Source of the DNA: a virus
DNA: 64,000 nt
Strand: one strand, 5' to 3'
Virus record (IMG/VR): IMGVR_UViG_3300017989_000082
Location: 1-64,000 of that record
A program made the position numbers and the translations under genes. Under the pieces are notes generated by a model. It did not search any database. It worked only from the letters and a program-made list of their open reading frames with translations, and was not told where the DNA came from. Positions 1 through 64,000 of the stretch are shown piece by piece (position 1 is the first letter of the stretch; every line of letters starts with the position of its first letter).

Positions 1-291
1 CTGCGTCGGGGTTATATTATGGGATAATTCCTCTTTAATTTCTTTCTCCGGAAAACCAGGCACCACCGGTTCACGCACTATCTTTTTCAGGGGTAGTTTT
101 ATCTTCGGTTTCGGGGCTGGTTTTTTGTGAAGCTCCGTTGGCTTGGAAAGATCAAATTGCTCAATGATCTTTTTCTTGATGGATTCAGTTTGCCGCCCGG
201 TACGCCCCTTTTCGGTTTTTCTCTTTTTGTCGGATTTTCTGGCTGATGGAGGCGAACTGATTTTGGCCCGCAATTTGTCTAATTCGGTCAT
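1..291 (-). CDS. Hypothetical Lys/Pro-rich protein, partial (runs off window start)
   Basis: ATG at 291 with AGGAG RBS (300-304). Hand translation MTELDKLRAKISSPP... stays open to position 1. Confidence 0.7.
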   Translation of the reverse strand, partial: MTELDKLRAKISSPPSARKSDKKRKTEKGRTGRQTESIKKKIIEQFDLSKPTELHKKPAPKPKIKLPLKKIVREPVVPGFPEKEIKEELSHNITPTQ

Positions 292-296
292 TGGAA

Positions 297-827
297 TTAC
301 TCCTGTTTGGCGTTATTAACTTCCTCAATTATAGCAAGAAGTTTCTCCTCAGTCAAAGCTTTACCGTCTCCTATTTTTTCGTTGATTTCAATGATCTGGC
401 ATATACTCAGGTAGCGATCTTGGTAGTCAACAATGATGGAATCAAGGAGTTCAATATTGTGGAGACAGCACGCGCGACTTATGTTGAGCGTTAACTCTAT
501 GTCTTCTTCTGATACATTGAGAACATTTCCCATCGGATGATTGTGTCCAATAATTATCCTGTGGCTTCCGGTCAGGCAGGCAAATCTTATTACTGCCGCT
601 ATTGTCGTAACAACATGGTCGCTGGTTCCCTTTGCCAGCTCGTGTACGCCAGTAATATAGTTGTTTTTGTCTAAAGATAATACGATTAAGAACTCACGAT
701 CCTTTTTACCTATGAGATCAAGGATAACCCTTGCGGTCTCATCAGAGTTTGATGCCCTTAATGTTGAGACTTCAACCACCCCAGCCTCTTTTAATTCGGT
801 TTCCCATAGTGTAACTTGCTCTGCCAT
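297..827 (-). CDS. radC: RadC-like JAB/MPN domain protein
   Basis: REFLIVLSLD...GHNHPMGN...SEEDI...IELLDSIIV matches the RadC JAB E...HNHP.G...S..D pattern. Confidence 0.85.
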   Translation of the reverse strand: MAEQVTLWETELKEAGVVEVSTLRASNSDETARVILDLIGKKDREFLIVLSLDKNNYITGVHELAKGTSDHVVTTIAAVIRFACLTGSHRIIIGHNHPMGNVLNVSEEDIELTLNISRACCLHNIELLDSIIVDYQDRYLSICQIIEINEKIGDGKALTEEKLLAIIEEVNNAKQE

Positions 828-869
828 TATATGCCTTTCTGAACATTTCTGCTCCTTATTGCAGGGTTA

Positions 870-902
870 AAGGAAAACGGGGGCGACAACTTGTGTCGCC
901 CC
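870..902 (-). terminator. Intrinsic terminator-like hairpin
   Basis: GGGGCGACA/TGTCGCCCC stem followed by a T-rich tail on the minus strand, downstream of 939..1568. Confidence 0.55.
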
Positions 903-938
903 TATTCCTCGGGCGCGGTGATTTCTTGCTGGACTTAT

Positions 939-1568
939 TTAGCCAGCCTTCTCGAAGCCCACTTTCTCCATCATGCGGACGAAGGTATTGAAGCTGTTTT
1001 TGGTCGGCTTGCACCACCAGTACTTGCCGACCTTGTTGGCCTGGTCCTTCAGGCCGTCCAGCTTCCCAACGTCTTGCAGGGCAACACCGTTGGTCTTGGT
1101 TTTGGAGCCCTTGTAAACGGGCCGCCCGAAGCCGACCATGCCGGGGTAGTTGTCGCCGGTCACAATGCGAATCTCAACCTTCGGCTGGCGGTAGTCCCTG
1201 ATGCGAACAATGTCACCGCTCTCGGCGTTCATGCTGGTGGTGAAGTCCACATTCACGAACTGCTTTGTCAGCCGTTTCAGGAAGTCCAGCGGCTGTTCTG
1301 CTTCTTCCCGGCGTTCACGCTTGACGAACTTGTTGATCTCGCGATACGGGTCACGGGAGCCGTGATAGGCTTGCTGCTCCAGAAACTTCTTGTCGAAAGG
1401 CGTAGCTTTCCTCTTCTTCTCATCCTTCGGAGCAGCCTTTGCCTTCTTGCTGGGAGCCGGGGGCGCGGCTTCAACTTCAACCGGAGCTTCGGTGGCCGTG
1501 GGGGTCGCCGCGGGGGCGGCAGTCTTCGTCTTTGCTTTCTTTGCTTTTTTGCTCTTCTTTGTAGCCAT
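939..1568 (-). CDS. Hypothetical protein with histone-like Lys/Ala/Pro-rich N-terminus and globular C-terminus
   Basis: AGGAGG RBS before ATG 1568 (MATKKSKKAKK...). First gene after the sigma54 promoter at 1641-1656. Confidence 0.8.
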   Translation of the reverse strand: MATKKSKKAKKAKTKTAAPAATPTATEAPVEVEAAPPAPSKKAKAAPKDEKKRKATPFDKKFLEQQAYHGSRDPYREINKFVKRERREEAEQPLDFLKRLTKQFVNVDFTTSMNAESGDIVRIRDYRQPKVEIRIVTGDNYPGMVGFGRPVYKGSKTKTNGVALQDVGKLDGLKDQANKVGKYWWCKPTKNSFNTFVRMMEKVGFEKAG

Positions 1569-1640
1569 GTTTACCTCCTTTGTGTGGTTGTTGTATGTGG
1601 CTACTGTCCAATTGCTTACTGCGCTGTTGCCCGGAAAGTA

Positions 1641-1656
1641 TGCAACCGCCATGCCA
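1641..1656 (-). promoter_or_regulatory. sigma54 (-24/-12) promoter
   Basis: TGGCATGGCGGTTGCA on the minus strand, with exact GG-N10-GC spacing. Confidence 0.85.
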
Positions 1657-1784
1657 ACGTGGTCATCGTGTACTCGTCATTATTCATCTCAACTGAAGAG
1701 TTTTGAGTTTGCTACATTTATTTTTTTCAGCCAATTTCGATGGGTCAGGGCGGTTAGCTTCGATTACCGTTGAAGAGTTTAAAA

Positions 1785-1823
1785 GTGCCGCTCTTTGTCA
1801 CTTTAAATAACTCTTTTTGTCAC
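1785..1823. promoter_or_regulatory. Putative enhancer (UAS) site pair between divergent sigma54 promoters
   Basis: GTGCCG-CTCTT-TGTCAC (1785) and ATAACT-CTTTT-TGTCAC (1807). Confidence 0.65.
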
Positions 1824-1977
1824 TCTACTCTATTTATCATCGTCATCTTATTATCTTCTCTTTTTGGCCAACCGCCCCCTTTAAGTATTGACTACAAATT
1901 GGTACGGCGACTGCTCTATTATCAGCCGTAAAGAGGTCGCCAGCGTAGACTATAAATTATTGGAATCGCTATACTTT

Positions 1978-1993
1978 TGGCATGGCATTTGCA
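1978..1993 (+). promoter_or_regulatory. sigma54 (-24/-12) promoter
   Basis: TGGCATGGCATTTGCA. Confidence 0.85.
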
Positions 1994-2032
1994 TAATTTT
2001 TGGGTAACAAATTAAGCCATGAAGGAGCTAAA

Positions 2033-2284
2033 ATGAAAAAGTATTATATCAAAAGAAGACAAAGAAGACTTGGTGGGTGGGCTGTTATGTGTCCCTGTTG
2101 CGACAAACCAATTGCCAACGGGATGCGTAAAGAAGTTGCCGAGGCATATTGCGCCTTGCAAAACAGCGATGCCCTTCAGCGACAAATAGACAAAGAGTTT
2201 AAGAAAGGAATTTGCTATGATCCTGAAGGAATCACAGAGAGAATTGTTGAAGCCTATTATCGAACAGGCAGGTTTCCTGTCTAA
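2033..2284 (+). CDS. Hypothetical protein (CPCC motif)
   Basis: AAGGAG RBS before ATG 2033; follows a sigma54 promoter. Confidence 0.7.
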   Translation: MKKYYIKRRQRRLGGWAVMCPCCDKPIANGMRKEVAEAYCALQNSDALQRQIDKEFKKGICYDPEGITERIVEAYYRTGRFPV

Positions 2285-2498
2285 AAAAGATATTGAGGCC
2301 CTGCTGGCAAGTGGCGACAACATGGGGCAATTGCCCTGTCTGATCCGCTGTGGGAATGTCAGGCTTATTACGGCGATGATGTATGCGCCTATTATGGTGC
2401 AGATTATTAATAACGAAACTGTCGTGAATGATTATGTCAGAGATGTTTCCTTTGACAAGGCAACATACGACAAAATCAAAGCGGCACTCGGGAGGTAG
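2217..2498 (+). CDS. Hypothetical protein
   Basis: 93-aa ORF in the operon, ending 2 nt before polX; start uncertain. Confidence 0.55.
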   Translation: MILKESQRELLKPIIEQAGFLSKKDIEALLASGDNMGQLPCLIRCGNVRLITAMMYAPIMVQIINNETVVNDYVRDVSFDKATYDKIKAALGR

Positions 2499-2500
2499 TA

Positions 2501-3361
2501 ATGGCTAAGGGAAAGAAAATGAAAACGATCCACGCAAGGCCCATAGCCAAGGAGGTTGAGGCGGCTCTTAAGGCCGTGCCTTGCGTGGCCGATGTTGTAG
2601 TTTGTGGTTCGATGCGGCGGATGCGCCCCGAGCTGAACGATGTAGATGTGGTCGTCGTCAGCGAAACCATGAACCCGAAGGGCCAAATCTGGTCGCAACT
2701 GCCAAAGTGCGACCATCTTAACAACGGAAACACCGACAAGCGCATTATTTATAAGGGGCTTCAGTTCGACATTCGGGTGTTTCCGCATCGGGCAAAAGGG
2801 GCGGCTCTGCTGTTCTCAACTGGCTCTGCCCGCTTCAATGTGCAGATGCGAAGTCATGCCAAGCGGCTCGGCTTTAAGCTGAACCGCTACGGTGTCTGGA
2901 AGGGGGACACAAACCTGACAGTGGGGTTTGATGAAAAGCAGATCTTTGAATTATTGGGGCTGAAGTATGTTGAGCCTAAAGATCGTGATGACAGCATTAT
3001 CACCAATAAGAAGATAAAGAGGCGCACATGGGTTATCAGAAGCAAGAGTAACCCGAACAAGAAATACAAGGTAAGCCTTGAGGATGGCGAGCTTCGATGC
3101 GAGTGTAAGGGTTTTACTTTTCGACGAACCTGCTGGCATACCAAGAAGGTAAGAGAAAGCCTTGGTGATGTTATGCCTGAAAAGGAGAGAATTCACAAGT
3201 ATCGTAAGATAAAAGTCATGTGCTCGTCATGCAATGAATGGCACGATGAACGGGAAGTAGATGGCATGGATATTTATGAGGACATGGAGGGAAAAGATGT
3301 TTTAGTATTCATCTGCCCCCGGTGTGGAACCAAGCGGGAATCTCGCCGCTATATGGAATAA
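2501..3361 (+). CDS. polX: Minimal DNA polymerase X (palm and thumb) fused to a SWIM zinc finger and a C-terminal Zn ribbon
   Basis: GSMRR..ELNDVDVVV, FDIRV and LLFSTGSARFN...GFKLNRYG are PolX motifs. CECKGFTFRRTCWH is SWIM-like. CSSC...CPRC is a Zn ribbon. Confidence 0.85.
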   Translation: MAKGKKMKTIHARPIAKEVEAALKAVPCVADVVVCGSMRRMRPELNDVDVVVVSETMNPKGQIWSQLPKCDHLNNGNTDKRIIYKGLQFDIRVFPHRAKGAALLFSTGSARFNVQMRSHAKRLGFKLNRYGVWKGDTNLTVGFDEKQIFELLGLKYVEPKDRDDSIITNKKIKRRTWVIRSKSNPNKKYKVSLEDGELRCECKGFTFRRTCWHTKKVRESLGDVMPEKERIHKYRKIKVMCSSCNEWHDEREVDGMDIYEDMEGKDVLVFICPRCGTKRESRRYME

Positions 3362-3362
3362 A

Positions 3363-3395
3363 TTGCTTGATATGGATTTTCTGTTATGATAATAT
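3363..3395 (+). promoter_or_regulatory. sigma70-like promoter for the structured RNA or leader
   Basis: TTGATA-17-TAATAT, or alternatively TTGCTT-16-TATGAT. Confidence 0.5.
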
Positions 3396-3399
3396 TAAC

Positions 3400-3675
3400 G
3401 AACCTGTTGGAGCTGAGCCTGTGGAGGTTGGTACGAAATTTTTGCGTGGGTGTCCATGCGTCCGGCAGAGGGAGGCCGTACCGTAAAAAGAGTCATGCTG
3501 CCGGTGCATAGTGGGGTATGGGTTGGGAGCTTCGCCAGCCCTCTCCGTTATAACGGCCTACATGGGCCTAGGAGGGTAAATGGACACACAGTGCTGAGAC
3601 TTTCGGTTGCGGTCGAAGCAGGGCGGTTAGATAGCTAGTTCTCCAGCTTATGCCGCCCCTCCCAAGCAACCGCTT
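3400..3675 (+). ncRNA. Candidate structured RNA, family unknown
   Basis: Helices: 3450-57/3580-87, 3462-68/3498-3504, 3473-79/3553-59 (pseudoknot), 3520-26/3535-41, 3604-10/3666-72, 3621-26/3653-58. Promoter upstream, T-rich 3' tail. Confidence 0.55.
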
Positions 3676-3698
3676 TTCTTTTAACCAAGGAGGAAACA

Positions 3699-4187
3699 AT
3701 GAGTAGCGTATTACAAACAAGGTTTGGCAGACTCGTGATATGGGCGGCCGACAAAGACACAGTCAAAATCTCACCATCTGATTCCCCTGTAAAGATCTAT
3801 GGTGTGGGGTATGATGTCCACGCCACTCTTTGCAGATATGAAGAAGATGAATTCCAGATTTGTGATCCCGAAGAGTTTATTATGTCAAGATCCATACAGT
3901 CAGTAGACTGGAAAGACAAATTTGCTACGCCAGCGGCTAAGGAGGCCATGCATAAGGAGCTAGAGTATTTAGTACCTCTGTGGGCTTTGGAAAATATAGA
4001 AGAAAAACCTGAAGATGAAGGCATTCCCCCCGAAGATCCAGTTGAGCCTGAGCCTGAAAAGAATGAAGAACCAGATGATGGGCCAGACCTTACAACTATT
4101 GAAGGCAAGCGAGAAATGATCGCCAAGCTGAAAGAGCAGATTGCCCAGCTTAAGGTCGAGATAAATGAGGCCAAAAAGAGGCAGTAG
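3699..4187 (+). CDS. Hypothetical protein with acidic linker and C-terminal coiled coil
   Basis: AAGGAGG RBS; 162 aa. Confidence 0.8.
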   Translation: MSSVLQTRFGRLVIWAADKDTVKISPSDSPVKIYGVGYDVHATLCRYEEDEFQICDPEEFIMSRSIQSVDWKDKFATPAAKEAMHKELEYLVPLWALENIEEKPEDEGIPPEDPVEPEPEKNEEPDDGPDLTTIEGKREMIAKLKEQIAQLKVEINEAKKRQ

Positions 4188-4189
4188 CA

Positions 4190-4206
4190 GTAACAAAGAG
4201 TGTCAC
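4190..4206. promoter_or_regulatory. Putative UAS palindrome
   Basis: GTAACA-AAGAG-TGTCAC, with a weaker partner AGGCCA-AAAAG-AGGCAG at 4168. Confidence 0.6.
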
Positions 4207-4266
4207 TTTAGATTCCTAGATTAAACACCGAGGCCCTCAAGATAGTCCTAGAGGGCCTTTTTACGA

Positions 4267-4282
4267 TGGCACGCTGTTTGCA
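4267..4282 (+). promoter_or_regulatory. sigma54 (-24/-12) promoter
   Basis: TGGCACGCTGTTTGCA, a near-perfect match to the consensus. Confidence 0.9.
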
Positions 4283-4323
4283 TACCTTTGGGGTAACGCA
4301 CACAACCCGAAAGGAGGCAAGTT

Positions 4324-4692
4324 ATGGCGACAAGAATTACAGAAGGTTTTATGAAGGCGATCAGGCCAAAAATTGAGGAAGCTCTTGAGCTGGTAGGGGA
4401 AGAGTTTGAAGTTGAGTTTGAAACTGCCAGAGCCACCTACAATGAAAACTGGTTTGAAATGAAGATCAAGTGCAAGGCCGCCGGGGGTCTGACCAGAGAG
4501 CAAACTGATTATGATAACAGGCGTGCCAGGATTGGACTTCCGCCGCGAGGCAACACGGTCCACCTGAACGGCGTGCCGTATGAGATTTACGGCTGGAAGG
4601 TTTCAGCCAGAAAGTACAAGATTATTGTTATTGACAGGCGAACGGGAGAGCGGCTCAAGTGTACGCCCTGGGCGATCATCAACAGCCTTTAA
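4324..4692 (+). CDS. Hypothetical phage protein
   Basis: CGAAAGGAGG RBS; first gene of a sigma54 operon. Confidence 0.8.
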   Translation: MATRITEGFMKAIRPKIEEALELVGEEFEVEFETARATYNENWFEMKIKCKAAGGLTREQTDYDNRRARIGLPPRGNTVHLNGVPYEIYGWKVSARKYKIIVIDRRTGERLKCTPWAIINSL

Positions 4693-4703
4693 GGAGAACA
4701 GCT

Positions 4704-5012
4704 ATGTCAAATGTAAAGAAAATTCATCTTGAATACGTTCGGCACCTGTATGAGGAGCATTATTGTTACGATCATGCTGATTATCAGTACCTCATGATGC
4801 AGATTGGCCGAATTGTTACGAATCACAACGAGGGATTGTTGGTGGAAGTCACTCCATTTAACGGCTCCAAAAGCAGGGTCGTTATTAGCGGCGAAGAGGC
4901 TGTTTCCTACCTTTGGCTTAAAAAGATGGCCAGATGCATGAGAGCCTATGGCTCCAAATTCAATGGCTACCACCAGGACATTGAGGATAACGGCCCACAG
5001 ATAGCATTATAA
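4704..5012 (+). CDS. Hypothetical protein
   Basis: AAGGAG RBS before ATG 4704. Confidence 0.75.
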   Translation: MSNVKKIHLEYVRHLYEEHYCYDHADYQYLMMQIGRIVTNHNEGLLVEVTPFNGSKSRVVISGEEAVSYLWLKKMARCMRAYGSKFNGYHQDIEDNGPQIAL

Positions 5013-5022
5013 GGAGGCTAAA

Positions 5023-5235
5023 ATGAAGGCGTTGGACGGAACAGAATTAACAAAGGTATTGTGGAAGGATATTCGTGACGGGGACATTGTATATCTTTAC
5101 GCCACACATCAGGGTAAGGAGTATGGGATAGGGCCTTTCAGGGTGGTGTCAAAAAATAGAAGAGCCTTATGCCGAGTTGATTCAAAAAGAAATTTTCTTA
5201 ACTATCCTGAAGAGTTGTATAGAATCAAAATATAA
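5023..5235 (+). CDS. Hypothetical protein
   Basis: AAGGAGG RBS. Confidence 0.75.
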   Translation: MKALDGTELTKVLWKDIRDGDIVYLYATHQGKEYGIGPFRVVSKNRRALCRVDSKRNFLNYPEELYRIKI

Positions 5236-5246
5236 GGAGGCTTAAC

Positions 5247-5435
5247 ATGAACACGATTAACTGCGTAGGTTGTGGAAAAGAGCTTAAGTTGCAGGTTTGC
5301 CAGTCTGCGGCTGGATACTATGCTGGCCACTGGTGTAAGACCTGTGGACCACACGACCGTCAGAGCTTTTACTTTGGAACCAAAGAGGAGGCTCAGGAGA
5401 TGGTTGATCAGATGGTGAGCGCAACCAATAATTAG
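5247..5435 (+). CDS. Small Cys-containing protein (LQVCQSAAGYY...GP..R.S.YF type)
   Basis: AAGGAGG RBS; CxxC...CxxC. Resembles, from memory, small proteins of phages and mobile elements. Confidence 0.75.
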   Translation: MNTINCVGCGKELKLQVCQSAAGYYAGHWCKTCGPHDRQSFYFGTKEEAQEMVDQMVSATNN

Positions 5436-5445
5436 GAGGTGGTTA

Positions 5446-5685
5446 ATGTTTTGCAAGAATACGCTTCGGCGTAAGCCGAGCCAGATTTACAACCCGGCAG
5501 ATGTCGGCAGTTTTGGTACTATTTACGTGAATCCTACCACATACCATGAGTTTGAACAGCGAGTCCCGAATCATGGTTTCAATTTATTAATTTCTCGTAA
5601 TATTCCTGATGGGCACTTAGAGCTCGTAACACAAGATTCTAGGAAGATGGTTACACTTGATGCTCTGGTCGCCTTTCTCCGGTAA
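5446..5685 (+). CDS. Hypothetical protein
   Basis: AGGAGGT RBS. Confidence 0.7.
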   Translation: MFCKNTLRRKPSQIYNPADVGSFGTIYVNPTTYHEFEQRVPNHGFNLLISRNIPDGHLELVTQDSRKMVTLDALVAFLR

Positions 5686-5719
5686 CTCTTTACGGCACTC
5701 CAGTAACAAATAGAGTCAT
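5682..5719. promoter_or_regulatory. Putative UAS site pair
   Basis: GTAACT-CTTTA-CGGCAC (5682) and GTAACA-AATAG-AGTCAT (5703), 21 bp apart. Confidence 0.7.
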
Positions 5720-5772
5720 TAGACAATTAACTCCTTTGATTGGTTACCTGAATAGACTACTCTTTTTCAGGT

Positions 5773-5788
5773 TGGCATGGCTGTTGCA
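5773..5788 (+). promoter_or_regulatory. sigma54 (-24/-12) promoter
   Basis: TGGCATGGCTGTTGCA, preceded by AATAGACTACTCTTTTTCAGGT. Confidence 0.88.
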
Positions 5789-5829
5789 TACCTGTAGGGT
5801 AACAACCCGCACCGAAAGGAGAATGGAAA

Positions 5830-6141
5830 ATGAAAAATGGAAAGAAGACGAAAGTGTATCACGCAGACCCGCCGCGGTTTAGTGTGTTTGGCGATGAAGA
5901 GCTGCTGGAATCCCTTCATGATTTTCCCAGCGGCTACGAGTTGGCCGCTACTGCCGATTTCCCCATGCTGGATCTTGTTTACCAGCTTACCAACAGTATT
6001 GACTGGCCGTGGTGGGAGAATGAGGGTGTCACCATGGAGGGTAATGTTGAGGGTCGGCGAAGTACCAGCGTCGGTGATGTCATTGTGATTCCCGACGGAA
6101 GCCGCTTCGTGGTCGCCCTTATGGGTTTCAAACAATTTTAA
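5830..6141 (+). CDS. YodL-like domain protein
   Basis: C-terminal RRSTSVGDVIVIPDGSRFVVALMGF resembles the YodL-type R/H-S-L-S-V-G/S-D-V-I motif. Confidence 0.55.
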   Translation: MKNGKKTKVYHADPPRFSVFGDEELLESLHDFPSGYELAATADFPMLDLVYQLTNSIDWPWWENEGVTMEGNVEGRRSTSVGDVIVIPDGSRFVVALMGFKQF

Positions 6142-6143
6142 GG

Positions 6144-6350
6144 ATGTGCATCATGTCAAGGGTTGCCACCAAAGAGCAAATCATTGATGATATTCTATCA
6201 GACACCAGCGAGCATTGCGATAACATTGGTGAAATACTCTATGAACTCTTTACCAGAGAACAAAACACCCAAAAGCTCAGGTCTTTGCTTGAGGAATACT
6301 TTGCCGATGAATCAGCTCTGACCAAATGGCAACAACTTGACTGGATATAA
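6144..6350 (+). CDS. Hypothetical acidic protein
   Basis: ORF in the operon; start at 6144 or 6153. Confidence 0.65.
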   Translation: MCIMSRVATKEQIIDDILSDTSEHCDNIGEILYELFTREQNTQKLRSLLEEYFADESALTKWQQLDWI

Positions 6351-6359
6351 GGAGGCACT

Positions 6360-6722
6360 ATGCCTAGCATGAGAGACACACATAAGAGAATAGAAAAAAG
6401 ACTCAAAAAAATGGAGGAAGAAATGCCCTACAAAGAAGAATACATGGAGCAGGCCAAGGCCGCGGCTGAGCAGGTCGCACGCCTTATCAACAATTTCAGC
6501 GATGATCCTGCCAAAGCCTTTGTTGAGGCGATGGGCAGTCAGCACCGCACGCTCCAGCAAAACTTCATGGGGCTGGTTTGCGGATGGATTCAAATGAATG
6601 CCGACCGCTACGCCCGCGGCCAGTACGACCTACGCAATGAGGCGACTTGCCAGCTTTGCGCCAGAATTAAGGAATCGCTTGAGACCTGTGGCTACGAGCT
6701 ATATAAGTTACCAACAGTATAA
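6360..6722 (+). CDS. Hypothetical protein
   Basis: AAGGAGG RBS; 120 aa. Confidence 0.8.
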   Translation: MPSMRDTHKRIEKRLKKMEEEMPYKEEYMEQAKAAAEQVARLINNFSDDPAKAFVEAMGSQHRTLQQNFMGLVCGWIQMNADRYARGQYDLRNEATCQLCARIKESLETCGYELYKLPTV

Positions 6723-6736
6723 CCTAGAACCTACGA

Positions 6737-6782
6737 GTCCGCAGGGGAATTAAACTCCTTTCGCCCCTGCGGGCCTTTTTTA
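6737..6782 (+). terminator. Intrinsic terminator with an anti-SD-like loop
   Basis: GTCCGCAGGGG/CCCCTGCGGGC stem plus T-run; the loop contains CTCCTTTCG. Confidence 0.75.
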
Positions 6783-6805
6783 TCTTATTAACGGATATCG
6801 TTTTA

Positions 6806-6843
6806 GTAACTCTTTACGGCGCTCTAATGACTCTTTGCGGCAC
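6806..6843. promoter_or_regulatory. Putative UAS site pair
   Basis: GTAACT-CTTTA-CGGCGC (6806) and ATGACT-CTTTG-CGGCAC (6827), 21 bp apart. Confidence 0.7.
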
Positions 6844-6896
6844 TGAGATTAACAGACCATATTTCTCTTCCTTAAATAGATTACTCTTTTTCAGGC

Positions 6897-6912
6897 TGGC
6901 ATGGGTGTTGCA
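6897..6912 (+). promoter_or_regulatory. sigma54 (-24/-12) promoter
   Basis: TGGCATGGGTGTTGCA, preceded by AATAGATTACTCTTTTTCAGGC. Confidence 0.88.
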
Positions 6913-6969
6913 TACAAATAGGGTGTAAGCGTTGAACCCAACCGACACAACAACCGAAAGGAGACTACT

Positions 6970-7257
6970 ATGGCGAATGTAAGATTTAGAGGCGGTAAGC
7001 GTTCCAGAGGCTATACTGAACACAGGCATAACCGGGACCCCAAGCCTGTGAAGGAAATCGAATTCTACGGAACCCGGTTGGAATCTTTCTATGACGGTAT
7101 GCTTTCTTCCATCGAGCGGGTGTTTGAGGCGAGCCCCGGCATCACTCAGATGAACCCCCGGCACGCTGTCTTGTTTAGGCAGTTGGCAGACAGTTACCAT
7201 CAGTTGTCTGCTGTTCGGCGCAACCAACTCAGGAGCATTGTGCGTAAAGGAGTTTAA
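6970..7257 (+). CDS. Hypothetical basic protein
   Basis: CGAAAGGAG RBS. Confidence 0.75.
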   Translation: MANVRFRGGKRSRGYTEHRHNRDPKPVKEIEFYGTRLESFYDGMLSSIERVFEASPGITQMNPRHAVLFRQLADSYHQLSAVRRNQLRSIVRKGV

Positions 7258-7260
7258 AAA

Positions 7261-7602
7261 ATGCCAGCATACAATCTGCCTGAAGGGGTAATGGAAGAAG
7301 AAGAGCGGGAAGTGCTTGATATCCGCGGCGGTGTTTCGTGGGAGTACGCCCCGGCATACTGGCTTAACGACAGTGAGTGGGCTACCGTCTTGCTTCACCG
7401 CACCCCTGATCCCTGCCCGTTCTGCGGAAGCATCCGGCTTGAACCGCACGTCGGCAACTGCTATGAGGGGAACAAGCTGTGGGATGAGTATTTCTGTCAG
7501 GATTGCGGCGAAGCGGTTGTCTGGGTTGTTTGGTTTGATGGGTCGCCCCCAACATGGGACATCAACCACCTTAATCCAATGATTGAAAGGAGTTTGATAT
7601 GA
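7261..7602 (+). CDS. Zn-ribbon protein, possibly Lar (restriction alleviation)-like
   Basis: PCPFCGS...YFCQDCGE resembles the Lar-family pattern; AAGGAG RBS. Confidence 0.55.
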   Translation: MPAYNLPEGVMEEEEREVLDIRGGVSWEYAPAYWLNDSEWATVLLHRTPDPCPFCGSIRLEPHVGNCYEGNKLWDEYFCQDCGEAVVWVVWFDGSPPTWDINHLNPMIERSLI

Positions 7603-7775
7603 GTAGAGCCGATACTGTATGTATTCACTGTGAATTCTTCGCCCTGAACTGGTGCGAGGAAGTGGCGCAAACAATGGCAGAGAATGCGCCAGGAGTTGAA
7701 TGCTCGCATGAGTTTGATGTAAACCTGAACGAGCCTTGCGGGTGTTACTGCCCCGTAGAGGGTCTAACCGAATAA
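7599..7775 (+). CDS. Small Cys-rich protein (58 aa, not in ORF track)
   Basis: AAGGAG RBS and ATGA overlap; MSRADTVCIHCEFF...PCGCYCPVEGLTE. Confidence 0.65.
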   Translation: MSRADTVCIHCEFFALNWCEEVAQTMAENAPGVECSHEFDVNLNEPCGCYCPVEGLTE

Positions 7776-7787
7776 AAGGAGAAAGCT

Positions 7788-7991
7788 ATGAAACTCGCAC
7801 CCCCTTGCGTTATCTGTGGTAAGAAAAACCCGTTTTACGAAGATGTGTGGGTGATTACCCCTAAGGGAGTAGCCTGCCTGAAACACTCAGGAGTAAAGGA
7901 GGAATTTGAGAAAGTATACAAAGATGTTGGCGGTGAGGATGGGTATCTTGATCTTTTGCTCGAAATAGATAAATACTCAACGGAGGAATGA
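7788..7991 (+). CDS. Small Zn-finger-like protein
   Basis: AAGGAG RBS; CVIC...CLKH. Confidence 0.7.
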   Translation: MKLAPPCVICGKKNPFYEDVWVITPKGVACLKHSGVKEEFEKVYKDVGGEDGYLDLLLEIDKYSTEE

Positions 7992-8028
7992 TCATGAGGC
8001 TTACTGCAACAGCATAAGGAGAAATGCC

Positions 8029-8553
8029 ATGAGTAAAAGACCAAAAATGAAAATCATGAAGATCAGTGCGTGCATCGGTTGCCCGAATGTGCATCTTCAC
8101 AGTGTTGGGCATTATTCGTGTTGGGAAATGACAAAAAGTCTTGAGAGTATTGATGTAACAAGCCATACTCCTGACTGGTGCCCTTTATCTGAATTTGCTA
8201 TTCCCAATTTCATTACCGAAGGGTTTTTCGTTGAGGCTCTCAACAAGATTCTTGAAATTGAGGCCGAGCATGATGGTGGCGGTGAGTATCCAACATGGTT
8301 TACCGATAACGAGCTTGACCGCACGACCTATTGGTCCAATATGAGGAGGGCCATTGAAGACCTTTTGGGCGGAATGACCCCGAAGTTTGAGACCATGAAC
8401 CTTGACGATGCCTTGACAATGGCCTATGAGGATCTGCGTGACCTTTCCCCTTTTGATGGCAATAAGCTGGCCTCTATCATTACACTGATCTCAGGCCGCG
8501 GGGCTCGTTATAACCCTGAAACCGACTTGATCGAATTAGAGCCTGAAGGGTGA
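8029..8553 (+). CDS. Hypothetical protein with N-terminal Cys motif
   Basis: AAGGAG RBS; CIGCP...C...PDWCPL. Confidence 0.75.
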   Translation: MSKRPKMKIMKISACIGCPNVHLHSVGHYSCWEMTKSLESIDVTSHTPDWCPLSEFAIPNFITEGFFVEALNKILEIEAEHDGGGEYPTWFTDNELDRTTYWSNMRRAIEDLLGGMTPKFETMNLDDALTMAYEDLRDLSPFDGNKLASIITLISGRGARYNPETDLIELEPEG

Positions 8554-8596
8554 TTTTCGACCCCTGCCTGCTTCTGTCAGCAGGAAATAGGTTTAA

Positions 8597-8640
8597 AGGG
8601 GCGTCTCAGGCTGCTCAGGATGCCCTTAGACGCCTTTTTT
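8597..8640 (+). terminator. Intrinsic terminator
   Basis: AGGGGCGTCT/AGACGCCTTT stem plus T-run. Confidence 0.6.
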
Positions 8641-8701
8641 CTTAAAATAGGTACTCAAGCCCGCCTAGAAGGCTCGAAGGCTTTAAAACGGCTCTACGTG
8701 G

Positions 8702-8818
8702 CTCGTAATACGCCTGACTCGTAACACGTAAGACTCGTAATATATATTTCGTACTTAAAGAGTTACGAGAAAGAGCTAGATTACGAGTTACGAGCTAGAT
8801 TACGAGTTACGAGCTAGA
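8702..8818. repeat. Cluster of CTCGTAA motifs (3 forward at 16-bp period, then 5 reverse)
   Basis: CTCGTAA at 8702, 8718, 8734; TTACGAG at 8763, 8781, 8788, 8800, 8807. Includes a 19-bp tandem duplication. Confidence 0.85.
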
Positions 8819-8842
8819 CCTCCTACCCGATAAGATTACCCT

Positions 8843-8880
8843 ATGACTCTTTTTGCTTATCTTTTGCCGCAGATTGTCAC
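8843..8880. promoter_or_regulatory. Putative UAS site pair
   Basis: ATGACT-CTTTT-TGCTTA (8843) and TTGCCG-CAGAT-TGTCAC (8864), 21 bp apart. Confidence 0.55.
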
Positions 8881-8943
8881 AATTAGATATCGCTTGCCGC
8901 TACCTACAACATCCTGCCCCTGTAACGACTAATCTATTCGGGT

Positions 8944-8959
8944 TGGCACAGGAGTTGCA
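8944..8959 (+). promoter_or_regulatory. sigma54 (-24/-12) promoter
   Basis: TGGCACAGGAGTTGCA. Confidence 0.88.
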
Positions 8960-9021
8960 CCCTATATGTGCGTATGGCAGAAGCATTTGTCGTTAACCCG
9001 AAGTAGAAAGGAGACAAAATT

Positions 9022-9390
9022 ATGAATGAGAAGCTTCGTCTTATTGAGCAGGGAAAGCCCACTGGTCGGCTTACGGCTGATGAATGGGCGGTCGTGCTCA
9101 AGGCAATCGAAAAGGGCGAAATCGAAACCGACGGAACCCATGTGGAACGGTTTGATATCCTGATTGATGTTATCAAGGCAAGGGGCTCCTGCCATGACCA
9201 GCCGAATGGCTGTGTCGGTTGTATTATTGATAGGGCAACCGGGGGCGACGAACTTGCCTGTGATGTGGCTGTCTTCGGGCCTATTCATGATATGCTGATT
9301 TACTGGATAACTGGTGTTCGGCCAACTGATGCCGACTTGAGTATTCACAATGACCATATGGCGGGCTGTCGGCAGTATTACGGTGAGTAA
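9022..9390 (+). CDS. Hypothetical protein
   Basis: GAAAGGAG RBS; first gene after a sigma54 promoter. Confidence 0.75.
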   Translation: MNEKLRLIEQGKPTGRLTADEWAVVLKAIEKGEIETDGTHVERFDILIDVIKARGSCHDQPNGCVGCIIDRATGGDELACDVAVFGPIHDMLIYWITGVRPTDADLSIHNDHMAGCRQYYGE

Positions 9391-9444
9391 TCGGGAACAG
9401 GGCGGGCTTGTCCCGCCCTAACCCCAACCAAAAAGGAGAAGACA

Positions 9445-9759
9445 ATGCCGGGAATCAGAATTATTGAGTGGACGGCGAGGGCACACACCAAGAGTGAATG
9501 GGTTGACATTATTACGGAATTCCAGTCGGCCCTGGAGCACGTTGACCAGACACACATCACCTTCAAGATCAACGAGCCCAACCAGCTTGACCCGGAAGAC
9601 AGAATCACTATTAATTGGAAGGAAAGGCGGGGATTCCAGTACCTCAGGGACGGGGCCGGGCACTGGTCCTGTCAGACCTTTGCCAGCCGCGCCTACGAAG
9701 ACCTGATACTGGCCGTATTGGGCGGAGCAGGAGTTAGGTTCCGCATAACCTATAAGTAG
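9445..9759 (+). CDS. Hypothetical protein
   Basis: AAGGAG RBS. Confidence 0.75.
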   Translation: MPGIRIIEWTARAHTKSEWVDIITEFQSALEHVDQTHITFKINEPNQLDPEDRITINWKERRGFQYLRDGAGHWSCQTFASRAYEDLILAVLGGAGVRFRITYK

Positions 9760-10027
9760 GGAGATATAACGATGGCGAAAGAAATAAGAATCCTCAAGGT
9801 GCGGCACATGGGAACCGTCGGTAATGAGATTAAAGCCCAAGCCGATGATTATGAACTCTGTGCCTCTGGCAGGACATGGGCGGAAGCGGTGACGACCCGA
9901 TGATGAATTGGGGGTGGTTTGACGACCTGCCCCAGCCGCTGCCGAAGGCTGATATTATCGCTTCGAAGAAGTAAAACCGGTCCGGGCGGGGGCCAAAAGC
10001 GTCCCCGTCCTAGTGGAAGGAGAAGAT

Positions 10028-10450
10028 ATGTCAGTTACCAAGGTTAATCTTGACCGATGGCTACTGGAAGGTGCGGTAGATAAGTGGTATCAGATATGCT
10101 TTGCTAACGGCGTCGACCGCGGCGGGCAGAACTGCCCTCTGTGTCAACACTACAACGAGTACTGCTGTACGACTACCGACGGAGAGCCCGTCAACTTTAA
10201 CGACCTTATTGACAATAACGAGAATATCCACCGATGCCCCGTCTTCGAAGAGTCAGAGCTGAGTGATTGCCAGAATACTCCGTACGATCAGTGGAACAGA
10301 TACGTTAAGGCTCGGACTACCTGTGCTCGTATAGGCAGAGAAAAACGCTGGGAGGGCTGGAAGGTTTCTGACCTGCGTTCCCTCTACCTCGCCTTTAACG
10401 AATACTGCTACCTTAAACGACTACTGGAAGAAAGGAGCGAAGATGTTTAA
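10028..10450 (+). CDS. Cys-rich hypothetical protein
   Basis: AAGGAG RBS; NCPLCQHY...CPVF...C. Confidence 0.75.
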   Translation: MSVTKVNLDRWLLEGAVDKWYQICFANGVDRGGQNCPLCQHYNEYCCTTTDGEPVNFNDLIDNNENIHRCPVFEESELSDCQNTPYDQWNRYVKARTTCARIGREKRWEGWKVSDLRSLYLAFNEYCYLKRLLEERSEDV

Positions 10451-10655
10451 ACCTCTGATTATAGGCTATAAGTACGAGCAGACCTACTACTTACACAAAA
10501 CAGATGTGTATATGTCTGCTGGTAACGAACCCACCGCGGCTCGGTTCTTCTGTACCCTAGCCTCCCTTCCGACTGCCGTAAGAGCCTACGGGCCTATATA
10601 CGATAAAAACGGTAACGAAGTAGATATAGATCAACTTATCAGAAAACACCTGTAA
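10443..10655 (+). CDS. Hypothetical protein
   Basis: AAGGAG RBS; overlaps the upstream stop codon. Confidence 0.7.
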   Translation: MFKPLIIGYKYEQTYYLHKTDVYMSAGNEPTAARFFCTLASLPTAVRAYGPIYDKNGNEVDIDQLIRKHL

Positions 10656-11289
10656 GGAGAAGAGCTATGTTTCAAATGTGTTTTTAGATCAGATAAACAA
10701 CAACAACAGCGGCTACAATATCAACGAGCATACCTATAAACTATTCGTCGCCTCTATAGATATTTACCCACAAGGCCGTAAATATCTCTACCGCTACTTT
10801 ATAAACCTCGAAGGCGACTACTAAAAATCCGCTCATCCTGAAAAGACTCTCAGCCTGTATTTAAGACCATAGGCTTTTCTTTGAATAGATGCAATAGACG
10901 TACTATACAACACATAATACTATAGACCTCTACCCCTGCTATCATATAAAATACCCCCCCCAACCCCTAGCCCCTCTATATATCTAGAACTTTCTACGAT
11001 GCCCGTAGCCGTTACTCTAGCCCTAAACTAATACCTGAGCCTACCCTAATACAATCGAACGCCTTACGATTGATTTACCTACCCCTAACCAAACCCCTCG
11101 TAACAAATACTACCTCGTAATATACTACACAACTGAGACGTCTGGTTAAGAGCGGGTAGACCTCGTAACGCAGAGCTCTATCAAAGACCTCTATATCTAT
11201 TCATCTATTGCAGACATCTATATCTACCCCTCCAGACTCCTGGTATCTGTGCTCTAATGCCTCTGCCTCCATTACTCTAGTCGGGAAAC

Positions 11290-11510
11290 AATATATATAT
11301 ATATATCACTCTGTCCAGAAATCTAGTCTATTACCACCCCGAAAATCAGGAGAACGACGTCCTCTAATAGTTGGTAGTATCTGATTTATATAAATAATCA
11401 CCAATATCCTGCCCCTTTTCTCTTTTGTCCCCATCTATATCTGTATCGTTATCTTAGCATATACCATCTATATCTGTATCGTTATCTGTATCGTTATTTG
11501 TATCGTTATT
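11290..11510. repeat. (AT)n tract and 12-bp TGTATCGTTATY repeats in a non-coding region
   Basis: ATATATATATATATAT near 11291; CCATCTATATCTGTATCGTTATCT duplicated; TGTATCGTTATY x4. Confidence 0.75.
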
Positions 11511-11710
11511 TTAGGAATAACCTGCTCTTTTCCTCTTTCATCCCCATCTCAAATCTGGCTAAAGAGCTCCACTTATGCAGATATCGTACCAAAAATCCAT
11601 CGGAAGTTATAAAAACTCTAAGATATCGTATAAAAAAGATTATAAAAGTACAAAAAGACGTCAAAGACGTCAGATTATATATTTAGAGTAGATAAGAAGA
11701 TCATAAAAAG

Positions 11711-11748
11711 ATTACAAAAAGAGCCACTAGATTAACAAATAGAGTCAC
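11711..11748. promoter_or_regulatory. Putative UAS site pair
   Basis: ATTACA-AAAAG-AGCCAC (11711) and TTAACA-AATAG-AGTCAC (11732), 21 bp apart. Confidence 0.65.
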
Positions 11749-11810
11749 AGACCCATGTACGATAAGCACAGCCTGGGAACTGCCCCTTGAATAGATTACT
11801 CTTTTACAGT

Positions 11811-11826
11811 TGGCATGGGAGCTGCA
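11811..11826 (+). promoter_or_regulatory. sigma54 (-24/-12) promoter
   Basis: TGGCATGGGAGCTGCA, preceded by AATAGATTACTCTTTTACAGT. Confidence 0.82.
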
Positions 11827-11887
11827 TACTGTATAGGGTGCAGGCAGGTGCGTTTATCGTTTAAATAGAAACAGAAAGGAGAAGATA

Positions 11888-12076
11888 ATGGTATGGAGAG
11901 GGTTAACAGAGTACGTAGTCTACTTCAGGACCGAGCACTGCGGTCCTGAATACGAGGTGGTATCGGGGTCGTTCGACCCCGATAGGGCCAAGGAGATGGC
12001 CGAGCAGCTGACTGAGCGACTGGCTACGCTGGTCGACTGCGGGTGCTGTCTGCCCGCAGTTAAACGAAAGGATTAA
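11888..12076 (+). CDS. Hypothetical protein
   Basis: GAAAGGAG RBS. Confidence 0.7.
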   Translation: MVWRGLTEYVVYFRTEHCGPEYEVVSGSFDPDRAKEMAEQLTERLATLVDCGCCLPAVKRKD

Positions 12077-12080
12077 GATA

Positions 12081-12293
12081 ATGATAGAAAAGATCAAGAG
12101 GGCTGCGTATACTGCTCTTAATCGGAGGGGCGTTGTTCTCGCCCCTACCCCGAAGGAGATTCGATTCCCGCAGTTCGACCCCTGCCGGGCAGTAATGCCT
12201 ATCGCTATTGTAGAGTGGCGAGCGACTGTTAATATGGAAGAGAAGATTCTCACCCATGTTATTATGCCCGGCGATATTTCTTTCCGGACCTAG
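12081..12293 (+). CDS. Hypothetical protein
   Basis: ORF in the operon; AAGGA RBS. Confidence 0.6.
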   Translation: MIEKIKRAAYTALNRRGVVLAPTPKEIRFPQFDPCRAVMPIAIVEWRATVNMEEKILTHVIMPGDISFRT

Positions 12294-12305
12294 AGGAGAA
12301 GATTA

Positions 12306-12512
12306 ATGCTTACAGACAACGATATTTTCATGAGGATCTTAGGCACGGTCTTGCTCTTTACCGTTATTATAGGAGCGGCTATCGTTTGTAAGGCTAACGT
12401 ACAGCTCGGAAGCTACCGAGTGAGATATTTCCCGGCAGACGGCGAGTATTGCGATTGCTATACCAACGAGCTGGGAGAAGAATACTGCGGACCCTGCTAC
12501 TATATAGATTAG
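12306..12512 (+). CDS. Small membrane protein with a Cys-rich tail
   Basis: GAGGAG RBS; one hydrophobic helix; YCDCY...YCGPCY. Confidence 0.7.
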   Translation: MLTDNDIFMRILGTVLLFTVIIGAAIVCKANVQLGSYRVRYFPADGEYCDCYTNELGEEYCGPCYYID

Positions 12513-12662
12513 ACCTGCCTTAACGCCCGCCCGATCAAGAGGCCGCCAGAGGAAGGAGGAAACTGGTGGCTATCCTTCCGTACCGGGTTTGGATATCTAG
12601 GCTCGTAACGCAGGGTTCGCTCTAAGAGGTCGTAATCCTACCTCGTAACCCGATGTCGAAAT

Positions 12663-12866
12663 AAAGATGTCGAAATCGGAGGTCGGGCCTCGTAACCCAG
12701 ACCTCTTTAAAAGATGTCGAATCCGACCTCCTGCCTCGTAACCCGGACGGAAGATAAAGATGTCGAATCCGACCTTCTGCCTCGTAACCCGGACGGAAGA
12801 TAAAGATGTCGAATCCGACCTTCTGCCTCGTAACCCGGACGGAAGATAAAGATGTCGAATCCGAGG
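12663..12866 (+). repeat. 46-bp tandem repeat (3 full, 1 partial and 1 degenerate copy)
   Basis: Unit AAAGATGTCGAATCCGACCTYCTGCCTCGTAACCCGGACGGAAGAT starts at 12710, 12756, 12802 and 12848, with a degenerate copy at 12663. Confidence 0.9.
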
Positions 12867-12898
12867 TCGAAATCGGAGGACCGAGCCCTGGACCCGAG

Positions 12899-12936
12899 GT
12901 GCCGTAAAGAGTCATACGAGTGCCGCTCCTTGTCAC
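12899..12936. promoter_or_regulatory. Putative UAS site pair
   Basis: GTGCCG-TAAAG-AGTCAT (12899) and GTGCCG-CTCCT-TGTCAC (12920), 21 bp apart. The second is nearly identical to the 1785 site. Confidence 0.7.
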
Positions 12937-13169
12937 TTTTCGACCAGATTACTCTTTCAGGAGCTCGTGATATACGAGTCGGGGAAGGACTTCAAGATCG
13001 GACATATGTAATGCCAACTAAGGATGTCTTGGCTGAGGGGGGGGTAGAAAATACACCCTGAACGGCCGTATAAAACAACCGTTTGCCTTTAAATTCAATA
13101 AGTTAGGCAATTGCCTAAAAAATTAGCCCGAAAAGAAAAATGACGAAAAAAGCTTATTTTTTCATGTAT

Positions 13170-13185
13170 TGGCATATGAGTTGCA
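13170..13185 (+). promoter_or_regulatory. sigma54 (-24/-12) promoter
   Basis: TGGCATATGAGTTGCA. Confidence 0.82.
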
Positions 13186-13268
13186 GTATTTACCGCGCAC
13201 ATAAGTTTTACAGGTTGTCAATAATGGCAACCTCAACTAGCCCGCGCCGCGGGCAGAAAGGAAACACC

Positions 13269-14093
13269 ATGCAAGAAAAAATCAAAACGGCAAAGGCAAG
13301 AAAAGAAGAATTGATTTTGAACATTGAAAAAACCGAAAAGGTGCTTTTTGATGCCGCGGCCGCGCTTAAGGTGGCAAAAGGAAAAAGCAAGGTTGCCGCG
13401 CGCAAGGCGCTTAAGGTTGCCGAAAAGAACCATGCGGCCGCGGTTGATGCGGCACGCGCCGCGGGCGTGTTGCCTGCGCCTGAAAACACCGCGGCTGAAA
13501 GTGAAGCAAACACCGCGGCTAAAAAATTGAGTGACGCGCCCGCGCCCGCGGCCGTCAAGGCTCAGGCAATCATTGACGCGGCAGTTGACGCTACGCCCGC
13601 GGTCAAAAAGAAGGTTCAAGAAAAGCTGGCCGAAAGCGCGCCTGAAGTACACGCGGAATATATGAAGCTTGTGGCCGCGGCCGCGCGAATGGGTGAAGCA
13701 ACCCAACCGGTTTTAACACTCAACAATTCACTCATTGAGGTTGAGCGCGGCACAAAAGAAGTTGACGTTAACAACATACCAATTGTGTCAAGCGCGTTCG
13801 GTGCGGTTGAATTTTTGCGGCCACGGCTGAATAATGCCCGCTTCATTCTCACCGCGAAGAACCTAAAAGCGGGCAAGGAAGCTTCAATTCGCATTTTTGA
13901 GCGCGGCCAAACGAAACCTACATCACGCGTGATATTCACCGCACGTTCGGGTGAATTCGGAAGCTCAGCGAAGGAAATGTCAAACATGGGTATTGCCTGT
14001 GAACGCATAACCCATGGTGGGAAATATGGTTATTCAACCGCGTGGGAAAAACTTCAGGCTTTCTACACCGAAAATTTCTGCATCAAGAAATAA
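13269..14093 (+). CDS. Hypothetical protein with Ala/Lys-rich N-terminus and globular C-terminus
   Basis: GAAAGGA RBS before ATG 13269; monocistronic between a sigma54 promoter and a terminator. Confidence 0.8.
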   Translation: MQEKIKTAKARKEELILNIEKTEKVLFDAAAALKVAKGKSKVAARKALKVAEKNHAAAVDAARAAGVLPAPENTAAESEANTAAKKLSDAPAPAAVKAQAIIDAAVDATPAVKKKVQEKLAESAPEVHAEYMKLVAAAARMGEATQPVLTLNNSLIEVERGTKEVDVNNIPIVSSAFGAVEFLRPRLNNARFILTAKNLKAGKEASIRIFERGQTKPTSRVIFTARSGEFGSSAKEMSNMGIACERITHGGKYGYSTAWEKLQAFYTENFCIKK

Positions 14094-14116
14094 ATTTTAG
14101 CCCGCGCCCGCGGTAT

Positions 14117-14153
14117 AACGCGCCTGTTATTTTTTTTTAACAGGCGCGTTTTT
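14117..14153 (+). terminator. Intrinsic terminator
   Basis: Perfect 13-bp stem AACGCGCCTGTTA/TAACAGGCGCGTT followed by Ts. Confidence 0.75.
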
Positions 14154-14156
14154 CTT

Positions 14157-14394
14157 GCCCCTGCCTTGCCACCAGGCTTGCCCCTGCCTTGCCACCAGCA
14201 CGCCACCAGCACGGCCACCAGCACGGCCACCAGCACGGCACCAGCACGCCCACCAGCACGCCCCCTGCCTTGCCACCAGCACGGCACCAGCACGCCCCCT
14301 GCCTTGCCACCAGGCTTGCCACCAGCACGCCCCCTGCACGCCACCAGGCTTGCCACCAGCACGCCCCCTGCCTTGCCACCAGCACGGCACCAGC
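14157..14394 (-). repeat. Tandem array containing 9 exact GCTGGTGG (Chi) octamers and 6 one-mismatch variants, all on the minus strand
   Basis: CCACCAGC at 14192, 14203, 14215, 14227, 14250, 14273, 14319, 14353, 14376; also CCACCAGG x3 and GCACCAGC x3. Confidence 0.85.
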
Positions 14395-14553
14395 TTGACA
14401 GCTTTCACTGGTTAACACCTTTTGACGCGTTGCGTCAAAGTGTCAAAGTGTCAATTTGATTCTCAATATGGGAAAAAATTGTCACATTAATATATGCGCA
14501 TAGCCAAAATGGGCATGGCTGTGATGTGTCCCTCCTCACAAATAATCGCTCTT

Positions 14554-14982
14554 CTCTTTTCAATATCCCACGAGTCTCTTTTCAATATCCCACGAGTCTC
14601 TTTTCAATATCCCACGAGCTTAACAAACTCGCCAAAACCTCGCCAAAACACACTATATTCTCCCCAAAGTAAGTACCTGTCTGCAAAAAAACCGTCCCAA
14701 TTTTTTCAATATCCCCCGAGTATTACCCCTAACAAAACACGCCTAAATACCCCCTAAATAACTTTATAAATGTCCTATGATGTGAATGATGTGAAATTGG
14801 TGTGAATGATGTGAAATGTTTGTCCCCTTTTTAAACCCCTAGCGCATTTATGACGCAATGTGTCCATTAATAAGTGGATGTTAAAAGATTTCACATACCC
14901 CCACATACCCCCACCCTATCTCCCTTTTGTTTCATTTATTATGGACTAATTATGGACTAATTATGGACTAATTATGGACCAA
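14554..14982. repeat. Iteron-like short tandem repeats
   Basis: 22-bp CTCTTTTCAATATCCCACGAGT x3 (14554-14618) plus a variant near 14703; TGATGTGAA repeats near 14780; CACATACCCC x2; 11-bp TTATGGACYAA x4 (14939-14982). Confidence 0.85.
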
Positions 14983-15001
14983 TTATCAAAGACTTATTTA
15001 T

Positions 15002-15031
15002 TTGACAAGCCGTCCAATTTACGGGTATTAT
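15002..15031 (+). promoter_or_regulatory. sigma70 promoter
   Basis: TTGACA-18-TATTAT. Confidence 0.65.
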
Positions 15032-15073
15032 ATTTCATTATTACAGACATATATTTAATGCGCCCTGGAAGTT

Positions 15074-16309
15074 GTGTTTGCGGAGGAGAGTTTCGTGGAG
15101 AAAGAGAAGAGAAAGAGAAAGGAAGTTGTAGATAAGGGGAGAGAAGAAGATAGGGTGGTTAGGGAGTTTATGAAGAGGAGAGATAAGAGGAAAATGAAGC
15201 TGGATAAGAATAGGCGGTTGCCGGGAGAGGTTAGAGGTGGAAATATAAAAGATGCAGAGGATAAGAGGTGGGAATTGAAAGAGCGGCAGGGGTTGCCGTT
15301 AGAGATTAAGATAAGAATGAGTAAGGATCGTATAGAAGAGTGGTATAGGCATTGGAACGGGCGCATTTATGTATCGTTCTCTGGGGGTAAGGATAGTACG
15401 GCCTTGTTACATTTAGTAAGAAGTATGTATCCTGAGGTCCCGGCGGTGTTTGTAGATACTGGACTGGAATTTCCTGAAATAAGAAAATTTGTTAAACGAG
15501 TAGAGAACGTAACGTGGTTGAGGCCGAAGATGCCTTTCTTTGAGGTTATAGAGAAATATGGGTATCCGATTATTAGTAAGGAGAGTGCTGCTAAGTTGTA
15601 TGATATTCAGAATACTCGTAGCGAGAAGGTACTTAAGAAAAGGTTGTATGGGGATAAGTTTGGTCGGGGTCGGCTACCGGAGAAGTGGAAGTATTTAATT
15701 GATGCAGATTTTAAGATATCAGATAGGTGTTGTATGGTAATGAAGAAGGCTCCGATTATGAAGTATATTAAGGAGAATAACAGGGCGGGTATAATCGGGA
15801 CGATGGCGGATGACTCTCGCCTGAGGACTACTAACTATCTGATGAATGGATGTAATGTTTACCGTAACTACAGACCTACCAGTACCCCTATTGCTTTTTG
15901 GGTGGAGCAGGATGTTGTAGAGTATATTAATAGATTTAATCTTGATTACTCGGAAATATACGATATGGGGTATGCTAATACAGGTTGTATATTTTGTGCC
16001 TTCGGCGTGCATCTTGAGTATGGAGAAAATAGATTTCAGCGACTGTATCATACTCACCCAAAACATTATTGGTATTGTATAGAAAAGCTTGGTATGGGAA
16101 AGGTACTTGAAGCGATAGGTGTAAACTATAAGGTTGGGTTTTGTAAAGATTGCCGTTACCTTGGTAAAGAGCTAAACAGGTATATAGACGCGGAAGGTAG
16201 GGTTTCCGGTATGTATATATGTAATAAGAAGGTCTTAGAGAAAACAAACGCCTACAATAAAGCTTGTATTAAATTTGTCCTTAAAAAGAGTAAAGCCGTA
16301 ATAGTTTAA
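15074..16309 (+). CDS. PAPS reductase family (PP-loop) protein with a Cys-rich C-terminal extension
   Basis: SFSGGKDSTALLHL, VFVDTGLEFPE, DRCCMVMKK and TGCIFCAFG motifs. The true start is probably downstream of 15074. Confidence 0.85.
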   Translation: MFAEESFVEKEKRKRKEVVDKGREEDRVVREFMKRRDKRKMKLDKNRRLPGEVRGGNIKDAEDKRWELKERQGLPLEIKIRMSKDRIEEWYRHWNGRIYVSFSGGKDSTALLHLVRSMYPEVPAVFVDTGLEFPEIRKFVKRVENVTWLRPKMPFFEVIEKYGYPIISKESAAKLYDIQNTRSEKVLKKRLYGDKFGRGRLPEKWKYLIDADFKISDRCCMVMKKAPIMKYIKENNRAGIIGTMADDSRLRTTNYLMNGCNVYRNYRPTSTPIAFWVEQDVVEYINRFNLDYSEIYDMGYANTGCIFCAFGVHLEYGENRFQRLYHTHPKHYWYCIEKLGMGKVLEAIGVNYKVGFCKDCRYLGKELNRYIDAEGRVSGMYICNKKVLEKTNAYNKACIKFVLKKSKAVIV

Positions 16310-16335
16310 TCCTTCCTTAAACGACCCCTTTTTTC

Positions 16336-16364
16336 TTGACACCGATTTTTAAGTATTTTATATT
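16336..16364 (+). promoter_or_regulatory. sigma70 promoter
   Basis: TTGACA-17-TATATT. Confidence 0.65.
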
Positions 16365-16445
16365 GTAACCTCATTAAAGGTGCGCTGGGAAGGTATGTAA
16401 AGAGAAGGTTTAGTTAAAGAGAAATTTGATAAAGGAGAAACGAGT

Positions 16446-16715
16446 ATGAGAAAGAGATTTTTTGTGCCGGAGATTACAGAGAAAATGAGGGATCTGCTGG
16501 TTAAGTATTACAGCGGGAGGTGGATTGGGAAGTTGGAGAGCGAGATTTGGGTGGCTTTCGAGTTTATGCACATTCGCCGCAGTATGTGGAAGGGTGAAGG
16601 GTGGCACCGTGCTCGTTTTGTCAGGCGCATGCTGGAATTTGCTCTGCTTGTCCTTGCGGAATTATGGATAGCGGATGTGGAATTATTGCGTCAGAAATTG
16701 AGAGTGAAAATTTGA
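16446..16715 (+). CDS. Hypothetical protein
   Basis: AAGGAG RBS. Confidence 0.7.
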   Translation: MRKRFFVPEITEKMRDLLVKYYSGRWIGKLESEIWVAFEFMHIRRSMWKGEGWHRARFVRRMLEFALLVLAELWIADVELLRQKLRVKI

Positions 16716-17036
16716 CTCCTGGTGGGACGAATACGATTAAAGAAATAAATGCCGAGCATAAGCGAATTGACAGGGCGAAATATCTTTGTGCGAAACGACT
16801 CTATGAAGTACTAGAGGAAGTATGGGAAGAACTCTGCTAAAAGGAGAGGTTGTTATTATGAAAATTGTACGGTTGAATAAAGAAAAGAGGAAAGCGATTC
16901 TGGAAGCCCTGCTTGATGTAGAGGAACATATGAAGGCTCTTGTTGAAGAGGGCAGCCTAGACAGGCGGGGGGAGTAAACCAGGCGGGGGAGTAAATAAGG
17001 TTAAGAAAAAATATTAAAATCTTAAAATACTGTTAA

Positions 17037-17065
17037 TTGCCAAAACTGAAATAGTTTGTTATAAT
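17037..17065 (+). promoter_or_regulatory. sigma70 promoter (extended -10)
   Basis: TTGCCA-17-TATAAT, with TG at the extended -10 position. Confidence 0.75.
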
Positions 17066-17095
17066 AGCCCTTCCCTTAATAAAGGAGGTTTTGGT

Positions 17096-17344
17096 ATGAA
17101 AGAGCCTGTTGGGTTTGTTGGGTTTTTTGGGAATGTTACTATAGCTCTTGTTATCGCTATTATTTTCTTCAGCATAGCCAGCTTTATTTCTTCGTCGGTT
17201 TGGGGATCGTATCACCCAGTAGCCGAGGGGGTCATGCTTGAGGACAAAGAAATTGCAAAGGGGCTATTTAGGGTCTACGATCAAGAGCTTGGTGTTGCCT
17301 GCTATACAAGCGTGCGGGCTATTTCCTGCGTAAGCCTGATGTAA
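17096..17344 (+). CDS. Small membrane protein
   Basis: AAGGAGGT RBS; N-terminal TM helix; C-terminal YDQELGVACYT...ISCVSL. Confidence 0.75.
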   Translation: MKEPVGFVGFFGNVTIALVIAIIFFSIASFISSSVWGSYHPVAEGVMLEDKEIAKGLFRVYDQELGVACYTSVRAISCVSLM

Positions 17345-17356
17345 AGGAGAATTAAA

Positions 17357-17569
17357 ATGGCGCAACCAAAAACAACGGAAAACCTGATCCCCGTCATGTT
17401 GAGCAAGGAAGAGGTGTTTGATGCCGTAACAGCCGAGGTCATAAGCCGCTTTGCCAAGGCGGGGCACGACCCTAAGAGGATACGCATTAAGTCTTCCGAG
17501 TTTCAAACTGAAGAGTATCAGGGTAACGAGATATTTACTGGCATTAAAGTTACGGTCGGCTTTAAATGA
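17357..17569 (+). CDS. Hypothetical protein
   Basis: AAGGAG RBS. Confidence 0.75.
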   Translation: MAQPKTTENLIPVMLSKEEVFDAVTAEVISRFAKAGHDPKRIRIKSSEFQTEEYQGNEIFTGIKVTVGFK

Positions 17570-17667
17570 TTCGCTGCGTTGACTGCGCCCACTACGATCA
17601 TGAAACCGGCGTGGTGTGCTATACATATCATGGAATATCTTGTGTAAGCCTTGATGTTGAGAACTGA
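17566..17667 (+). CDS. 33-aa Cys-rich peptide, similar to the C-terminus of 17096..17344
   Basis: ATGA overlap with the upstream gene; MIRCVDCAHYDHETGVVCYTYHGISCVSLDVEN. Confidence 0.5.
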   Translation: MIRCVDCAHYDHETGVVCYTYHGISCVSLDVEN

Positions 17668-17673
17668 AACAGT

Positions 17674-17882
17674 TTGCTTGCTGTGCGGTGGGAATGAAGT
17701 GGTTAGCCTGACCCGCCGGACCGTACCCGGCTTAATGGTAGCTATGGCAAAAACACCCCTATGGAATTGGGGTTCTGGCGAGGCACCAGTTAAGTTAACC
17801 CATAGCGGGATCTTTTGTTGCTTGGCCACAACTGCTGATCCCTTAAACCCATTGTGCGGACCGCGCAGCAAGCAATTTTTTT
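17674..17882 (+). ncRNA. Candidate ~200-nt multibranched structured RNA, family unknown
   Basis: 16-bp closing stem 17674-89/17860-75 (one G.U) followed by T7. Inner helices 17715-19/17727-31, 17741-47/17800-06, 17755-59/17769-73, 17775-78/17786-89, 17807-12/17837-42. Confidence 0.6.
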
Positions 17883-17894
17883 TAGGAGAATCAC

Positions 17895-18062
17895 ATGAGC
17901 AAAATACCATTTGTTATTCCAATAGAGGTTCTCGAAAACATACTGCGCCTTGCAACTGTCCATATTGAAGACCATGACGAGCTTGGTGATATGTCAAAGA
18001 GTGTAATTGGCTTCTTTGGAAACGACCTGATTAATGATATTATAAACGAAGATGAAGAGTAA
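17895..18062 (+). CDS. Small acidic protein (55 aa, not in ORF track)
   Basis: AGGAG RBS; MSKIPFVIPIEVLEN...INEDEE. Confidence 0.65.
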   Translation: MSKIPFVIPIEVLENILRLATVHIEDHDELGDMSKSVIGFFGNDLINDIINEDEE

Positions 18063-18063
18063 A

Positions 18064-18501
18064 ATGGTTGACGAAAACTCTATATGTTGCTTTAACTGCA
18101 TTCACGCTGACCTTGAACCGATTTTTCTTTTTGGGGAAAATGAAAACGGCATTGCTTTTAAGCTTGTGGAGTGCTTTGCTAGAAAGTCAGTAAAAGAGTC
18201 GCCACCACAAGAGGCATACTTGCCTCCTGACAGACCACAAAATTGCAAACACTTTGAAAGGGATAATTACATGGGAGTTACTGTAAAACAGAAAGAGCAC
18301 ACGAGTGTTATGGATCTTGCCAACGAAATCAGGAAAGAATACCCTGTAATGGGGGCGCTGAACAGTGACCTCAATGGAATAGTGAAAAAAACCATTAAAA
18401 TGCTTGCCCAGATGCCCCTAGATGACGTTTTAAGGCTGCTTATTGAGGTTTCCCCTAGCTCAATGGAAAAGTGGCTTACGGGGGATCCTGATGCGCCTTA
18501 G
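18064..18501 (+). CDS. Hypothetical protein with N-terminal Cys motif
   Basis: CCFNCIH...C...CKHF; tightly packed in the operon. Confidence 0.7.
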   Translation: MVDENSICCFNCIHADLEPIFLFGENENGIAFKLVECFARKSVKESPPQEAYLPPDRPQNCKHFERDNYMGVTVKQKEHTSVMDLANEIRKEYPVMGALNSDLNGIVKKTIKMLAQMPLDDVLRLLIEVSPSSMEKWLTGDPDAP

Positions 18502-18766
18502 AGGCTATTATTTAATAACCCGCTATGAGGGGAATACCCTTGCCGATGAGATGCGTTCTCTTTTTGAGTATTTCAACACCCCGGTAGTCGTTGATGTTTA
18601 CCCAGACCCAGCCAGCCTTGGGGCTGTTGTAGCCGTTAAGGGATACTATACGGATGAGACTCTTCGCGAGTTTAACAGATTGAATCTTTTAAAGTTATAT
18701 ATTAACAGACTTAAGAAACTTAAAAGCGGAGGAAAATATGAGCCACCTGATTGTGAAGCTGATTAA
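18491..18766 (+). CDS. Hypothetical protein
   Basis: GGGGA RBS; overlaps neighbouring genes. Confidence 0.6.
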   Translation: MRLRGYYLITRYEGNTLADEMRSLFEYFNTPVVVDVYPDPASLGAVVAVKGYYTDETLREFNRLNLLKLYINRLKKLKSGGKYEPPDCEAD

Positions 18767-19097
18767 GATTTTTTTAAGCATTTATTGCCCCATGCGAGAT
18801 GAATGCCCCTACCGGGTTATGGACGTTTTAGGCGTTGACAGAAAGCTTCTCAGGAAGTATATTGATGAAGGTGGAAAGCTAGTGTTTGATTTTGCATCTG
18901 AGCATCTTGCTGAATTCAATAAGGAGTTAAACTGTGGCTTAAAAAATGAAGAGTTTAAACAGTTCGTGCTTGAGGCGCAGGAGCTTCTAAACAAGTTTAA
19001 TATTGCCAGTATATTCACCGAGAATAACGAGGAAGAAAATGGCAAGAAGGAAGTTCACAAAAAGGGAAAAGCCAGAAGATATAACGCACGAAATTAG
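18738..19097 (+). CDS. Hypothetical protein
   Basis: GGAGG RBS. Confidence 0.7.
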   Translation: MSHLIVKLIKIFLSIYCPMRDECPYRVMDVLGVDRKLLRKYIDEGGKLVFDFASEHLAEFNKELNCGLKNEEFKQFVLEAQELLNKFNIASIFTENNEEENGKKEVHKKGKARRYNARN

Positions 19098-19272
19098 CTC
19101 TGCCAATCCAAGCCCCGGTGTTGATGATGTTCAGATTCGGTTTAAAAAATTCGACACTATGTTGAGTAAAATAACCCTGCCGATTGATAAAGCAAAAAGT
19201 TTTGCGGAAGACCTTTGTGCGTTCCTGAATATTCCCACCAAAAAAGGAAACAATGAAGACAAAGGAGGCTAA
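19039..19272 (+). CDS. Hypothetical protein
   Basis: GAGG RBS before MARRKFTK. Confidence 0.65.
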   Translation: MARRKFTKREKPEDITHEISSANPSPGVDDVQIRFKKFDTMLSKITLPIDKAKSFAEDLCAFLNIPTKKGNNEDKGG

Positions 19273-19274
19273 TC

Positions 19275-19541
19275 ATGCCAAAAGAAGTTTTCCTCAGAAC
19301 AAAAGAAGCTGCCCACGTGTTCAGCCATGCCATAGGAGAAGACGTCAGCCCGGATGATCTTCTTGATTACGCCAGAGCTGGAAGGTTAAAGGCGGAGAAA
19401 ATTGGTCGGTATTGGCAGTTCAAGCAAAAAGATATTGTTGATTTTTGCAAGAAAGTTTTATCCGACCGAGATAAGGCGAAAAGGGCGAGGGAAAATGAAA
19501 GAAGAAAAATCGGAACCGGAAGCAGTTCAAACGCAATATGA
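19275..19541 (+). CDS. Excisionase/MerR-like HTH DNA-binding protein
   Basis: FLRTKEAA...VSPDDL..YARAGRLKAEKIGRYWQF is an HTH_17-type pattern. Confidence 0.8.
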   Translation: MPKEVFLRTKEAAHVFSHAIGEDVSPDDLLDYARAGRLKAEKIGRYWQFKQKDIVDFCKKVLSDRDKAKRARENERRKIGTGSSSNAI

Positions 19542-19755
19542 ATCAGTGCGGTTTACAGCCAAGGAACTTGAATGGATATTTTTGTATTTCAACAAGAGCC
19601 TTGGGCTTGCCTACCGCGGCGATCAAGACAGAGACGGCCTTAAACTTGAAGAGTTGCAGTGTGACCAGTTCTCCCCAAGGCTACTCATGGAAGATGTAAA
19701 AATAACCCAAAGGATAATTGCTAAAACGAGGCCGTATGGATCACATGGGGGTTGA
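19495..19755 (+). CDS. Hypothetical protein
   Basis: GAGGG RBS before MKEEKSE. Confidence 0.65.
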   Translation: MKEEKSEPEAVQTQYESVRFTAKELEWIFLYFNKSLGLAYRGDQDRDGLKLEELQCDQFSPRLLMEDVKITQRIIAKTRPYGSHGG

Positions 19756-19864
19756 CATGGCCCTTCCATTGTGGCATAATATTTTTACTTATAGCCTTTG
19801 TTTGTTGTTTCATTACCCACGCCCCGCGCTGTTAACTCCATGAGGATAGCGCGGGGCATTTTTT
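19752..19864 (+). promoter_or_regulatory. sigma70 promoter plus short leader ending in an intrinsic terminator (sRNA or attenuator)
   Basis: TTGACA-17-CATAAT; hairpin 19821-19857 followed by T6. Confidence 0.6.
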
Positions 19865-19879
19865 ATGGAGGAAACAATT

Positions 19880-20230
19880 ATGGAAGCCGGCGTTAAGGAA
19901 GCCAGAGGCGAGTTAGAGAGTAGGCCGTATTTAGTGGCGGCAATGGTTGATGATGTTGAAGTCCGAATTGTTGTCCAGGCGGTAAGCTTGGCTGATGCCT
20001 TGGTGAATGCAACCTTTGCTTTTGCCAGAAAGAAGCTGTTTGTGCATTACCCCTCAACAGAGTGGATTAGGCAGAACGGGGGGCCGGGACTGATGGAGAA
20101 AATGAAGGGGGTTGAAAAATCCCACTTCGTAGCGGCCTTTGCCGTTCCCGGCGAGTATCGGTATATGGATGACTATAAAATCTACGGCCTCTACAAGGGC
20201 AAAGATGTATCAGGGCAGTGGTCCCATTAA
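19880..20230 (+). CDS. Hypothetical protein
   Basis: GGAGG RBS. Confidence 0.7.
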   Translation: MEAGVKEARGELESRPYLVAAMVDDVEVRIVVQAVSLADALVNATFAFARKKLFVHYPSTEWIRQNGGPGLMEKMKGVEKSHFVAAFAVPGEYRYMDDYKIYGLYKGKDVSGQWSH

Positions 20231-20246
20231 AAAGTTGTTTTCCTAT

Positions 20247-20364
20247 TTGACAAACAATTTAGGGATATAATATGGTTTAACTCAGGTAAGGGTGCTGGGT
20301 TTCACATTGGCGTATGCCCCGTGGTGAGAAGATAACTCCGCCTTGCCACGGGGCAGTTTTTTTT
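20247..20364 (+). promoter_or_regulatory. Promoter-like site plus short leader ending in an intrinsic terminator (sRNA or attenuator)
   Basis: TTGACA at 20247 (-10 spacing imperfect); hairpin 20315-20355 followed by T8. Confidence 0.5.
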
Positions 20365-20380
20365 AAGGGGGTGAGCATGA

Positions 20381-20788
20381 ATGATTGGGACACAAGTTAA
20401 CAAGATAGTAGAAAATTTTTTTATCCATAAACTTGGACGTCTTTGTTTTTTCTTCATAATGTGGGCACGCCACGAGCTATGGCTATGCAAATATGGCAAC
20501 AATTTATATTTTCATGTTGAGAAACTAACTAAGAGGTTTTCCAGCCTATATTATTCGGTACATGGCTGCAAGCTTGGCGGGGATAAAAAGGCCAGCGTGT
20601 TTTTTGCCATTGCCCGTCGCCACTACAAAACGACAACCGGTATTTTTCCGAGTGATTATGAGATTGAGTTTCTTTGCAAGGACATTTGGCTTTGGAATAA
20701 TTGGGGCAATGACCAGAAGGTACATGGCCACCGCTGGACCTTAGTTTTTCAGAAACCAGAAGTAAAATATTTTTATACTGGAATGTAA
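20381..20788 (+). CDS. Hypothetical protein
   Basis: 135-aa ORF with GGGGTG RBS. Confidence 0.6.
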   Translation: MIGTQVNKIVENFFIHKLGRLCFFFIMWARHELWLCKYGNNLYFHVEKLTKRFSSLYYSVHGCKLGGDKKASVFFAIARRHYKTTTGIFPSDYEIEFLCKDIWLWNNWGNDQKVHGHRWTLVFQKPEVKYFYTGM

Positions 20789-20950
20789 GGGGGTGTAATT
20801 TAAATAGTTATTTTAGCCTTGACAATATGCTAAGTTATTGCTAAAAGGGTGCAATTGCCTGTTCAGGCAATGCCTTGGGAAGAATGTTTAAAAGCAATAT
20901 TAATATCTTAGCGCTTATTGGCAAGGGAACTCTTGCCATGGGGGCATTTT

Positions 20951-21283
20951 ATGGAGCAAAAAGAAAAAACGTTAGCGGAAAGCACTAATGAAATAAACCT
21001 CCACATGGCCACTGTCAATCAATATGCCAAAGTAATTATAGAAAAAGCAAGGGCCATAGACTCAATAAGCCGGGACTTCGTACTTGACACGGAGCGCCTG
21101 CTAACCGAAGGGTTTAAGATCCAAAGCATTATTGAGATCCTCACCAATATCAAAGAAGAAACCTTCAACCTTCTCAGAAATGTTAACCAGAGCGAGCTTC
21201 ACGCCTATAAGGCTGACAAGCTATCAGAGGGTGTTTTTCCGAAGGTAGTAGAAGAAAGAAGGAGCCACACTAAGAAAAACTAA
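20951..21283 (+). CDS. Hypothetical helical protein
   Basis: ORF downstream of a TTGACA-17-TAAAAG promoter at 20819. Confidence 0.65.
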   Translation: MEQKEKTLAESTNEINLHMATVNQYAKVIIEKARAIDSISRDFVLDTERLLTEGFKIQSIIEILTNIKEETFNLLRNVNQSELHAYKADKLSEGVFPKVVEERRSHTKKN

Positions 21284-21636
21284 TGTATATGCCCCAACAG
21301 GTGATTGCTATGAAGAAGATAAACGGCAAAAAGAGAAAGGCAGTTGTAAGACGTGCTGTTATTGTCGTAGAAAAGAGAATTCCATTAAGCACAAACCCCA
21401 ATGAAGATCCCTGCCCAAGTCCACTCCCTACTGAAACAAAGCGCAGAAAAGCCATGTGTTTTGCTTTTGCAAATGCCTCATTGGGATGCCGCTGTATGGC
21501 GGGGAAGTGCCCGAATTACGATAAAAACGCATGTGGTGTTAACGGACAAACAGTTTATGTGCGATTCAGCAGAAGGATGCAATACCGGCACTTGAAAAGA
21601 ATATTACACTATGATAATAATTTAAACTACTTTTAG
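21283..21636 (+). CDS. Basic Cys-rich hypothetical protein
   Basis: ORF in the operon; start uncertain. Confidence 0.6.
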   Translation: MYMPQQVIAMKKINGKKRKAVVRRAVIVVEKRIPLSTNPNEDPCPSPLPTETKRRKAMCFAFANASLGCRCMAGKCPNYDKNACGVNGQTVYVRFSRRMQYRHLKRILHYDNNLNYF

Positions 21637-21649
21637 GGGGTACTGAAGG

Positions 21650-21922
21650 GTGGCTAAGTTTCTCGTATTATCAGAAGATAAAAACAGGGTGTATATCCGC
21701 AATTGTGTTCGCATCGCAAAGAAGAGTTTAATTTTTGACGAGCCTGTCAATGGTAAAACCCAAGTGCCGAAAGAGCGCTGTTATTACTACAATGATGCCG
21801 AACACGCTGATTATCTTTACGACCTACAAAGGCTTGATAAAAGAATAAGAAATTTAATAATGATTAGGGATGATCTTTTAAGCAGGTTTACGCAGGTAAC
21901 AACGAAGAGCACGAGGTTTTAA
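21650..21922 (+). CDS. Hypothetical protein
   Basis: GTG start, tightly packed in the operon. Confidence 0.65.
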   Translation: MAKFLVLSEDKNRVYIRNCVRIAKKSLIFDEPVNGKTQVPKERCYYYNDAEHADYLYDLQRLDKRIRNLIMIRDDLLSRFTQVTTKSTRF

Positions 21923-22273
21923 ATGAACCATAGAAACACGATGAAGGAATTCCGCACAGATGATTTTCTTGTTAAATTTCTACACCCAAATAGAGACGGG
22001 GTAGAGGTGGAGGTTTATATGCGTAGGCGCAAGCGATTCCCGCGCACAATGAGCCTTCATTCAAAGCCAATCATGAAGTTCAACCTTAAGGATTTGCTTG
22101 GGGAAGAAAAGAAAGAGACCGCATTTAACGTTTTCCAAAAGATGATAGATAAAAGTCAGAATGCAACAGCCTTTGTTCTATCAGACGAATGGGGAGAAGA
22201 AGATGGAGAAAGTGAAGGGAGAGAAGAAGATGGAGAAAGTGAAGGGAGAGATGAAGAGGTATCTGATAATTGA
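21923..22273 (+). CDS. Hypothetical protein with an acidic repeat tail
   Basis: GAGG RBS; the tail is encoded by a 27-bp tandem duplication (22194-22247). Confidence 0.65.
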   Translation: MNHRNTMKEFRTDDFLVKFLHPNRDGVEVEVYMRRRKRFPRTMSLHSKPIMKFNLKDLLGEEKKETAFNVFQKMIDKSQNATAFVLSDEWGEEDGESEGREEDGESEGRDEEVSDN

Positions 22274-23177
22274 TGGAAACCTCCTGTTACACAAGAGCCA
22301 AGGCGTTCATGGAAGCCTGAAGACCAAAGTTAAGGGAGAAGTTGTTCACACCGGCATCCCTTATGGTTTTCTAAAGGCCATTGTCAGGCTTAACAAGCAT
22401 TATCAATTCTTAAGGACTTGTGTTGTTTTCGACAGTGGCGTGGCACCAATGAGTGTCAAACAGCATGCTAGAAAGCCGGTTGTTGCCAGAGATCTTCTAC
22501 CAAGGGTTGATGTATTTGAAGACTACAAGAGTAGCAGAGGCCCACTGAAGATTGAAATAGCCCGCGGAAAGAAGCTCCTTGACCGATTCCTCAATTGCCT
22601 GCCAATAACTGTTACGTATGCCAGTCCGCTTTATGAGGCGGATGATGTTGTGGCCCATGTTTCTAACGAAGTGTGGCTTCGCAGGCAGGACACCAATACC
22701 GATGTCATTATTTACTCTGATGACAAAGACTTCCATCAACTCATACATGGTCCGAAAAATGGGTTTCGAGTATTTTGCCATAAGCGCAAAGATGTAATCA
22801 TGGACCGAAAAAAATTAAAAGAAAAATTTGGCCTTAGCCCGAGACAATTTGTAAAATACCTTGCCCTTGTTGGGGACAGCATTGATGACATTCCCGGCGT
22901 AAAAGGGGTGGGGCCAAAAACGGCTGTTAAACTTATAACCGAAAAAAGAATTAAAAAGACAATAAGTAAAGAAGATTATGAAATATATAAGCGAAACATA
23001 TCCCTAATAGAATTGTCGGCTGATCAGCGGGTTGTGCTTGCTTGCCGCCACGGACGCCTTGACATGAAAAAGCTTAATGTGCTATTAAATAAGTTCAAGA
23101 TGGTCAGTTTCCAAAGGGAGCAAGATCAAAGCGTGTTGCGGCAACTTAAACCGATTAAATTCTTGAGGGAATGTTGA
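22251..23177 (+). CDS. 5'-3' exonuclease / flap endonuclease (Pol I N-terminal domain family)
   Basis: YLIIDGN, VVFD, YKSSR, EADDV, SDDKDFHQL and LVGDSIDDIPGVKGVGPKTA motifs. Confidence 0.92.
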   Translation: MKRYLIIDGNLLLHKSQGVHGSLKTKVKGEVVHTGIPYGFLKAIVRLNKHYQFLRTCVVFDSGVAPMSVKQHARKPVVARDLLPRVDVFEDYKSSRGPLKIEIARGKKLLDRFLNCLPITVTYASPLYEADDVVAHVSNEVWLRRQDTNTDVIIYSDDKDFHQLIHGPKNGFRVFCHKRKDVIMDRKKLKEKFGLSPRQFVKYLALVGDSIDDIPGVKGVGPKTAVKLITEKRIKKTISKEDYEIYKRNISLIELSADQRVVLACRHGRLDMKKLNVLLNKFKMVSFQREQDQSVLRQLKPIKFLREC

Positions 23178-23184
23178 GTGCCCT

Positions 23185-23544
23185 ATGGGGGAGTGTTGCA
23201 TGCGGTCACTTCATGTTCGGGCAAGCATTGGTGTTTTCCATTTAACCAGTAAGGCTTTCGAAAGTGCAATGTTTGACCTTATTGAACATTGCGGGTTGCA
23301 TGTTCGCAGGGCGATTTCATATGAGTTTTTCCCAGACGGCATAACCGCCGTTGCCATATTGGCAGAGAGCCATATTATTCTTAGCACGTGGCCAGAGAAA
23401 CATGATTTACAACTCGATTTCTTTTGTTGTGGCGATACCAGTGCTATTGATAGAATGCTGGGAGCCATTCCTGAAAAACTTAATTGCAAGATTGTTTCAT
23501 CAAGAGTTTTAGATAGGGACAGCATGGTTTCAGTACCATCGTAG
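23185..23544 (+). CDS. speD: S-adenosylmethionine decarboxylase proenzyme (class I, pyruvoyl)
   Basis: F.PDGITAVAILAESHI..STWPE....LDFFCCG motif. Confidence 0.85.
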   Translation: MGECCMRSLHVRASIGVFHLTSKAFESAMFDLIEHCGLHVRRAISYEFFPDGITAVAILAESHIILSTWPEKHDLQLDFFCCGDTSAIDRMLGAIPEKLNCKIVSSRVLDRDSMVSVPS

Positions 23545-23572
23545 GTTCCTCCCTGCGATAGCAGTACCCTTC

Positions 23573-23605
23573 AAGCCCGCTGGCATTGCCAACGGGCTTT
23601 TTTTT
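23573..23605 (+). terminator. Intrinsic terminator
   Basis: AAGCCCG.TGGC/GCCA.CGGGCTT stem plus T-run. Confidence 0.75.
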
Positions 23606-23670
23606 GTTGTTTTCTGATTTGACACAATGCGTCCACATATGCTACTTAAAACTAAATAATGGAGGTCGTT

Positions 23671-24168
23671 ATGAAGAGAAATAAAAGAGATACATTGCAG
23701 TTTGCGAAGATGAAAGCGGCGATGATGTTCGCAACGGAAAACCTTTCCACGCGGGAAATCGCAATCAAGGTTGGCCAGAGTACAAGAATGGTGAACACAT
23801 GGCTTGATGACCCGGCCTTTCAGGATGAGGTCAGACGCTACGCTGAACGCTTCCTCAAGGTGAATGAGGAAGGGAAGGAATTTAGGAAGCAGCAGGCGTC
23901 TACGGTGCTCCCATTCCTATATAATGAACTGTTTCGCAGGGTGGCTGTTGACCCCGCCTGCTTAGAGCATATGCGTGACACCGATTTGCGACAGCTCATT
24001 ATTGGCCTACAGCATGAGGCCCGCCTTGACACCGACGGGGACGTAACCCAAAAGGTAGGCCATTTGTCAACCAATAAGCTTGCCGACCGCTACAACAAGA
24101 GTTGCTCTGGGAAGAAAATGAAGAAAGAGAAAAGGGTGTCAAACCTGGATGACCATAGAAAGAAGTAA
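23671..24168 (+). CDS. terS: Putative terminase small subunit (N-terminal HTH)
   Basis: LSTREIAIKVGQSTRMVNTWLDDPAF HTH; directly upstream of terL; TTGACA promoter at 23619. Confidence 0.65.
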   Translation: MKRNKRDTLQFAKMKAAMMFATENLSTREIAIKVGQSTRMVNTWLDDPAFQDEVRRYAERFLKVNEEGKEFRKQQASTVLPFLYNELFRRVAVDPACLEHMRDTDLRQLIIGLQHEARLDTDGDVTQKVGHLSTNKLADRYNKSCSGKKMKKEKRVSNLDDHRKK

Positions 24169-24171
24169 CCC

Positions 24172-26019
24172 ATGAGTTTGATGGTTTCCAAAAAGAAGAG
24201 GAAAAAGAAGGTGAAAAAGAGCCGACAATTGGATGTCGGTTCTTTTGTTAGTGAGGCCAGTGAGGAGCTAAGCTCAAAGCCAGCTGATAATAAGCGCCGG
24301 GCCGCAGTGGTGGTTAGCAAAAAGAAGCCGCAACGAAAAGCTGCTCCCCTTACAGTGGTAAAAAAACAACCCACTGAAGAGGAGCTTGCCAACTGGTTGT
24401 CAACGGTTCCCGGTTTTATTGAGGGGCTAACCGAAACGGAATTTAACCCTACTCGTCTTTATGGGTATCAGGTAAAGTATTTGAACCGAAAAGTTTCCTT
24501 TTGGCATATAGACAAGGCGAGGCAGACTGGCTTCAGTTATGTGTTTGCTGCCGAGGGGCTGGCTAAGTCCCATCTGATGCACAAGTACACGAAAATTTTT
24601 ATTTCCATCAACCAAGATGAAGCCAATGAGAAGATCACCTACGCCCGCGCCATGTATGACAGTATGCCGCTGGCGTGGAAAAAGAAGTTGGTGGTGGACA
24701 ACCGCAAGTGTTTGGAGTTCGAGGGCAAGTGGCGAGGCCGTACAACCCGTACCCGCATAATCAGCCACGCACAAAGGGAGCCCCGTGGGAAGGGCGGTAA
24801 CACAGAGGTTGTTCTTGACGAGGCCGCACATTATATTTTCGGAAACCAGATTTACACTGCCGCCCTGCCTATTACCACTAGGGGAAAGGGTGGTATCACC
24901 ATAGGAAGCACACCGCTTGGAAAAAGCGGCATTCACTGGGACATTGCTGATAAGCCAGAATTCAGACGTATATACAGATACCAGCGGGTTTTCTGGTGGC
25001 ATTGTATTGATTTTGTCCAAAAGGGGAAGTTTAAGGAGGCCAACAAGAAGGCTAATAAGATGTCAACTGCCGAGCGCGTAGACAAATATGGCAGTGACAA
25101 GCTTATTAGCATATTCCTGAGTATGGATCTTGAATCCTTTCAGCAGGAATATGAGCTTTTACATATTGACGAGAGTGTTTCCTTTTTTCCTCTTGATCTT
25201 ATTAAGCGCTGCACCTATAGCGTAATAAAGGACAAAATTTACCTTGAGGAAGATGAATATGCTGAAGATGCTAAAAGTTTTCCTGTTGAGACTTCGTACC
25301 CAGAGGTTAAATTTAATTATTATACCGCCCTTGATGACCTTGCCGCCGCTAAGCGGGCAGGGGAGTTTAAGGGATCGCTTTCTGCTGGCTTCGACGTTGG
25401 ACGGCGTAAACACAACGCGGAGCTTATAATTGTTGAGGATGTGCCACGCGGCCCTGTTGCCCTTCGCGGAAGAATTAAGTTCAACAATGTAGATTTTGAA
25501 GCGCAGGAGGCTGAACTTGGCCGAGCAATTGATTGGCTTGGTCTTGAGCGTATGGGTATTGATGAAACTGGCCCCGGTATTCAGCTTGGCGAGAACATGG
25601 AAAAGAAATATCCGGGAGTTTGTATTCCAATTAATTTTACTAACTCTTGGAAAGAGCTTAATGCCAGTCATACTCGCAGGCTAATGGAAACGCAAAATTT
25701 GGCCCTGCCTGATGACCGGGATGTCAGAGGCCAGTTTCACAGTATTAAGCGAATGGTCACAGATCATGGAAACCTCCGCTTTGACGCGGAAAAGAATAAG
25801 GAGCATCATGGCGATATTGTTTGGGCTACGGCCCTTGCGGTTGAAGAGCTTCGCCCTGATGAAATTGGTAGCTTGAGCGTGTCAAAGAAGAAAGTTGACA
25901 GGGCCGTTCCAGAGAATATTGTTTCAAGACCAAAAAAGAGATTGTTTAACAAAAAGACAACCAGTGTTCCCATAGCAAGACACACTGGTCCATCTTTTGG
26001 GGTTTTGCCGCCTCATTAA
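24172..26019 (+). CDS. terL: Terminase large subunit (Mu gp28 / Terminase_6-like)
   Basis: KARQTGFSY (Walker A), VVLDEAAH (Walker B), STPLG, GFDVGRR, IDETGPG, HGDIVWA. Confidence 0.92.
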   Translation: MSLMVSKKKRKKKVKKSRQLDVGSFVSEASEELSSKPADNKRRAAVVVSKKKPQRKAAPLTVVKKQPTEEELANWLSTVPGFIEGLTETEFNPTRLYGYQVKYLNRKVSFWHIDKARQTGFSYVFAAEGLAKSHLMHKYTKIFISINQDEANEKITYARAMYDSMPLAWKKKLVVDNRKCLEFEGKWRGRTTRTRIISHAQREPRGKGGNTEVVLDEAAHYIFGNQIYTAALPITTRGKGGITIGSTPLGKSGIHWDIADKPEFRRIYRYQRVFWWHCIDFVQKGKFKEANKKANKMSTAERVDKYGSDKLISIFLSMDLESFQQEYELLHIDESVSFFPLDLIKRCTYSVIKDKIYLEEDEYAEDAKSFPVETSYPEVKFNYYTALDDLAAAKRAGEFKGSLSAGFDVGRRKHNAELIIVEDVPRGPVALRGRIKFNNVDFEAQEAELGRAIDWLGLERMGIDETGPGIQLGENMEKKYPGVCIPINFTNSWKELNASHTRRLMETQNLALPDDRDVRGQFHSIKRMVTDHGNLRFDAEKNKEHHGDIVWATALAVEELRPDEIGSLSVSKKKVDRAVPENIVSRPKKRLFNKKTTSVPIARHTGPSFGVLPPH

Positions 26020-26035
26020 TGGAAGGGACTTTCTG

Positions 26036-28021
26036 ATGGCTAAGAAAAAGAAGCGGAGAGCGGTTGTTAAAAAGACCAGCGGTCCAATCATGTCAAGAAG
26101 GGACCGCAAGGGACTTGAAGATTTCACAGAGAAGCATTTCAGCCGGGAGCTCCAGGATGAATTCAGCAGTTTCCTTAAGGGGGAAGCTAAGCTGAAGGGC
26201 AGAAAAGGGGGCAGAAAGGCCGACGAGGATGAGGTTCCTGTTATTAACCTGAAAGAGCTTACCCGCATAGACAACCCAAATGTATCCGGCATGGCCTTTG
26301 GTAAAGATTACGGCATTTACAACCCTTCCGAAATTACCATTGATACCTTCAAGAAGATGAAGAAGGATCCGCAAATTGCTGCCGCACTTGCTTTTGTTAA
26401 ATTGCCAATCATGAGTCTGCCGTGGCGCATACAATGCGAAAATGATAAAATCGCTAAAACGGTTGAGTATATTATTAAACCCATATGGAGGTCTACCCTA
26501 AAGAGTGTTCTCACGGCGGTTGAATATGGGTTTGCCAGCCACGAGAAAGTTTACGCCCTAAGGGACATCCATGTTCGGTCAGAAAACAAAACTGGTAAGA
26601 AGAAAACCTTTTTTAAGGGACCAGCCCTGACCTATAAGAAAATTAAACCCCATTACCCAGATTCAATAACAATCAACGTGAACAAGTTTGATGACTTCTC
26701 CAGCATTACCCAATCAATGATGGGAAAGGGAGACGTCACCATTGATAAGAATAAGAGCTTCCTGTTTACAAACGACTACGAGTTTGGGAACCTGTATGGA
26801 ATGTCCCGTCTTGAGTCGGTATATAAATACTGGTACTGGAAAGAAATCATGTACCAGTTCATGCTCATGTATTTTGAGCGCCGCGGAAGCCCGCCTGTAG
26901 TGGCTACGGCCCCAATGGGGCGGTCAACTGATTCTGACGGTACAACAAGGCGTGACAACCTTGATGTGGCCTTAGACCTTGCCTCAAGCCTTCTGAGCAA
27001 CAGCGTTGCTGCCCTGCCCTACCAAAGCAACCGCAATACAAACGAAAATATGTGGGGCCTGGAGTACTTGCTTGACGACAAGCGTGGCGAGATGTTCATT
27101 GAGGCCATTAACCATATTGACAAGGCCATTCTGCATGGAATCTTCCTGCCCGACAACACGGTAACGGAGGGTGGCTCTTATAGTTCATCTTCTGTTCATG
27201 CTGATTTGTTTCTCATGAGCGAGAAGGGGCTCGTTACCGATATTGAATTGGCGGTTAATACGCAGCTTGTACCCATATTGGTGCAGGGCAACTTCAAACG
27301 TAGCGAGTGGTGCGATTGCTACTTTGAAATGGAGAACCTTGATTTTAACCGCAAGTTGGCTCTTAAAGAGATTTTCATTGAAATGCTCCGCAATGTTGAC
27401 AATATGGTTCAAATTGGCTTGCGTCCAAAAATATACCCTGATATTGAAGAGCTCGCCAAGGTTCTGCAAATTCCCGTTTCTACCCTTAAAGATGAGGTTG
27501 ATGAAACGGAGGCTCCCAGCCAGCTCCCGGGCGAAAAAGCTCCTACCAATGTAATCCCTATTGATGGGGCTAAAAGCAGGGCCGTTCCTCGTAGGCCGAA
27601 GCGGGAAAGCAGCACAGGCACCCGGGATGTTGACAGGAAGGATCTTCGCCCCGGTGGTAAGCGTGCCGAACAGCGACGGGCAAAAATGAGTGAGGCTGAA
27701 AAGAGATTGTCAGAGCCCGATGCTGATATGATAGACCTTCTTACGGAAATGTATGGTCCCCAGCCCGATGAAGATGGGGCCATACCCTCAAGCGAGAAAC
27801 TTCGCTTTAAACTGATAATGCAGGCGCTAACAGATGATGGACTCAAAGAGATCAAGAAGGGGTTGATGCGCTACAGGGCAATATCAAGCATGGACATCAT
27901 TCCCAATTTTGAGTTTATGGATAACATGGATGTTATTCGCCACATTGTTCCGCTTCCAGACTTTGCCATTGACCTTTTGCAAGAGGCCATGATTCGTAAA
28001 CTTTCTGATGTTGGAGAATAG
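26036..28021 (+). CDS. Portal protein (Mu gp29 / DUF935-like) with a long C-terminal extension
   Basis: DPQIAAAL, YGFASHEKVY, NLYGMSRL...YKYWYWK, FERRGSP; follows terL. Confidence 0.85.
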   Translation: MAKKKKRRAVVKKTSGPIMSRRDRKGLEDFTEKHFSRELQDEFSSFLKGEAKLKGRKGGRKADEDEVPVINLKELTRIDNPNVSGMAFGKDYGIYNPSEITIDTFKKMKKDPQIAAALAFVKLPIMSLPWRIQCENDKIAKTVEYIIKPIWRSTLKSVLTAVEYGFASHEKVYALRDIHVRSENKTGKKKTFFKGPALTYKKIKPHYPDSITINVNKFDDFSSITQSMMGKGDVTIDKNKSFLFTNDYEFGNLYGMSRLESVYKYWYWKEIMYQFMLMYFERRGSPPVVATAPMGRSTDSDGTTRRDNLDVALDLASSLLSNSVAALPYQSNRNTNENMWGLEYLLDDKRGEMFIEAINHIDKAILHGIFLPDNTVTEGGSYSSSSVHADLFLMSEKGLVTDIELAVNTQLVPILVQGNFKRSEWCDCYFEMENLDFNRKLALKEIFIEMLRNVDNMVQIGLRPKIYPDIEELAKVLQIPVSTLKDEVDETEAPSQLPGEKAPTNVIPIDGAKSRAVPRRPKRESSTGTRDVDRKDLRPGGKRAEQRRAKMSEAEKRLSEPDADMIDLLTEMYGPQPDEDGAIPSSEKLRFKLIMQALTDDGLKEIKKGLMRYRAISSMDIIPNFEFMDNMDVIRHIVPLPDFAIDLLQEAMIRKLSDVGE

Positions 28022-28023
28022 CC

Positions 28024-28263
28024 TTGAGCATATCAAAAGAAATTCGGGTAGGTCCGGATGGAAATACAAGGACGAGGCGCAAGGTAAATTTTCAGGCAAT
28101 AACGAAAATTTTCACGCTTCATAACGCCACGTTTACCCGAGATGCCAATGGAAGGCTGATTGAGACCCTGCTTTATCAGGATACTGACTATGCAAAACGC
28201 ATTACCTTTACACGGGATGGCAATGGCAAAATCACAAGCATGTCATCAGAGGAAGTATATTAA
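28024..28263 (+). CDS. Small protein with YD-like TFTRD.NG repeats
   Basis: TFTRDANGRL and TFTRDGNGKI. Confidence 0.6.
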   Translation: MSISKEIRVGPDGNTRTRRKVNFQAITKIFTLHNATFTRDANGRLIETLLYQDTDYAKRITFTRDGNGKITSMSSEEVY

Positions 28264-28709
28264 TGTTACAGGATAATATAAATCCTGATTTGGTTCGCCG
28301 CATTGACGGCCTTCCTTACTTGTATGACCCAACTAGGGCATTATGGCTTAGTGTCAATATGCGGACCTACACCTTTGCCATTGACCATAGAAATATAGGT
28401 TGCGCTACAGCAATGCAATTCATTGCCGAGTTACACACTAATGTCAATGGGCCGCTAGTAGAAAAAAATGGAATATTAGTTTCTCTTTCTGTTCGCTGTC
28501 AAAACAATGCAAATGCAAATTTTAATCTTTATAAAAATAACGATTCCTTGGTACGTCAAATTGTTTTATCTGGTGTTAATTTTGGTAAGCTCGAAAACCT
28601 GAGTGATTTGCTTTCTGAAGATGATTGGCTTGGCTGTAATTGTGAGCCGATTTCTGGAAATGTAGATTTTCCGGTCTTGCAAGCCACGGTAGCGTGGCGA
28701 GAAAATTAG
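28263..28709 (+). CDS. Putative virion decoration protein
   Basis: The YLYDPTRALWLS domain is shared with the C-terminus of 28725..30137. Confidence 0.65.
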   Translation: MLQDNINPDLVRRIDGLPYLYDPTRALWLSVNMRTYTFAIDHRNIGCATAMQFIAELHTNVNGPLVEKNGILVSLSVRCQNNANANFNLYKNNDSLVRQIVLSGVNFGKLENLSDLLSEDDWLGCNCEPISGNVDFPVLQATVAWREN

Positions 28710-28724
28710 AAAGGAGAAATTGAT

Positions 28725-30137
28725 ATGGCCATAATGCATACTGTCATTATTAAAAACAATGATTCCACGGACATTGAAATACCTGATCTTGGAATCATTG
28801 GTGTCCCCGCTGGAGATCAAATAACGCTAAGTAATCAGGAAACATATCCTGAAATTGCTGGTAGTGATGATCTCCGCACATTGGTTGAAAATGGCGATCT
28901 TGTTGTGAATGATGGCTCAGACGACCTGAGTGCCGCAGATGGCGTTCTGTATTTAACTATTGTTCGCCAGCAATACCTCATGGACACGTTCTATACAAGA
29001 GCACAGCTTCAGGGCTCTGGGCAGGCAGAAATCCATTGGAATAATTTGACGAACAAACCGGCCTTTGGGGATCCAAGTTTTGTTGCGCCTGTCTTATATC
29101 GTGTTCTTGACATTGCCAGCGATGCCACGGCCTCAAATGTTGGCGATGTTTATGTTGATACCGACGATGACAAATACTACAAATGGAATGGGGCCGCATG
29201 GGTTGATGATGGGGATGTTGCCGAGGGCGACCGGGTTATTAACCTGGATCATGCCACCGAAAATATCCATGTATTTGATAGTGGTGCATGGGCCGACACC
29301 ACGGAATCTGCTGACCAGACCCTTGTTAACGTCAATGATGACGGCGATGGCAATGACGCCCAGTATGTGTATGATGGCCCCACCGATACATGGCTGAAAA
29401 TGGGCGACATTGATTACAGCGGCCACTTTGACGGTGGAGCCGGCAAGCACGATGCCAGCGAAATTGATGTTGAAGGTACGTATCCGAATGTACCAAGCTC
29501 TCCGTGTGATGCTGAGACGGCCATTAGCGAGCTCAGCGATGCAATTACCAGTGCCGCGGAAAGCAATACGTTGGATGAGGCGTATGATGAAGGCGGTGCT
29601 GGTGCAGGCCGCGCCATTACGGCAGATTCCGGCCCCGTTGAGATTGACAACGGCGGTGGTACGCAAGCTGGTTTCAGGCTTGTTCCTAACGCCACGTTCC
29701 CCAGCGTTAGCCTTGCCAATGGTCAGGTCCATGTTGATGCTGACGGTATTGAATATGTCTATGATGGCACAAGAGGCAAATGGCTCTCAAAGGCCAGAAT
29801 GACAATGAGCTTCAGCAGGCAAGGCAACAGTGCAAACGCCTATTTGCTTTCTGGTGAAGTTCCTGCCAATCAATCTGGCCCAAGATTCCATAAGGATGTA
29901 TGCATTACCGGCATTAGCTGTCAATTAAGCAATGTCAGTACAGGCACCCTTATTGTAAGAAAGGATGATGTTGCCATAAACCTTTTTACGCTGGCCATTT
30001 CTTCCGCGCAGGGCGATCACGACGATACCATTGATGAATCTATTGATGCAGGGAGTTTTTTACAGTGTGGCCTGACAAGCAGTGTTACGCCGAGAAACCC
30101 GGTCGTGACCATATGGTATGCGTACGAAAAGAAATAA
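28725..30137 (+). CDS. Acidic putative head fibre/decoration protein
   Basis: Asp/Gly-rich and modular; N-domain shared with 30157, C-domain shared with 28263. Confidence 0.7.
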   Translation: MAIMHTVIIKNNDSTDIEIPDLGIIGVPAGDQITLSNQETYPEIAGSDDLRTLVENGDLVVNDGSDDLSAADGVLYLTIVRQQYLMDTFYTRAQLQGSGQAEIHWNNLTNKPAFGDPSFVAPVLYRVLDIASDATASNVGDVYVDTDDDKYYKWNGAAWVDDGDVAEGDRVINLDHATENIHVFDSGAWADTTESADQTLVNVNDDGDGNDAQYVYDGPTDTWLKMGDIDYSGHFDGGAGKHDASEIDVEGTYPNVPSSPCDAETAISELSDAITSAAESNTLDEAYDEGGAGAGRAITADSGPVEIDNGGGTQAGFRLVPNATFPSVSLANGQVHVDADGIEYVYDGTRGKWLSKARMTMSFSRQGNSANAYLLSGEVPANQSGPRFHKDVCITGISCQLSNVSTGTLIVRKDDVAINLFTLAISSAQGDHDDTIDESIDAGSFLQCGLTSSVTPRNPVVTIWYAYEKK

Positions 30138-30156
30138 ATAATGTGGTAGGAATGTA

Positions 30157-31311
30157 ATGGCAAATCCGCTTGTAGTTGTACTGAACAATGATAGCACAGA
30201 GGTTTGGATTGACGATTTGGGGTTGTCAATCCAACCCTCTGAGCAACTAGTGCTATGTGAAGACAGCATAGATAGTTTGTTTCCCATATCAAAGATTTTT
30301 GATTCCAACGACTTAAAAGATCTTGTCGAAAACACAACCCTTAGCGTAAGTAGCGATGGGACAAACTACCTTGATACTACTGATGGAATTTCCCACATAA
30401 GTTATGAATCGCCCTATCAAGATCTTGCTGGTGATTCAAAATTTGACCGGGAAGGCGGTGTCATTACACCAAAGGTTGAGGGGGATGATCTTGATTTAAA
30501 AAACGGCACCCTCATTCTCCGAAATGTTGCTGGCACTGGCTATGTGGTTATTCAAAGAAGCAGCGGTAATGCCAGTATATCTGTTTATGGCACAGATGCC
30601 AGGGCTCTGTACCTTAACCTCATGAAGCAGGTGACGCAGCTTGGCGGCTCTACCTCTGACCAGTATGTTGTTATCTCTGATAGCGGGGATGGACAGTTAC
30701 TTGGAATATTCGGTGACGGGGTTCACAAAATACGAAAAGAGCTTTTGTTTCTTGCTGGCTTGACCCCAACAGAGTATTTCCGGGTGGGGCATGATGGCTC
30801 TGGCTACTTTGTTTTTGCCGGTGATGGAAATAAGATCAGGTCAGTGCTGGATCAGGATAATATGTCATCGGACAGCGCCACCGCCCTGATTACCCAGCAG
30901 AGCGCCAAAGCCTACAATGACAAGTTCCCGCATGAGATAAATTTTGCAATCTCTGACGGCTCCAACCCATATCAGGAAATAGAGGCTACATCTTGGAAGT
31001 CGGTTCGCCAGTTTATCTTTCGGGGCACTAATAATATATGGGCGCCAACGGCCTTTAAGGTGGCGGTGAAAATACCGTTTAATCAAACTGGACACTTTCA
31101 ATTAGTGGACCTGACGCACGGCAGTAACGTTGTGGCCTCTATGACAAAGGTTGGCTATCTTTGGCAATTCCCAAATGGTGCCAACTGGAAAATAGTAACA
31201 GATAATTCCCTTGCCAACCTTCCTTCGGGGGAGTCTGTTTTTGAGTTGCAGGCGAAGGCTGAAAATGCTGGGGGCAAGGTGTATTTATCCTCAATGAACC
31301 TTGTATTTTAA
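30157..31311 (+). CDS. Putative virion fibre protein
   Basis: N-domain NND...IDDLG...SNDLKDLVEN is shared with 28725; fibre-like DSATALITQQSAKAY motif. Confidence 0.7.
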   Translation: MANPLVVVLNNDSTEVWIDDLGLSIQPSEQLVLCEDSIDSLFPISKIFDSNDLKDLVENTTLSVSSDGTNYLDTTDGISHISYESPYQDLAGDSKFDREGGVITPKVEGDDLDLKNGTLILRNVAGTGYVVIQRSSGNASISVYGTDARALYLNLMKQVTQLGGSTSDQYVVISDSGDGQLLGIFGDGVHKIRKELLFLAGLTPTEYFRVGHDGSGYFVFAGDGNKIRSVLDQDNMSSDSATALITQQSAKAYNDKFPHEINFAISDGSNPYQEIEATSWKSVRQFIFRGTNNIWAPTAFKVAVKIPFNQTGHFQLVDLTHGSNVVASMTKVGYLWQFPNGANWKIVTDNSLANLPSGESVFELQAKAENAGGKVYLSSMNLVF

Positions 31312-31328
31312 CGAGAGGGTGGCAGGCC

Positions 31329-32231
31329 ATGACTGTTTATAACTGGCGGGTTTATTGCAACACCGAGGGCGGCTACATCGAGACATGGAGCCCGGAGGTG
31401 CCCACCGTTTGCCCCAACAATAACATCCATGAGATTGACCCTTTAAAGTCCGTTATCATTGGGGAGGTGAAAGAGGTTGTTCCGGTTGATTCCGTTACGG
31501 GTAAGGTGAGGTCTCATTCAAGTTCAAAATTGCCAGGACTCACTACCAACTTTACTGGCCGCGGCGATGATCCTTCGGATGTTGATGATGTTGGAAATGG
31601 TCAAAGAATATATTACAAGCACGAGCTTGGCGATAGTACTGAAGCCACTATTTATGTTGATTTTAATACCATTGCAAACACCACCAGTATAAATGAAGGG
31701 TATGAATCACACAGTAATTGCCAAAATGAAGATTGTGGGTCTGTTGAAATAGTTTCGCGGGCCACACAAATATCTATGGATGGAACCAACACAGACTATA
31801 AACTTTATGCTGGCATTATGGTTATTCCAGCAATTGATAGTACTGGAGAGGTAGAAATACTTTCAGATCTTTCAGAGCATGACGGTGGTTTAGTTTATAT
31901 GCCCGATGTTCAGCAAACTGATGGATCTTATCTATCTCCTGTTGCTTTTTGGAATGCGGAATGGAATAGCGTGACGAAAAAATTTGAAAATATAACACCT
32001 GCTCCTGCCGGAGATGGTCGTTATAATATTTTCATATATGAATATGTTTTTCATCGCTTTGCAAATGATTGGCCTTTGATGGGTAATTGCAGCGGTTGTC
32101 TTCTATCAACTGAGGATGAAGATTTGTGGGGGCATGGAATGAGATTAAAAATAACCATGAAGACTGGTTTGCCAGACCATGCTTGGGAGTTTAAACTTGG
32201 CCTATCAATGAGTAGATTGAGAACTGCATAA
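31329..32231 (+). CDS. Putative structural protein
   Basis: 300-aa ORF in the structural cluster; WRVYCNTE...PTVCPNN..H. Confidence 0.7.
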   Translation: MTVYNWRVYCNTEGGYIETWSPEVPTVCPNNNIHEIDPLKSVIIGEVKEVVPVDSVTGKVRSHSSSKLPGLTTNFTGRGDDPSDVDDVGNGQRIYYKHELGDSTEATIYVDFNTIANTTSINEGYESHSNCQNEDCGSVEIVSRATQISMDGTNTDYKLYAGIMVIPAIDSTGEVEILSDLSEHDGGLVYMPDVQQTDGSYLSPVAFWNAEWNSVTKKFENITPAPAGDGRYNIFIYEYVFHRFANDWPLMGNCSGCLLSTEDEDLWGHGMRLKITMKTGLPDHAWEFKLGLSMSRLRTA

Positions 32232-32250
32232 CACATAGTGGGCTTAATTA

Positions 32251-32649
32251 ATGAACTATGCACTGATTAATAATGAAATACACGATAGCTTTCCGGTTGT
32301 AGACCGGGCTACGTTCAATATGGTAGGCGGAATTGACTCTACAAGCTTTGCTGTCACTATTCTTGATCCTGATGGTGATGGCAGAGTTGATGGTACGGGC
32401 GCTGTTGATTGGTCTATTCAGGAAAAGGGTGTAGGCACTGGCTTCTATACGCTAAGCTTTACTCCTGACCAGCTTGGCGAGTGGATCGCAAATGTTGTCC
32501 ACGATGATTATTTCCCCTATGGAAAGAGTATGAATTATGAAGTTGTACCGGAAGGGTTTTTCTCTTCCGGTGGTGATTCCACTTCCGATATTGCGGAATT
32601 GCTTGACATTTGCGATGACATTGTTATAATGCTCTCAACATTATTATAA
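32251..32649 (+). CDS. Putative structural protein (Ig-like)
   Basis: GFYTLSFTPDQLGEW is an Ig-like pattern. Confidence 0.65.
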   Translation: MNYALINNEIHDSFPVVDRATFNMVGGIDSTSFAVTILDPDGDGRVDGTGAVDWSIQEKGVGTGFYTLSFTPDQLGEWIANVVHDDYFPYGKSMNYEVVPEGFFSSGGDSTSDIAELLDICDDIVIMLSTLL

Positions 32650-32661
32650 GGAGGTTTTGCC

Positions 32662-33132
32662 ATGATCACGGCCACCGTAATCCATCACGTTTCAGATAAT
32701 TATATGGCAGAGATTAGCCGAGTGATACAGGCATACACATTTAACCCAAGCGTTGATGCCACCGGCGAGAGTTCGGAGCTTGTCAGATTTGAAATTTCAA
32801 ACCTTAAAACATCGGTTACGGATGAAGATCGTGATTATGCTGGAAATGCAGATGTTATGAAATTTCTCAAAATCTCTTTGTCATGTAATTCTGAAGATTT
32901 CGATTTCAGCATTCTCAACCGCGGCGACATGACATGCCTTGATACTATCAACGAAATTATTGCCTATGAGGGCGAGGTATTGTCAATGTCAGATAGCTGG
33001 CTAATGGACCTCGTTGTGAGAAACGCTGACGACATCCCTGATAATATGTTTTATGCCTGGTTTAGGAATAATGATGCCGTCAACCCCATTGGCGATGTCA
33101 CAATGGAAATCGCGTTTGAAACCGTTGATTAA
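32662..33132 (+). CDS. Putative structural protein
   Basis: AAGGAGG RBS; acidic. Confidence 0.7.
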   Translation: MITATVIHHVSDNYMAEISRVIQAYTFNPSVDATGESSELVRFEISNLKTSVTDEDRDYAGNADVMKFLKISLSCNSEDFDFSILNRGDMTCLDTINEIIAYEGEVLSMSDSWLMDLVVRNADDIPDNMFYAWFRNNDAVNPIGDVTMEIAFETVD

Positions 33133-33146
33133 TATGGAGGTATATC

Positions 33147-33455
33147 ATGGCAAGAGTTAAGCCGGTCAATTATTTTGGAAGCGGTGGCGGCGGTTCTTAT
33201 GCTCCGCTGAACCACAATCATGACTCAAGATATGCCCTCATTTTTCATTCCACAGGGCATGCAAATGGTGGGAGTGACCCCTTAAAGCTTGATGCTCTTG
33301 CTGTGCCAGATGACAGTACGAATCTTGATGTATCTGTGTCGGCGCATGGTTTGATGCCGAAGCTTACCGGAGAAACGGATAAATTTTTTCGCGGGGATGG
33401 CTCTTGGTCTGAAGCTACCATTCCTGATAATTTAGATATGGGTTCTTTTGTATGA
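33147..33455 (+). CDS. Short fibre-like protein
   Basis: HNHDSRY, HGLMPKL...FFRGDGSW, and C-terminal DMGSFV. Confidence 0.7.
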   Translation: MARVKPVNYFGSGGGGSYAPLNHNHDSRYALIFHSTGHANGGSDPLKLDALAVPDDSTNLDVSVSAHGLMPKLTGETDKFFRGDGSWSEATIPDNLDMGSFV

Positions 33456-33496
33456 GTTTTTATTAACTTATTAATCTTCAATAGGGGGTTAAAATT

Positions 33497-34753
33497 ATGC
33501 CGGTTTTTCAAGTAAAAAGAGGTACAAAGGCGGAGCTCAATGGCATTACTTTGGCGGCTGGTGAGTTGGGTTTCACCACAGACACCAAGGAGGTTTACAT
33601 TGGTGACGGAGCCAGCAATAACCTGATTGGCTCTGTCAAGGTTGATGTTGTCGCCAATAAGCCCGCGGCTGGCGTTGCCGGGAGAATTTTTCACCAAACA
33701 GACGGCGATGATGCCGGGGATACATTTCTTGATGATGGGGCACAGTGGGTTAAAATTGGCGTTTCCAACATTGGAGACCTCAGTGGAGACCTGGACGATA
33801 TTGATGATGGCACCAGCTATCAGCGGGTTGCGGCTTCCGAGGTTGATGAAAGCGGCTATGTCACGCAGGTAAATGATGGGGCAAATGTGGCCACGGCATC
33901 TGATGTACGGGGGCATCTTGATGATGACTCAATCCATCAAGAGCATCCGGCCTCAAGTGCTGTTGGCAACATTGCCACCTTTGCCGATACTACCGGCGGC
34001 CTTGATGATTCTGGTGTAAAGGTCAGCGATGCTGGCAGCAGCTCAACGGATCTCTGGTCGGCACAGAAAATCCAGAACACCATTGACCTCGCAATTGCGG
34101 GGCTTGATATCCAGGCGGATGTGCTTGATATTCAGGTGGATGATACCCTTGATCCTGGTGGTTCCCCGGATACCGGTGCCCGCTACATCATGACGGACTC
34201 AACAAATGCCCATGCCAATTTTGGCTCAATTGATGGGCTTGAGGGTAATGACATTGTTGAATATGATGGCGATTCTTTTGAGGTTGCCTACGATGTCTCT
34301 GAGGAGGGGGAAGGCGCACTTTGCTGGGACCGTGATAGCGGCACATGGCAACGGTGGGATGGTTCCTCCTGGGATGAATTTGGTGGCTTGGCCGGAATAA
34401 CGGCTGGCAACGGCCTGACCAAAGATGGCAGTATTCTTCACGTCGGGGCAGGGGACGGCGTTGATGTTGATTCCGATGATATTGCCGTTGATGTTACCGA
34501 TTTCATTGATACCGACTATGGTCTTGAGGAAAATTCAAATGACATTCGCATTAACCTTGAAGCGGATGGCGGTTTGCAGTTTGATGGCTCCAATCATGGC
34601 ATTGAAATCAAAGCGGATACCAGCACTGGCGATACCATTGCCCCCTTGGCAGTGGGCGCTGACGGGGCCGGGGTTGAAGTGGACAACAGCACCATTAAGC
34701 ATTCCAATGGTGTGCTTGAGGTTGGCGATATTGACGGCGGCTCCTTCGTTTAG
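33497..34753 (+). CDS. Acidic fibre protein with an Mtd-N / hyaluronidase-N-like N-terminal domain
   Basis: QVKRGT..EL..ITLAAGELGFTTDTKEVYIGDG; C-terminal IDGGSFV. Confidence 0.75.
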   Translation: MPVFQVKRGTKAELNGITLAAGELGFTTDTKEVYIGDGASNNLIGSVKVDVVANKPAAGVAGRIFHQTDGDDAGDTFLDDGAQWVKIGVSNIGDLSGDLDDIDDGTSYQRVAASEVDESGYVTQVNDGANVATASDVRGHLDDDSIHQEHPASSAVGNIATFADTTGGLDDSGVKVSDAGSSSTDLWSAQKIQNTIDLAIAGLDIQADVLDIQVDDTLDPGGSPDTGARYIMTDSTNAHANFGSIDGLEGNDIVEYDGDSFEVAYDVSEEGEGALCWDRDSGTWQRWDGSSWDEFGGLAGITAGNGLTKDGSILHVGAGDGVDVDSDDIAVDVTDFIDTDYGLEENSNDIRINLEADGGLQFDGSNHGIEIKADTSTGDTIAPLAVGADGAGVEVDNSTIKHSNGVLEVGDIDGGSFV

Positions 34754-34831
34754 TTTTTCGGGGGTTTAATAATCCTTAGCGGGGTTTAAATATTTAGCCC
34801 CGCTAGGGCCAACCCTTTTTGGAAGGATAAT

Positions 34832-37555
34832 GTGATGTCTAACACAATACAGTTGAGAAGAGGGACAGAGTCAGAGCTTGGAGGGATTACCCTAGCTGCC
34901 GGGGAGGCTGGTTTCACCACAGATACAAAAGAGATTTTTGTTGGTGACGGCGCAAACCATCACGTTATCGGCTCTGTGAAGGTGGGGGCATTGGCCAGCA
35001 GGCCCGCGGCTGGTGCTGCCGGGAGAATTTTTCATGTTAATTCCGGCGATAGTACTGGCAACACATATATTGACGACGGTGTTGCTTGGCAAACTGTTTT
35101 TGATGCGGCTCACAGCCATGATATTATCTCCGAGGGCGATACCAGCGTAGAGATAGTAGATACTGGCAGTGGTGGCGCAATTAAGTTTAAAGCGGATAAT
35201 ACTCAGTGGGGAACCATTGATGCTAGCGGGGTCAGGTTTGGAAACAACCCATTGGCTCCTGTATTTGGAAACCTCCAGCTTGTTATTGATGGAGCCCATG
35301 CCCCCTTGGCCGCTATTGGGTATAGCGATGCATTTTATGCCTCTGGAATGTTAAGTCTTGGCCACATCAGGGGGAGTATTGATTCCCCCGACCCTATTCA
35401 GAATGACGATTACATTGGAATGATAAGCTTTGGTGCCTTTGATGGGGCCACGCTTCCATCTGGCATAACCATGATTGGGTATGCAACGGAAGACTGGGAC
35501 AGCGAATCTCATGGCTCAGAACTTATTATTTCCTCAACCCCTAATGGCTCGCCAACTGCCGTTGCAGCTCTCGGTATTGGCGGGAATGGAAAGGTTGTTG
35601 TTGGCGATTCAACTTTTGGGGATGAAAAGCTTCGTGTGTCCGGGGCTGTTCAGCTTGGTGCTGCTGATAGCACTAACGATGGCACCATACAGTGGACTGG
35701 AAGTGCCCTCCAGTATTATGACGGCGAGTGGAAGACATTTGAAAACACCGACCACGATCATGACTCTGATTATGCTGCATCAGATCACATACACTCTAAC
35801 TATGCTGTTTCTGGCGACGAGGGAGAAATTCAGTTTAGCGATGGCAGCTCCGCGCATGCTTCGAGTTCAAAGCTTTATTGGGATACAACTAATGAGGATC
35901 TCCATGTTGATGGGGATATTTATGCTGACGGCTTTAGCTCTAACTCGCCATTTATCATAAAGGAAAATGGCACCGAGGTTGCCCGTTTTAGTGGTGGCAA
36001 GCTCGGAGTTGGTATTGACCCTGTTTATAATTTTCATCTTGATTATGATGGACAGGCCGCGGCAGCTATTGTTGGCCATGATGATGGGAGTTATAATCAT
36101 GCCTACATGGCTGTTGGCAGAAGCAAGGGCACAGCGGAAGAACCTTCCGAAATTGAAGTTGACAACACGATTGGGGCATATATAATCTCCGGCTATCATA
36201 GCGTGGCCGGGTATGTTGCCTCTGCTGGTATGTACTCGCAAGCAACTGAGAGCTGGAACGGTAGCGGCGTTGGTACAAAGCTTATGATATGTGTAACGCC
36301 GAATGCTGGGGCGGGAGCCCCTTTCAGTGCGGCGTTAACGCTTGAGAATGATTATCGGGCAACTTTTACGAGCAGCATTAAGCCGGGTAATTATGATGGC
36401 ACAAATGTTTCTGGCGGCATGATTCGCTGGACTGGAAGTGCCCTCCAGTATTATGACGGCGAGTGGAATACTTTCGAGAATACTTTCCATAATCATGACT
36501 CTGATTATGCCACAGCGGATCATACCCATGCCGGGGTCTATGCAGACAGCACCCATACGCATGATGAAATCTCAGAAGGCAACTCGAAGGTGCAGGTTGT
36601 TGATTCAGCCGAAATAACATATGGCCGAATCAGCTTTACCGTTAATGATACTTGGGCAGGTTTTATTTCTTCTACGGTTACAGATCCATGCATGATTATT
36701 ACCGATAATCCGAGCGCAGTGGCACTCCATATGCAATATGGGCCGGTCTATGGGCATATATCGGCGGTCAAAGAATCCGCTGCAATGCTCGGGGCTTTTT
36801 CATACAGTGACACCGCCACTGATTGCGGAACATTGTATTTATTCCATGCTGGAAATGCAATCAATGGCCCAAGCTACACTGCCGACGGGCATTCATTGGG
36901 CGAGGTTGTATATGCTGGCTTTGATAATGGTCAGGGGCGTCTAACAGGTGTTCTCCGCATGAGGGCCACAGAAAGTTACAGCGGCGATGGGCGTGGCTCT
37001 GAGTTTGATATTCGCCATGTAAAAACTGGCGAAGTTTCTTATACCACGGCTTTTGCCATTGGTGGAGACTCAAAGGTTACCCTTGAGCAAGGCACAGGTA
37101 TTAACAAGTTTTCAACAACCCTTCTGAGTACAAGCGATGACGAGGCCCCAACCTCAAAGGCAGTTGCAACATTTTGTAATACCAATTATGCCGATGCCAC
37201 TCATAATCACGATTCTGATTACGCCGCTATAGGTCATGTCCATACTGGCAATATTAATCAAACAGCCGGGGACAGTACGAATTATCTCAGTGATATGCTT
37301 AACCTCGGCGTGAGTGAAGAGTCTGAGGCAAAAGATCTTGTCAAGCTTTTGCTGAACGGAAATATAGAGTTTTATAACTCGACACCAATGATATATTTTA
37401 GCAACGAAGGAACACGCTTAGTTCAAACCGGAGGCTATTTAAACTTCCAAAAGTGGACAGGCTCCGAATACGAGACTGTATTTTATATCAATCATATTGG
37501 AAACGATTCTACAAATTGGGAAATTGGTGGCCCAGCAGTCGTGAACGTTCTGTAA
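34832..37555 (+). CDS. Long fibre protein with an Mtd-N-like domain, repeated beta modules and HxH motifs
   Basis: IQLRRGT...LAAGEAGFTTDTKEIFVGDG; exact 41-bp internal repeat at 35693 and 36428; several HxHD motifs. Confidence 0.8.
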   Translation: MMSNTIQLRRGTESELGGITLAAGEAGFTTDTKEIFVGDGANHHVIGSVKVGALASRPAAGAAGRIFHVNSGDSTGNTYIDDGVAWQTVFDAAHSHDIISEGDTSVEIVDTGSGGAIKFKADNTQWGTIDASGVRFGNNPLAPVFGNLQLVIDGAHAPLAAIGYSDAFYASGMLSLGHIRGSIDSPDPIQNDDYIGMISFGAFDGATLPSGITMIGYATEDWDSESHGSELIISSTPNGSPTAVAALGIGGNGKVVVGDSTFGDEKLRVSGAVQLGAADSTNDGTIQWTGSALQYYDGEWKTFENTDHDHDSDYAASDHIHSNYAVSGDEGEIQFSDGSSAHASSSKLYWDTTNEDLHVDGDIYADGFSSNSPFIIKENGTEVARFSGGKLGVGIDPVYNFHLDYDGQAAAAIVGHDDGSYNHAYMAVGRSKGTAEEPSEIEVDNTIGAYIISGYHSVAGYVASAGMYSQATESWNGSGVGTKLMICVTPNAGAGAPFSAALTLENDYRATFTSSIKPGNYDGTNVSGGMIRWTGSALQYYDGEWNTFENTFHNHDSDYATADHTHAGVYADSTHTHDEISEGNSKVQVVDSAEITYGRISFTVNDTWAGFISSTVTDPCMIITDNPSAVALHMQYGPVYGHISAVKESAAMLGAFSYSDTATDCGTLYLFHAGNAINGPSYTADGHSLGEVVYAGFDNGQGRLTGVLRMRATESYSGDGRGSEFDIRHVKTGEVSYTTAFAIGGDSKVTLEQGTGINKFSTTLLSTSDDEAPTSKAVATFCNTNYADATHNHDSDYAAIGHVHTGNINQTAGDSTNYLSDMLNLGVSEESEAKDLVKLLLNGNIEFYNSTPMIYFSNEGTRLVQTGGYLNFQKWTGSEYETVFYINHIGNDSTNWEIGGPAVVNVL

Positions 37556-37598
37556 TAGGTGTTGTAAAATTTTAATTTGGTAAGGAGGTAACTTTGGT

Positions 37599-38138
37599 AT
37601 GACACAGAAATTTACAGTAAAAGAGACAACGTTGAAGATGAGAAGGGTAAGTGAAATCAGCGCCGCCCTTCGGGCCTTCAAAGACATGCCGGTCCTAAAG
37701 GACAACAACTACCTTAAGTTTAAGATCGCAAGAAATAGGATCTACATTAGGGACGAGTTGATGGCCCTTGAGGAGTATAATAAGACCCCTTCCGGCATTA
37801 AAGATTATGATTCTGAATATGCTATTTTGTGTCGAAAATTCTGTGATAAGGATGAAAACGGGAAGCCTATTGTTGACGAAAAAGGAAATTTCTCCATTGT
37901 TGGCAATTTAGTAGAGTTTTCCGATGAACAGAAAGTGCTTCGCAAAAAACACAAGGAAGCTCTTGATGAACTTGAAGAGAACAAGAGGTGCTTCAATGAG
38001 CTACTTGATAGCGAGGTAACGATTTTATACATTCCGCTGCCGTATGATGATTTGCCAGAAGATGCAAGCACGGAGCAAATCGAAGCCATTATGCCGATTA
38101 TTGATGGCATTGAGGTTATTGAGCCAGATAAAAAATAA
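37599..38138 (+). CDS. Hypothetical helical protein (fibre-associated type)
   Basis: AAGGAGG RBS; DKDENGKP motif. Confidence 0.7.
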   Translation: MTQKFTVKETTLKMRRVSEISAALRAFKDMPVLKDNNYLKFKIARNRIYIRDELMALEEYNKTPSGIKDYDSEYAILCRKFCDKDENGKPIVDEKGNFSIVGNLVEFSDEQKVLRKKHKEALDELEENKRCFNELLDSEVTILYIPLPYDDLPEDASTEQIEAIMPIIDGIEVIEPDKK

Positions 38139-38156
38139 GAACATAGGAGGTGCAAT

Positions 38157-38675
38157 ATGCCAGACCCCAATGTCATTTCCCCGGACACATTAGCGGAAAT
38201 AGTCCGCGCGGTTCGTTCAACCGGCGGCGTTTCGTCTGGGGCGTATAGCAGTGTATTTGGGGCGGCTGGTGCTTTTGTTGGTACAATTTCCTATTTTGCT
38301 TTTCGTGGAGCAAAGAGTTGGTATGTCGAAAAGAGAAATGGGAATGGTGGGAGCAGCGGGGGCAGTGGGGGTGTTACCAGCCATCAGCAAGGTAGCACAT
38401 CAAACCCAAACGGCTGCTTATCTCTTTTCGATGCCATTGGGCGCTTTGTTCAGCAAGATCATTGTAAGACTTACCATAAACAACTTTCGGAAAACCAAGA
38501 GTTAAAGCATCAAGCCCAAATGAAGGCTACAAATGATGTTGGGGATAAAGTTGAGCGTATTGCCATTGCGATTTCTGGCGAAATGGATAATATGAAAGAA
38601 GAAATTAAATCAACCAAATCTGAAATAGTCATTTTGGCCAAGGCTATTGACAATGGGAATGGGGTAAAAAGATAA
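38157..38675 (+). CDS. Single-TM coiled-coil protein, possibly holin or lysis accessory
   Basis: One hydrophobic helix; translationally coupled to the NlpC/P60 gene. Confidence 0.5.
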   Translation: MPDPNVISPDTLAEIVRAVRSTGGVSSGAYSSVFGAAGAFVGTISYFAFRGAKSWYVEKRNGNGGSSGGSGGVTSHQQGSTSNPNGCLSLFDAIGRFVQQDHCKTYHKQLSENQELKHQAQMKATNDVGDKVERIAIAISGEMDNMKEEIKSTKSEIVILAKAIDNGNGVKR

Positions 38676-39142
38676 TGATTGCATTAACAGATGCCCAGCA
38701 AGGTGATTTGCGCGGCGCAATGTTGCAATACGCCATTCAGTTTCTTGGTAAATTTTATAAATGGGGCGGGGATGACCCTAGCGGTTTTGACTGTAGCGGC
38801 TTTGTCATTGAGCTAATAAAGGCTGTTGGTGCCCTTCCCCGCAGGGCCGATTATACCGCTGACGGTTTAATGAACCTCATGATTGGCTGCAAGGTGAATA
38901 ACCCTTCCCTCGGTTGCCTTGTGTTTTACGTTAACGACAATGGCCGAGCATACCATGTTGAGTTTTGCGCTACTGAATTGCTTTCCATTGGTGCCAGTGG
39001 TGGCGGCAGTAATACCCGCACTATTCAGGATGCCATCAACCAGAACGCATTCATAAAAGTTCGCCCCATTAAAAGGGGAGGTGCTAAAATGGTGTTTGTG
39101 GATGTTATTAAATATTTAGTTGACAAACAAAATTACCTGTGA
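38675..39142 (+). CDS. NlpC/P60 peptidoglycan endopeptidase (probable endolysin)
   Basis: YKWGG...GFDCSGFV...LVFY...HV catalytic Cys/His pattern. Confidence 0.85.
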   Translation: MIALTDAQQGDLRGAMLQYAIQFLGKFYKWGGDDPSGFDCSGFVIELIKAVGALPRRADYTADGLMNLMIGCKVNNPSLGCLVFYVNDNGRAYHVEFCATELLSIGASGGGSNTRTIQDAINQNAFIKVRPIKRGGAKMVFVDVIKYLVDKQNYL

Positions 39143-39148
39143 TAGATC
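39120..39148 (+). promoter_or_regulatory. sigma70-like promoter for the head operon
   Basis: TTGACA-17-TAGATC, with TG at the extended -10 position. Confidence 0.5.
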
Positions 39149-39185
39149 AGTAACAGACAGGATTTAATACTGTTAAGGAGTTGCA

Positions 39186-40856
39186 ATGCCGAAAGAGTGG
39201 ACTGACTGTGTGGCGAGCTTGATCAAAAGCGGAACCCCTAAGGATTCCGCTTACGCTATTTGTACGGCCCAGTATAAAAAGAAGCACGGCAAACCGCCAC
39301 AGCGCCATGAAGAACTTTCAGTGGAGGAGAAGGCGCTCCTTGATGATTTCCTTGATAGGGAGGAAGAAATAATGGGAAAAGATATACAGAAGTATGATCG
39401 AAAATTCAAGATGCCATCAAGAGCCCTTTCAACCTGCGTTACCCTTCCTGTCAAACTCGCCGAAGACGACTTTGAAAAAGAGAAAACCGTAAAGATTCAA
39501 ATTATGCGGGAAGGCAAATGGGAACACCCGATGTATGGGAAGTTGGAATTTAACCAAAAGAAGTTTCGCAAATTTATCCGAAATTTTAACCTGAACATCC
39601 CACAAGAGCATATCGCTTATGATTTCAAGCACCGGCCGGACTGGGGGGCTGCGGCTTGGGTCAAGAAGTTTCATTCGAGTGGAGACAAATTCTTTGCAAC
39701 CGTGGAGCTTACGCCACGAGGATATAAGAGTTTAAAGGAAAGGGAGTTTATTTATTTTTCAACCGAATTCACTGACGAGTATCAAGATTACGAAACTGGT
39801 ACGAAACACGGCCCTTGTATTTTGGGCGGTGGCCTGACAAACAGACCCTTCATTAAAGACATGGACCCCGTACTTCTTTCAGAGGATGGAACGGAACAGG
39901 AATTCTCACCTTTGAGTGAGGACCGAAAGGAGGTTTCAGATCCAATGTTAAAAGAACTCATGAAAAAGTTGCAAGCCCTTGGCGAGAGCCTGAAGAAGCT
40001 TTCAGAGGGCGATGTGACAAAGGAAGACCTGACCGCGGCGACAGACAGCTTCAACGAGGTTGAGCAGGAATTTGCGGCAATCAAGCCCGAAGACCTGAAG
40101 GCCGAAGAGAACAGCGATGCCGCTGAGAAGCTGGAAGCGCTTGGCGAAAGCGTCAAGAAGCTTGGCGAGCAGATCAGCGAAGTCAAAGATGCTGAGAGCA
40201 TTGCCGGTGTCGAAAAGTACCTCAAGAAGCTGGAAGGTCGCTTCGAGAAACTGGAGCTCAAGGAAAAGACCGACGGTGACAACAAACCCCTCTCAGAAGA
40301 GAACGAGGCCCTGAAGGCCACGAACGCCAAGCTTTCCGAGGATGTTGAGAAGTTGAACGGCTCCGTGAAGGAGCTTGGCGAGAGCATCAAGGCCCTCCAG
40401 AAAAAAAACGAGGCCAATGACAAGCGGATTTATGAGGGCAGTATCGAAGCCTTCAAGAAGGAGCTTTCCGCCGATGGTCTCTGGCCCAGCGTCGTCGAAG
40501 AGTGTTCCGCTGTCCTTCACGCCTATGAGGGCCGTGGCACCACCGTCGTTACCCTCTCCGAAGATGTTACCACCGGCGAGGGCGACGAGAAGAAGACCGA
40601 AAAGGTCGAAAGCAAACTCAGTCTCCAGGATATCATTCGCCGAATTCTCTCCGCGATTCCCGAGGAAGGGCGTGTGAACCTGAGCGAGAACACCAAGGGC
40701 GCTGGCGGCGAAAAGCCGGGCGAGAACAAAATGCTTTCCGTTGAGGAAATCGAAGGCATCGCCAAGGAAAGAGAAAAATCCTATGGTGAAACGCTGGTTG
40801 AGCTCTCAATGGATCCGAAGTACAAGGACCGCATTGATCTTGGCGGCAATGTTTAG
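39186..40856 (+). CDS. Mu-like prohead protease with in-frame scaffold
   Basis: YDFKH...AAAWV...FIYFSTEF...GGLTNRPF motifs; coiled-coil C-terminal half; internal RBS and ATG at 39372 and 39945. Confidence 0.85.
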   Translation: MPKEWTDCVASLIKSGTPKDSAYAICTAQYKKKHGKPPQRHEELSVEEKALLDDFLDREEEIMGKDIQKYDRKFKMPSRALSTCVTLPVKLAEDDFEKEKTVKIQIMREGKWEHPMYGKLEFNQKKFRKFIRNFNLNIPQEHIAYDFKHRPDWGAAAWVKKFHSSGDKFFATVELTPRGYKSLKEREFIYFSTEFTDEYQDYETGTKHGPCILGGGLTNRPFIKDMDPVLLSEDGTEQEFSPLSEDRKEVSDPMLKELMKKLQALGESLKKLSEGDVTKEDLTAATDSFNEVEQEFAAIKPEDLKAEENSDAAEKLEALGESVKKLGEQISEVKDAESIAGVEKYLKKLEGRFEKLELKEKTDGDNKPLSEENEALKATNAKLSEDVEKLNGSVKELGESIKALQKKNEANDKRIYEGSIEAFKKELSADGLWPSVVEECSAVLHAYEGRGTTVVTLSEDVTTGEGDEKKTEKVESKLSLQDIIRRILSAIPEEGRVNLSENTKGAGGEKPGENKMLSVEEIEGIAKEREKSYGETLVELSMDPKYKDRIDLGGNV

Positions 40857-40953
40857 CTAACCTCCTCTGACGCGCACATGGTAAGGGTAACGATCAACAG
40901 GCAGGGCTAAACACGGTAAACTCTTAATACGAATGAAGGAGGTATAATATAAA

Positions 40954-41385
40954 ATGGCTGACCAAACCGACAACAGATACACATGGGGGAATCAGGTTGA
41001 TGGTTTTCTCCACACCTTCACCGCGGAGGGTGCCATCTCCAACAACCAGATCCTGGAATTAGGTACTGCGGGGCGGCAGGCAAAACCCCATACCACCACG
41101 CAGACTGTCGCCATCCTGGGTGTTGCCCATTCCGATGCCGCCGATGGTGAAGAAATCACGGTCGTGTGCAATGCGCCCATCCGGAAAGTTATTTCCGACG
41201 GCAACATTACCCGTGGGGAAGTGGTGATTCCGTCCGCCGCCACGGCTGGCCAGTGTGCCAGTCAGGCGTTTGCTGACGGTGAAACCCTTTATGGCGCGCT
41301 GGGTATTGCGCTTGAAACGGGCGATGAGGCAGGCGAACTGGTTCCGGTGCTGTGTTCCATGCCGGGTATCATTTCAAACGCTTAG
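40954..41385 (+). CDS. Capsid cement/decoration protein (DUF2190-like)
   Basis: Lies between protease and MCP; FTAEGAI...ILGVA...GIALE...GELVPV. Confidence 0.7.
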   Translation: MADQTDNRYTWGNQVDGFLHTFTAEGAISNNQILELGTAGRQAKPHTTTQTVAILGVAHSDAADGEEITVVCNAPIRKVISDGNITRGEVVIPSAATAGQCASQAFADGETLYGALGIALETGDEAGELVPVLCSMPGIISNA

Positions 41386-41466
41386 AGTCCATCCTGGTGC
41401 CCTCTGAGGGGCATTTTGATATGGTTTTAAGCATAACCTTGTAACTTTCCGAAGGAGGTTAATTAA

Positions 41467-42393
41467 ATGTATAACCGACAAATGGGTTATATTCATGATG
41501 ACAAGGTCCTCACAGCCTTGAGCATCAAATATGAGAATGCCGAGTACACCGGCAATATGTGGCTCCCGGAAATGGGTGTCGCAAAGGAAACCGGTAAGTA
41601 CAAGATCTACAACCGGGATGGCTGGTTCAAGGGTGCGCCCAAAAAGGCCGACGGTGCGATCACCGAAGAGGCCACGCTCAGCTACGATGAGGCGACTTAC
41701 TCTTGCTACGAACGGGCCATCAAGGATATTGTCACCGATCGGGCCATGCAGCATGCCGACGCCCCCATCAAGCCGAAGGCCGATACCGTGGAGTTTCTGA
41801 CTGAAAAGGTCATGCTCTCACAGGAGCTGGATCAGTGGCTCCTTATTGTCGGCACGCAGGGCTTGAATCAGGCTACCTACAAGACGGACCTGACTGCTGC
41901 CACCGCGTGGGATGGCGGGACCGCCCCTGATATTCTCGGCGACCTCTCCACTGCCATCAAGACCATTGCCAAGCGTATTGGCAAGCGCCCCAACCAGATT
42001 TCCTTTACCACCGATATTGCCGAGGCCGTTGCCCAGGATGACAAGATCATGGAAATCCTGAAGCATCACAGCACCGACATGATCACCGGTATGGGGCTGC
42101 CCGGCAGCCTGCGCTCCATGAAAATCATCATCACGGACGCGCTGGCCAATGAGGCTGACGAGGGCCTGACCGCCAGTTATGAGTACATCCTGAGCGACAA
42201 CATTGTGTGTGCCTATGTCAATACCGGGCACCAGTTGACGCTTGGCAGAACCTTTGTTTCCAAGAAATTCAAGGTTGCACGCTGGCGGGATGAAGACCGG
42301 GAAGGTGAGTTCATTAAGCTGAACAAGGTTTACGCGCCCAAAATCACCACGCTGGCCGCGGGCTACCTGTTCACGAATGGCACCAATCCCTAA
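41467..42393 (+). CDS. Major capsid protein
   Basis: 308 aa, strong RBS, strongly C-ending codons. DKVLTALSIKY.N and IGKRPN motifs fit HK97-fold MCPs of this type, as does gene order. Confidence 0.85.
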   Translation: MYNRQMGYIHDDKVLTALSIKYENAEYTGNMWLPEMGVAKETGKYKIYNRDGWFKGAPKKADGAITEEATLSYDEATYSCYERAIKDIVTDRAMQHADAPIKPKADTVEFLTEKVMLSQELDQWLLIVGTQGLNQATYKTDLTAATAWDGGTAPDILGDLSTAIKTIAKRIGKRPNQISFTTDIAEAVAQDDKIMEILKHHSTDMITGMGLPGSLRSMKIIITDALANEADEGLTASYEYILSDNIVCAYVNTGHQLTLGRTFVSKKFKVARWRDEDREGEFIKLNKVYAPKITTLAAGYLFTNGTNP

Positions 42394-42495
42394 CCGGGGC
42401 GGGTGTTAACACTCAACACTCTGTCATAGGGGCAGTGGCGTAGGGCTGCTGCCCCGTATGGCGCAACGGTGTAATGCGATAAGGAGAAGCGACTC

Positions 42496-42687
42496 ATGAG
42501 TGAAAAAACACGTTATTTGTGGGGAACCACAAAGACCAACAAGATTCATGTCACCAATTACATTGATCTTGTTGCACAGTCTTCTGCCCCTGATGCCTAC
42601 CCCGGTAGACTCTACCGGGATGCAGACGGTAAATTACAACTGTGCGAGGATGGCACCAACTACGTTGAGGTCACAACCTCTTCATAA
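42496..42687 (+). CDS. Small putative virion protein
   Basis: AAGGAG RBS. Confidence 0.65.
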   Translation: MSEKTRYLWGTTKTNKIHVTNYIDLVAQSSAPDAYPGRLYRDADGKLQLCEDGTNYVEVTTSS

Positions 42688-42720
42688 CAACAGAAGGTTT
42701 CACTTTAGAAGGAGCTTGGT

Positions 42721-43029
42721 ATGAGGGTTATCGTAATGTTGGAGGCTGGAAAGTTTCACGATGGCAGTGGGTATATTTACCCTGAACAGGGTGAGGAGAT
42801 TGATTTGCCCGACGAAATGGCCGAAAGTGAAATCGCAGCGGGTAATGTTGTTTTGCCCGGCGAGTTGGAATCTGCTCTTCCCGGCAGAAAAAAGAAGGCC
42901 GCTGCTCCAGAACCTGACGATGATCCGGATGAAGATGAAGATGAAGGCGATGATCCGGAAGAAGATGACGAGCCAGAGTCCGAGCCGCCTAAGAAAAAGA
43001 AGAAAAAGAAGAAAAAAAAGGCGGCATAG
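42721..43029 (+). CDS. Small protein with an acidic tract and poly-Lys tail
   Basis: AAGGAG RBS; ...PDDDPDEDEDE...PPKKKKKKKKKAA. Confidence 0.7.
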   Translation: MRVIVMLEAGKFHDGSGYIYPEQGEEIDLPDEMAESEIAAGNVVLPGELESALPGRKKKAAAPEPDDDPDEDEDEGDDPEEDDEPESEPPKKKKKKKKKKAA

Positions 43030-43054
43030 GGCAACCTTGTGGGGGATAGTATAA

Positions 43055-43813
43055 ATGGCTAGGCCGTACTGTGAACTTGTTGATGTTAAACGCCTACTGA
43101 GGACAGCCGCCAAGAAGGTTAAGACTTCTGAGGCTTATCGGGATCTTGGCTACGACACGAACAATAGTGGCACAGTGCGGCTTACTGCCGTGTCTTTCCT
43201 TGACAGTTATGTTGGGGTTGAGCGCTTTGAGATTATTTTTCAGGCTGATTCAACCAATTTCGAGGTAACTGGCGAAGACATTGGATACCTTGGGAGTGGC
43301 AATATAGGCTCGGAGTTTTCGTGTCAATATTTCACCATTTCTCCTTTGCAGTGGGAGGGCACTCCTGAAGAGGGCGATATTGTTTATTTTGTCAGTAACT
43401 CCAACATTAGCGTCGATGATGCTAATGAATTCATTCTTGATCAAAGCATTTATATCAACAACTATATCGGAAAGACTTTTGGCGACACCACCAATCTCGA
43501 GTGGGAAGAAGATCTAGGCGCAGAGCAGCCGGAGATTCTTAAATATGCTTGCACATACCGGTCGGCATTTTACATATTTATTTCTGTTTATGCCGGTGCT
43601 GAGCTTGATGGAAGCCCCGTTACGCAGTGGCGCTCAACGGCTGAATCTGCTATTAAGCTTTACATAGCCAACAGAGATAACGAGGGCATACAGAGTGTTC
43701 CTCGCTGGAAAAGTCGCCAGATTCTTGCGAACACGCTGGGGGTTGATGGAAGCCCGTATGACAAAGAGTACTTGACCGACCTCGTTGAGGAAGACAGGAC
43801 CTATAACCGATGA
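43055..43813 (+). CDS. Head-tail adaptor (Mu gp36-like) with an inserted beta domain
   Basis: MARPYCELVDVK...IDDA...YINNYI...PEILKYAC, plus gene order. Confidence 0.6.
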   Translation: MARPYCELVDVKRLLRTAAKKVKTSEAYRDLGYDTNNSGTVRLTAVSFLDSYVGVERFEIIFQADSTNFEVTGEDIGYLGSGNIGSEFSCQYFTISPLQWEGTPEEGDIVYFVSNSNISVDDANEFILDQSIYINNYIGKTFGDTTNLEWEEDLGAEQPEILKYACTYRSAFYIFISVYAGAELDGSPVTQWRSTAESAIKLYIANRDNEGIQSVPRWKSRQILANTLGVDGSPYDKEYLTDLVEEDRTYNR

Positions 43814-44280
43814 TAGGCTTTAAAACTCGCTTCAACAAAGCTGCCGCGATTAATCGCATCAAGAAGCTCCAAAATAACGAGCTTATGTTTACTCGGCCGC
43901 TAACGAAGGTTCAGGGGCGAATGAAGGAGCTTATGAATGAACGGTTTGATTCCTTCGAGGTATATAGGCCTCTTCTTAGCGATAACTATCGGCGCCGTAA
44001 AGATCTGGAAGGCAAACAGGTTGGCGAGAAAAGTGGGGCGCTGAAAGCAAATATCAGAAAAGGTGGACTCAATAAATCAATTATTATTGGTCCGAGAATC
44101 TCCAAGGCCGAATGGGAGATTAATCCCAATATCAATAAGAGTAGCCCGCTATATTTCCATCTCTGGTTAGCTAGAAAGGCAGGCCACGATCTTGTTGATA
44201 TGACCCCCTACGATATAGAAGAGCTTGTTTCAACATTTATAGTTGAAATGGGACTTCAAATTGCAAGGGTTTCAAAATAA
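43810..44280 (+). CDS. Neck / virion morphogenesis protein
   Basis: Basic; PLLSDNYRRRK...SGALK motif; gene order. Confidence 0.55.
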   Translation: MIGFKTRFNKAAAINRIKKLQNNELMFTRPLTKVQGRMKELMNERFDSFEVYRPLLSDNYRRRKDLEGKQVGEKSGALKANIRKGGLNKSIIIGPRISKAEWEINPNINKSSPLYFHLWLARKAGHDLVDMTPYDIEELVSTFIVEMGLQIARVSK

Positions 44281-44765
44281 TGGCAAGAGATATTGACCTC
44301 GGCGGACTTGATAATGTTTTTGATAACGCCGCCAGAAATATTAAAGAGGTTTTTCAGCAATACGGGAAAGACGAGGCAGGTGTTCGTTTTTCCAGGATAT
44401 ACACTGAGGACGAACCAAACCCTCGCTCGCACTCATTGGCTATTGTACTTGATAACCACGAGCATCAGCTTCGTTCTTGGATTGGAAGACAGAAAAGAAA
44501 TTTCACAATAGTTATGAATTTTAACATTATTTACTATCACGAGCAGCCGGAGAATGATGCAAGAAAAAAAGAGGTTCAAAAGATCATTTGGGGAATATGC
44601 CAAATTCTTCTAAAGCATAATACCCTTAATGGCTTTTGTGATAGATTGGGTAGTACGGTTACGGGGTCTGAATATGTTCGTCGGCAAATTAACAATAATA
44701 TAATGTCGGCGGGATTGGTACGAGTAACACTGAGAAAGCTTCATACTGTAACTGATATTGATTAG
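44280..44765 (+). CDS. Putative tail terminator
   Basis: Directly upstream of the tail tube gene; TLNG motif. Confidence 0.55.
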   Translation: MARDIDLGGLDNVFDNAARNIKEVFQQYGKDEAGVRFSRIYTEDEPNPRSHSLAIVLDNHEHQLRSWIGRQKRNFTIVMNFNIIYYHEQPENDARKKEVQKIIWGICQILLKHNTLNGFCDRLGSTVTGSEYVRRQINNNIMSAGLVRVTLRKLHTVTDID

Positions 44766-44780
44766 AAGGAGGTGCCATAA

Positions 44781-46778
44781 ATGAGCGTAACAGCCGTTGG
44801 ACCTGCCGTTGGTGCGAGGGGCCAAGTTGGTATCTCTCAGGAAGGTGCATGGGGAAAAAAGCAACCTGCCCCAACTGCCTTTATTGAGATGACCGGCGAG
44901 GGGGTTGTCAGCGAGCTTGGCTCCCTGATTTCCAATTCGCTTCGTGCTGATCGGGCGATCCACAAAAGTATCCGCGGCATTGAATCCGCTGGCGGAGACA
45001 TCAATGTTGAAGTCACGGCCGAGGGGCTTGGCACCATGTTCAAGCATGCTCTTGGTCAAGTTGAAACCACACGGCTTGATTCCGCTTTTGTTCTGAAAGT
45101 AACCGATGGCAGCGTCACGAGTGCTGTCCTCACCATTACCACAGACGCAAGCGGATACGCCACAAACTTTGCCGTTGCCCTTACGGGTGGAACAGGGTCA
45201 GGAATTGACCAAGCCATTTCCGATACCACCGCCGATACCATTGCAGAGCTTATGGCTGCAATCAACGCAGGCGGCACAGGGTTGGCGGCATACAGTCCCA
45301 CCAGTTATGCCGGTGGTGGCACAGGGGAAACCCTACTGGCCGCGGATTATGCCGATGGAACCGATGCGAGTAACCTGCTTGAAGGTGTTACGGACATCGA
45401 GCTTATCGGTGGCCCCGGCGCAACCAAGGATTTCCTTGTATGCTTTGGCTGGGGAGTGTATCAGCATGTGATTGATGCTGCGCCCACTCTGCCTGCCGGG
45501 CTGACACTTGAAATCGGAAGAGACATTGCCGCGTTTACCTATGCCGGTGCCAAGGTTGACACCATGAACATCACTGCTGAAACCGGTGAGATTCTCACCG
45601 GCACTTTCGGCATGATGGCTAAGGGAGCAACCACAGCCAGCCGAGCCGTTGCCGCAAGTGGCAACACGGGCAATGCCAAAAATGCGCTTCGGCTGATTTA
45701 TGCAGGAGAAGAAGCTGCCTGCACTGTTGAGATTGACAAGGCCAATCACCAGTTCATTATTGACAGCGATGATGATGACGAGGATATCATCCTTGATATC
45801 AGCATTCCCTATGTTGATCCTGCAACGGGCATGGTCTACAATGTCGATACCATTGGTGGTCTTGTCAGCTATCTTAACAGCCTGAGCTACATCACGGCCT
45901 TTATTGCCAACTACACGGACCTTGATGCTGATTCCAGCTATCTGCTGGATGTTGGTCCCGTCAGCATTATCGCGGAAACGTGGTTGAATTTTGACACCAC
46001 CGATGTTGCCAGCCAGCCTGTAACATGGGGCGATTATATCGGTGAGGATTCCGGCACCAGTGTTGAAATCCTGTGTGATATTGTTGGCGCAGGGGCTCCT
46101 GGCGTGGCAACCATCCGGTTCAGTGGTGATGGCGGCAGTACATGGGGTGATACCTTCACCACCAGCGCCACCGTACCTACCGAGGCTCGCATCGCAAGCA
46201 ATGTGAACACTGGCTTCACCGTTTTCTTCCCGGATAACACGGCACTTCAGAGTGGCGACCAGTGGACCATTGAAACCTTCAAGCTTGCTGATTCCGCAAC
46301 GTACAGCGAGCTTGATCCATTTGCCGGGTTTGACGGTGCATTGACCATTGATGGCAGTGCCCAACCGGTCATGGCATGGAATTGCACACTGAACAACAAC
46401 ATCTATGCCGACAAGTATGATCTCGGTTCACGGCAGCGGGCAGCATTGCCCGAGCAGCGCCGCACGACCGAGGGCACCATGACGGTTGAGTTTGACAACC
46501 TTGATCTTTATCGCCGGTTTGTCAACAACACCGAGGGGAACCTGATCATTGTGTTCACGCATGATGATTACATCGCCAATCAGGATTACTCGGCGCTTGG
46601 TAATTCCAAGACAAATTATTCCCTTACCGTCAGGCAGCCGAAGATTCGCTATGATGGCACCACGCCGGTTATTGAGGATGAAGGCATCATTGAGGTTGAG
46701 ATGCCCTACACCAGCCTCCATGCCGACAGCGTGCCTGATCTGCGGATCACGCTGGTTAACAACACTCCCTGTATTTAG
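44781..46778 (+). CDS. Major tail tube protein with inserted accessory domains
   Basis: E.AWG..P, GGDINVE, LTLEIGR...YAGAKVDTM and TEGTMTVEF motifs; followed by a hairpin and then chaperone and TMP genes. Confidence 0.75.
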   Translation: MSVTAVGPAVGARGQVGISQEGAWGKKQPAPTAFIEMTGEGVVSELGSLISNSLRADRAIHKSIRGIESAGGDINVEVTAEGLGTMFKHALGQVETTRLDSAFVLKVTDGSVTSAVLTITTDASGYATNFAVALTGGTGSGIDQAISDTTADTIAELMAAINAGGTGLAAYSPTSYAGGGTGETLLAADYADGTDASNLLEGVTDIELIGGPGATKDFLVCFGWGVYQHVIDAAPTLPAGLTLEIGRDIAAFTYAGAKVDTMNITAETGEILTGTFGMMAKGATTASRAVAASGNTGNAKNALRLIYAGEEAACTVEIDKANHQFIIDSDDDDEDIILDISIPYVDPATGMVYNVDTIGGLVSYLNSLSYITAFIANYTDLDADSSYLLDVGPVSIIAETWLNFDTTDVASQPVTWGDYIGEDSGTSVEILCDIVGAGAPGVATIRFSGDGGSTWGDTFTTSATVPTEARIASNVNTGFTVFFPDNTALQSGDQWTIETFKLADSATYSELDPFAGFDGALTIDGSAQPVMAWNCTLNNNIYADKYDLGSRQRAALPEQRRTTEGTMTVEFDNLDLYRRFVNNTEGNLIIVFTHDDYIANQDYSALGNSKTNYSLTVRQPKIRYDGTTPVIEDEGIIEVEMPYTSLHADSVPDLRITLVNNTPCI

Positions 46779-47072
46779 CCGCGTGCAGGGGTTCACTATG
46801 GCAGGGGCGGCTTCATCCACCGCCCCTGCCACTCTCCTTTAAGGGGGTGAGCGTGCTTGGAGTATTATGTAGTATGGTTAATTTTTTTGCCATTTATGCT
46901 ATTAACCAGATCACTCTTGCGCTTAATGCGGCTATGCCATTTTTATGCATTTGTTTACAATGGTACGTTCCGAGCCGAGGCAATGCAAATTGCCAAATGG
47001 CTCTGGAAGGTTTTTGAATACATATATGGAAAAGAAGAACTGAACGAACTGGTAGAACAAAGGAGACAAGAA

Positions 47073-47483
47073 ATGGCAGCTATTCACGGTGTACGGGCGG
47101 ATGAGGCGATTCCTTACATTTCCCAAACCCAAAAAGATGACCCTGAGGACGAGCTTGTTACATGGCAGGTGAAGTTTTTGACCGTCAGAGAATATGCCGA
47201 CATTCAGGATGAGCTCTTTAAGTCGAGCGGCATGGGCAAGAAGCGGGAAGAAAAATTTCTGCTTGGTAAACAGGCCATGTTGGCGCTCCGAAAAGGGCTT
47301 GTTGGGTGGAAAAATTTCAACTATTCCGATAAAACCCCTGTCGAGTGGGAAGACCCCAATAGGGGAAGGGATGCCGCCGACCGTGACAGAATCATGGATT
47401 CAAATCTGAACAAAATTCCCCCGGAGATCCGTAACGAATTGGCGGATTACATCCGAGGGGAGTCGCGGTTGGGGGAAGATTAA
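47073..47483 (+). CDS. Tail assembly chaperone (gpG-like)
   Basis: AAGGAG RBS; GLVGWKNF motif; lies between tube and TMP; ends at slippery GGGGGAA. Confidence 0.75.
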   Translation: MAAIHGVRADEAIPYISQTQKDDPEDELVTWQVKFLTVREYADIQDELFKSSGMGKKREEKFLLGKQAMLALRKGLVGWKNFNYSDKTPVEWEDPNRGRDAADRDRIMDSNLNKIPPEIRNELADYIRGESRLGED

Positions 47484-48001
47484 CCCAAGCCTTGCGGCTT
47501 GCGATCCGCTGGGCAGTTTATTTAGAGGTTAACAAGGGGAAGTCTGACTCTTACAATTGCGTGTATTGTGAGTCTAAGGGATTACAGAAGCAAAGAAATT
47601 GCGACGGAGATTTAACAGGGTATTGCAAACGGGGAGGTCATGGCTATTTTGAGTTTGAAGACCTCATTATCAATGATAAAGGGCAGGCCGTTTGTCCGGC
47701 TTGCGAAAAACCCGTTGAAATGCCCTTTAAGCTCCAACTTGGTAAGACTTTTTGGATATGGCGGTGCCCGGTATTGGAGATTGACCATTCGGCCATTCAC
47801 CTAATACAAATGGTTAACTGGTCAGAGGCCATGCACCAAACACCCTCTGGCCTGCCGCTATACGATGAAAGTAATTTGTTTTTTGAAATTCGCAATTTCG
47901 TTTTAAACGAGCAAAGAACTGCTCGTGAGGAAATGGAAAAGAAACAACCAAGCGATGCACGCAAAAGTAAACAGGGTTCCCGCCCCCGAAAGAGGCGTTA
48001 A
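47471..48001 (+). CDS. Tail assembly chaperone -1 frameshift extension (gpGT-like), Cys-rich
   Basis: The -1 frame is open from GGGGGAA (47471-47477) to 48001, and no strong RBS of its own is visible. Confidence 0.7.
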   Translation, partial: GGRLTQALRLAIRWAVYLEVNKGKSDSYNCVYCESKGLQKQRNCDGDLTGYCKRGGHGYFEFEDLIINDKGQAVCPACEKPVEMPFKLQLGKTFWIWRCPVLEIDHSAIHLIQMVNWSEAMHQTPSGLPLYDESNLFFEIRNFVLNEQRTAREEMEKKQPSDARKSKQGSRPRKRR

Positions 48002-48029
48002 CCCTGTTTTCTTTTTTGGAGCTTGATAA

Positions 48030-51000
48030 ATGAAAGACTTTAAGCTTTCTTTTAAAATTGTCAATGAGGCAAGCGCTACCCTCAATCAGGTAATCAAAGA
48101 CATTGATGCGGTAAAGAGTGCCTCTTCCGAATTAAACAGGGTCAAGCTTGGTGAGGTTAAACAGCAGTTTAGTCATCTGCACAAGCAGATGCTGAAAGTT
48201 CTTGGTGTATATAAGTCTATACGTAAGTCTTATATAAAGCTAGATAATTTTAAATTTGCTAAACTGTCGGGGGAAATTGGAAAAATTAACACGGCCCTCA
48301 AAACAATTCCAGAACAAGTGAAAGAAGTGAATAATGCTATCGCCACTATCGGTGCGGGCATGGCAGGGTCGCAGTTGCAGCTATCTTTGTCGTCTATGAT
48401 TGCCAGCCTTAAGGGGGCAATTGGCGAGATTGAAAGGGCCATAGTTCGCCTCGAACGAGCTTTTAGCGCAGCCATGAAAGCCATTGGTGCTTTAGGGTCG
48501 GCCACAAAAAAACAAGGAGCCAGTGCAAAACAAACGGCAGATGAATACACTAAAATGTCTAATGCTCTTGGTTTAACTGTTGGGCAAGTTAAATCAGGAG
48601 AAGCCGCTTTTAAGGGCCTCCAGTCTACATTCCGCGGACTGGCGAATGGCCTTAAAACTACCACCACTGCACACATCAATATGACTGCCGCTACCACGAC
48701 GGGCGCAAGAAAATCCCATGCTGCTCTTGCAAAAATATCTAAAGGAATAAAGGGAACTGCCGCTGCAAGTAAGGGTTTTGTTTCCACTGGCAATGTTATG
48801 CTGGATACTCTTCGTGGCATTGGCAGGGGAGCTCTCCAAGTAAATAGGGTCTATTCCCAAACCGCCTCCTCAGTACAGGGGTTTAGTGCAATAGCTTCTA
48901 GTACAAATTCAAGTTTGAAGGGGCTTGCCAGCACCCTTCTTTCTGCCGCTAAGGGTACATCGGGGCTAACGGAAGAAACCAAAAAGGGAACCGGTGCCGC
49001 AAATGAAAACAAAAAAGCGGCTCAAGCTATGGCGGGGGCCAACCAGCAGGTTGCGGACTCTGCAAATAAAACCCAAAAGGCTGTAGGCAGGCTTTCAAGA
49101 ATGTCTGTTGCCGGGTTTAAGGAAATGCTTGTTGGCCAAGCAATGTGGATGATTGGGTTTACCTTGTTGTTGGCCCCAATAGCTCTTTTTACAAGTGCAT
49201 TAAGGGATGCTGTTGCTGTTCAGGATGAATTTGCAAGAACAGTTCGCGTTCTTCGCCCTGCGTCGGGTGATATGGAAGACATGGCAAAGGTTACGGCTGA
49301 AGCCTTTTCTGCCATGAACGATGAGATGGTTAGAACAGGAAAGGGCGCTCAAGACGTATCAGAGGTTCTTTATCAGTTAGGTTCTGCTGGCCTTACAGCG
49401 GAAGAGGCAGTTGCCGCCCTTCGCTCAACAATGGATGTTATTGTCGGTACAGAAGCCGACGTTACGGCAATTACCAAAACTATTGCTGGAATTTATAATA
49501 ACCTCGGAAACCAAATGTATGAGGCGGCTGATGGCTCCATTCAGTTTGTCAATGCCCTAGATGCACAAGCGCAAGGATTAAAGAGAAATACAGATCTATC
49601 AAAGGGCTTTGCCGCTATTAATGACGTTTTGGTTGCCGCCTTCCGTGACCACCAGATAGAAATGTCAGAGTTAAATGATGGTCTTCGCTATAGTATAGCC
49701 ACAGCCAGTATTGCCGGTGTAACATATACAGAGTTGGTAGGCGTTCTTGCTACCCTCAACGACCACATGGTTAAAGCGGGTGTTGCAGGCCGTTCGTTTC
49801 AGTCTATGTTATCGAGAATAGTTAAAAGCCCGGTAGATTTTGCTAAAGCGTTTCATATTGAACTTCCAGCAGATCAGCCCCTTAATGTTTTAAATCTTTT
49901 TGAACAACTACATGAGCAATTAAACCGTGGTGTTTGGACAGTTGAACAGCTTGGTGAAGCTTTTAAGCGCACTGGTCTTCGTGGTGCCAAAACATTTATT
50001 ACCCTTATTCAGCATTTTAATGATGTGCAAAAAAATATACAAGATTTGACACATGATGTTACTGGGGCTGCCGAGACAATGGCAGATATTATGCTGGATC
50101 GCCCGGCCGCGGCCCTTGACAGGTTATATCAGGCGCTTGTTCAAATTATTAGAATTTCTCTTGATCCAATAATTAAAACATTTTTTGGCCTGATTAAAGT
50201 TGTAAATCTGGCATTTCGTTCTGTTTACGATCTGTATAGTTCTCTACCTATTCTGGTCCAGCGGTTTGTTGATCTTGGTATAGGGACCATAACCCTTGGT
50301 GCTTTAATTCTTGGCTTTGGAAAGCTTAAAAAGAGCATAGATATTGCCAAAAGAGTTGCGGCACTTTATCGTCTATCTATGATAAAGCTTAATACGGCCA
50401 TTAAAAGTGGTACTGTTTTAAATACGGCATATAATTTCTCTTTAAGGGCAATGAGAACAGCCTACCATCAGGTTACTAAAGCAGCCGCAGGGTTTGCGAC
50501 TACAATGCTACTGATTGCAAGAAATATAAAGGCAACGGCCCTAATCCCCGTGGCATATTTTCACGAATTAGCGGTGGCGATCAGTGCGGCTGGGATTCAA
50601 ATGGGGACTATGACCGGGCTGTTTGCGTTTTCAAATACCGCCATGATAGCTTTTGGCGCTACTGTTGCCACGGTAACACAGTTAGTATTGGCTTTTGTTG
50701 CTGGGACTACGATTGCAGTTTTAGCTTTTGCCGCAATGGTGTTTGGCCTGTCAAGGCTTGATGGGGCCATGAGGAAATCTGACCGAAATATAATTAAGTT
50801 TAATGAATCCTTCCAAAAGGTAGGAGACGCCAGCAAAGAATTAAAAACAAAAATACAAGATGAAGCCATTGAAGCGCAAGGCAGAATAGTTCGCAGTGTT
50901 GGGCTAGATCTTGATTTCTACTCCCGCCGGGTCTTTAACGCCCTAGAGGTTAATACAGACATGGGCGTTGCCCTGAGGGGAACAATTAAGCAGTTAAAAG

Positions 51001-54000
51001 ATAATACTAAGTTTCTTGAGAGGCTAAGGAATTCTGAAAACGCAACCAATGAAGCAAGAAAGAAATCCTTACAAACCTTAAATGAAGGCAGGTATAGAAT
51101 ACAGCAGGCGGAGTTAGCGCTCAAGGCTTATAACGAGCGCATTAAAGAGGTTGGCGCTGAAGGAACAACTGTTTGGGAGGCTCTTGGCTTTGCTATTGTA
51201 GAAAGTGTTCGTTGGGCTATTTCTGGAATTAAAGAGCTTATTATCTGGGCAAAGTCTTTGCAAAATAATTTTAATAGAAATTTTGCTGCCATTACCGACA
51301 GAATAACATATGCTGTAAAGTGGTGGTCTAAGTTATTTAAAGATTTGATTGGGTTTGATGTTTTTCAAGAGCTTGAAATAGGGCGCAAAATCAAGGGGGA
51401 AGAGGATGCAATTAAGCATCTTGAGAAAATAAGAAACGAGGCAGAAGCCATTATACAATCAGAGCCGCTTCTTTTTGGTATCAGGATTCCAGAATTACAA
51501 GATCTTGATAAAACCATTTTTGGTAAAAAGACTGAGGCTTTTGATTTAATATTTGCCAACATCAGCCAAAGTGCTTACGGAATCACTAAAGAGTTTGGCA
51601 AACAGTATGCTGTCAACAAGGCAATACTTGAAGACTCAAGAAAAAGGGCAGAAGCAGACGAGCAAAATCTTAACAACCATGATTTAATTGATGGCAAGAT
51701 GGAAGAGTACCTTAAACTCCTGAAAAAAGCTAATCAGTCACAAAAGGACCACAACGATCTTCTCGATAAAGAGATGAAGCTCTATAAGGTTATCAACGAT
51801 CAAGCCCTTAGTATTGCCAAGGGAATTGAAGAGTCTCAATTTATTGGACTCTATGAGCAGTTGTCCAATAAGGGAATTGAATCATTTGCTAAATTGGAAA
51901 AAGCAAGAGAGGACTTTAATCAGGAATGGATAAATGAAACACATAAGACAACTGCCAATACCCTAGCCAGTTGGGATAAGTTGTTTAGAGAAATGGCCAC
52001 AAAAGGGGAGCTCACTGTTGGCCGGGCCTTTGAGATGTGGAACACCTTCCAGAGTGAAGGTGGTGCGGCTATCAGTGCAGTTATTGGTAAAATTGAAGAG
52101 CTTAATACTGCAATAATTGAATCCGAAAGAAAGGTTCGGGGTTTAAAAGAAGAGTTACAAGAAATGGCCGCGACCAAATTTGAAGGGCTGCTTAAGCTAA
52201 GGGAAACCTTCGATATTGGTACAAGCGCTTTAACAAAGATGGGCAAGGAGATTGAAAAAAACAGAGAAAAGCTCGATAAATTAAAGCTTAAGGCTGCTGG
52301 CCTAAAAGATAAACTTGGCGATTTTGACGTTGGAAGATTTTCATATGATCCAAAAGAGTATGCAAAATACCAAAAGAAGATGGATCAGCTTGACAAGCTT
52401 CAAAATCGTTCAAATATGACTCAGCGCCAGTATAATAAATTACTGGTCCGCCAGCAGGGATTGATTCGCCAAGTGCAAGCCTTATATGGTGAAAATATTG
52501 TATTGCTTGAGGGAACCCTTAAGGGCTATAAGGATACCACCGCGCAAATAGAAAAGAACCTAGTTGCTGAACGAGAAATTGCGGCGCAAGCTGGAGATAA
52601 TTTTAATGTAAGGGCGGGGGCGCTTGAAAAGCAAAAAGCTCTTCTTGAAAAACAATTAGGTTTTATTCAGAAGGCAGCAGATAAAGAGGTTCAAATTATT
52701 GATCTGGCTGTAGCGGCTGGGTTAAAATCTGAAGTGGAAGGAAGAGATGAAAAGGCAAAGTTATATTGGGATTATAAAAAGCAACTTGAATCAGTTTATA
52801 ATGATCTAGAAAATACCCAGAGGAAACTGATTAATAATGAAGTTAAGCGCCAGCAAGAGCTAAGAGATCAAAGATTAAAGCAGCTTGATATACTTAATGA
52901 TCTTAATGAAGCTATGAACCGCATGACAGAAGCCGTGGTTATTTTCATTACGCTTTTGGCTGGGGATAAAGCTGGCCCATTGCTTGATGGTCTTCTGAGG
53001 CGGCTAGATAGATCAAAAGAAAAGGTTGAAGCAACAAGGGAAGCTATAAGGGAAATGTTGAGCGAAGGTGCTTCCGGTGCTCCCACTGAGGATATGTTTG
53101 GGGTATCTGATATCGCAGCTAAGGGAGACATGCTTGCGACAAATAATATTACAGGCGCGGCAACGGCGGCAGAGAAACTTGCAAATGAGCTTGCGAGAGC
53201 CAACAAAGAAAGCAGTGCCATAAGTGATTCAATGGATAAATTTGCAGCGGCTAATGAAAAATCTTCTTTGGGGGTTAGTGAGCAAACAGAAAAGATGATA
53301 AAGGCCACTAAAGATGCAGGGGCGCATTGGGCTGGTATATTTGATGAAGCTCTTGGTGATTTCATGCCTGTAATTTCTGCCACCGGGGAATACGAAGGCC
53401 ATATTAAGACTATTGTTGATGCCTTCCAAAAACACCGAAAAACACTTGTAGAAGTTAATGGCCACATGGAGGTAATGGATGAAAGTGGCAAAAGGTATGC
53501 ATTAACAATGGATTTGTGGGAAAAGCATTTAGATCGGATTAATACGAAATTGGCAAGCAGTGAGAATATAATTGGAAATAACAATAAAAAATCTGCAAAA
53601 ATAATTGAAAACTTTAAACTATCGCAAAGAGAAATAGAGGGAATGATATCTGGAATTAGTGAATTTGGTAAGCAGTGGGGTGCGGCAGCTGATGGGTTTG
53701 CTATTGGTGGGGCCGGTATTCCGGGCTTTGATGCTGGCTTTGAAAACGATCTTGAATTATATAAATCAAAAATAGCTGAAATTTTTGCTGCTCTACAGAA
53801 AGGCGGAGAAGCAACAAAAATAATTGGCGATCAAATAGTTTTAAACACAGAGAAAGGCAAAAGGTTTTCCATGAGCGTAAGCCTATACAGTAAGCTTATG
53901 GGTGAAGTAGCTAATAAAAACAGAGCCGCCGCCGAAGAGAAAGCGAGAGAGTTTGAGGAGCAGGCAAAAGTTAATAATCTAACCGCGGAGGCGGCTAAAA

Positions 54001-55178
54001 GGTTGGAGGCTAATAAGAATGCCGTAAATGCAATTAAAGAAGAAACAGCGAGATTGGCTGAAGAATATAGAAGAGCAAAAGAAGAATCTAAGGAGGCGTT
54101 TGACCTTACTCCCAAACTAGATCCTGCGGCCTTTGAGGAGGTTGAAAGGATCCACCGTGAGTATATAGCCAATCCTGATCTTTTTAAGCCAAAAATAAAA
54201 CCGGAAATTGATCTTTCGGAAACGTTTAGTTCAGAAAAAATAAATTTTTTAACTGCTGGGTTGTCGGAACTGCAAGCTGAAGCAGACACTATTGAGGGTT
54301 TCATGTCTAGAATTGGCTTAACTGCCTCTGATTCTATAAGTCAGTTACAAGTTAATGCAGACACTGCCGCAATAGCTATGAAAGAGTTTGGCTTAACCGC
54401 TTCTGATTCATTAGCCCGTTTACAGGCTGATGCAGACACTGCTGCAATGGCTATAGAAGATTTTGGTTTAACCGCCTATGATTCCATAGATCAGTTGCAA
54501 GCCAATGCAGACACCGTTGCAATGGCTATGAAAGAGTTTGGCTTGTTAGATATAACAATTCCAATTGAAGATAGAGAAGTTATTGCCGCGGAAATGGAGT
54601 TGGATAAACTTAAAAACAAAATTGCTTCCTTAGATAATTCAGTAATTGATATTCGTGTAAACTATACAAGGTCAGGTAGCCCGCCAGAGGGTATGTATTA
54701 TGGCGGTATTGCCAGTGGGGTGCCAATCAGGGTGACGGCCGGGGAGGGATATATACCGCCAGAGTTTACCAAGAAGAATCTTTCTATGCTTCGGGCGTTG
54801 AATGCTGGGGCGGCTGTTCCGACCGGCGGCGCTATTCCCATAGGCAGGTTTGATGGGCCAAGGGGCATTGACAAGATCAAAACTATTTTGCCAACTGGCT
54901 CTTTTGTTCTTAGCCAAAGGGGAATGGATGCTCTGCGGCAAAGCATTAATGATAGCAAGAGTCTTCCTGGTTATCAGGCTGGTGGCGTAGTGGCCAGTGA
55001 TGAAAATGATTTTACAGATATTGCCCCTATTGAAGAAATGAAAGAAGAGGTTGCCGTTTTCAACCTCACCCTTGATGTAGGTGGGCAGAAAAAGACTTAC
55101 CCGCTTTACGGGGATAGGGCAAATATTAACGAAATCAAAAATACCCTTGAGCGTGAAAAAATGACGAGGCTTAATTAA
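48030..55178 (+). CDS. Tape measure protein (2382 aa)
   Basis: TP901-type core (LYQLGSAG...G.AGRSFQSML), coiled coils, hydrophobic segments, and position after the chaperones. Confidence 0.92.
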   Translation: MKDFKLSFKIVNEASATLNQVIKDIDAVKSASSELNRVKLGEVKQQFSHLHKQMLKVLGVYKSIRKSYIKLDNFKFAKLSGEIGKINTALKTIPEQVKEVNNAIATIGAGMAGSQLQLSLSSMIASLKGAIGEIERAIVRLERAFSAAMKAIGALGSATKKQGASAKQTADEYTKMSNALGLTVGQVKSGEAAFKGLQSTFRGLANGLKTTTTAHINMTAATTTGARKSHAALAKISKGIKGTAAASKGFVSTGNVMLDTLRGIGRGALQVNRVYSQTASSVQGFSAIASSTNSSLKGLASTLLSAAKGTSGLTEETKKGTGAANENKKAAQAMAGANQQVADSANKTQKAVGRLSRMSVAGFKEMLVGQAMWMIGFTLLLAPIALFTSALRDAVAVQDEFARTVRVLRPASGDMEDMAKVTAEAFSAMNDEMVRTGKGAQDVSEVLYQLGSAGLTAEEAVAALRSTMDVIVGTEADVTAITKTIAGIYNNLGNQMYEAADGSIQFVNALDAQAQGLKRNTDLSKGFAAINDVLVAAFRDHQIEMSELNDGLRYSIATASIAGVTYTELVGVLATLNDHMVKAGVAGRSFQSMLSRIVKSPVDFAKAFHIELPADQPLNVLNLFEQLHEQLNRGVWTVEQLGEAFKRTGLRGAKTFITLIQHFNDVQKNIQDLTHDVTGAAETMADIMLDRPAAALDRLYQALVQIIRISLDPIIKTFFGLIKVVNLAFRSVYDLYSSLPILVQRFVDLGIGTITLGALILGFGKLKKSIDIAKRVAALYRLSMIKLNTAIKSGTVLNTAYNFSLRAMRTAYHQVTKAAAGFATTMLLIARNIKATALIPVAYFHELAVAISAAGIQMGTMTGLFAFSNTAMIAFGATVATVTQLVLAFVAGTTIAVLAFAAMVFGLSRLDGAMRKSDRNIIKFNESFQKVGDASKELKTKIQDEAIEAQGRIVRSVGLDLDFYSRRVFNALEVNTDMGVALRGTIKQLKDNTKFLERLRNSENATNEARKKSLQTLNEGRYRIQQAELALKAYNERIKEVGAEGTTVWEALGFAIVESVRWAISGIKELIIWAKSLQNNFNRNFAAITDRITYAVKWWSKLFKDLIGFDVFQELEIGRKIKGEEDAIKHLEKIRNEAEAIIQSEPLLFGIRIPELQDLDKTIFGKKTEAFDLIFANISQSAYGITKEFGKQYAVNKAILEDSRKRAEADEQNLNNHDLIDGKMEEYLKLLKKANQSQKDHNDLLDKEMKLYKVINDQALSIAKGIEESQFIGLYEQLSNKGIESFAKLEKAREDFNQEWINETHKTTANTLASWDKLFREMATKGELTVGRAFEMWNTFQSEGGAAISAVIGKIEELNTAIIESERKVRGLKEELQEMAATKFEGLLKLRETFDIGTSALTKMGKEIEKNREKLDKLKLKAAGLKDKLGDFDVGRFSYDPKEYAKYQKKMDQLDKLQNRSNMTQRQYNKLLVRQQGLIRQVQALYGENIVLLEGTLKGYKDTTAQIEKNLVAEREIAAQAGDNFNVRAGALEKQKALLEKQLGFIQKAADKEVQIIDLAVAAGLKSEVEGRDEKAKLYWDYKKQLESVYNDLENTQRKLINNEVKRQQELRDQRLKQLDILNDLNEAMNRMTEAVVIFITLLAGDKAGPLLDGLLRRLDRSKEKVEATREAIREMLSEGASGAPTEDMFGVSDIAAKGDMLATNNITGAATAAEKLANELARANKESSAISDSMDKFAAANEKSSLGVSEQTEKMIKATKDAGAHWAGIFDEALGDFMPVISATGEYEGHIKTIVDAFQKHRKTLVEVNGHMEVMDESGKRYALTMDLWEKHLDRINTKLASSENIIGNNNKKSAKIIENFKLSQREIEGMISGISEFGKQWGAAADGFAIGGAGIPGFDAGFENDLELYKSKIAEIFAALQKGGEATKIIGDQIVLNTEKGKRFSMSVSLYSKLMGEVANKNRAAAEEKAREFEEQAKVNNLTAEAAKRLEANKNAVNAIKEETARLAEEYRRAKEESKEAFDLTPKLDPAAFEEVERIHREYIANPDLFKPKIKPEIDLSETFSSEKINFLTAGLSELQAEADTIEGFMSRIGLTASDSISQLQVNADTAAIAMKEFGLTASDSLARLQADADTAAMAIEDFGLTAYDSIDQLQANADTVAMAMKEFGLLDITIPIEDREVIAAEMELDKLKNKIASLDNSVIDIRVNYTRSGSPPEGMYYGGIASGVPIRVTAGEGYIPPEFTKKNLSMLRALNAGAAVPTGGAIPIGRFDGPRGIDKIKTILPTGSFVLSQRGMDALRQSINDSKSLPGYQAGGVVASDENDFTDIAPIEEMKEEVAVFNLTLDVGGQKKTYPLYGDRANINEIKNTLEREKMTRLN

Positions 55179-56329
55179 TGGGAATTTTCCACTTCGACAT
55201 AGAGGGTAGTTTTAACTCCCCTAATTTTGGTCGCTCATATGTGTTTGATGTTTCCAATGAGCAAGTGCAAAAGCTTATGAATTATGCGCCGCGGGCGCAG
55301 GCCATGACTGCCCATTACCATAGCCGTATATCTGAGCGACAAACTGTAAGAGGAGAAGTAATTGCAGAATTGACATTTGATAATGTTGCTTGGTCTTATT
55401 TGTGTGGGGCGGCATTTGGCGAACGGTTGGAAATTTCTGGCTATGAGTTTGCCCCGGCGAATAACTCTTGGGGGGTGCTTGCCGGTACTCTTACAAATGC
55501 TCTTTCTATTGATTCAACCACATTTCAAATCACTGCTGAGGACTCTACGGCCTTTGATGGGGTTGATGCAGTCATTATTAACGATGAAATGATAGAAATA
55601 GGCTCAATCTCAGCCAATCTGACGCTTTCTTGTGTCAGGGGTGCCCAAGGTACTACCCCAAGGGCGCACGCGGCTTCAGACGCAATCTGGGGCCTCTCAG
55701 CGGCTATTTCGCGGTCAATTGTCATGTGCCATAGGGTAAAAACCGGCCCGTTTTGCCATTTGCCCACCAGTTTGACCACAGTCATTGATAGAGGCAATGA
55801 AATTGATGCCTATAGCGGAGTGAAAATACAGGAAATGACTTTTAATTTTCGCCCCGGCGAAGTAATTAAAACACACATTAAATTTCTAGGGGCAGACTCC
55901 ACCAATAATGTTGGCTTAGAGGATCTGGAAACTGTTGACGATAACGACATGGTTGGCGTAGGCGATATACAGATTTTTTCAAATTTTGAACACGAGTACT
56001 TGGAACAATTTTACATTACCATAGGAAACGAGCTTGAGGCTCCCAGCTTTATGTTTTCAGGAAGGGCGCAGAATTATTTCTTGAAAAGTACATCCACCTA
56101 TGGTACTCTGGCTTGGCTAGACGATGATCCGGATCATGTTCGCCAGTACGAGGAAGATGATCGTCGTCATTTTGGAATAGTAATACCAAGAGGAAACTAT
56201 AAGATGATTTTTAACTTTAACAATGTTCGCATTAATACACCAAGCCACTTCTTAGATGACGATTTAATCATTGATGATATTTCCCCTTGGTATAGTTATG
56301 AGCATCCTGTAATAATGTTCCAATTTTAA
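55178..56329 (+). CDS. Tail-tube paralog (baseplate-proximal tube protein)
   Basis: LPTSLTTVIDRG...YSGVKIQEMTFNFRPGE aligns with tube LPAGLTLEIGRD...YAGAKVDTMNITAETGE. Confidence 0.65.
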   Translation: MGIFHFDIEGSFNSPNFGRSYVFDVSNEQVQKLMNYAPRAQAMTAHYHSRISERQTVRGEVIAELTFDNVAWSYLCGAAFGERLEISGYEFAPANNSWGVLAGTLTNALSIDSTTFQITAEDSTAFDGVDAVIINDEMIEIGSISANLTLSCVRGAQGTTPRAHAASDAIWGLSAAISRSIVMCHRVKTGPFCHLPTSLTTVIDRGNEIDAYSGVKIQEMTFNFRPGEVIKTHIKFLGADSTNNVGLEDLETVDDNDMVGVGDIQIFSNFEHEYLEQFYITIGNELEAPSFMFSGRAQNYFLKSTSTYGTLAWLDDDPDHVRQYEEDDRRHFGIVIPRGNYKMIFNFNNVRINTPSHFLDDDLIIDDISPWYSYEHPVIMFQF

Positions 56330-56338
56330 GGAGCCATT

Positions 56339-56758
56339 ATGGCGACAGAGTTTTCCAGCAATGTGTCAATAGCCGGGTTGGTCTTAGAGGTTAACCCTGA
56401 GACCTTCGTAAAGGGTCGAAAGGTTTTTGGCAGTAATAGTCGCACAACCGCTGCAAACCTAGTGTTACAGGAGACAGCCAAGAAATACCTGTTTACCATA
56501 TCAGGCATTACTCAAAGCCAATTTGAGGAAATTCAGAAGCGCGCCGCGCTTGACATGAATATAGAGCTTATAGATTTCATTCCAATTTCTGAGCGAATTG
56601 AAATTACCCGAACAGTACACGAGTTGCTTTCGACCGAAACCATTAGCGGCGAGACCATTTACCGTTATGTTCCAAGTTATCAGGTTGCTGTTATTGATTA
56701 CGAAGAAGAGTGGCGAAGCAACACGATGACATATAAAATCATATTGGAGGAAATGTGA
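56339..56758 (+). CDS. Putative distal tail protein
   Basis: AAGGAG RBS; size, position and C-terminal YKIILEE. Confidence 0.5.
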   Translation: MATEFSSNVSIAGLVLEVNPETFVKGRKVFGSNSRTTAANLVLQETAKKYLFTISGITQSQFEEIQKRAALDMNIELIDFIPISERIEITRTVHELLSTETISGETIYRYVPSYQVAVIDYEEEWRSNTMTYKIILEEM

Positions 56759-56898
56759 CCCACACGAACACAACCCTATGCCCAAAGTGCAAACGCCGCA
56801 TGAAGCAGGTTCAGCGGGGATGCTGTGGAGGCAGAGAGTACAGCAATGTTTTTCGGTGCGCGGGGTGCAAGCGAAGCTATATTGTAAGGGAGAAATAG
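56755..56898 (+). CDS. 47-aa Zn-ribbon protein (not in ORF track)
   Basis: GGAGG RBS and GTGA overlap; CPKC...GCCGG...CAGC. Confidence 0.6.
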   Translation: MTHTNTTLCPKCKRRMKQVQRGCCGGREYSNVFRCAGCKRSYIVREK

Positions 56899-56901
56899 GA
56901 A

Positions 56902-57276
56902 ATGATTGATGACATCCTAATGTTTTTCTTCATGCTACCAATCGCCTGCGAAGCACTCACTCAGGTCATTGGCAGTGGAAGCCTTTTCAAGAAGCCGCGG
57001 GAGTGGGTAGTTGAAAAGAATATCCCATTTCTATCAGAATTATGGGCTTGTAAATATTGCATAAGCGTGTGGGCGGCGGCTACGCTTACTTTTCCTTATT
57101 TTTACATCAAAACAGGAGGAAATATTACTGCCAGCAATATCTTGTTAACACTGACGGCCACCCTCATTGTTCACAGGATTTCAAATATTTGGAATCTCGT
57201 TTTTGATATAATACAGGAGTACAGAATAAACCGATGGTTGATTGATTTAACCGTAAAAGAAACGGAGGAAAAGTGA
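56902..57276 (+). CDS. Membrane protein, DUF1360-like
   Basis: Three hydrophobic segments; ELWACKYCISVWAA motif. Confidence 0.65.
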   Translation: MIDDILMFFFMLPIACEALTQVIGSGSLFKKPREWVVEKNIPFLSELWACKYCISVWAAATLTFPYFYIKTGGNITASNILLTLTATLIVHRISNIWNLVFDIIQEYRINRWLIDLTVKETEEK

Positions 57277-57277
57277 G

Positions 57278-58264
57278 ATGGCAATTGAAGCTACTGATTT
57301 AAAAATGTATAAGAGCGCGGTGGTCAATGACGCCGACTCTAACGGTGGCCGGATGAGCTACAACGAGGTTGTCAGCAATCAAGCCACGAATCTGTTCCCA
57401 AACGTTACGCAGGCAGAGCGCACTGCTGGCCTCACCCGCTATCGGAAGGCGTTCTGTAAATTGCATGACGATGGGAATGAGGTACTCTACAACCACAAGG
57501 TGTGGATTCGGATTGAAACCCCTGCCGGTGATTACATCCAAATCAAGGAGGGCACCAATGAGGATGTCCAGAGCGAAGCCGACGATTACACCGAATGGTT
57601 GGGGTGCGGCACGCTGAATGCCCCGGCTAGCATTGATGCCACCAGCATTGATGTTCTGTTTGAAACCAACAGCGGTGTTCAGACTGGCGACGCCGGTTGG
57701 CTCAGTGATGGCACCAATGAGGAGTTTGTTGAGGTCGCCGGGGTTAGCTGGTCTGTAAATGTTGCGACCATCACCCTGTCCAGTGGCCTGAGCTATGAAT
57801 ACGCTGCCCATACTCCGAGTGCGCCTGTTCGCTACGGCGGAGTTCTTGAGCTTAGCGACACAACCAGCAGCGTTGATAGTATCTCCATTACTGGCAGCGG
57901 CACTTTCGATGAAGACAAAATCAATACCTATAATCAGGGCACTGTCGAGGATGATTGGGAAATTGAAATCAATGCCGGAGACACTACCTACACCTGCACT
58001 GGCACCAACACTGGCGAGCTCACTTCCAGCCAGAACATTGCCAGCGAGTTCAAGCCCAGTAATCCGAATGTCAGTGGCACGCAAGGGTATTACTTCAGAA
58101 TCCAGGCGCTGGCCTTTGGTGGAAGCTGGGTAGAAGGCGATAAGCTGAACTTCAGCACGCATCATGCGGCCAAGGCTATTTGGGCGAAGGAGGTCGTGCC
58201 TGCTTCTACTTCCAGCTACAGCAATAACAATCCGTATATACGCATGAGTGGGGAAAGTGCGTAG
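57278..58264 (+). CDS. Tail tip / baseplate structural protein
   Basis: MAI..TDLKMYKS...NGGRMS...NLFPNV...G.TRYRK, recalled from phage tail proteins. Confidence 0.7.
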   Translation: MAIEATDLKMYKSAVVNDADSNGGRMSYNEVVSNQATNLFPNVTQAERTAGLTRYRKAFCKLHDDGNEVLYNHKVWIRIETPAGDYIQIKEGTNEDVQSEADDYTEWLGCGTLNAPASIDATSIDVLFETNSGVQTGDAGWLSDGTNEEFVEVAGVSWSVNVATITLSSGLSYEYAAHTPSAPVRYGGVLELSDTTSSVDSISITGSGTFDEDKINTYNQGTVEDDWEIEINAGDTTYTCTGTNTGELTSSQNIASEFKPSNPNVSGTQGYYFRIQALAFGGSWVEGDKLNFSTHHAAKAIWAKEVVPASTSSYSNNNPYIRMSGESA

Positions 58265-58300
58265 TTTGCTGTAAACATTATTTGGTAAGGAAGTGGCTTA

Positions 58301-61300
58301 ATGGGCACTCTTACAATACATTCTACTGCCTGGACTGGTGCGGCCTATTCAGACTGCCAATTTGGCGGTAATACTGAGTTATTACAACATACAGGCGTTG
58401 CTTTTCTCACTCCCATAGATGGTGTTGTCGTTGGGGAAGTTAAGGTCTTCATGAAGAAGAATAACTCCCCGACGACAACTGTCTATTGTGCCATATGGGA
58501 TGCCGAGAATGATGATGAATGGAAGCCGGGCAGTGAGTTAGGGGTTGTAACAGTTGATACCTCTGGCGTTGGGGCTAGCTACTCTGAGGTAACTATTGAT
58601 TTATCTGGCCAAAACATAACGCTCTCAAAGAACACGAAGTATTGGTTGATATTTTATACCAATGTATATGATGGCTCTGATTATTGGCACTTAAGGGCGG
58701 TTGAGAATACGAATGCTCCATTCGCAATGGGGTATGGTGTTAGCAATGTATGGAGTCGTTGCCGCGGCAATGGCTCTGCTTGGTATACTTCCAGCAGTTA
58801 TTATTTCCAGTGCCAAATAAGCGCTACAAAAGCCAGCTACCAGACAATTGTTGGCTGGAATGGTGATCAAGACCCTGCAAATTATAAGGGAATTTTTTGG
58901 GAAGATGGCTCAAGCGAACAGGGGGTATTGCAAAAATTCAGAACGCCAAGCGCAAGCGGAAAGTGGCAAGTCCATGGCCTATCAGCACATTTACAAATTG
59001 ATGATGACGAGTATTATAGGCAAGTTCGGTTTAACTTTTTTGAGTATTCTGACACAACTGATTTTTCCGAGCTAATTCCCGTTGGCGATGGAGGGGTGTT
59101 TGGCGTAAAGGATTTTTATTGCGGTAGTGTTACGCCGGGGACAACAAGCGCTCTTGAAATTAAAGAAAAAAGAAAGCCCATTCTTGAACCGGACACTGAC
59201 TATTACCTTGGAATTACCGCAAATTTTAGTAACAGAGCATATGCTTTGTTTGATGATACAACCTGTTGTGAAAACGCCAGCCTCTTTACCATTGGTTGGG
59301 ACAACTCAATAACTGAAAATGTTGGGGAAAATATTTCCCTTTTCAATATACACGGCACAGAAGTTGCCATTGATCCTGAGTACACTCAAGACCCGATTTT
59401 ATTTTCTCCATTATGGCCTAATCCTGGTGGCGGGTATGAAAACATTGGCTATGCCGCTGGGAATAAATATTTTGCAGTTGCTTTTACGACTAATATATCG
59501 AACTGCACACTTAAAGAAATCAGGGCAACTCTTGTTAAGCACTATCGGCCAATTTCAACGCCGTTGCATTTAAAAATTCATGCTGCCGACTCAACCAGTG
59601 GTGAAATTGGGGACGAGCTTCTTGATATTGGCGAAATTGAAGATTATGTTCATATAACTGGAACCGAAGCTGTCATTCCGTGCGGAAGCACCCTGGAGTT
59701 AACTCCGTACATTAAATATTGGGCCGTGTTCTATTTCGATGGAACCCCTACCACGGATCGCTATTATAGGATTTATGGGGACGGCGATTTATTTGGTATG
59801 GGGATGATTGGTGTCTTGCCTGATGATGACAGCAAGTGCTCTGCGTACAGTGCAGATGGCTCTAGTTGGACCTATGAGTCCGACTATTATCACATACGGT
59901 TTATTGGCTCTAGTGAATATAAAATAACAATTCTAGATCCCCGTTGTGATCGCTTCTTTCCTTCTCCAAATGACAGACAGAGATCTTTTTACGATAATAC
60001 CGATAAATATGTTGCACAAAAAATAAGAATACCAAATATTTCCGAGGCAATGAAAATAGAAGGGCTTGGCGTTATAGCCAGAGCCTACGGCGAGGCAGAG
60101 GGTAATGTATGGGTTGAAATTTATGAAGCAGACGGGGATGCCCTTGGCGAGCTAATAAGCAATGGCACTTCTGACACGCTAGACCATAATGCCACTCACA
60201 CCGACACTGATACTGGTCAGTTTCCACCAATGGTATTATTCAGATTTTCTGATTTACCATTGGTTCAGCCTAATACAGATTATATTTTTGTTTTCAGGGC
60301 TGATGTCATTGATACAGGCTCGACGTGGTATTTTTATTATAACCACAACTCAGACTCTGCAAGCTATGCTAACCAAGGATTATGCGAAGGGGATGGCGCA
60401 ACAAATATTATTGGGAAATCTTATACTGTCAATAGCAGTGATGAACTCACAGAACTTTCAGATACGGGCGGCATGTTTTACGGGCTACAGCTTGTTGGTG
60501 GTCCGCCAGTACTTATTCCCGTTGATAATGACAATGTACTTAATTGGTCGTTAAATGATTATATTTTTAAGGATAACATTACCCGCTTTACTATTACTGA
60601 TCAAAAAATAGATCAGGATAATATAATTCTTTTCAACATTGCCCCGTTTCTATATCAAGACTTTATTCTTAACTGGCCCTTGACGACCAGAATTAATCAA
60701 GATACAACCCTACGCTGGCCACTTACAACATATGTTGAGGGTGATTTAATTATCCCTTGGAATATTATAGTTAGTGCCGATAGTGGTCTTTCTTGGAAAA
60801 TTCTTGAGCAAATTAATAAGGATCAAATACTCAACTGGCCGTTGACTACATATTTTGATTCAGACTTTATTTTACGCTGGCAGTTAATTCTTTCAAATGA
60901 CATTGGCATTAATTTCTCCCTGATTGAGTATATTTGGAGAAATCTTGGGCTGAAGATTCCAATTGTAATTGAAACGGATACCGTTCTTGACTTTGGTATA
61001 ATGGGTCCAATAAGTGCTGATTTTATTATCAGGAACATGATTGACTCCAGTGTATACAGTGATGTTGGAATAAAGAATAATATCTTTGTTACAAACGATC
61101 TTATTCTCAATAACTCTTTAAACCCTGTTGTTTCGCGAGACCTTATTTTAAGAAACGAGATCAGCTCTCGCATTTGGAAAGATATTGTTGCGATAAATAA
61201 TATTTTTGTTTCCACTGATGTCGGGCTGATAAACTCCCTTCGCTCGCCTATAAATAAAGACATTATTGCAAAATACAATATTGATTCCAGTATATGGAGT

Positions 61301-61648
61301 GATGTTGTACTTCGCAATGCTGTTTTTGTATCAAATGATATTGCCGTCGTTAACTCTCTAAACGACGTAATTGACAAAGATATAATTGCTCGCTGGAAAA
61401 TTGATTCTCAAGTTGCTAATGATATTGGCATTAAATATGCAATCCGAATTGAGCAAGATGTTGTGCTTGTAATTCCATTTAACACCGTCAACAAAGACAT
61501 AATTCTTGATAATAAACTTATGCAGGAAACCAGTAAAGATACAATCATAAGAAATAATATTCTTGAGTATGATCCTGTGCAAAAGGATCTAATAGTAAGG
61601 AATGCGCTCTTGGGGTCAGTACGACGGTATAAGATTAAATTCGTATAA
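58301..61648 (+). CDS. Tail fibre/adhesin with four tandem beta domains and a repetitive C-terminal stalk
   Basis: Four repeats of (VAF/QKF).T...L.P.T.Y..F, then many D..L.W/N repeats. Confidence 0.7.
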   Translation: MGTLTIHSTAWTGAAYSDCQFGGNTELLQHTGVAFLTPIDGVVVGEVKVFMKKNNSPTTTVYCAIWDAENDDEWKPGSELGVVTVDTSGVGASYSEVTIDLSGQNITLSKNTKYWLIFYTNVYDGSDYWHLRAVENTNAPFAMGYGVSNVWSRCRGNGSAWYTSSSYYFQCQISATKASYQTIVGWNGDQDPANYKGIFWEDGSSEQGVLQKFRTPSASGKWQVHGLSAHLQIDDDEYYRQVRFNFFEYSDTTDFSELIPVGDGGVFGVKDFYCGSVTPGTTSALEIKEKRKPILEPDTDYYLGITANFSNRAYALFDDTTCCENASLFTIGWDNSITENVGENISLFNIHGTEVAIDPEYTQDPILFSPLWPNPGGGYENIGYAAGNKYFAVAFTTNISNCTLKEIRATLVKHYRPISTPLHLKIHAADSTSGEIGDELLDIGEIEDYVHITGTEAVIPCGSTLELTPYIKYWAVFYFDGTPTTDRYYRIYGDGDLFGMGMIGVLPDDDSKCSAYSADGSSWTYESDYYHIRFIGSSEYKITILDPRCDRFFPSPNDRQRSFYDNTDKYVAQKIRIPNISEAMKIEGLGVIARAYGEAEGNVWVEIYEADGDALGELISNGTSDTLDHNATHTDTDTGQFPPMVLFRFSDLPLVQPNTDYIFVFRADVIDTGSTWYFYYNHNSDSASYANQGLCEGDGATNIIGKSYTVNSSDELTELSDTGGMFYGLQLVGGPPVLIPVDNDNVLNWSLNDYIFKDNITRFTITDQKIDQDNIILFNIAPFLYQDFILNWPLTTRINQDTTLRWPLTTYVEGDLIIPWNIIVSADSGLSWKILEQINKDQILNWPLTTYFDSDFILRWQLILSNDIGINFSLIEYIWRNLGLKIPIVIETDTVLDFGIMGPISADFIIRNMIDSSVYSDVGIKNNIFVTNDLILNNSLNPVVSRDLILRNEISSRIWKDIVAINNIFVSTDVGLINSLRSPINKDIIAKYNIDSSIWSDVVLRNAVFVSNDIAVVNSLNDVIDKDIIARWKIDSQVANDIGIKYAIRIEQDVVLVIPFNTVNKDIILDNKLMQETSKDTIIRNNILEYDPVQKDLIVRNALLGSVRRYKIKFV

Positions 61649-61664
61649 TACGGAGGGTCTAGCT

Positions 61665-62195
61665 ATGGCTGACAGAACCACCGGAAGTTTAACCGTAACC
61701 ATTGAGGCAAGTTGTGCCGCTGATGCGGCAGAACTTATCCGCATTGAGCTTGATGAAGATTTGAACGGCGGGCGAACTTGCTTTGAGCCAAATCAGGATA
61801 TTTATTTGAGGCTATATACTTCGCCAACAGATCTTGATTTAACCCTTGCTGTCACTCTTGGCAGCATTAGCATTGTGGGCGGGGGTGTTTCCAGTCATGA
61901 AGAAAGCATTACCGTGCAGGATGGCGAGGGAAATGCCGGGTATCCCATAAAGGCCATTTCAAGTAAGGAGTGGCATGGTAATGCTCCTTGTCCTGCTGCA
62001 AGCGTTACTTTTACAGCAGGCTATACGCAACTACTGTGCCCTACTGAAAATTGCAGTGGAAGCCCTCTTGGTGATGATACCTGCGAAATAACCTATGGCG
62101 TTTTGGATGTTGATTATACCTCTGATTACAGGAGCCTTGTGCTTAATGTTTCTGAACCGGGGGATGTCATTGTTTACGCTTATGCCAATGATTAA
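61665..62195 (+). CDS. Tail tip protein
   Basis: GGAGG RBS; domain shared with the next two genes. Confidence 0.7.
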   Translation: MADRTTGSLTVTIEASCAADAAELIRIELDEDLNGGRTCFEPNQDIYLRLYTSPTDLDLTLAVTLGSISIVGGGVSSHEESITVQDGEGNAGYPIKAISSKEWHGNAPCPAASVTFTAGYTQLLCPTENCSGSPLGDDTCEITYGVLDVDYTSDYRSLVLNVSEPGDVIVYAYAND

Positions 62196-62211
62196 TTAAG
62201 AGCCCATTGTA

Positions 62212-63348
62212 ATGTACGAAAATGAAATTGAATATACTGTCACGGTTGAAATTGATGGGGTAAAGGTGCATAGCTATATGGAGAGCCTCACGGTGCTTAT
62301 GAGTGAGGAAAGCTACTGCAACGATATTACCATTAATTTCAACAAGCATGGGTGGGATCTTTTTAAGACCCTCTGTAACCCCCATGTGAATGCTGGCCAA
62401 GAGCGCATTGTTGTTACCGTCAACAGTGTTGAACATAAATTTTTATTAGAGAAGAGAATTTCAAGAGCTGATGCCGAAGAAAGAAAGTTTTATGTTTGGG
62501 GTCGGTCAAAAGCGGCTACGTTAGATCAATACTATTCCTTACCAATTACGGATGATGAAACCGAGAGCAATCCGTGGCAAACGGCAAACATGAGGGCATC
62601 CTCAATAATTAATTACCTTCTGACGGGAACCGGCATTACTGTTGATTTCCGGATTGACGATTTCACTGTTTACCCCGAAGCCTTCAGTGTTGAGAATGAA
62701 GTCCCTATTGATATAATAAACAGGCTTGCAAAAGTCCCAGGTGGGAGAGTAAGGAGTGGAAGAGATGGTAATTTGATTATTGACTATAAAGAGTTTTCAA
62801 CGAACTTCGTCGCTGATGATCCATCTGAAGAGTATACAGATGTTGATGAAATTATTCAGGTTGATGAAGAGGTAGTGATTCCTCCTGGCTATAATAAGGT
62901 TCGCGTCACTGGCTACGATGAACTCGCCGAAGATGCTGATAAAAGTATAAAGATTGAGAGAGTTGATACAGGCTGTATTGAGCCGGGGCAGGAATTCAGG
63001 GTAAAAGTATATACATCTCCTACAAATCTTGATTACACTTTTGATACGACCATAGGAACCTTTTTTCATATAGGGGAGTATACCGAGCAACATTCTGAAA
63101 CCATATTTTTCACCGATGGGGCTGGGAATACACAATACCCAATTTATTCGGTCCAAAATGCTGATTGGCATGGAGATGACCTCGGTGCCATAACATATAC
63201 GGCTGGCTTCGACAGCATAATTACTGCCGAGGAAACATTTGGTGTTCTTGAAATATCATATACGGCCAAATACACCCTTTATGGTGTGATTATTAATGAG
63301 TCTGGCGGGGCAATTGTTTTCGCAGAGGAGAACTTAGAAGATGGCTGA
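62212..63348 (+). CDS. Putative baseplate hub / tail tip protein
   Basis: Hub-like N-terminal part (GRSKAA.LD...PIDIINRLA..PGG...DGNLII) plus the shared C-terminal domain. Confidence 0.65.
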   Translation: MYENEIEYTVTVEIDGVKVHSYMESLTVLMSEESYCNDITINFNKHGWDLFKTLCNPHVNAGQERIVVTVNSVEHKFLLEKRISRADAEERKFYVWGRSKAATLDQYYSLPITDDETESNPWQTANMRASSIINYLLTGTGITVDFRIDDFTVYPEAFSVENEVPIDIINRLAKVPGGRVRSGRDGNLIIDYKEFSTNFVADDPSEEYTDVDEIIQVDEEVVIPPGYNKVRVTGYDELAEDADKSIKIERVDTGCIEPGQEFRVKVYTSPTNLDYTFDTTIGTFFHIGEYTEQHSETIFFTDGAGNTQYPIYSVQNADWHGDDLGAITYTAGFDSIITAEETFGVLEISYTAKYTLYGVIINESGGAIVFAEENLEDG

Positions 63349-64000
63349 TAAAACCCAAGGCTCCCAGACAGTAACCATTGAAGAGTTATGTGAAGCTTTA
63401 TCTTGCGATATTGCAATAGAGCTTGACGAGGAATATAACGATGGTAGAAGTTGCTTTGCCCCGAATGATCCAATATATGTTCGGGTATTTTGCAGAAAGA
63501 CATATACTGTTAAAGCCACGCTTGGTAATGCGAGAATATTTGCATCTGGCATTCCACAAGAAATTACAGAATATGTTGATTTCAACAATTGGCGTGGGAG
63601 CACTGAAAAGCCAATTCATGAGATTACAAGCTATAACTGGAATGGCATAAGCCTTGGGGCAATTCGCTGGGAAAGGGGCAGCGAAAGCCTTGTTGCGGAT
63701 GAAAGCATGGCAGATGGCTATGGTGTTCTTGAATTAACATATATTACAGCCTTTGATAGATGGGAGTATAAAAGCCCTGTTGCTGGTGATGTTATTGTTT
63801 ACGCCATAGGAACAGGCAATTGTGTTGATTCCAATGGAGATTACCCCTCAGCAAGTTTAACCCTTGATATTGATGAAACTTGCGCTGAAGAGGCCAATGA
63901 GGTTACAATCGTTGTTAAAGATTTTGTAACTGGAAATGTAATATCAGGGGCGAGTGTAGTTATAGACAGAAACTTTGTTGGTACGACAGATGTAAATGGA
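63341..64000 (+). CDS. Tail tip protein, partial (runs off window end)
   Basis: GAGGAG RBS; MADKTQGSQTVTIE...IELDEEYNDGRSCFAPN is a paralog of 61665; frame open to 64000. Confidence 0.75.
   Translation, partial: MADKTQGSQTVTIEELCEALSCDIAIELDEEYNDGRSCFAPNDPIYVRVFCRKTYTVKATLGNARIFASGIPQEITEYVDFNNWRGSTEKPIHEITSYNWNGISLGAIRWERGSESLVADESMADGYGVLELTYITAFDRWEYKSPVAGDVIVYAIGTGNCVDSNGDYPSASLTLDIDETCAEEANEVTIVVKDFVTGNVISGASVVIDRNFVGTTDVNG

Follow-up and report, generated by a model that had tools for sequence, protein, structure and literature searches.

The window analyzed here is a 64-kb stretch of DNA that forms the left part of a 96-kb viral contig (IMGVR_UViG_3300017989_000082) from an uncultured marine-sediment phage. 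The contig is about 76% complete. Five DNA sequencing runs, of marine sediment and seawater metagenomes, contained sequence of this phage; none of the runs listed was of RNA. There were no near relatives by DNA among isolated phages, and the terminase had at most 37% identity to that of any isolated phage. We looked for an integrase gene in the phage contig and found none.

The first 13.2 kb contain eight near-consensus sigma-54 promoters in a block of small genes of approximately 13 kb, referred to here as the island. Scanning for the sigma-54 promoter pattern TGGCAY-N5-TTGCA (-24 and -12 boxes) gave 14 matches compared to 3.7 expected, and the eight intergenic matches were all in the first 13.2 kb. 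One promoter, P1656 (1641-1656, minus strand), reads leftward into genes for a 209-aa protein (942-1568) and a RadC-like JAB protein (300-827). The other seven are on the plus strand. P1978 (1978-1993) heads genes at 2033-3361, a PolX-like polymerase gene among them, P4267 (4267-4282) heads genes at 4324-5685, P8944 (8944-8959) heads genes at 9022-10655, and P13170 (13170-13185) heads a gene at 13269-14093. In P5773 (5773-5788), a proximal element, AATAGAYTACTCTTTTTCAGG, directly abuts the promoter, the two together covering 5751-5788. The same element lies next to P6897 (promoter 6897-6912; with the element, 6875-6912), and P11811 (promoter 11811-11826, with one mismatch, CTGCA at -12) also has a proximal element (11790-11826 together). 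These last three promoters are clear paralogues, with nearly identical proximal elements and promoters.

The modules share a layout of enhancer, promoter, one to six small genes, and terminator. In this respect they are similar to phage morons and early-gene cassettes, which also combine an insulated promoter with a few small genes and a terminator. To our knowledge, known cassettes of that kind use sigma-70 promoters or phage polymerases. A Pfam search with the approximately 30 proteins of the island recognized only PolX and the RadC-like JAB protein, besides one weak Lar-like match. For most of the island genes, no function is recognized.

An earlier sequence-only reading of this DNA had proposed that a degenerate 17-bp palindrome lies in helically phased pairs upstream of the promoters. 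All 13 of the sites that it listed were found in place, upstream of sigma-54 promoters. The two sites of a pair are two helical turns apart, measured from start to start. A pair at 1785 and 1807 (1785-1823), 22 bp apart, is located between the divergent promoters P1978 and P1656, 154 and 128 bp from them. Pairs with a spacing of 21 bp begin at 5682 and 5703 (5682-5719), 6806 and 6827 (6806-6843), 8843 and 8864 (8843-8880), 11711 and 11732 (11711-11748), and 12899 and 12920. A single site, GTAACA-N5-TGTCAC, is at 4190-4206. It was confirmed, but the weak partner proposed for it at 4168 had a score of 8.7, within the range expected by chance. Five of these elements end 54 to 64 bp before the -24 box (measured to TGGCA), as had been claimed: the distance is 54 bp at both P5773 and P6897, 61 bp at P4267, 63 bp at P11811, and 64 bp at P8944. 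The pair at 12899 and 12920 is part of an orphan module (12899-12961) that retains a proximal element and has lost its -24 and -12 boxes; the closest promoter that is still intact, P13170, lies 234 bp further downstream. P13170 itself has no site within 200 bp.

Site centers are at about -88 and -109 at five promoters, within the usual range for enhancers (about -70 to -200). In enterobacteria, the enhancers for NtrC, ZraR, and PspF (at glnAp2, zraP/zraS, and pspA) likewise consist of a pair of dimer sites that face the same side of the helix, at about -80 to -140, and those of zraP and zraS are common to divergent sigma-54 promoters, as is the pair between P1656 and P1978. We read the Escherichia coli PspF (pspA) and ZraR (zraP) enhancers directly as possible models, and their sequences are unlike the phage motif. 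The NtrC site, TGCACC-N5-GGTGCA, is also unlike it, and we found no paired site of the phage type in E. coli K-12. Inspection of the spacer by eye gave no convincing match to the IHF site pattern WATCAANNNNTTR.

The ideal form proposed for the motif, GTGACA-N5-TGTCAC, needs a correction. The dyad form and the half-sites listed with it are present, but the motif is only half palindromic. When the sites were aligned in one orientation, the motif was RTRAC-T-CTTT-NY-GKCAC. A conserved T-rich center separates a canonical half (YGTCAC or CGGCAC) from a variant one (GTAACT, ATGACT, or GTGCCG). The sites occur in both orientations. We assessed enrichment with a leave-one-locus-out scan, in which the weight matrix was built without the locus being tested and all 96,316 positions were ranked. 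Eleven of the 13 held-out sites ranked between first and fourth, and nine were first or second (for example, second and first for the sites at 1785 and 1807). The motif is thus enriched at the promoters relative to the rest of the genome. The two weak sites, at 8843 (rank 10) and 11711 (rank 26), are each paired with a better one, at 8864 (rank 4) and 11732 (rank 1).

The sequence-only reading had expected the motif to identify the activator, and a candidate, PilR, was indeed obtained, since the ideal palindrome is the box found after pilR and before the sigma-54 promoter of a pilin gene in Gammaproteobacteria, Desulfobacterota, and Myxococcota. In an unbiased count on 75 pilR loci, TGAC-N7-GTCA was the top dyad, present in 23 of the 35 loci with a downstream pilin gene and in none of the 40 without one (Fisher p = 7e-11). 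The tandem junction GTCA-N5-TGAC occurred in 15 of the 35 pilR-pilin loci, with boxes 20 to 21 bp apart; in another such locus (G081) the spacing was 22 bp. The bacterial tandem boxes are just past the stop codon of a histidine-kinase/NtrC-type regulator operon, before the sigma-54 promoter and the pilin gene, and the regulator family upstream of them is named PilR by JGI. Among tandem perfect boxes adjoining sigma-54 promoters in bacterial genomes, four of six directly followed a pilR-type regulator gene. A downstream pilin gene was confirmed for two of these four; one target had no family match and one was cut by the contig end. The TGAC-N7-GTCA box is a comparative derivation from our analysis. 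The published PilR site of Pseudomonas aeruginosa is looser, consisting of TGT-N11-ACA and GTCT elements (PMC8035640, PMC6058289). In published work, pilR is directly upstream of the sigma-54 pilA promoter (PMC2725144), and pilA expression depends on PilR (PMC6058289).

The phage sites are degenerate hybrids and match this box poorly, most with one to three mismatches and the site at 8843 with four. Ten of the 13 have no more than two mismatches to GTGAC-N7-GTCAC, most of them with one perfect half, and the sites at 1785 and 1807 have one and two. At this threshold, 8 of the 34 sites genome-wide were in the 1.5 kb upstream of the promoters (binomial p = 5e-8). All three of the one-mismatch sites were inside the island, and there were three pairs at a spacing of 19 to 24 bp compared to 0.03 expected. 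The variant half GTGCCG is present in a genuine pilR-pilin spacer (G081) and in second boxes of other phages. In contrast, neither the GTAAC halves nor the conserved CTCTT center was detected in any of the pilR-pilin spacers examined.

Control of pilA by PilS-PilR and sigma-54 (in P. aeruginosa, Geobacter sulfurreducens, Myxococcus, Lysobacter, and Xanthomonas) has in common with the phage a -24/-12 promoter and upstream tandem dyads 20 to 22 bp apart; the core of the bacterial dyads, TGAC-N7-GTCA, is matched only imperfectly by the phage sites. Some PilR boxes downstream of pilR, such as GTGACAAAAATTGTCAC, are identical to the ideal palindrome. The phage differs in having small genes of unknown function and no pilin behind the promoters, eight promoters within 13 kb, and a box-to-promoter distance of 54 to 64 bp rather than the 87 to 129 bp of the bacterial pilin promoters from the tandem-box scan. 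No gene for a pilin, PilS, or PilR was detected anywhere in the contig, the island included. The phage elements resemble the enhancer of a pilin gene without belonging to a pilin locus. Pilin promoters of Candidatus Thiodiazotropha (two loci) had a GGTAAC/CCGGCG start region like that of the phage promoters, a similarity within chance (about p = 0.05).

The same architecture was found in other phages. A podovirus contig (G001) has only a single weak protein match to this phage (33% identity over 145 aa). It has three boxes, two of them perfect GTGAC-N7-GTCAC sites 23 bp apart and one a GTGCC variant, 64 bp before a promoter whose start region, TTGCATAC...GGGTAAC, is the same as in this phage. 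G001 was the only match in promoter-pattern scans of viral contigs; two matches to the promoter pattern in Acidobacteria genomes and one in metagenome contigs were attributed to chance. A further 64 viral contigs, of various kinds, have a perfect box 45 to 75 bp before TGGCAY-N5-TTGC (50 non-redundant promoters, one of them followed by a pilin gene). The box-to-promoter distances in these contigs cluster at 49-54, 61-64, and 69-75 bp, a period of 10.5 bp (p = 2e-7). The distances in this phage, which on this measure are 53, 53, 60, 62, and 63 bp, are mostly in that helical phase, the one of 60 bp being approximately 1.8 bp off the mean phase. In addition, three copies of CGTAACACTT, repeated every 21 bp, precede a sigma-54 promoter in a further marine podovirus (PQ867844).

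We searched this phage and G001 for a sigma-54 activator or a sigma-54 gene (PF00158, PF14532, PF04552, and a PilR profile built here) and found none. Because neither phage encodes an activator, the factor acting at the sites is probably host PilR. The position of the sites, their dyad form, the 21-22 bp spacing, and their exclusive association with sigma-54 promoters support the earlier interpretation that they are tandem sites for an enhancer-binding protein. We favor, with some reserve, the interpretation that they are upstream activating sequences for a host NtrC-family protein, most likely PilR. Binding and activation by PilR, and the biological logic built on them, are inferences without binding or expression data. 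They rest on the observed sites, their spacing and restriction to these promoters, the similarity of the sites to pilR-pilin boxes, the absence of an activator gene from the phage, and the recurrence of the architecture in many phages. It has not been shown that PilR, and not a related activator, binds the degenerate sites, or that one activator serves all eight promoters, as P13170 has no nearby site.

A different host activator is possible, if rather unlikely: another NtrC-family protein with a Fis-type DNA-binding domain, for example one that prefers GTAAC halves, such as a CbrB-like protein or the unknown activator of cNMP/CBS/DUF294 genes. This possibility remains because GTAAC-type tandem sites precede other sigma-54 genes and because CbrB uses GTAACA subsites. 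In a gammaproteobacterial genome, DUF294 genes, one of which has a sigma-54 promoter, are preceded by tandem GTAAC-N7-GTYAC sites with a spacing of 22 bp, and GTAAC or TAAC halves make up about one quarter of the half-sites in our phage and dominate in PQ867844. However, the PilR core, TGAC/GTCA, is the half-site that occurs most often in our phage and in G001, the pilin enhancer in G081 validates the GTGCCG variant, and most of the bacterial tandem perfect boxes at sigma-54 promoters follow pilR-type genes. The known CbrB sites, at crcZ, crcY, and PP2810 of Pseudomonas putida, serve an NtrC-family activator at sigma-54 promoters and include TGTTAC and GTAACA subsites, the latter the same as several phage halves (PMC6296734). 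They differ in that the forward and reverse subsites are further apart, with an IHF site between them, and in that most phage halves are TGAC or TGCC; in addition, the CbrAB system is restricted to pseudomonads according to its published description (PMC6296734).

We consider it improbable that a phage-encoded protein, for example a repressor, an anti-activator, or an activator of an unconventional kind, binds the sites and modulates the promoters, and that the likeness of the sites to PilR boxes reflects coincidence or mimicry. The conserved asymmetric center CTCTTT, a related element, ACTCTTTTTCAGG, abutting the -24 box, and a co-enriched TAGATTA word suggest more constraint than a Fis-type dimer site needs. 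The function of most island genes is not recognized, and an activator gene could lie in the missing part of the incomplete contig. Nevertheless, sigma-54 requires an AAA+ activator and the phage encodes none, the architecture is shared with G001 despite only one weak protein match in common, and the same boxes recur at helically phased distances in the 64 varied viral contigs. That promoter cassettes were duplicated and the sites are mere non-functional remnants of this, with no protein bound, is very hard to credit: P5773, P6897, and P11811 are paralogous, but sites in both orientations are kept in diverged modules (P1978/P1656, P4267, P8944, and the orphan at 12899) despite changes in the sequence between, and the architecture recurs in unrelated phages.

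If PilR is the activator, phosphorylated PilR dimers would occupy both sites, on one face of the helix and two turns apart, and would then build an AAA+ ring. The ring could contact the closed sigma-54 holoenzyme on the -24/-12 promoter, 54 to 64 bp downstream, through bending of the short spacer, and ATP use by the ring would drive promoter opening. Each module would therefore be on only in cells with active PilS-PilR, that is, in cells making type IV pili.

Phages are thought to begin transcription with sigma-70 promoters or their own polymerases. A sigma-54 promoter stays silent until an ATPase activator is active. Some 30 genes are behind the sigma-54 promoters described here, and their expression would therefore be conditional on one host signaling pathway. 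We found no paper on PilR-type enhancers driving phage genes, and none on naturally occurring phage cassettes whose expression requires sigma-54 together with an enhancer-binding protein of the host; neither PilR nor RpoN is mentioned in a study of prophage pilins (PMC12952977).

If the pathway is PilS-PilR, then the phage senses whether the cell builds type IV pili. Type IV pili commonly serve as phage receptors, and they mark a surface-attached way of life. Expression would then be limited to piliated cells, which are often those with the phage receptor. Such a connection between the regulation of the receptor and the expression of phage genes can be tested. The signature could help to predict hosts, which would need rpoN and pilSR, and it yields compact, tightly off promoters with defined spacing rules. 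The chances appear about even that these elements represent a widespread, undescribed class of phage promoters. Promoters of this class would be compact, would depend on sigma-54, and would have a PilR-type enhancer whose helical phase is fixed; in phages of unrelated families, they would tie early or accessory genes to the host pilus regulator and restrict their expression to piliated cells. This phage, with seven enhancer modules and about 30 genes, would be an extreme case.

Matches to the sigma-54 promoter pattern TGGCAY-N5-TTGCA (at most one mismatch) were more frequent in the window than expected (14 compared to 3.7). The eight intergenic matches are all within the first 13.2 kb (the island), with boxes at 1978, 4267, 5773, 6897, 8944, 11811 and 13170 on the plus strand and at 1656 on the minus strand. 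Associated with most of these promoters are 17-bp dyads, mainly in pairs. All 13 of the sites listed in the sequence-only reading were found in the sequence, with the spacing within pairs that it described (22 bp for one pair, 21 bp for the other five), and at five promoters the distance from the end of the proximal site to the -24 box is 54-64 bp, as it had claimed. We found that the motif was enriched at the island promoters compared to the rest of the genome. When sites were ranked among 96,316 positions by a weight matrix built from the remaining loci, with the tested locus omitted, 11 of the 13 ranked fourth or better and nine ranked first or second. The weaker sites were those at 8843 (rank 10) and 11711 (rank 26). 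The motif centre, ACTCTTT, was enriched upstream of seven promoters in an unbiased word count. A partner site proposed at 4168 had a weight-matrix score no different from chance and was not supported. The dyad form of the proposed palindrome (ideally GTGACA-N5-TGTCAC) was borne out, but the motif is less symmetric than had been described: it is oriented, with a conserved T-rich centre, a canonical half (YGTCAC or CGGCAC) and a variant half (GTAACT, ATGACT or GTGCCG).

Other elements of the promoters are also conserved. P5773, P6897 and P11811 (named by the start of the -24 box) are clear paralogues and have in common a 21-nt element, AATAGAYTACTCTTTTTCAGG, directly abutting the -24 box. This element is found at 5751-5771, 6875-6895, 11790-11809 and 12944-12961, and inverted at 8928-8936. 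By appearance it could be a bending site, or else a third copy of the enhancer centre that resembles a half-site; it does not match the IHF consensus well. The word TAGATTA was co-enriched upstream of the island promoters. An orphan module at 12899-12970 has an intact enhancer pair and proximal element next to replaced -24/-12 boxes (AGCTCG...ATATAC), a combination that suggests a decayed promoter cassette. The transcript start region (TTGCATAC, 4-6 nt, GGGTAAC) is conserved at 1994-2010, 4283-4300 and 5789-5806. Separately, arrays of the word CTCGTAA(C), which contains the GTAAC half-site, were observed at 8702-8813, 11097-11168 and 12602-12864, within long non-coding DNA that precedes three of the enhancer pairs. 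Of the 22 copies in the genome, 19 are inside the first 13.2 kb. The arrays have periods of 16 bp and 19 bp, plus a five-copy 46-bp tandem repeat, and could be iterons or sites of another DNA-binding protein.

The source contig (IMG/VR; 96,332 bp, linear, of which the window covers the first 64 kb) belongs to a tailed phage, based on its terminase, portal, tail and replication genes. The closest terminase from an isolate is at most 37% identical, comparison of the DNA with isolated phages gave no match, and the DNA is present in public marine sediment and seawater metagenome runs. Nearly all proteins from the approximately 30 small genes in the island had no match in a Pfam search, the exceptions being a PolX-like polymerase, a RadC-like JAB protein and a weak Lar-like match. 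After the island, approximately 1 kb of non-coding DNA (14154-14394, 14553-14618, 14938-14986) is made up of several tandem repeat families, including a 23-bp array containing CCACCAGC and three exact 22-bp repeats. Sigma-54 promoters require an AAA+ activator. Neither an activator gene nor a sigma-54 gene was found in the contig, which is estimated to be 76% complete, and a profile of the pilus response regulator PilR, built in this analysis, had no match among the six-frame ORFs.

A scan of viral contigs for the promoter pattern recovered one other phage, a 39-kb podovirus contig (G001; locus L004). Its promoter and start region (TTGCATAC...GGGTAAC, 534-547) are the same as in this phage. 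Upstream are three boxes: two perfect copies of GTGAC-N7-GTCAC, 23 bp apart and ending 64 bp before the promoter, and one GTGCC variant. No sigma-54 activator was found in this contig either, and the two phages have a single weak protein match (33% identity over 145 aa, E = 5e-7). A cis architecture in common with essentially no common proteins points to a host factor that binds the sites. In a third phage, the marine podovirus PQ867844 (Zobellviridae), the leftward genes begin with a sigma-54 promoter, and three GTAAC-type repeats lie upstream of it at a spacing of 21 bp. Both podoviruses have a non-coding leader of 500-750 nt between the sigma-54 promoter and the first ORF (534-1027 in L004; 45150-45890, minus strand, in L212), which may be a structured or regulatory RNA.

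A wider viral scan required one perfect box at 45-75 bp upstream of TGGCAY-N5-TTGC and identified 64 contigs, which were reduced to 50 non-redundant promoters, only one of which has a pilin gene downstream. Distances from box to promoter were not uniform, clustering at 49-54, 61-64 and 69-75 bp with a period of approximately 10.5 bp (Rayleigh R = 0.56, p = 2e-7; no simulation out of 20,000 gave an R this high). Of the 50 promoters, 27 had a second box (at most three mismatches) at a distance of 20-24 bp from the first, compared to 4% expected. The distances in this phage (53, 53, 60, 62 and 63 bp) are mostly in the same phase, the one of 60 bp being about 1.8 bp from the mean phase. A full-text literature search turned up no description of phage promoters in nature that require both sigma-54 and an activator from the host.

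Bacterial genomes, one for each species, were searched for pairs of perfect boxes separated by 3-7 bp. At least six of the loci listed had a sigma-54 promoter 87-129 bp away, and in four of those six the boxes came after the stop codon that closes a histidine-kinase/NtrC-type regulator operon. These four loci, all from Gammaproteobacteria, had a type IV pilin gene behind the promoter in two cases, a target without a family match in one, and a target cut by the contig end in the other. The regulator family at the boxed loci is called PilR by JGI. We then selected 80 loci solely by homology to PilR and tallied every inverted repeat within 350 bp downstream of the gene. The top-ranked repeat was TGAC-N7-GTCA, present in 23 of 35 loci with a pilin gene following and none of 40 without (Fisher p = 7e-11), and 15 of the 35 pilin-linked loci had the tandem-box junction (boxes 20 bp apart). 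The pilR-pilin boxes were seen in Gammaproteobacteria, Desulfobacterales, Geobacteraceae and Myxococcota, and several are identical, letter for letter, to the ideal palindrome of the sequence-only reading. A degenerate tandem pattern, run over the full length of five host genomes, matched a single position, which lies in one genome's pilR-pilin spacer. The pattern matched 7 of 401 Gammaproteobacteria genomes, one match being a further pilR-pilin spacer whose second box carries the GTGCCG half common in this phage. A second dyad, ATGATCG-N6-CGATCAT, was observed in the spacers (L131-L210) of 11-13 of the 35 pilin-linked loci and none of the 40 controls, and may mark the binding of another regulator in the control regions of bacterial pilin genes. 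In Candidatus Thiodiazotropha (L132, L133), the start at pilin promoters, GGTAAC/CCGGCG, is similar to the phage start region, a likeness in sequence that is a weak lead to the host.

Scanning the phage with the bacterial consensus alone, we found that 8 of 34 sites with at most two mismatches are in the 1.5 kb of sequence upstream of the promoters (p = 5e-8). The sites with a single mismatch, three in number, are all inside the island, and there are three pairs 19-24 bp apart, compared to 0.03 expected. Judged from sequence, the phage motif does fit the bacterial pilin box, though only in part; no pilin spacer examined contained GTAAC halves or the CTCTT centre. GTAAC halves occur elsewhere. 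In one genome (G083), two paralogous genes for cNMP-binding/CBS/DUF294 nucleotidyltransferases each have tandem GTAAC-N7-GTYAC sites upstream, spaced 22 bp (1501-1539 in both L218 and L221), in one case 74 bp from a sigma-54 promoter. These loci look like an undescribed sigma-54 regulon with a box related to the PilR box. In Pseudomonas, CbrB uses GTAACA subsites (PMC6296734), which are like the GTAAC halves in this phage. In another genome (G191), a pair of identical GTGACACAAAATGTCAC boxes spaced 21 bp (L215, 1501-1538) falls within an ORF that belongs to a prophage-like replication region. No sigma-54 promoter is close by, and the boxes may be iterons rather than an enhancer.

We are quite confident that the paired sites are enhancers in the general sense. 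Because of the partial fit, the GTAAC sites at the DUF294 genes and the CbrB subsites, we favor PilR specifically as the protein that binds them with considerably less assurance, and there are no binding data. The analysis establishes the anatomy, statistics and comparative pattern, and does not extend to binding, activation, host identity or expression timing, each of which is inferred or unknown. Most likely, dimers of host PilR would occupy the two sites of each pair and assemble into the activator ring that opens the sigma-54 promoters, such that the island would be expressed only where PilS-PilR is active.
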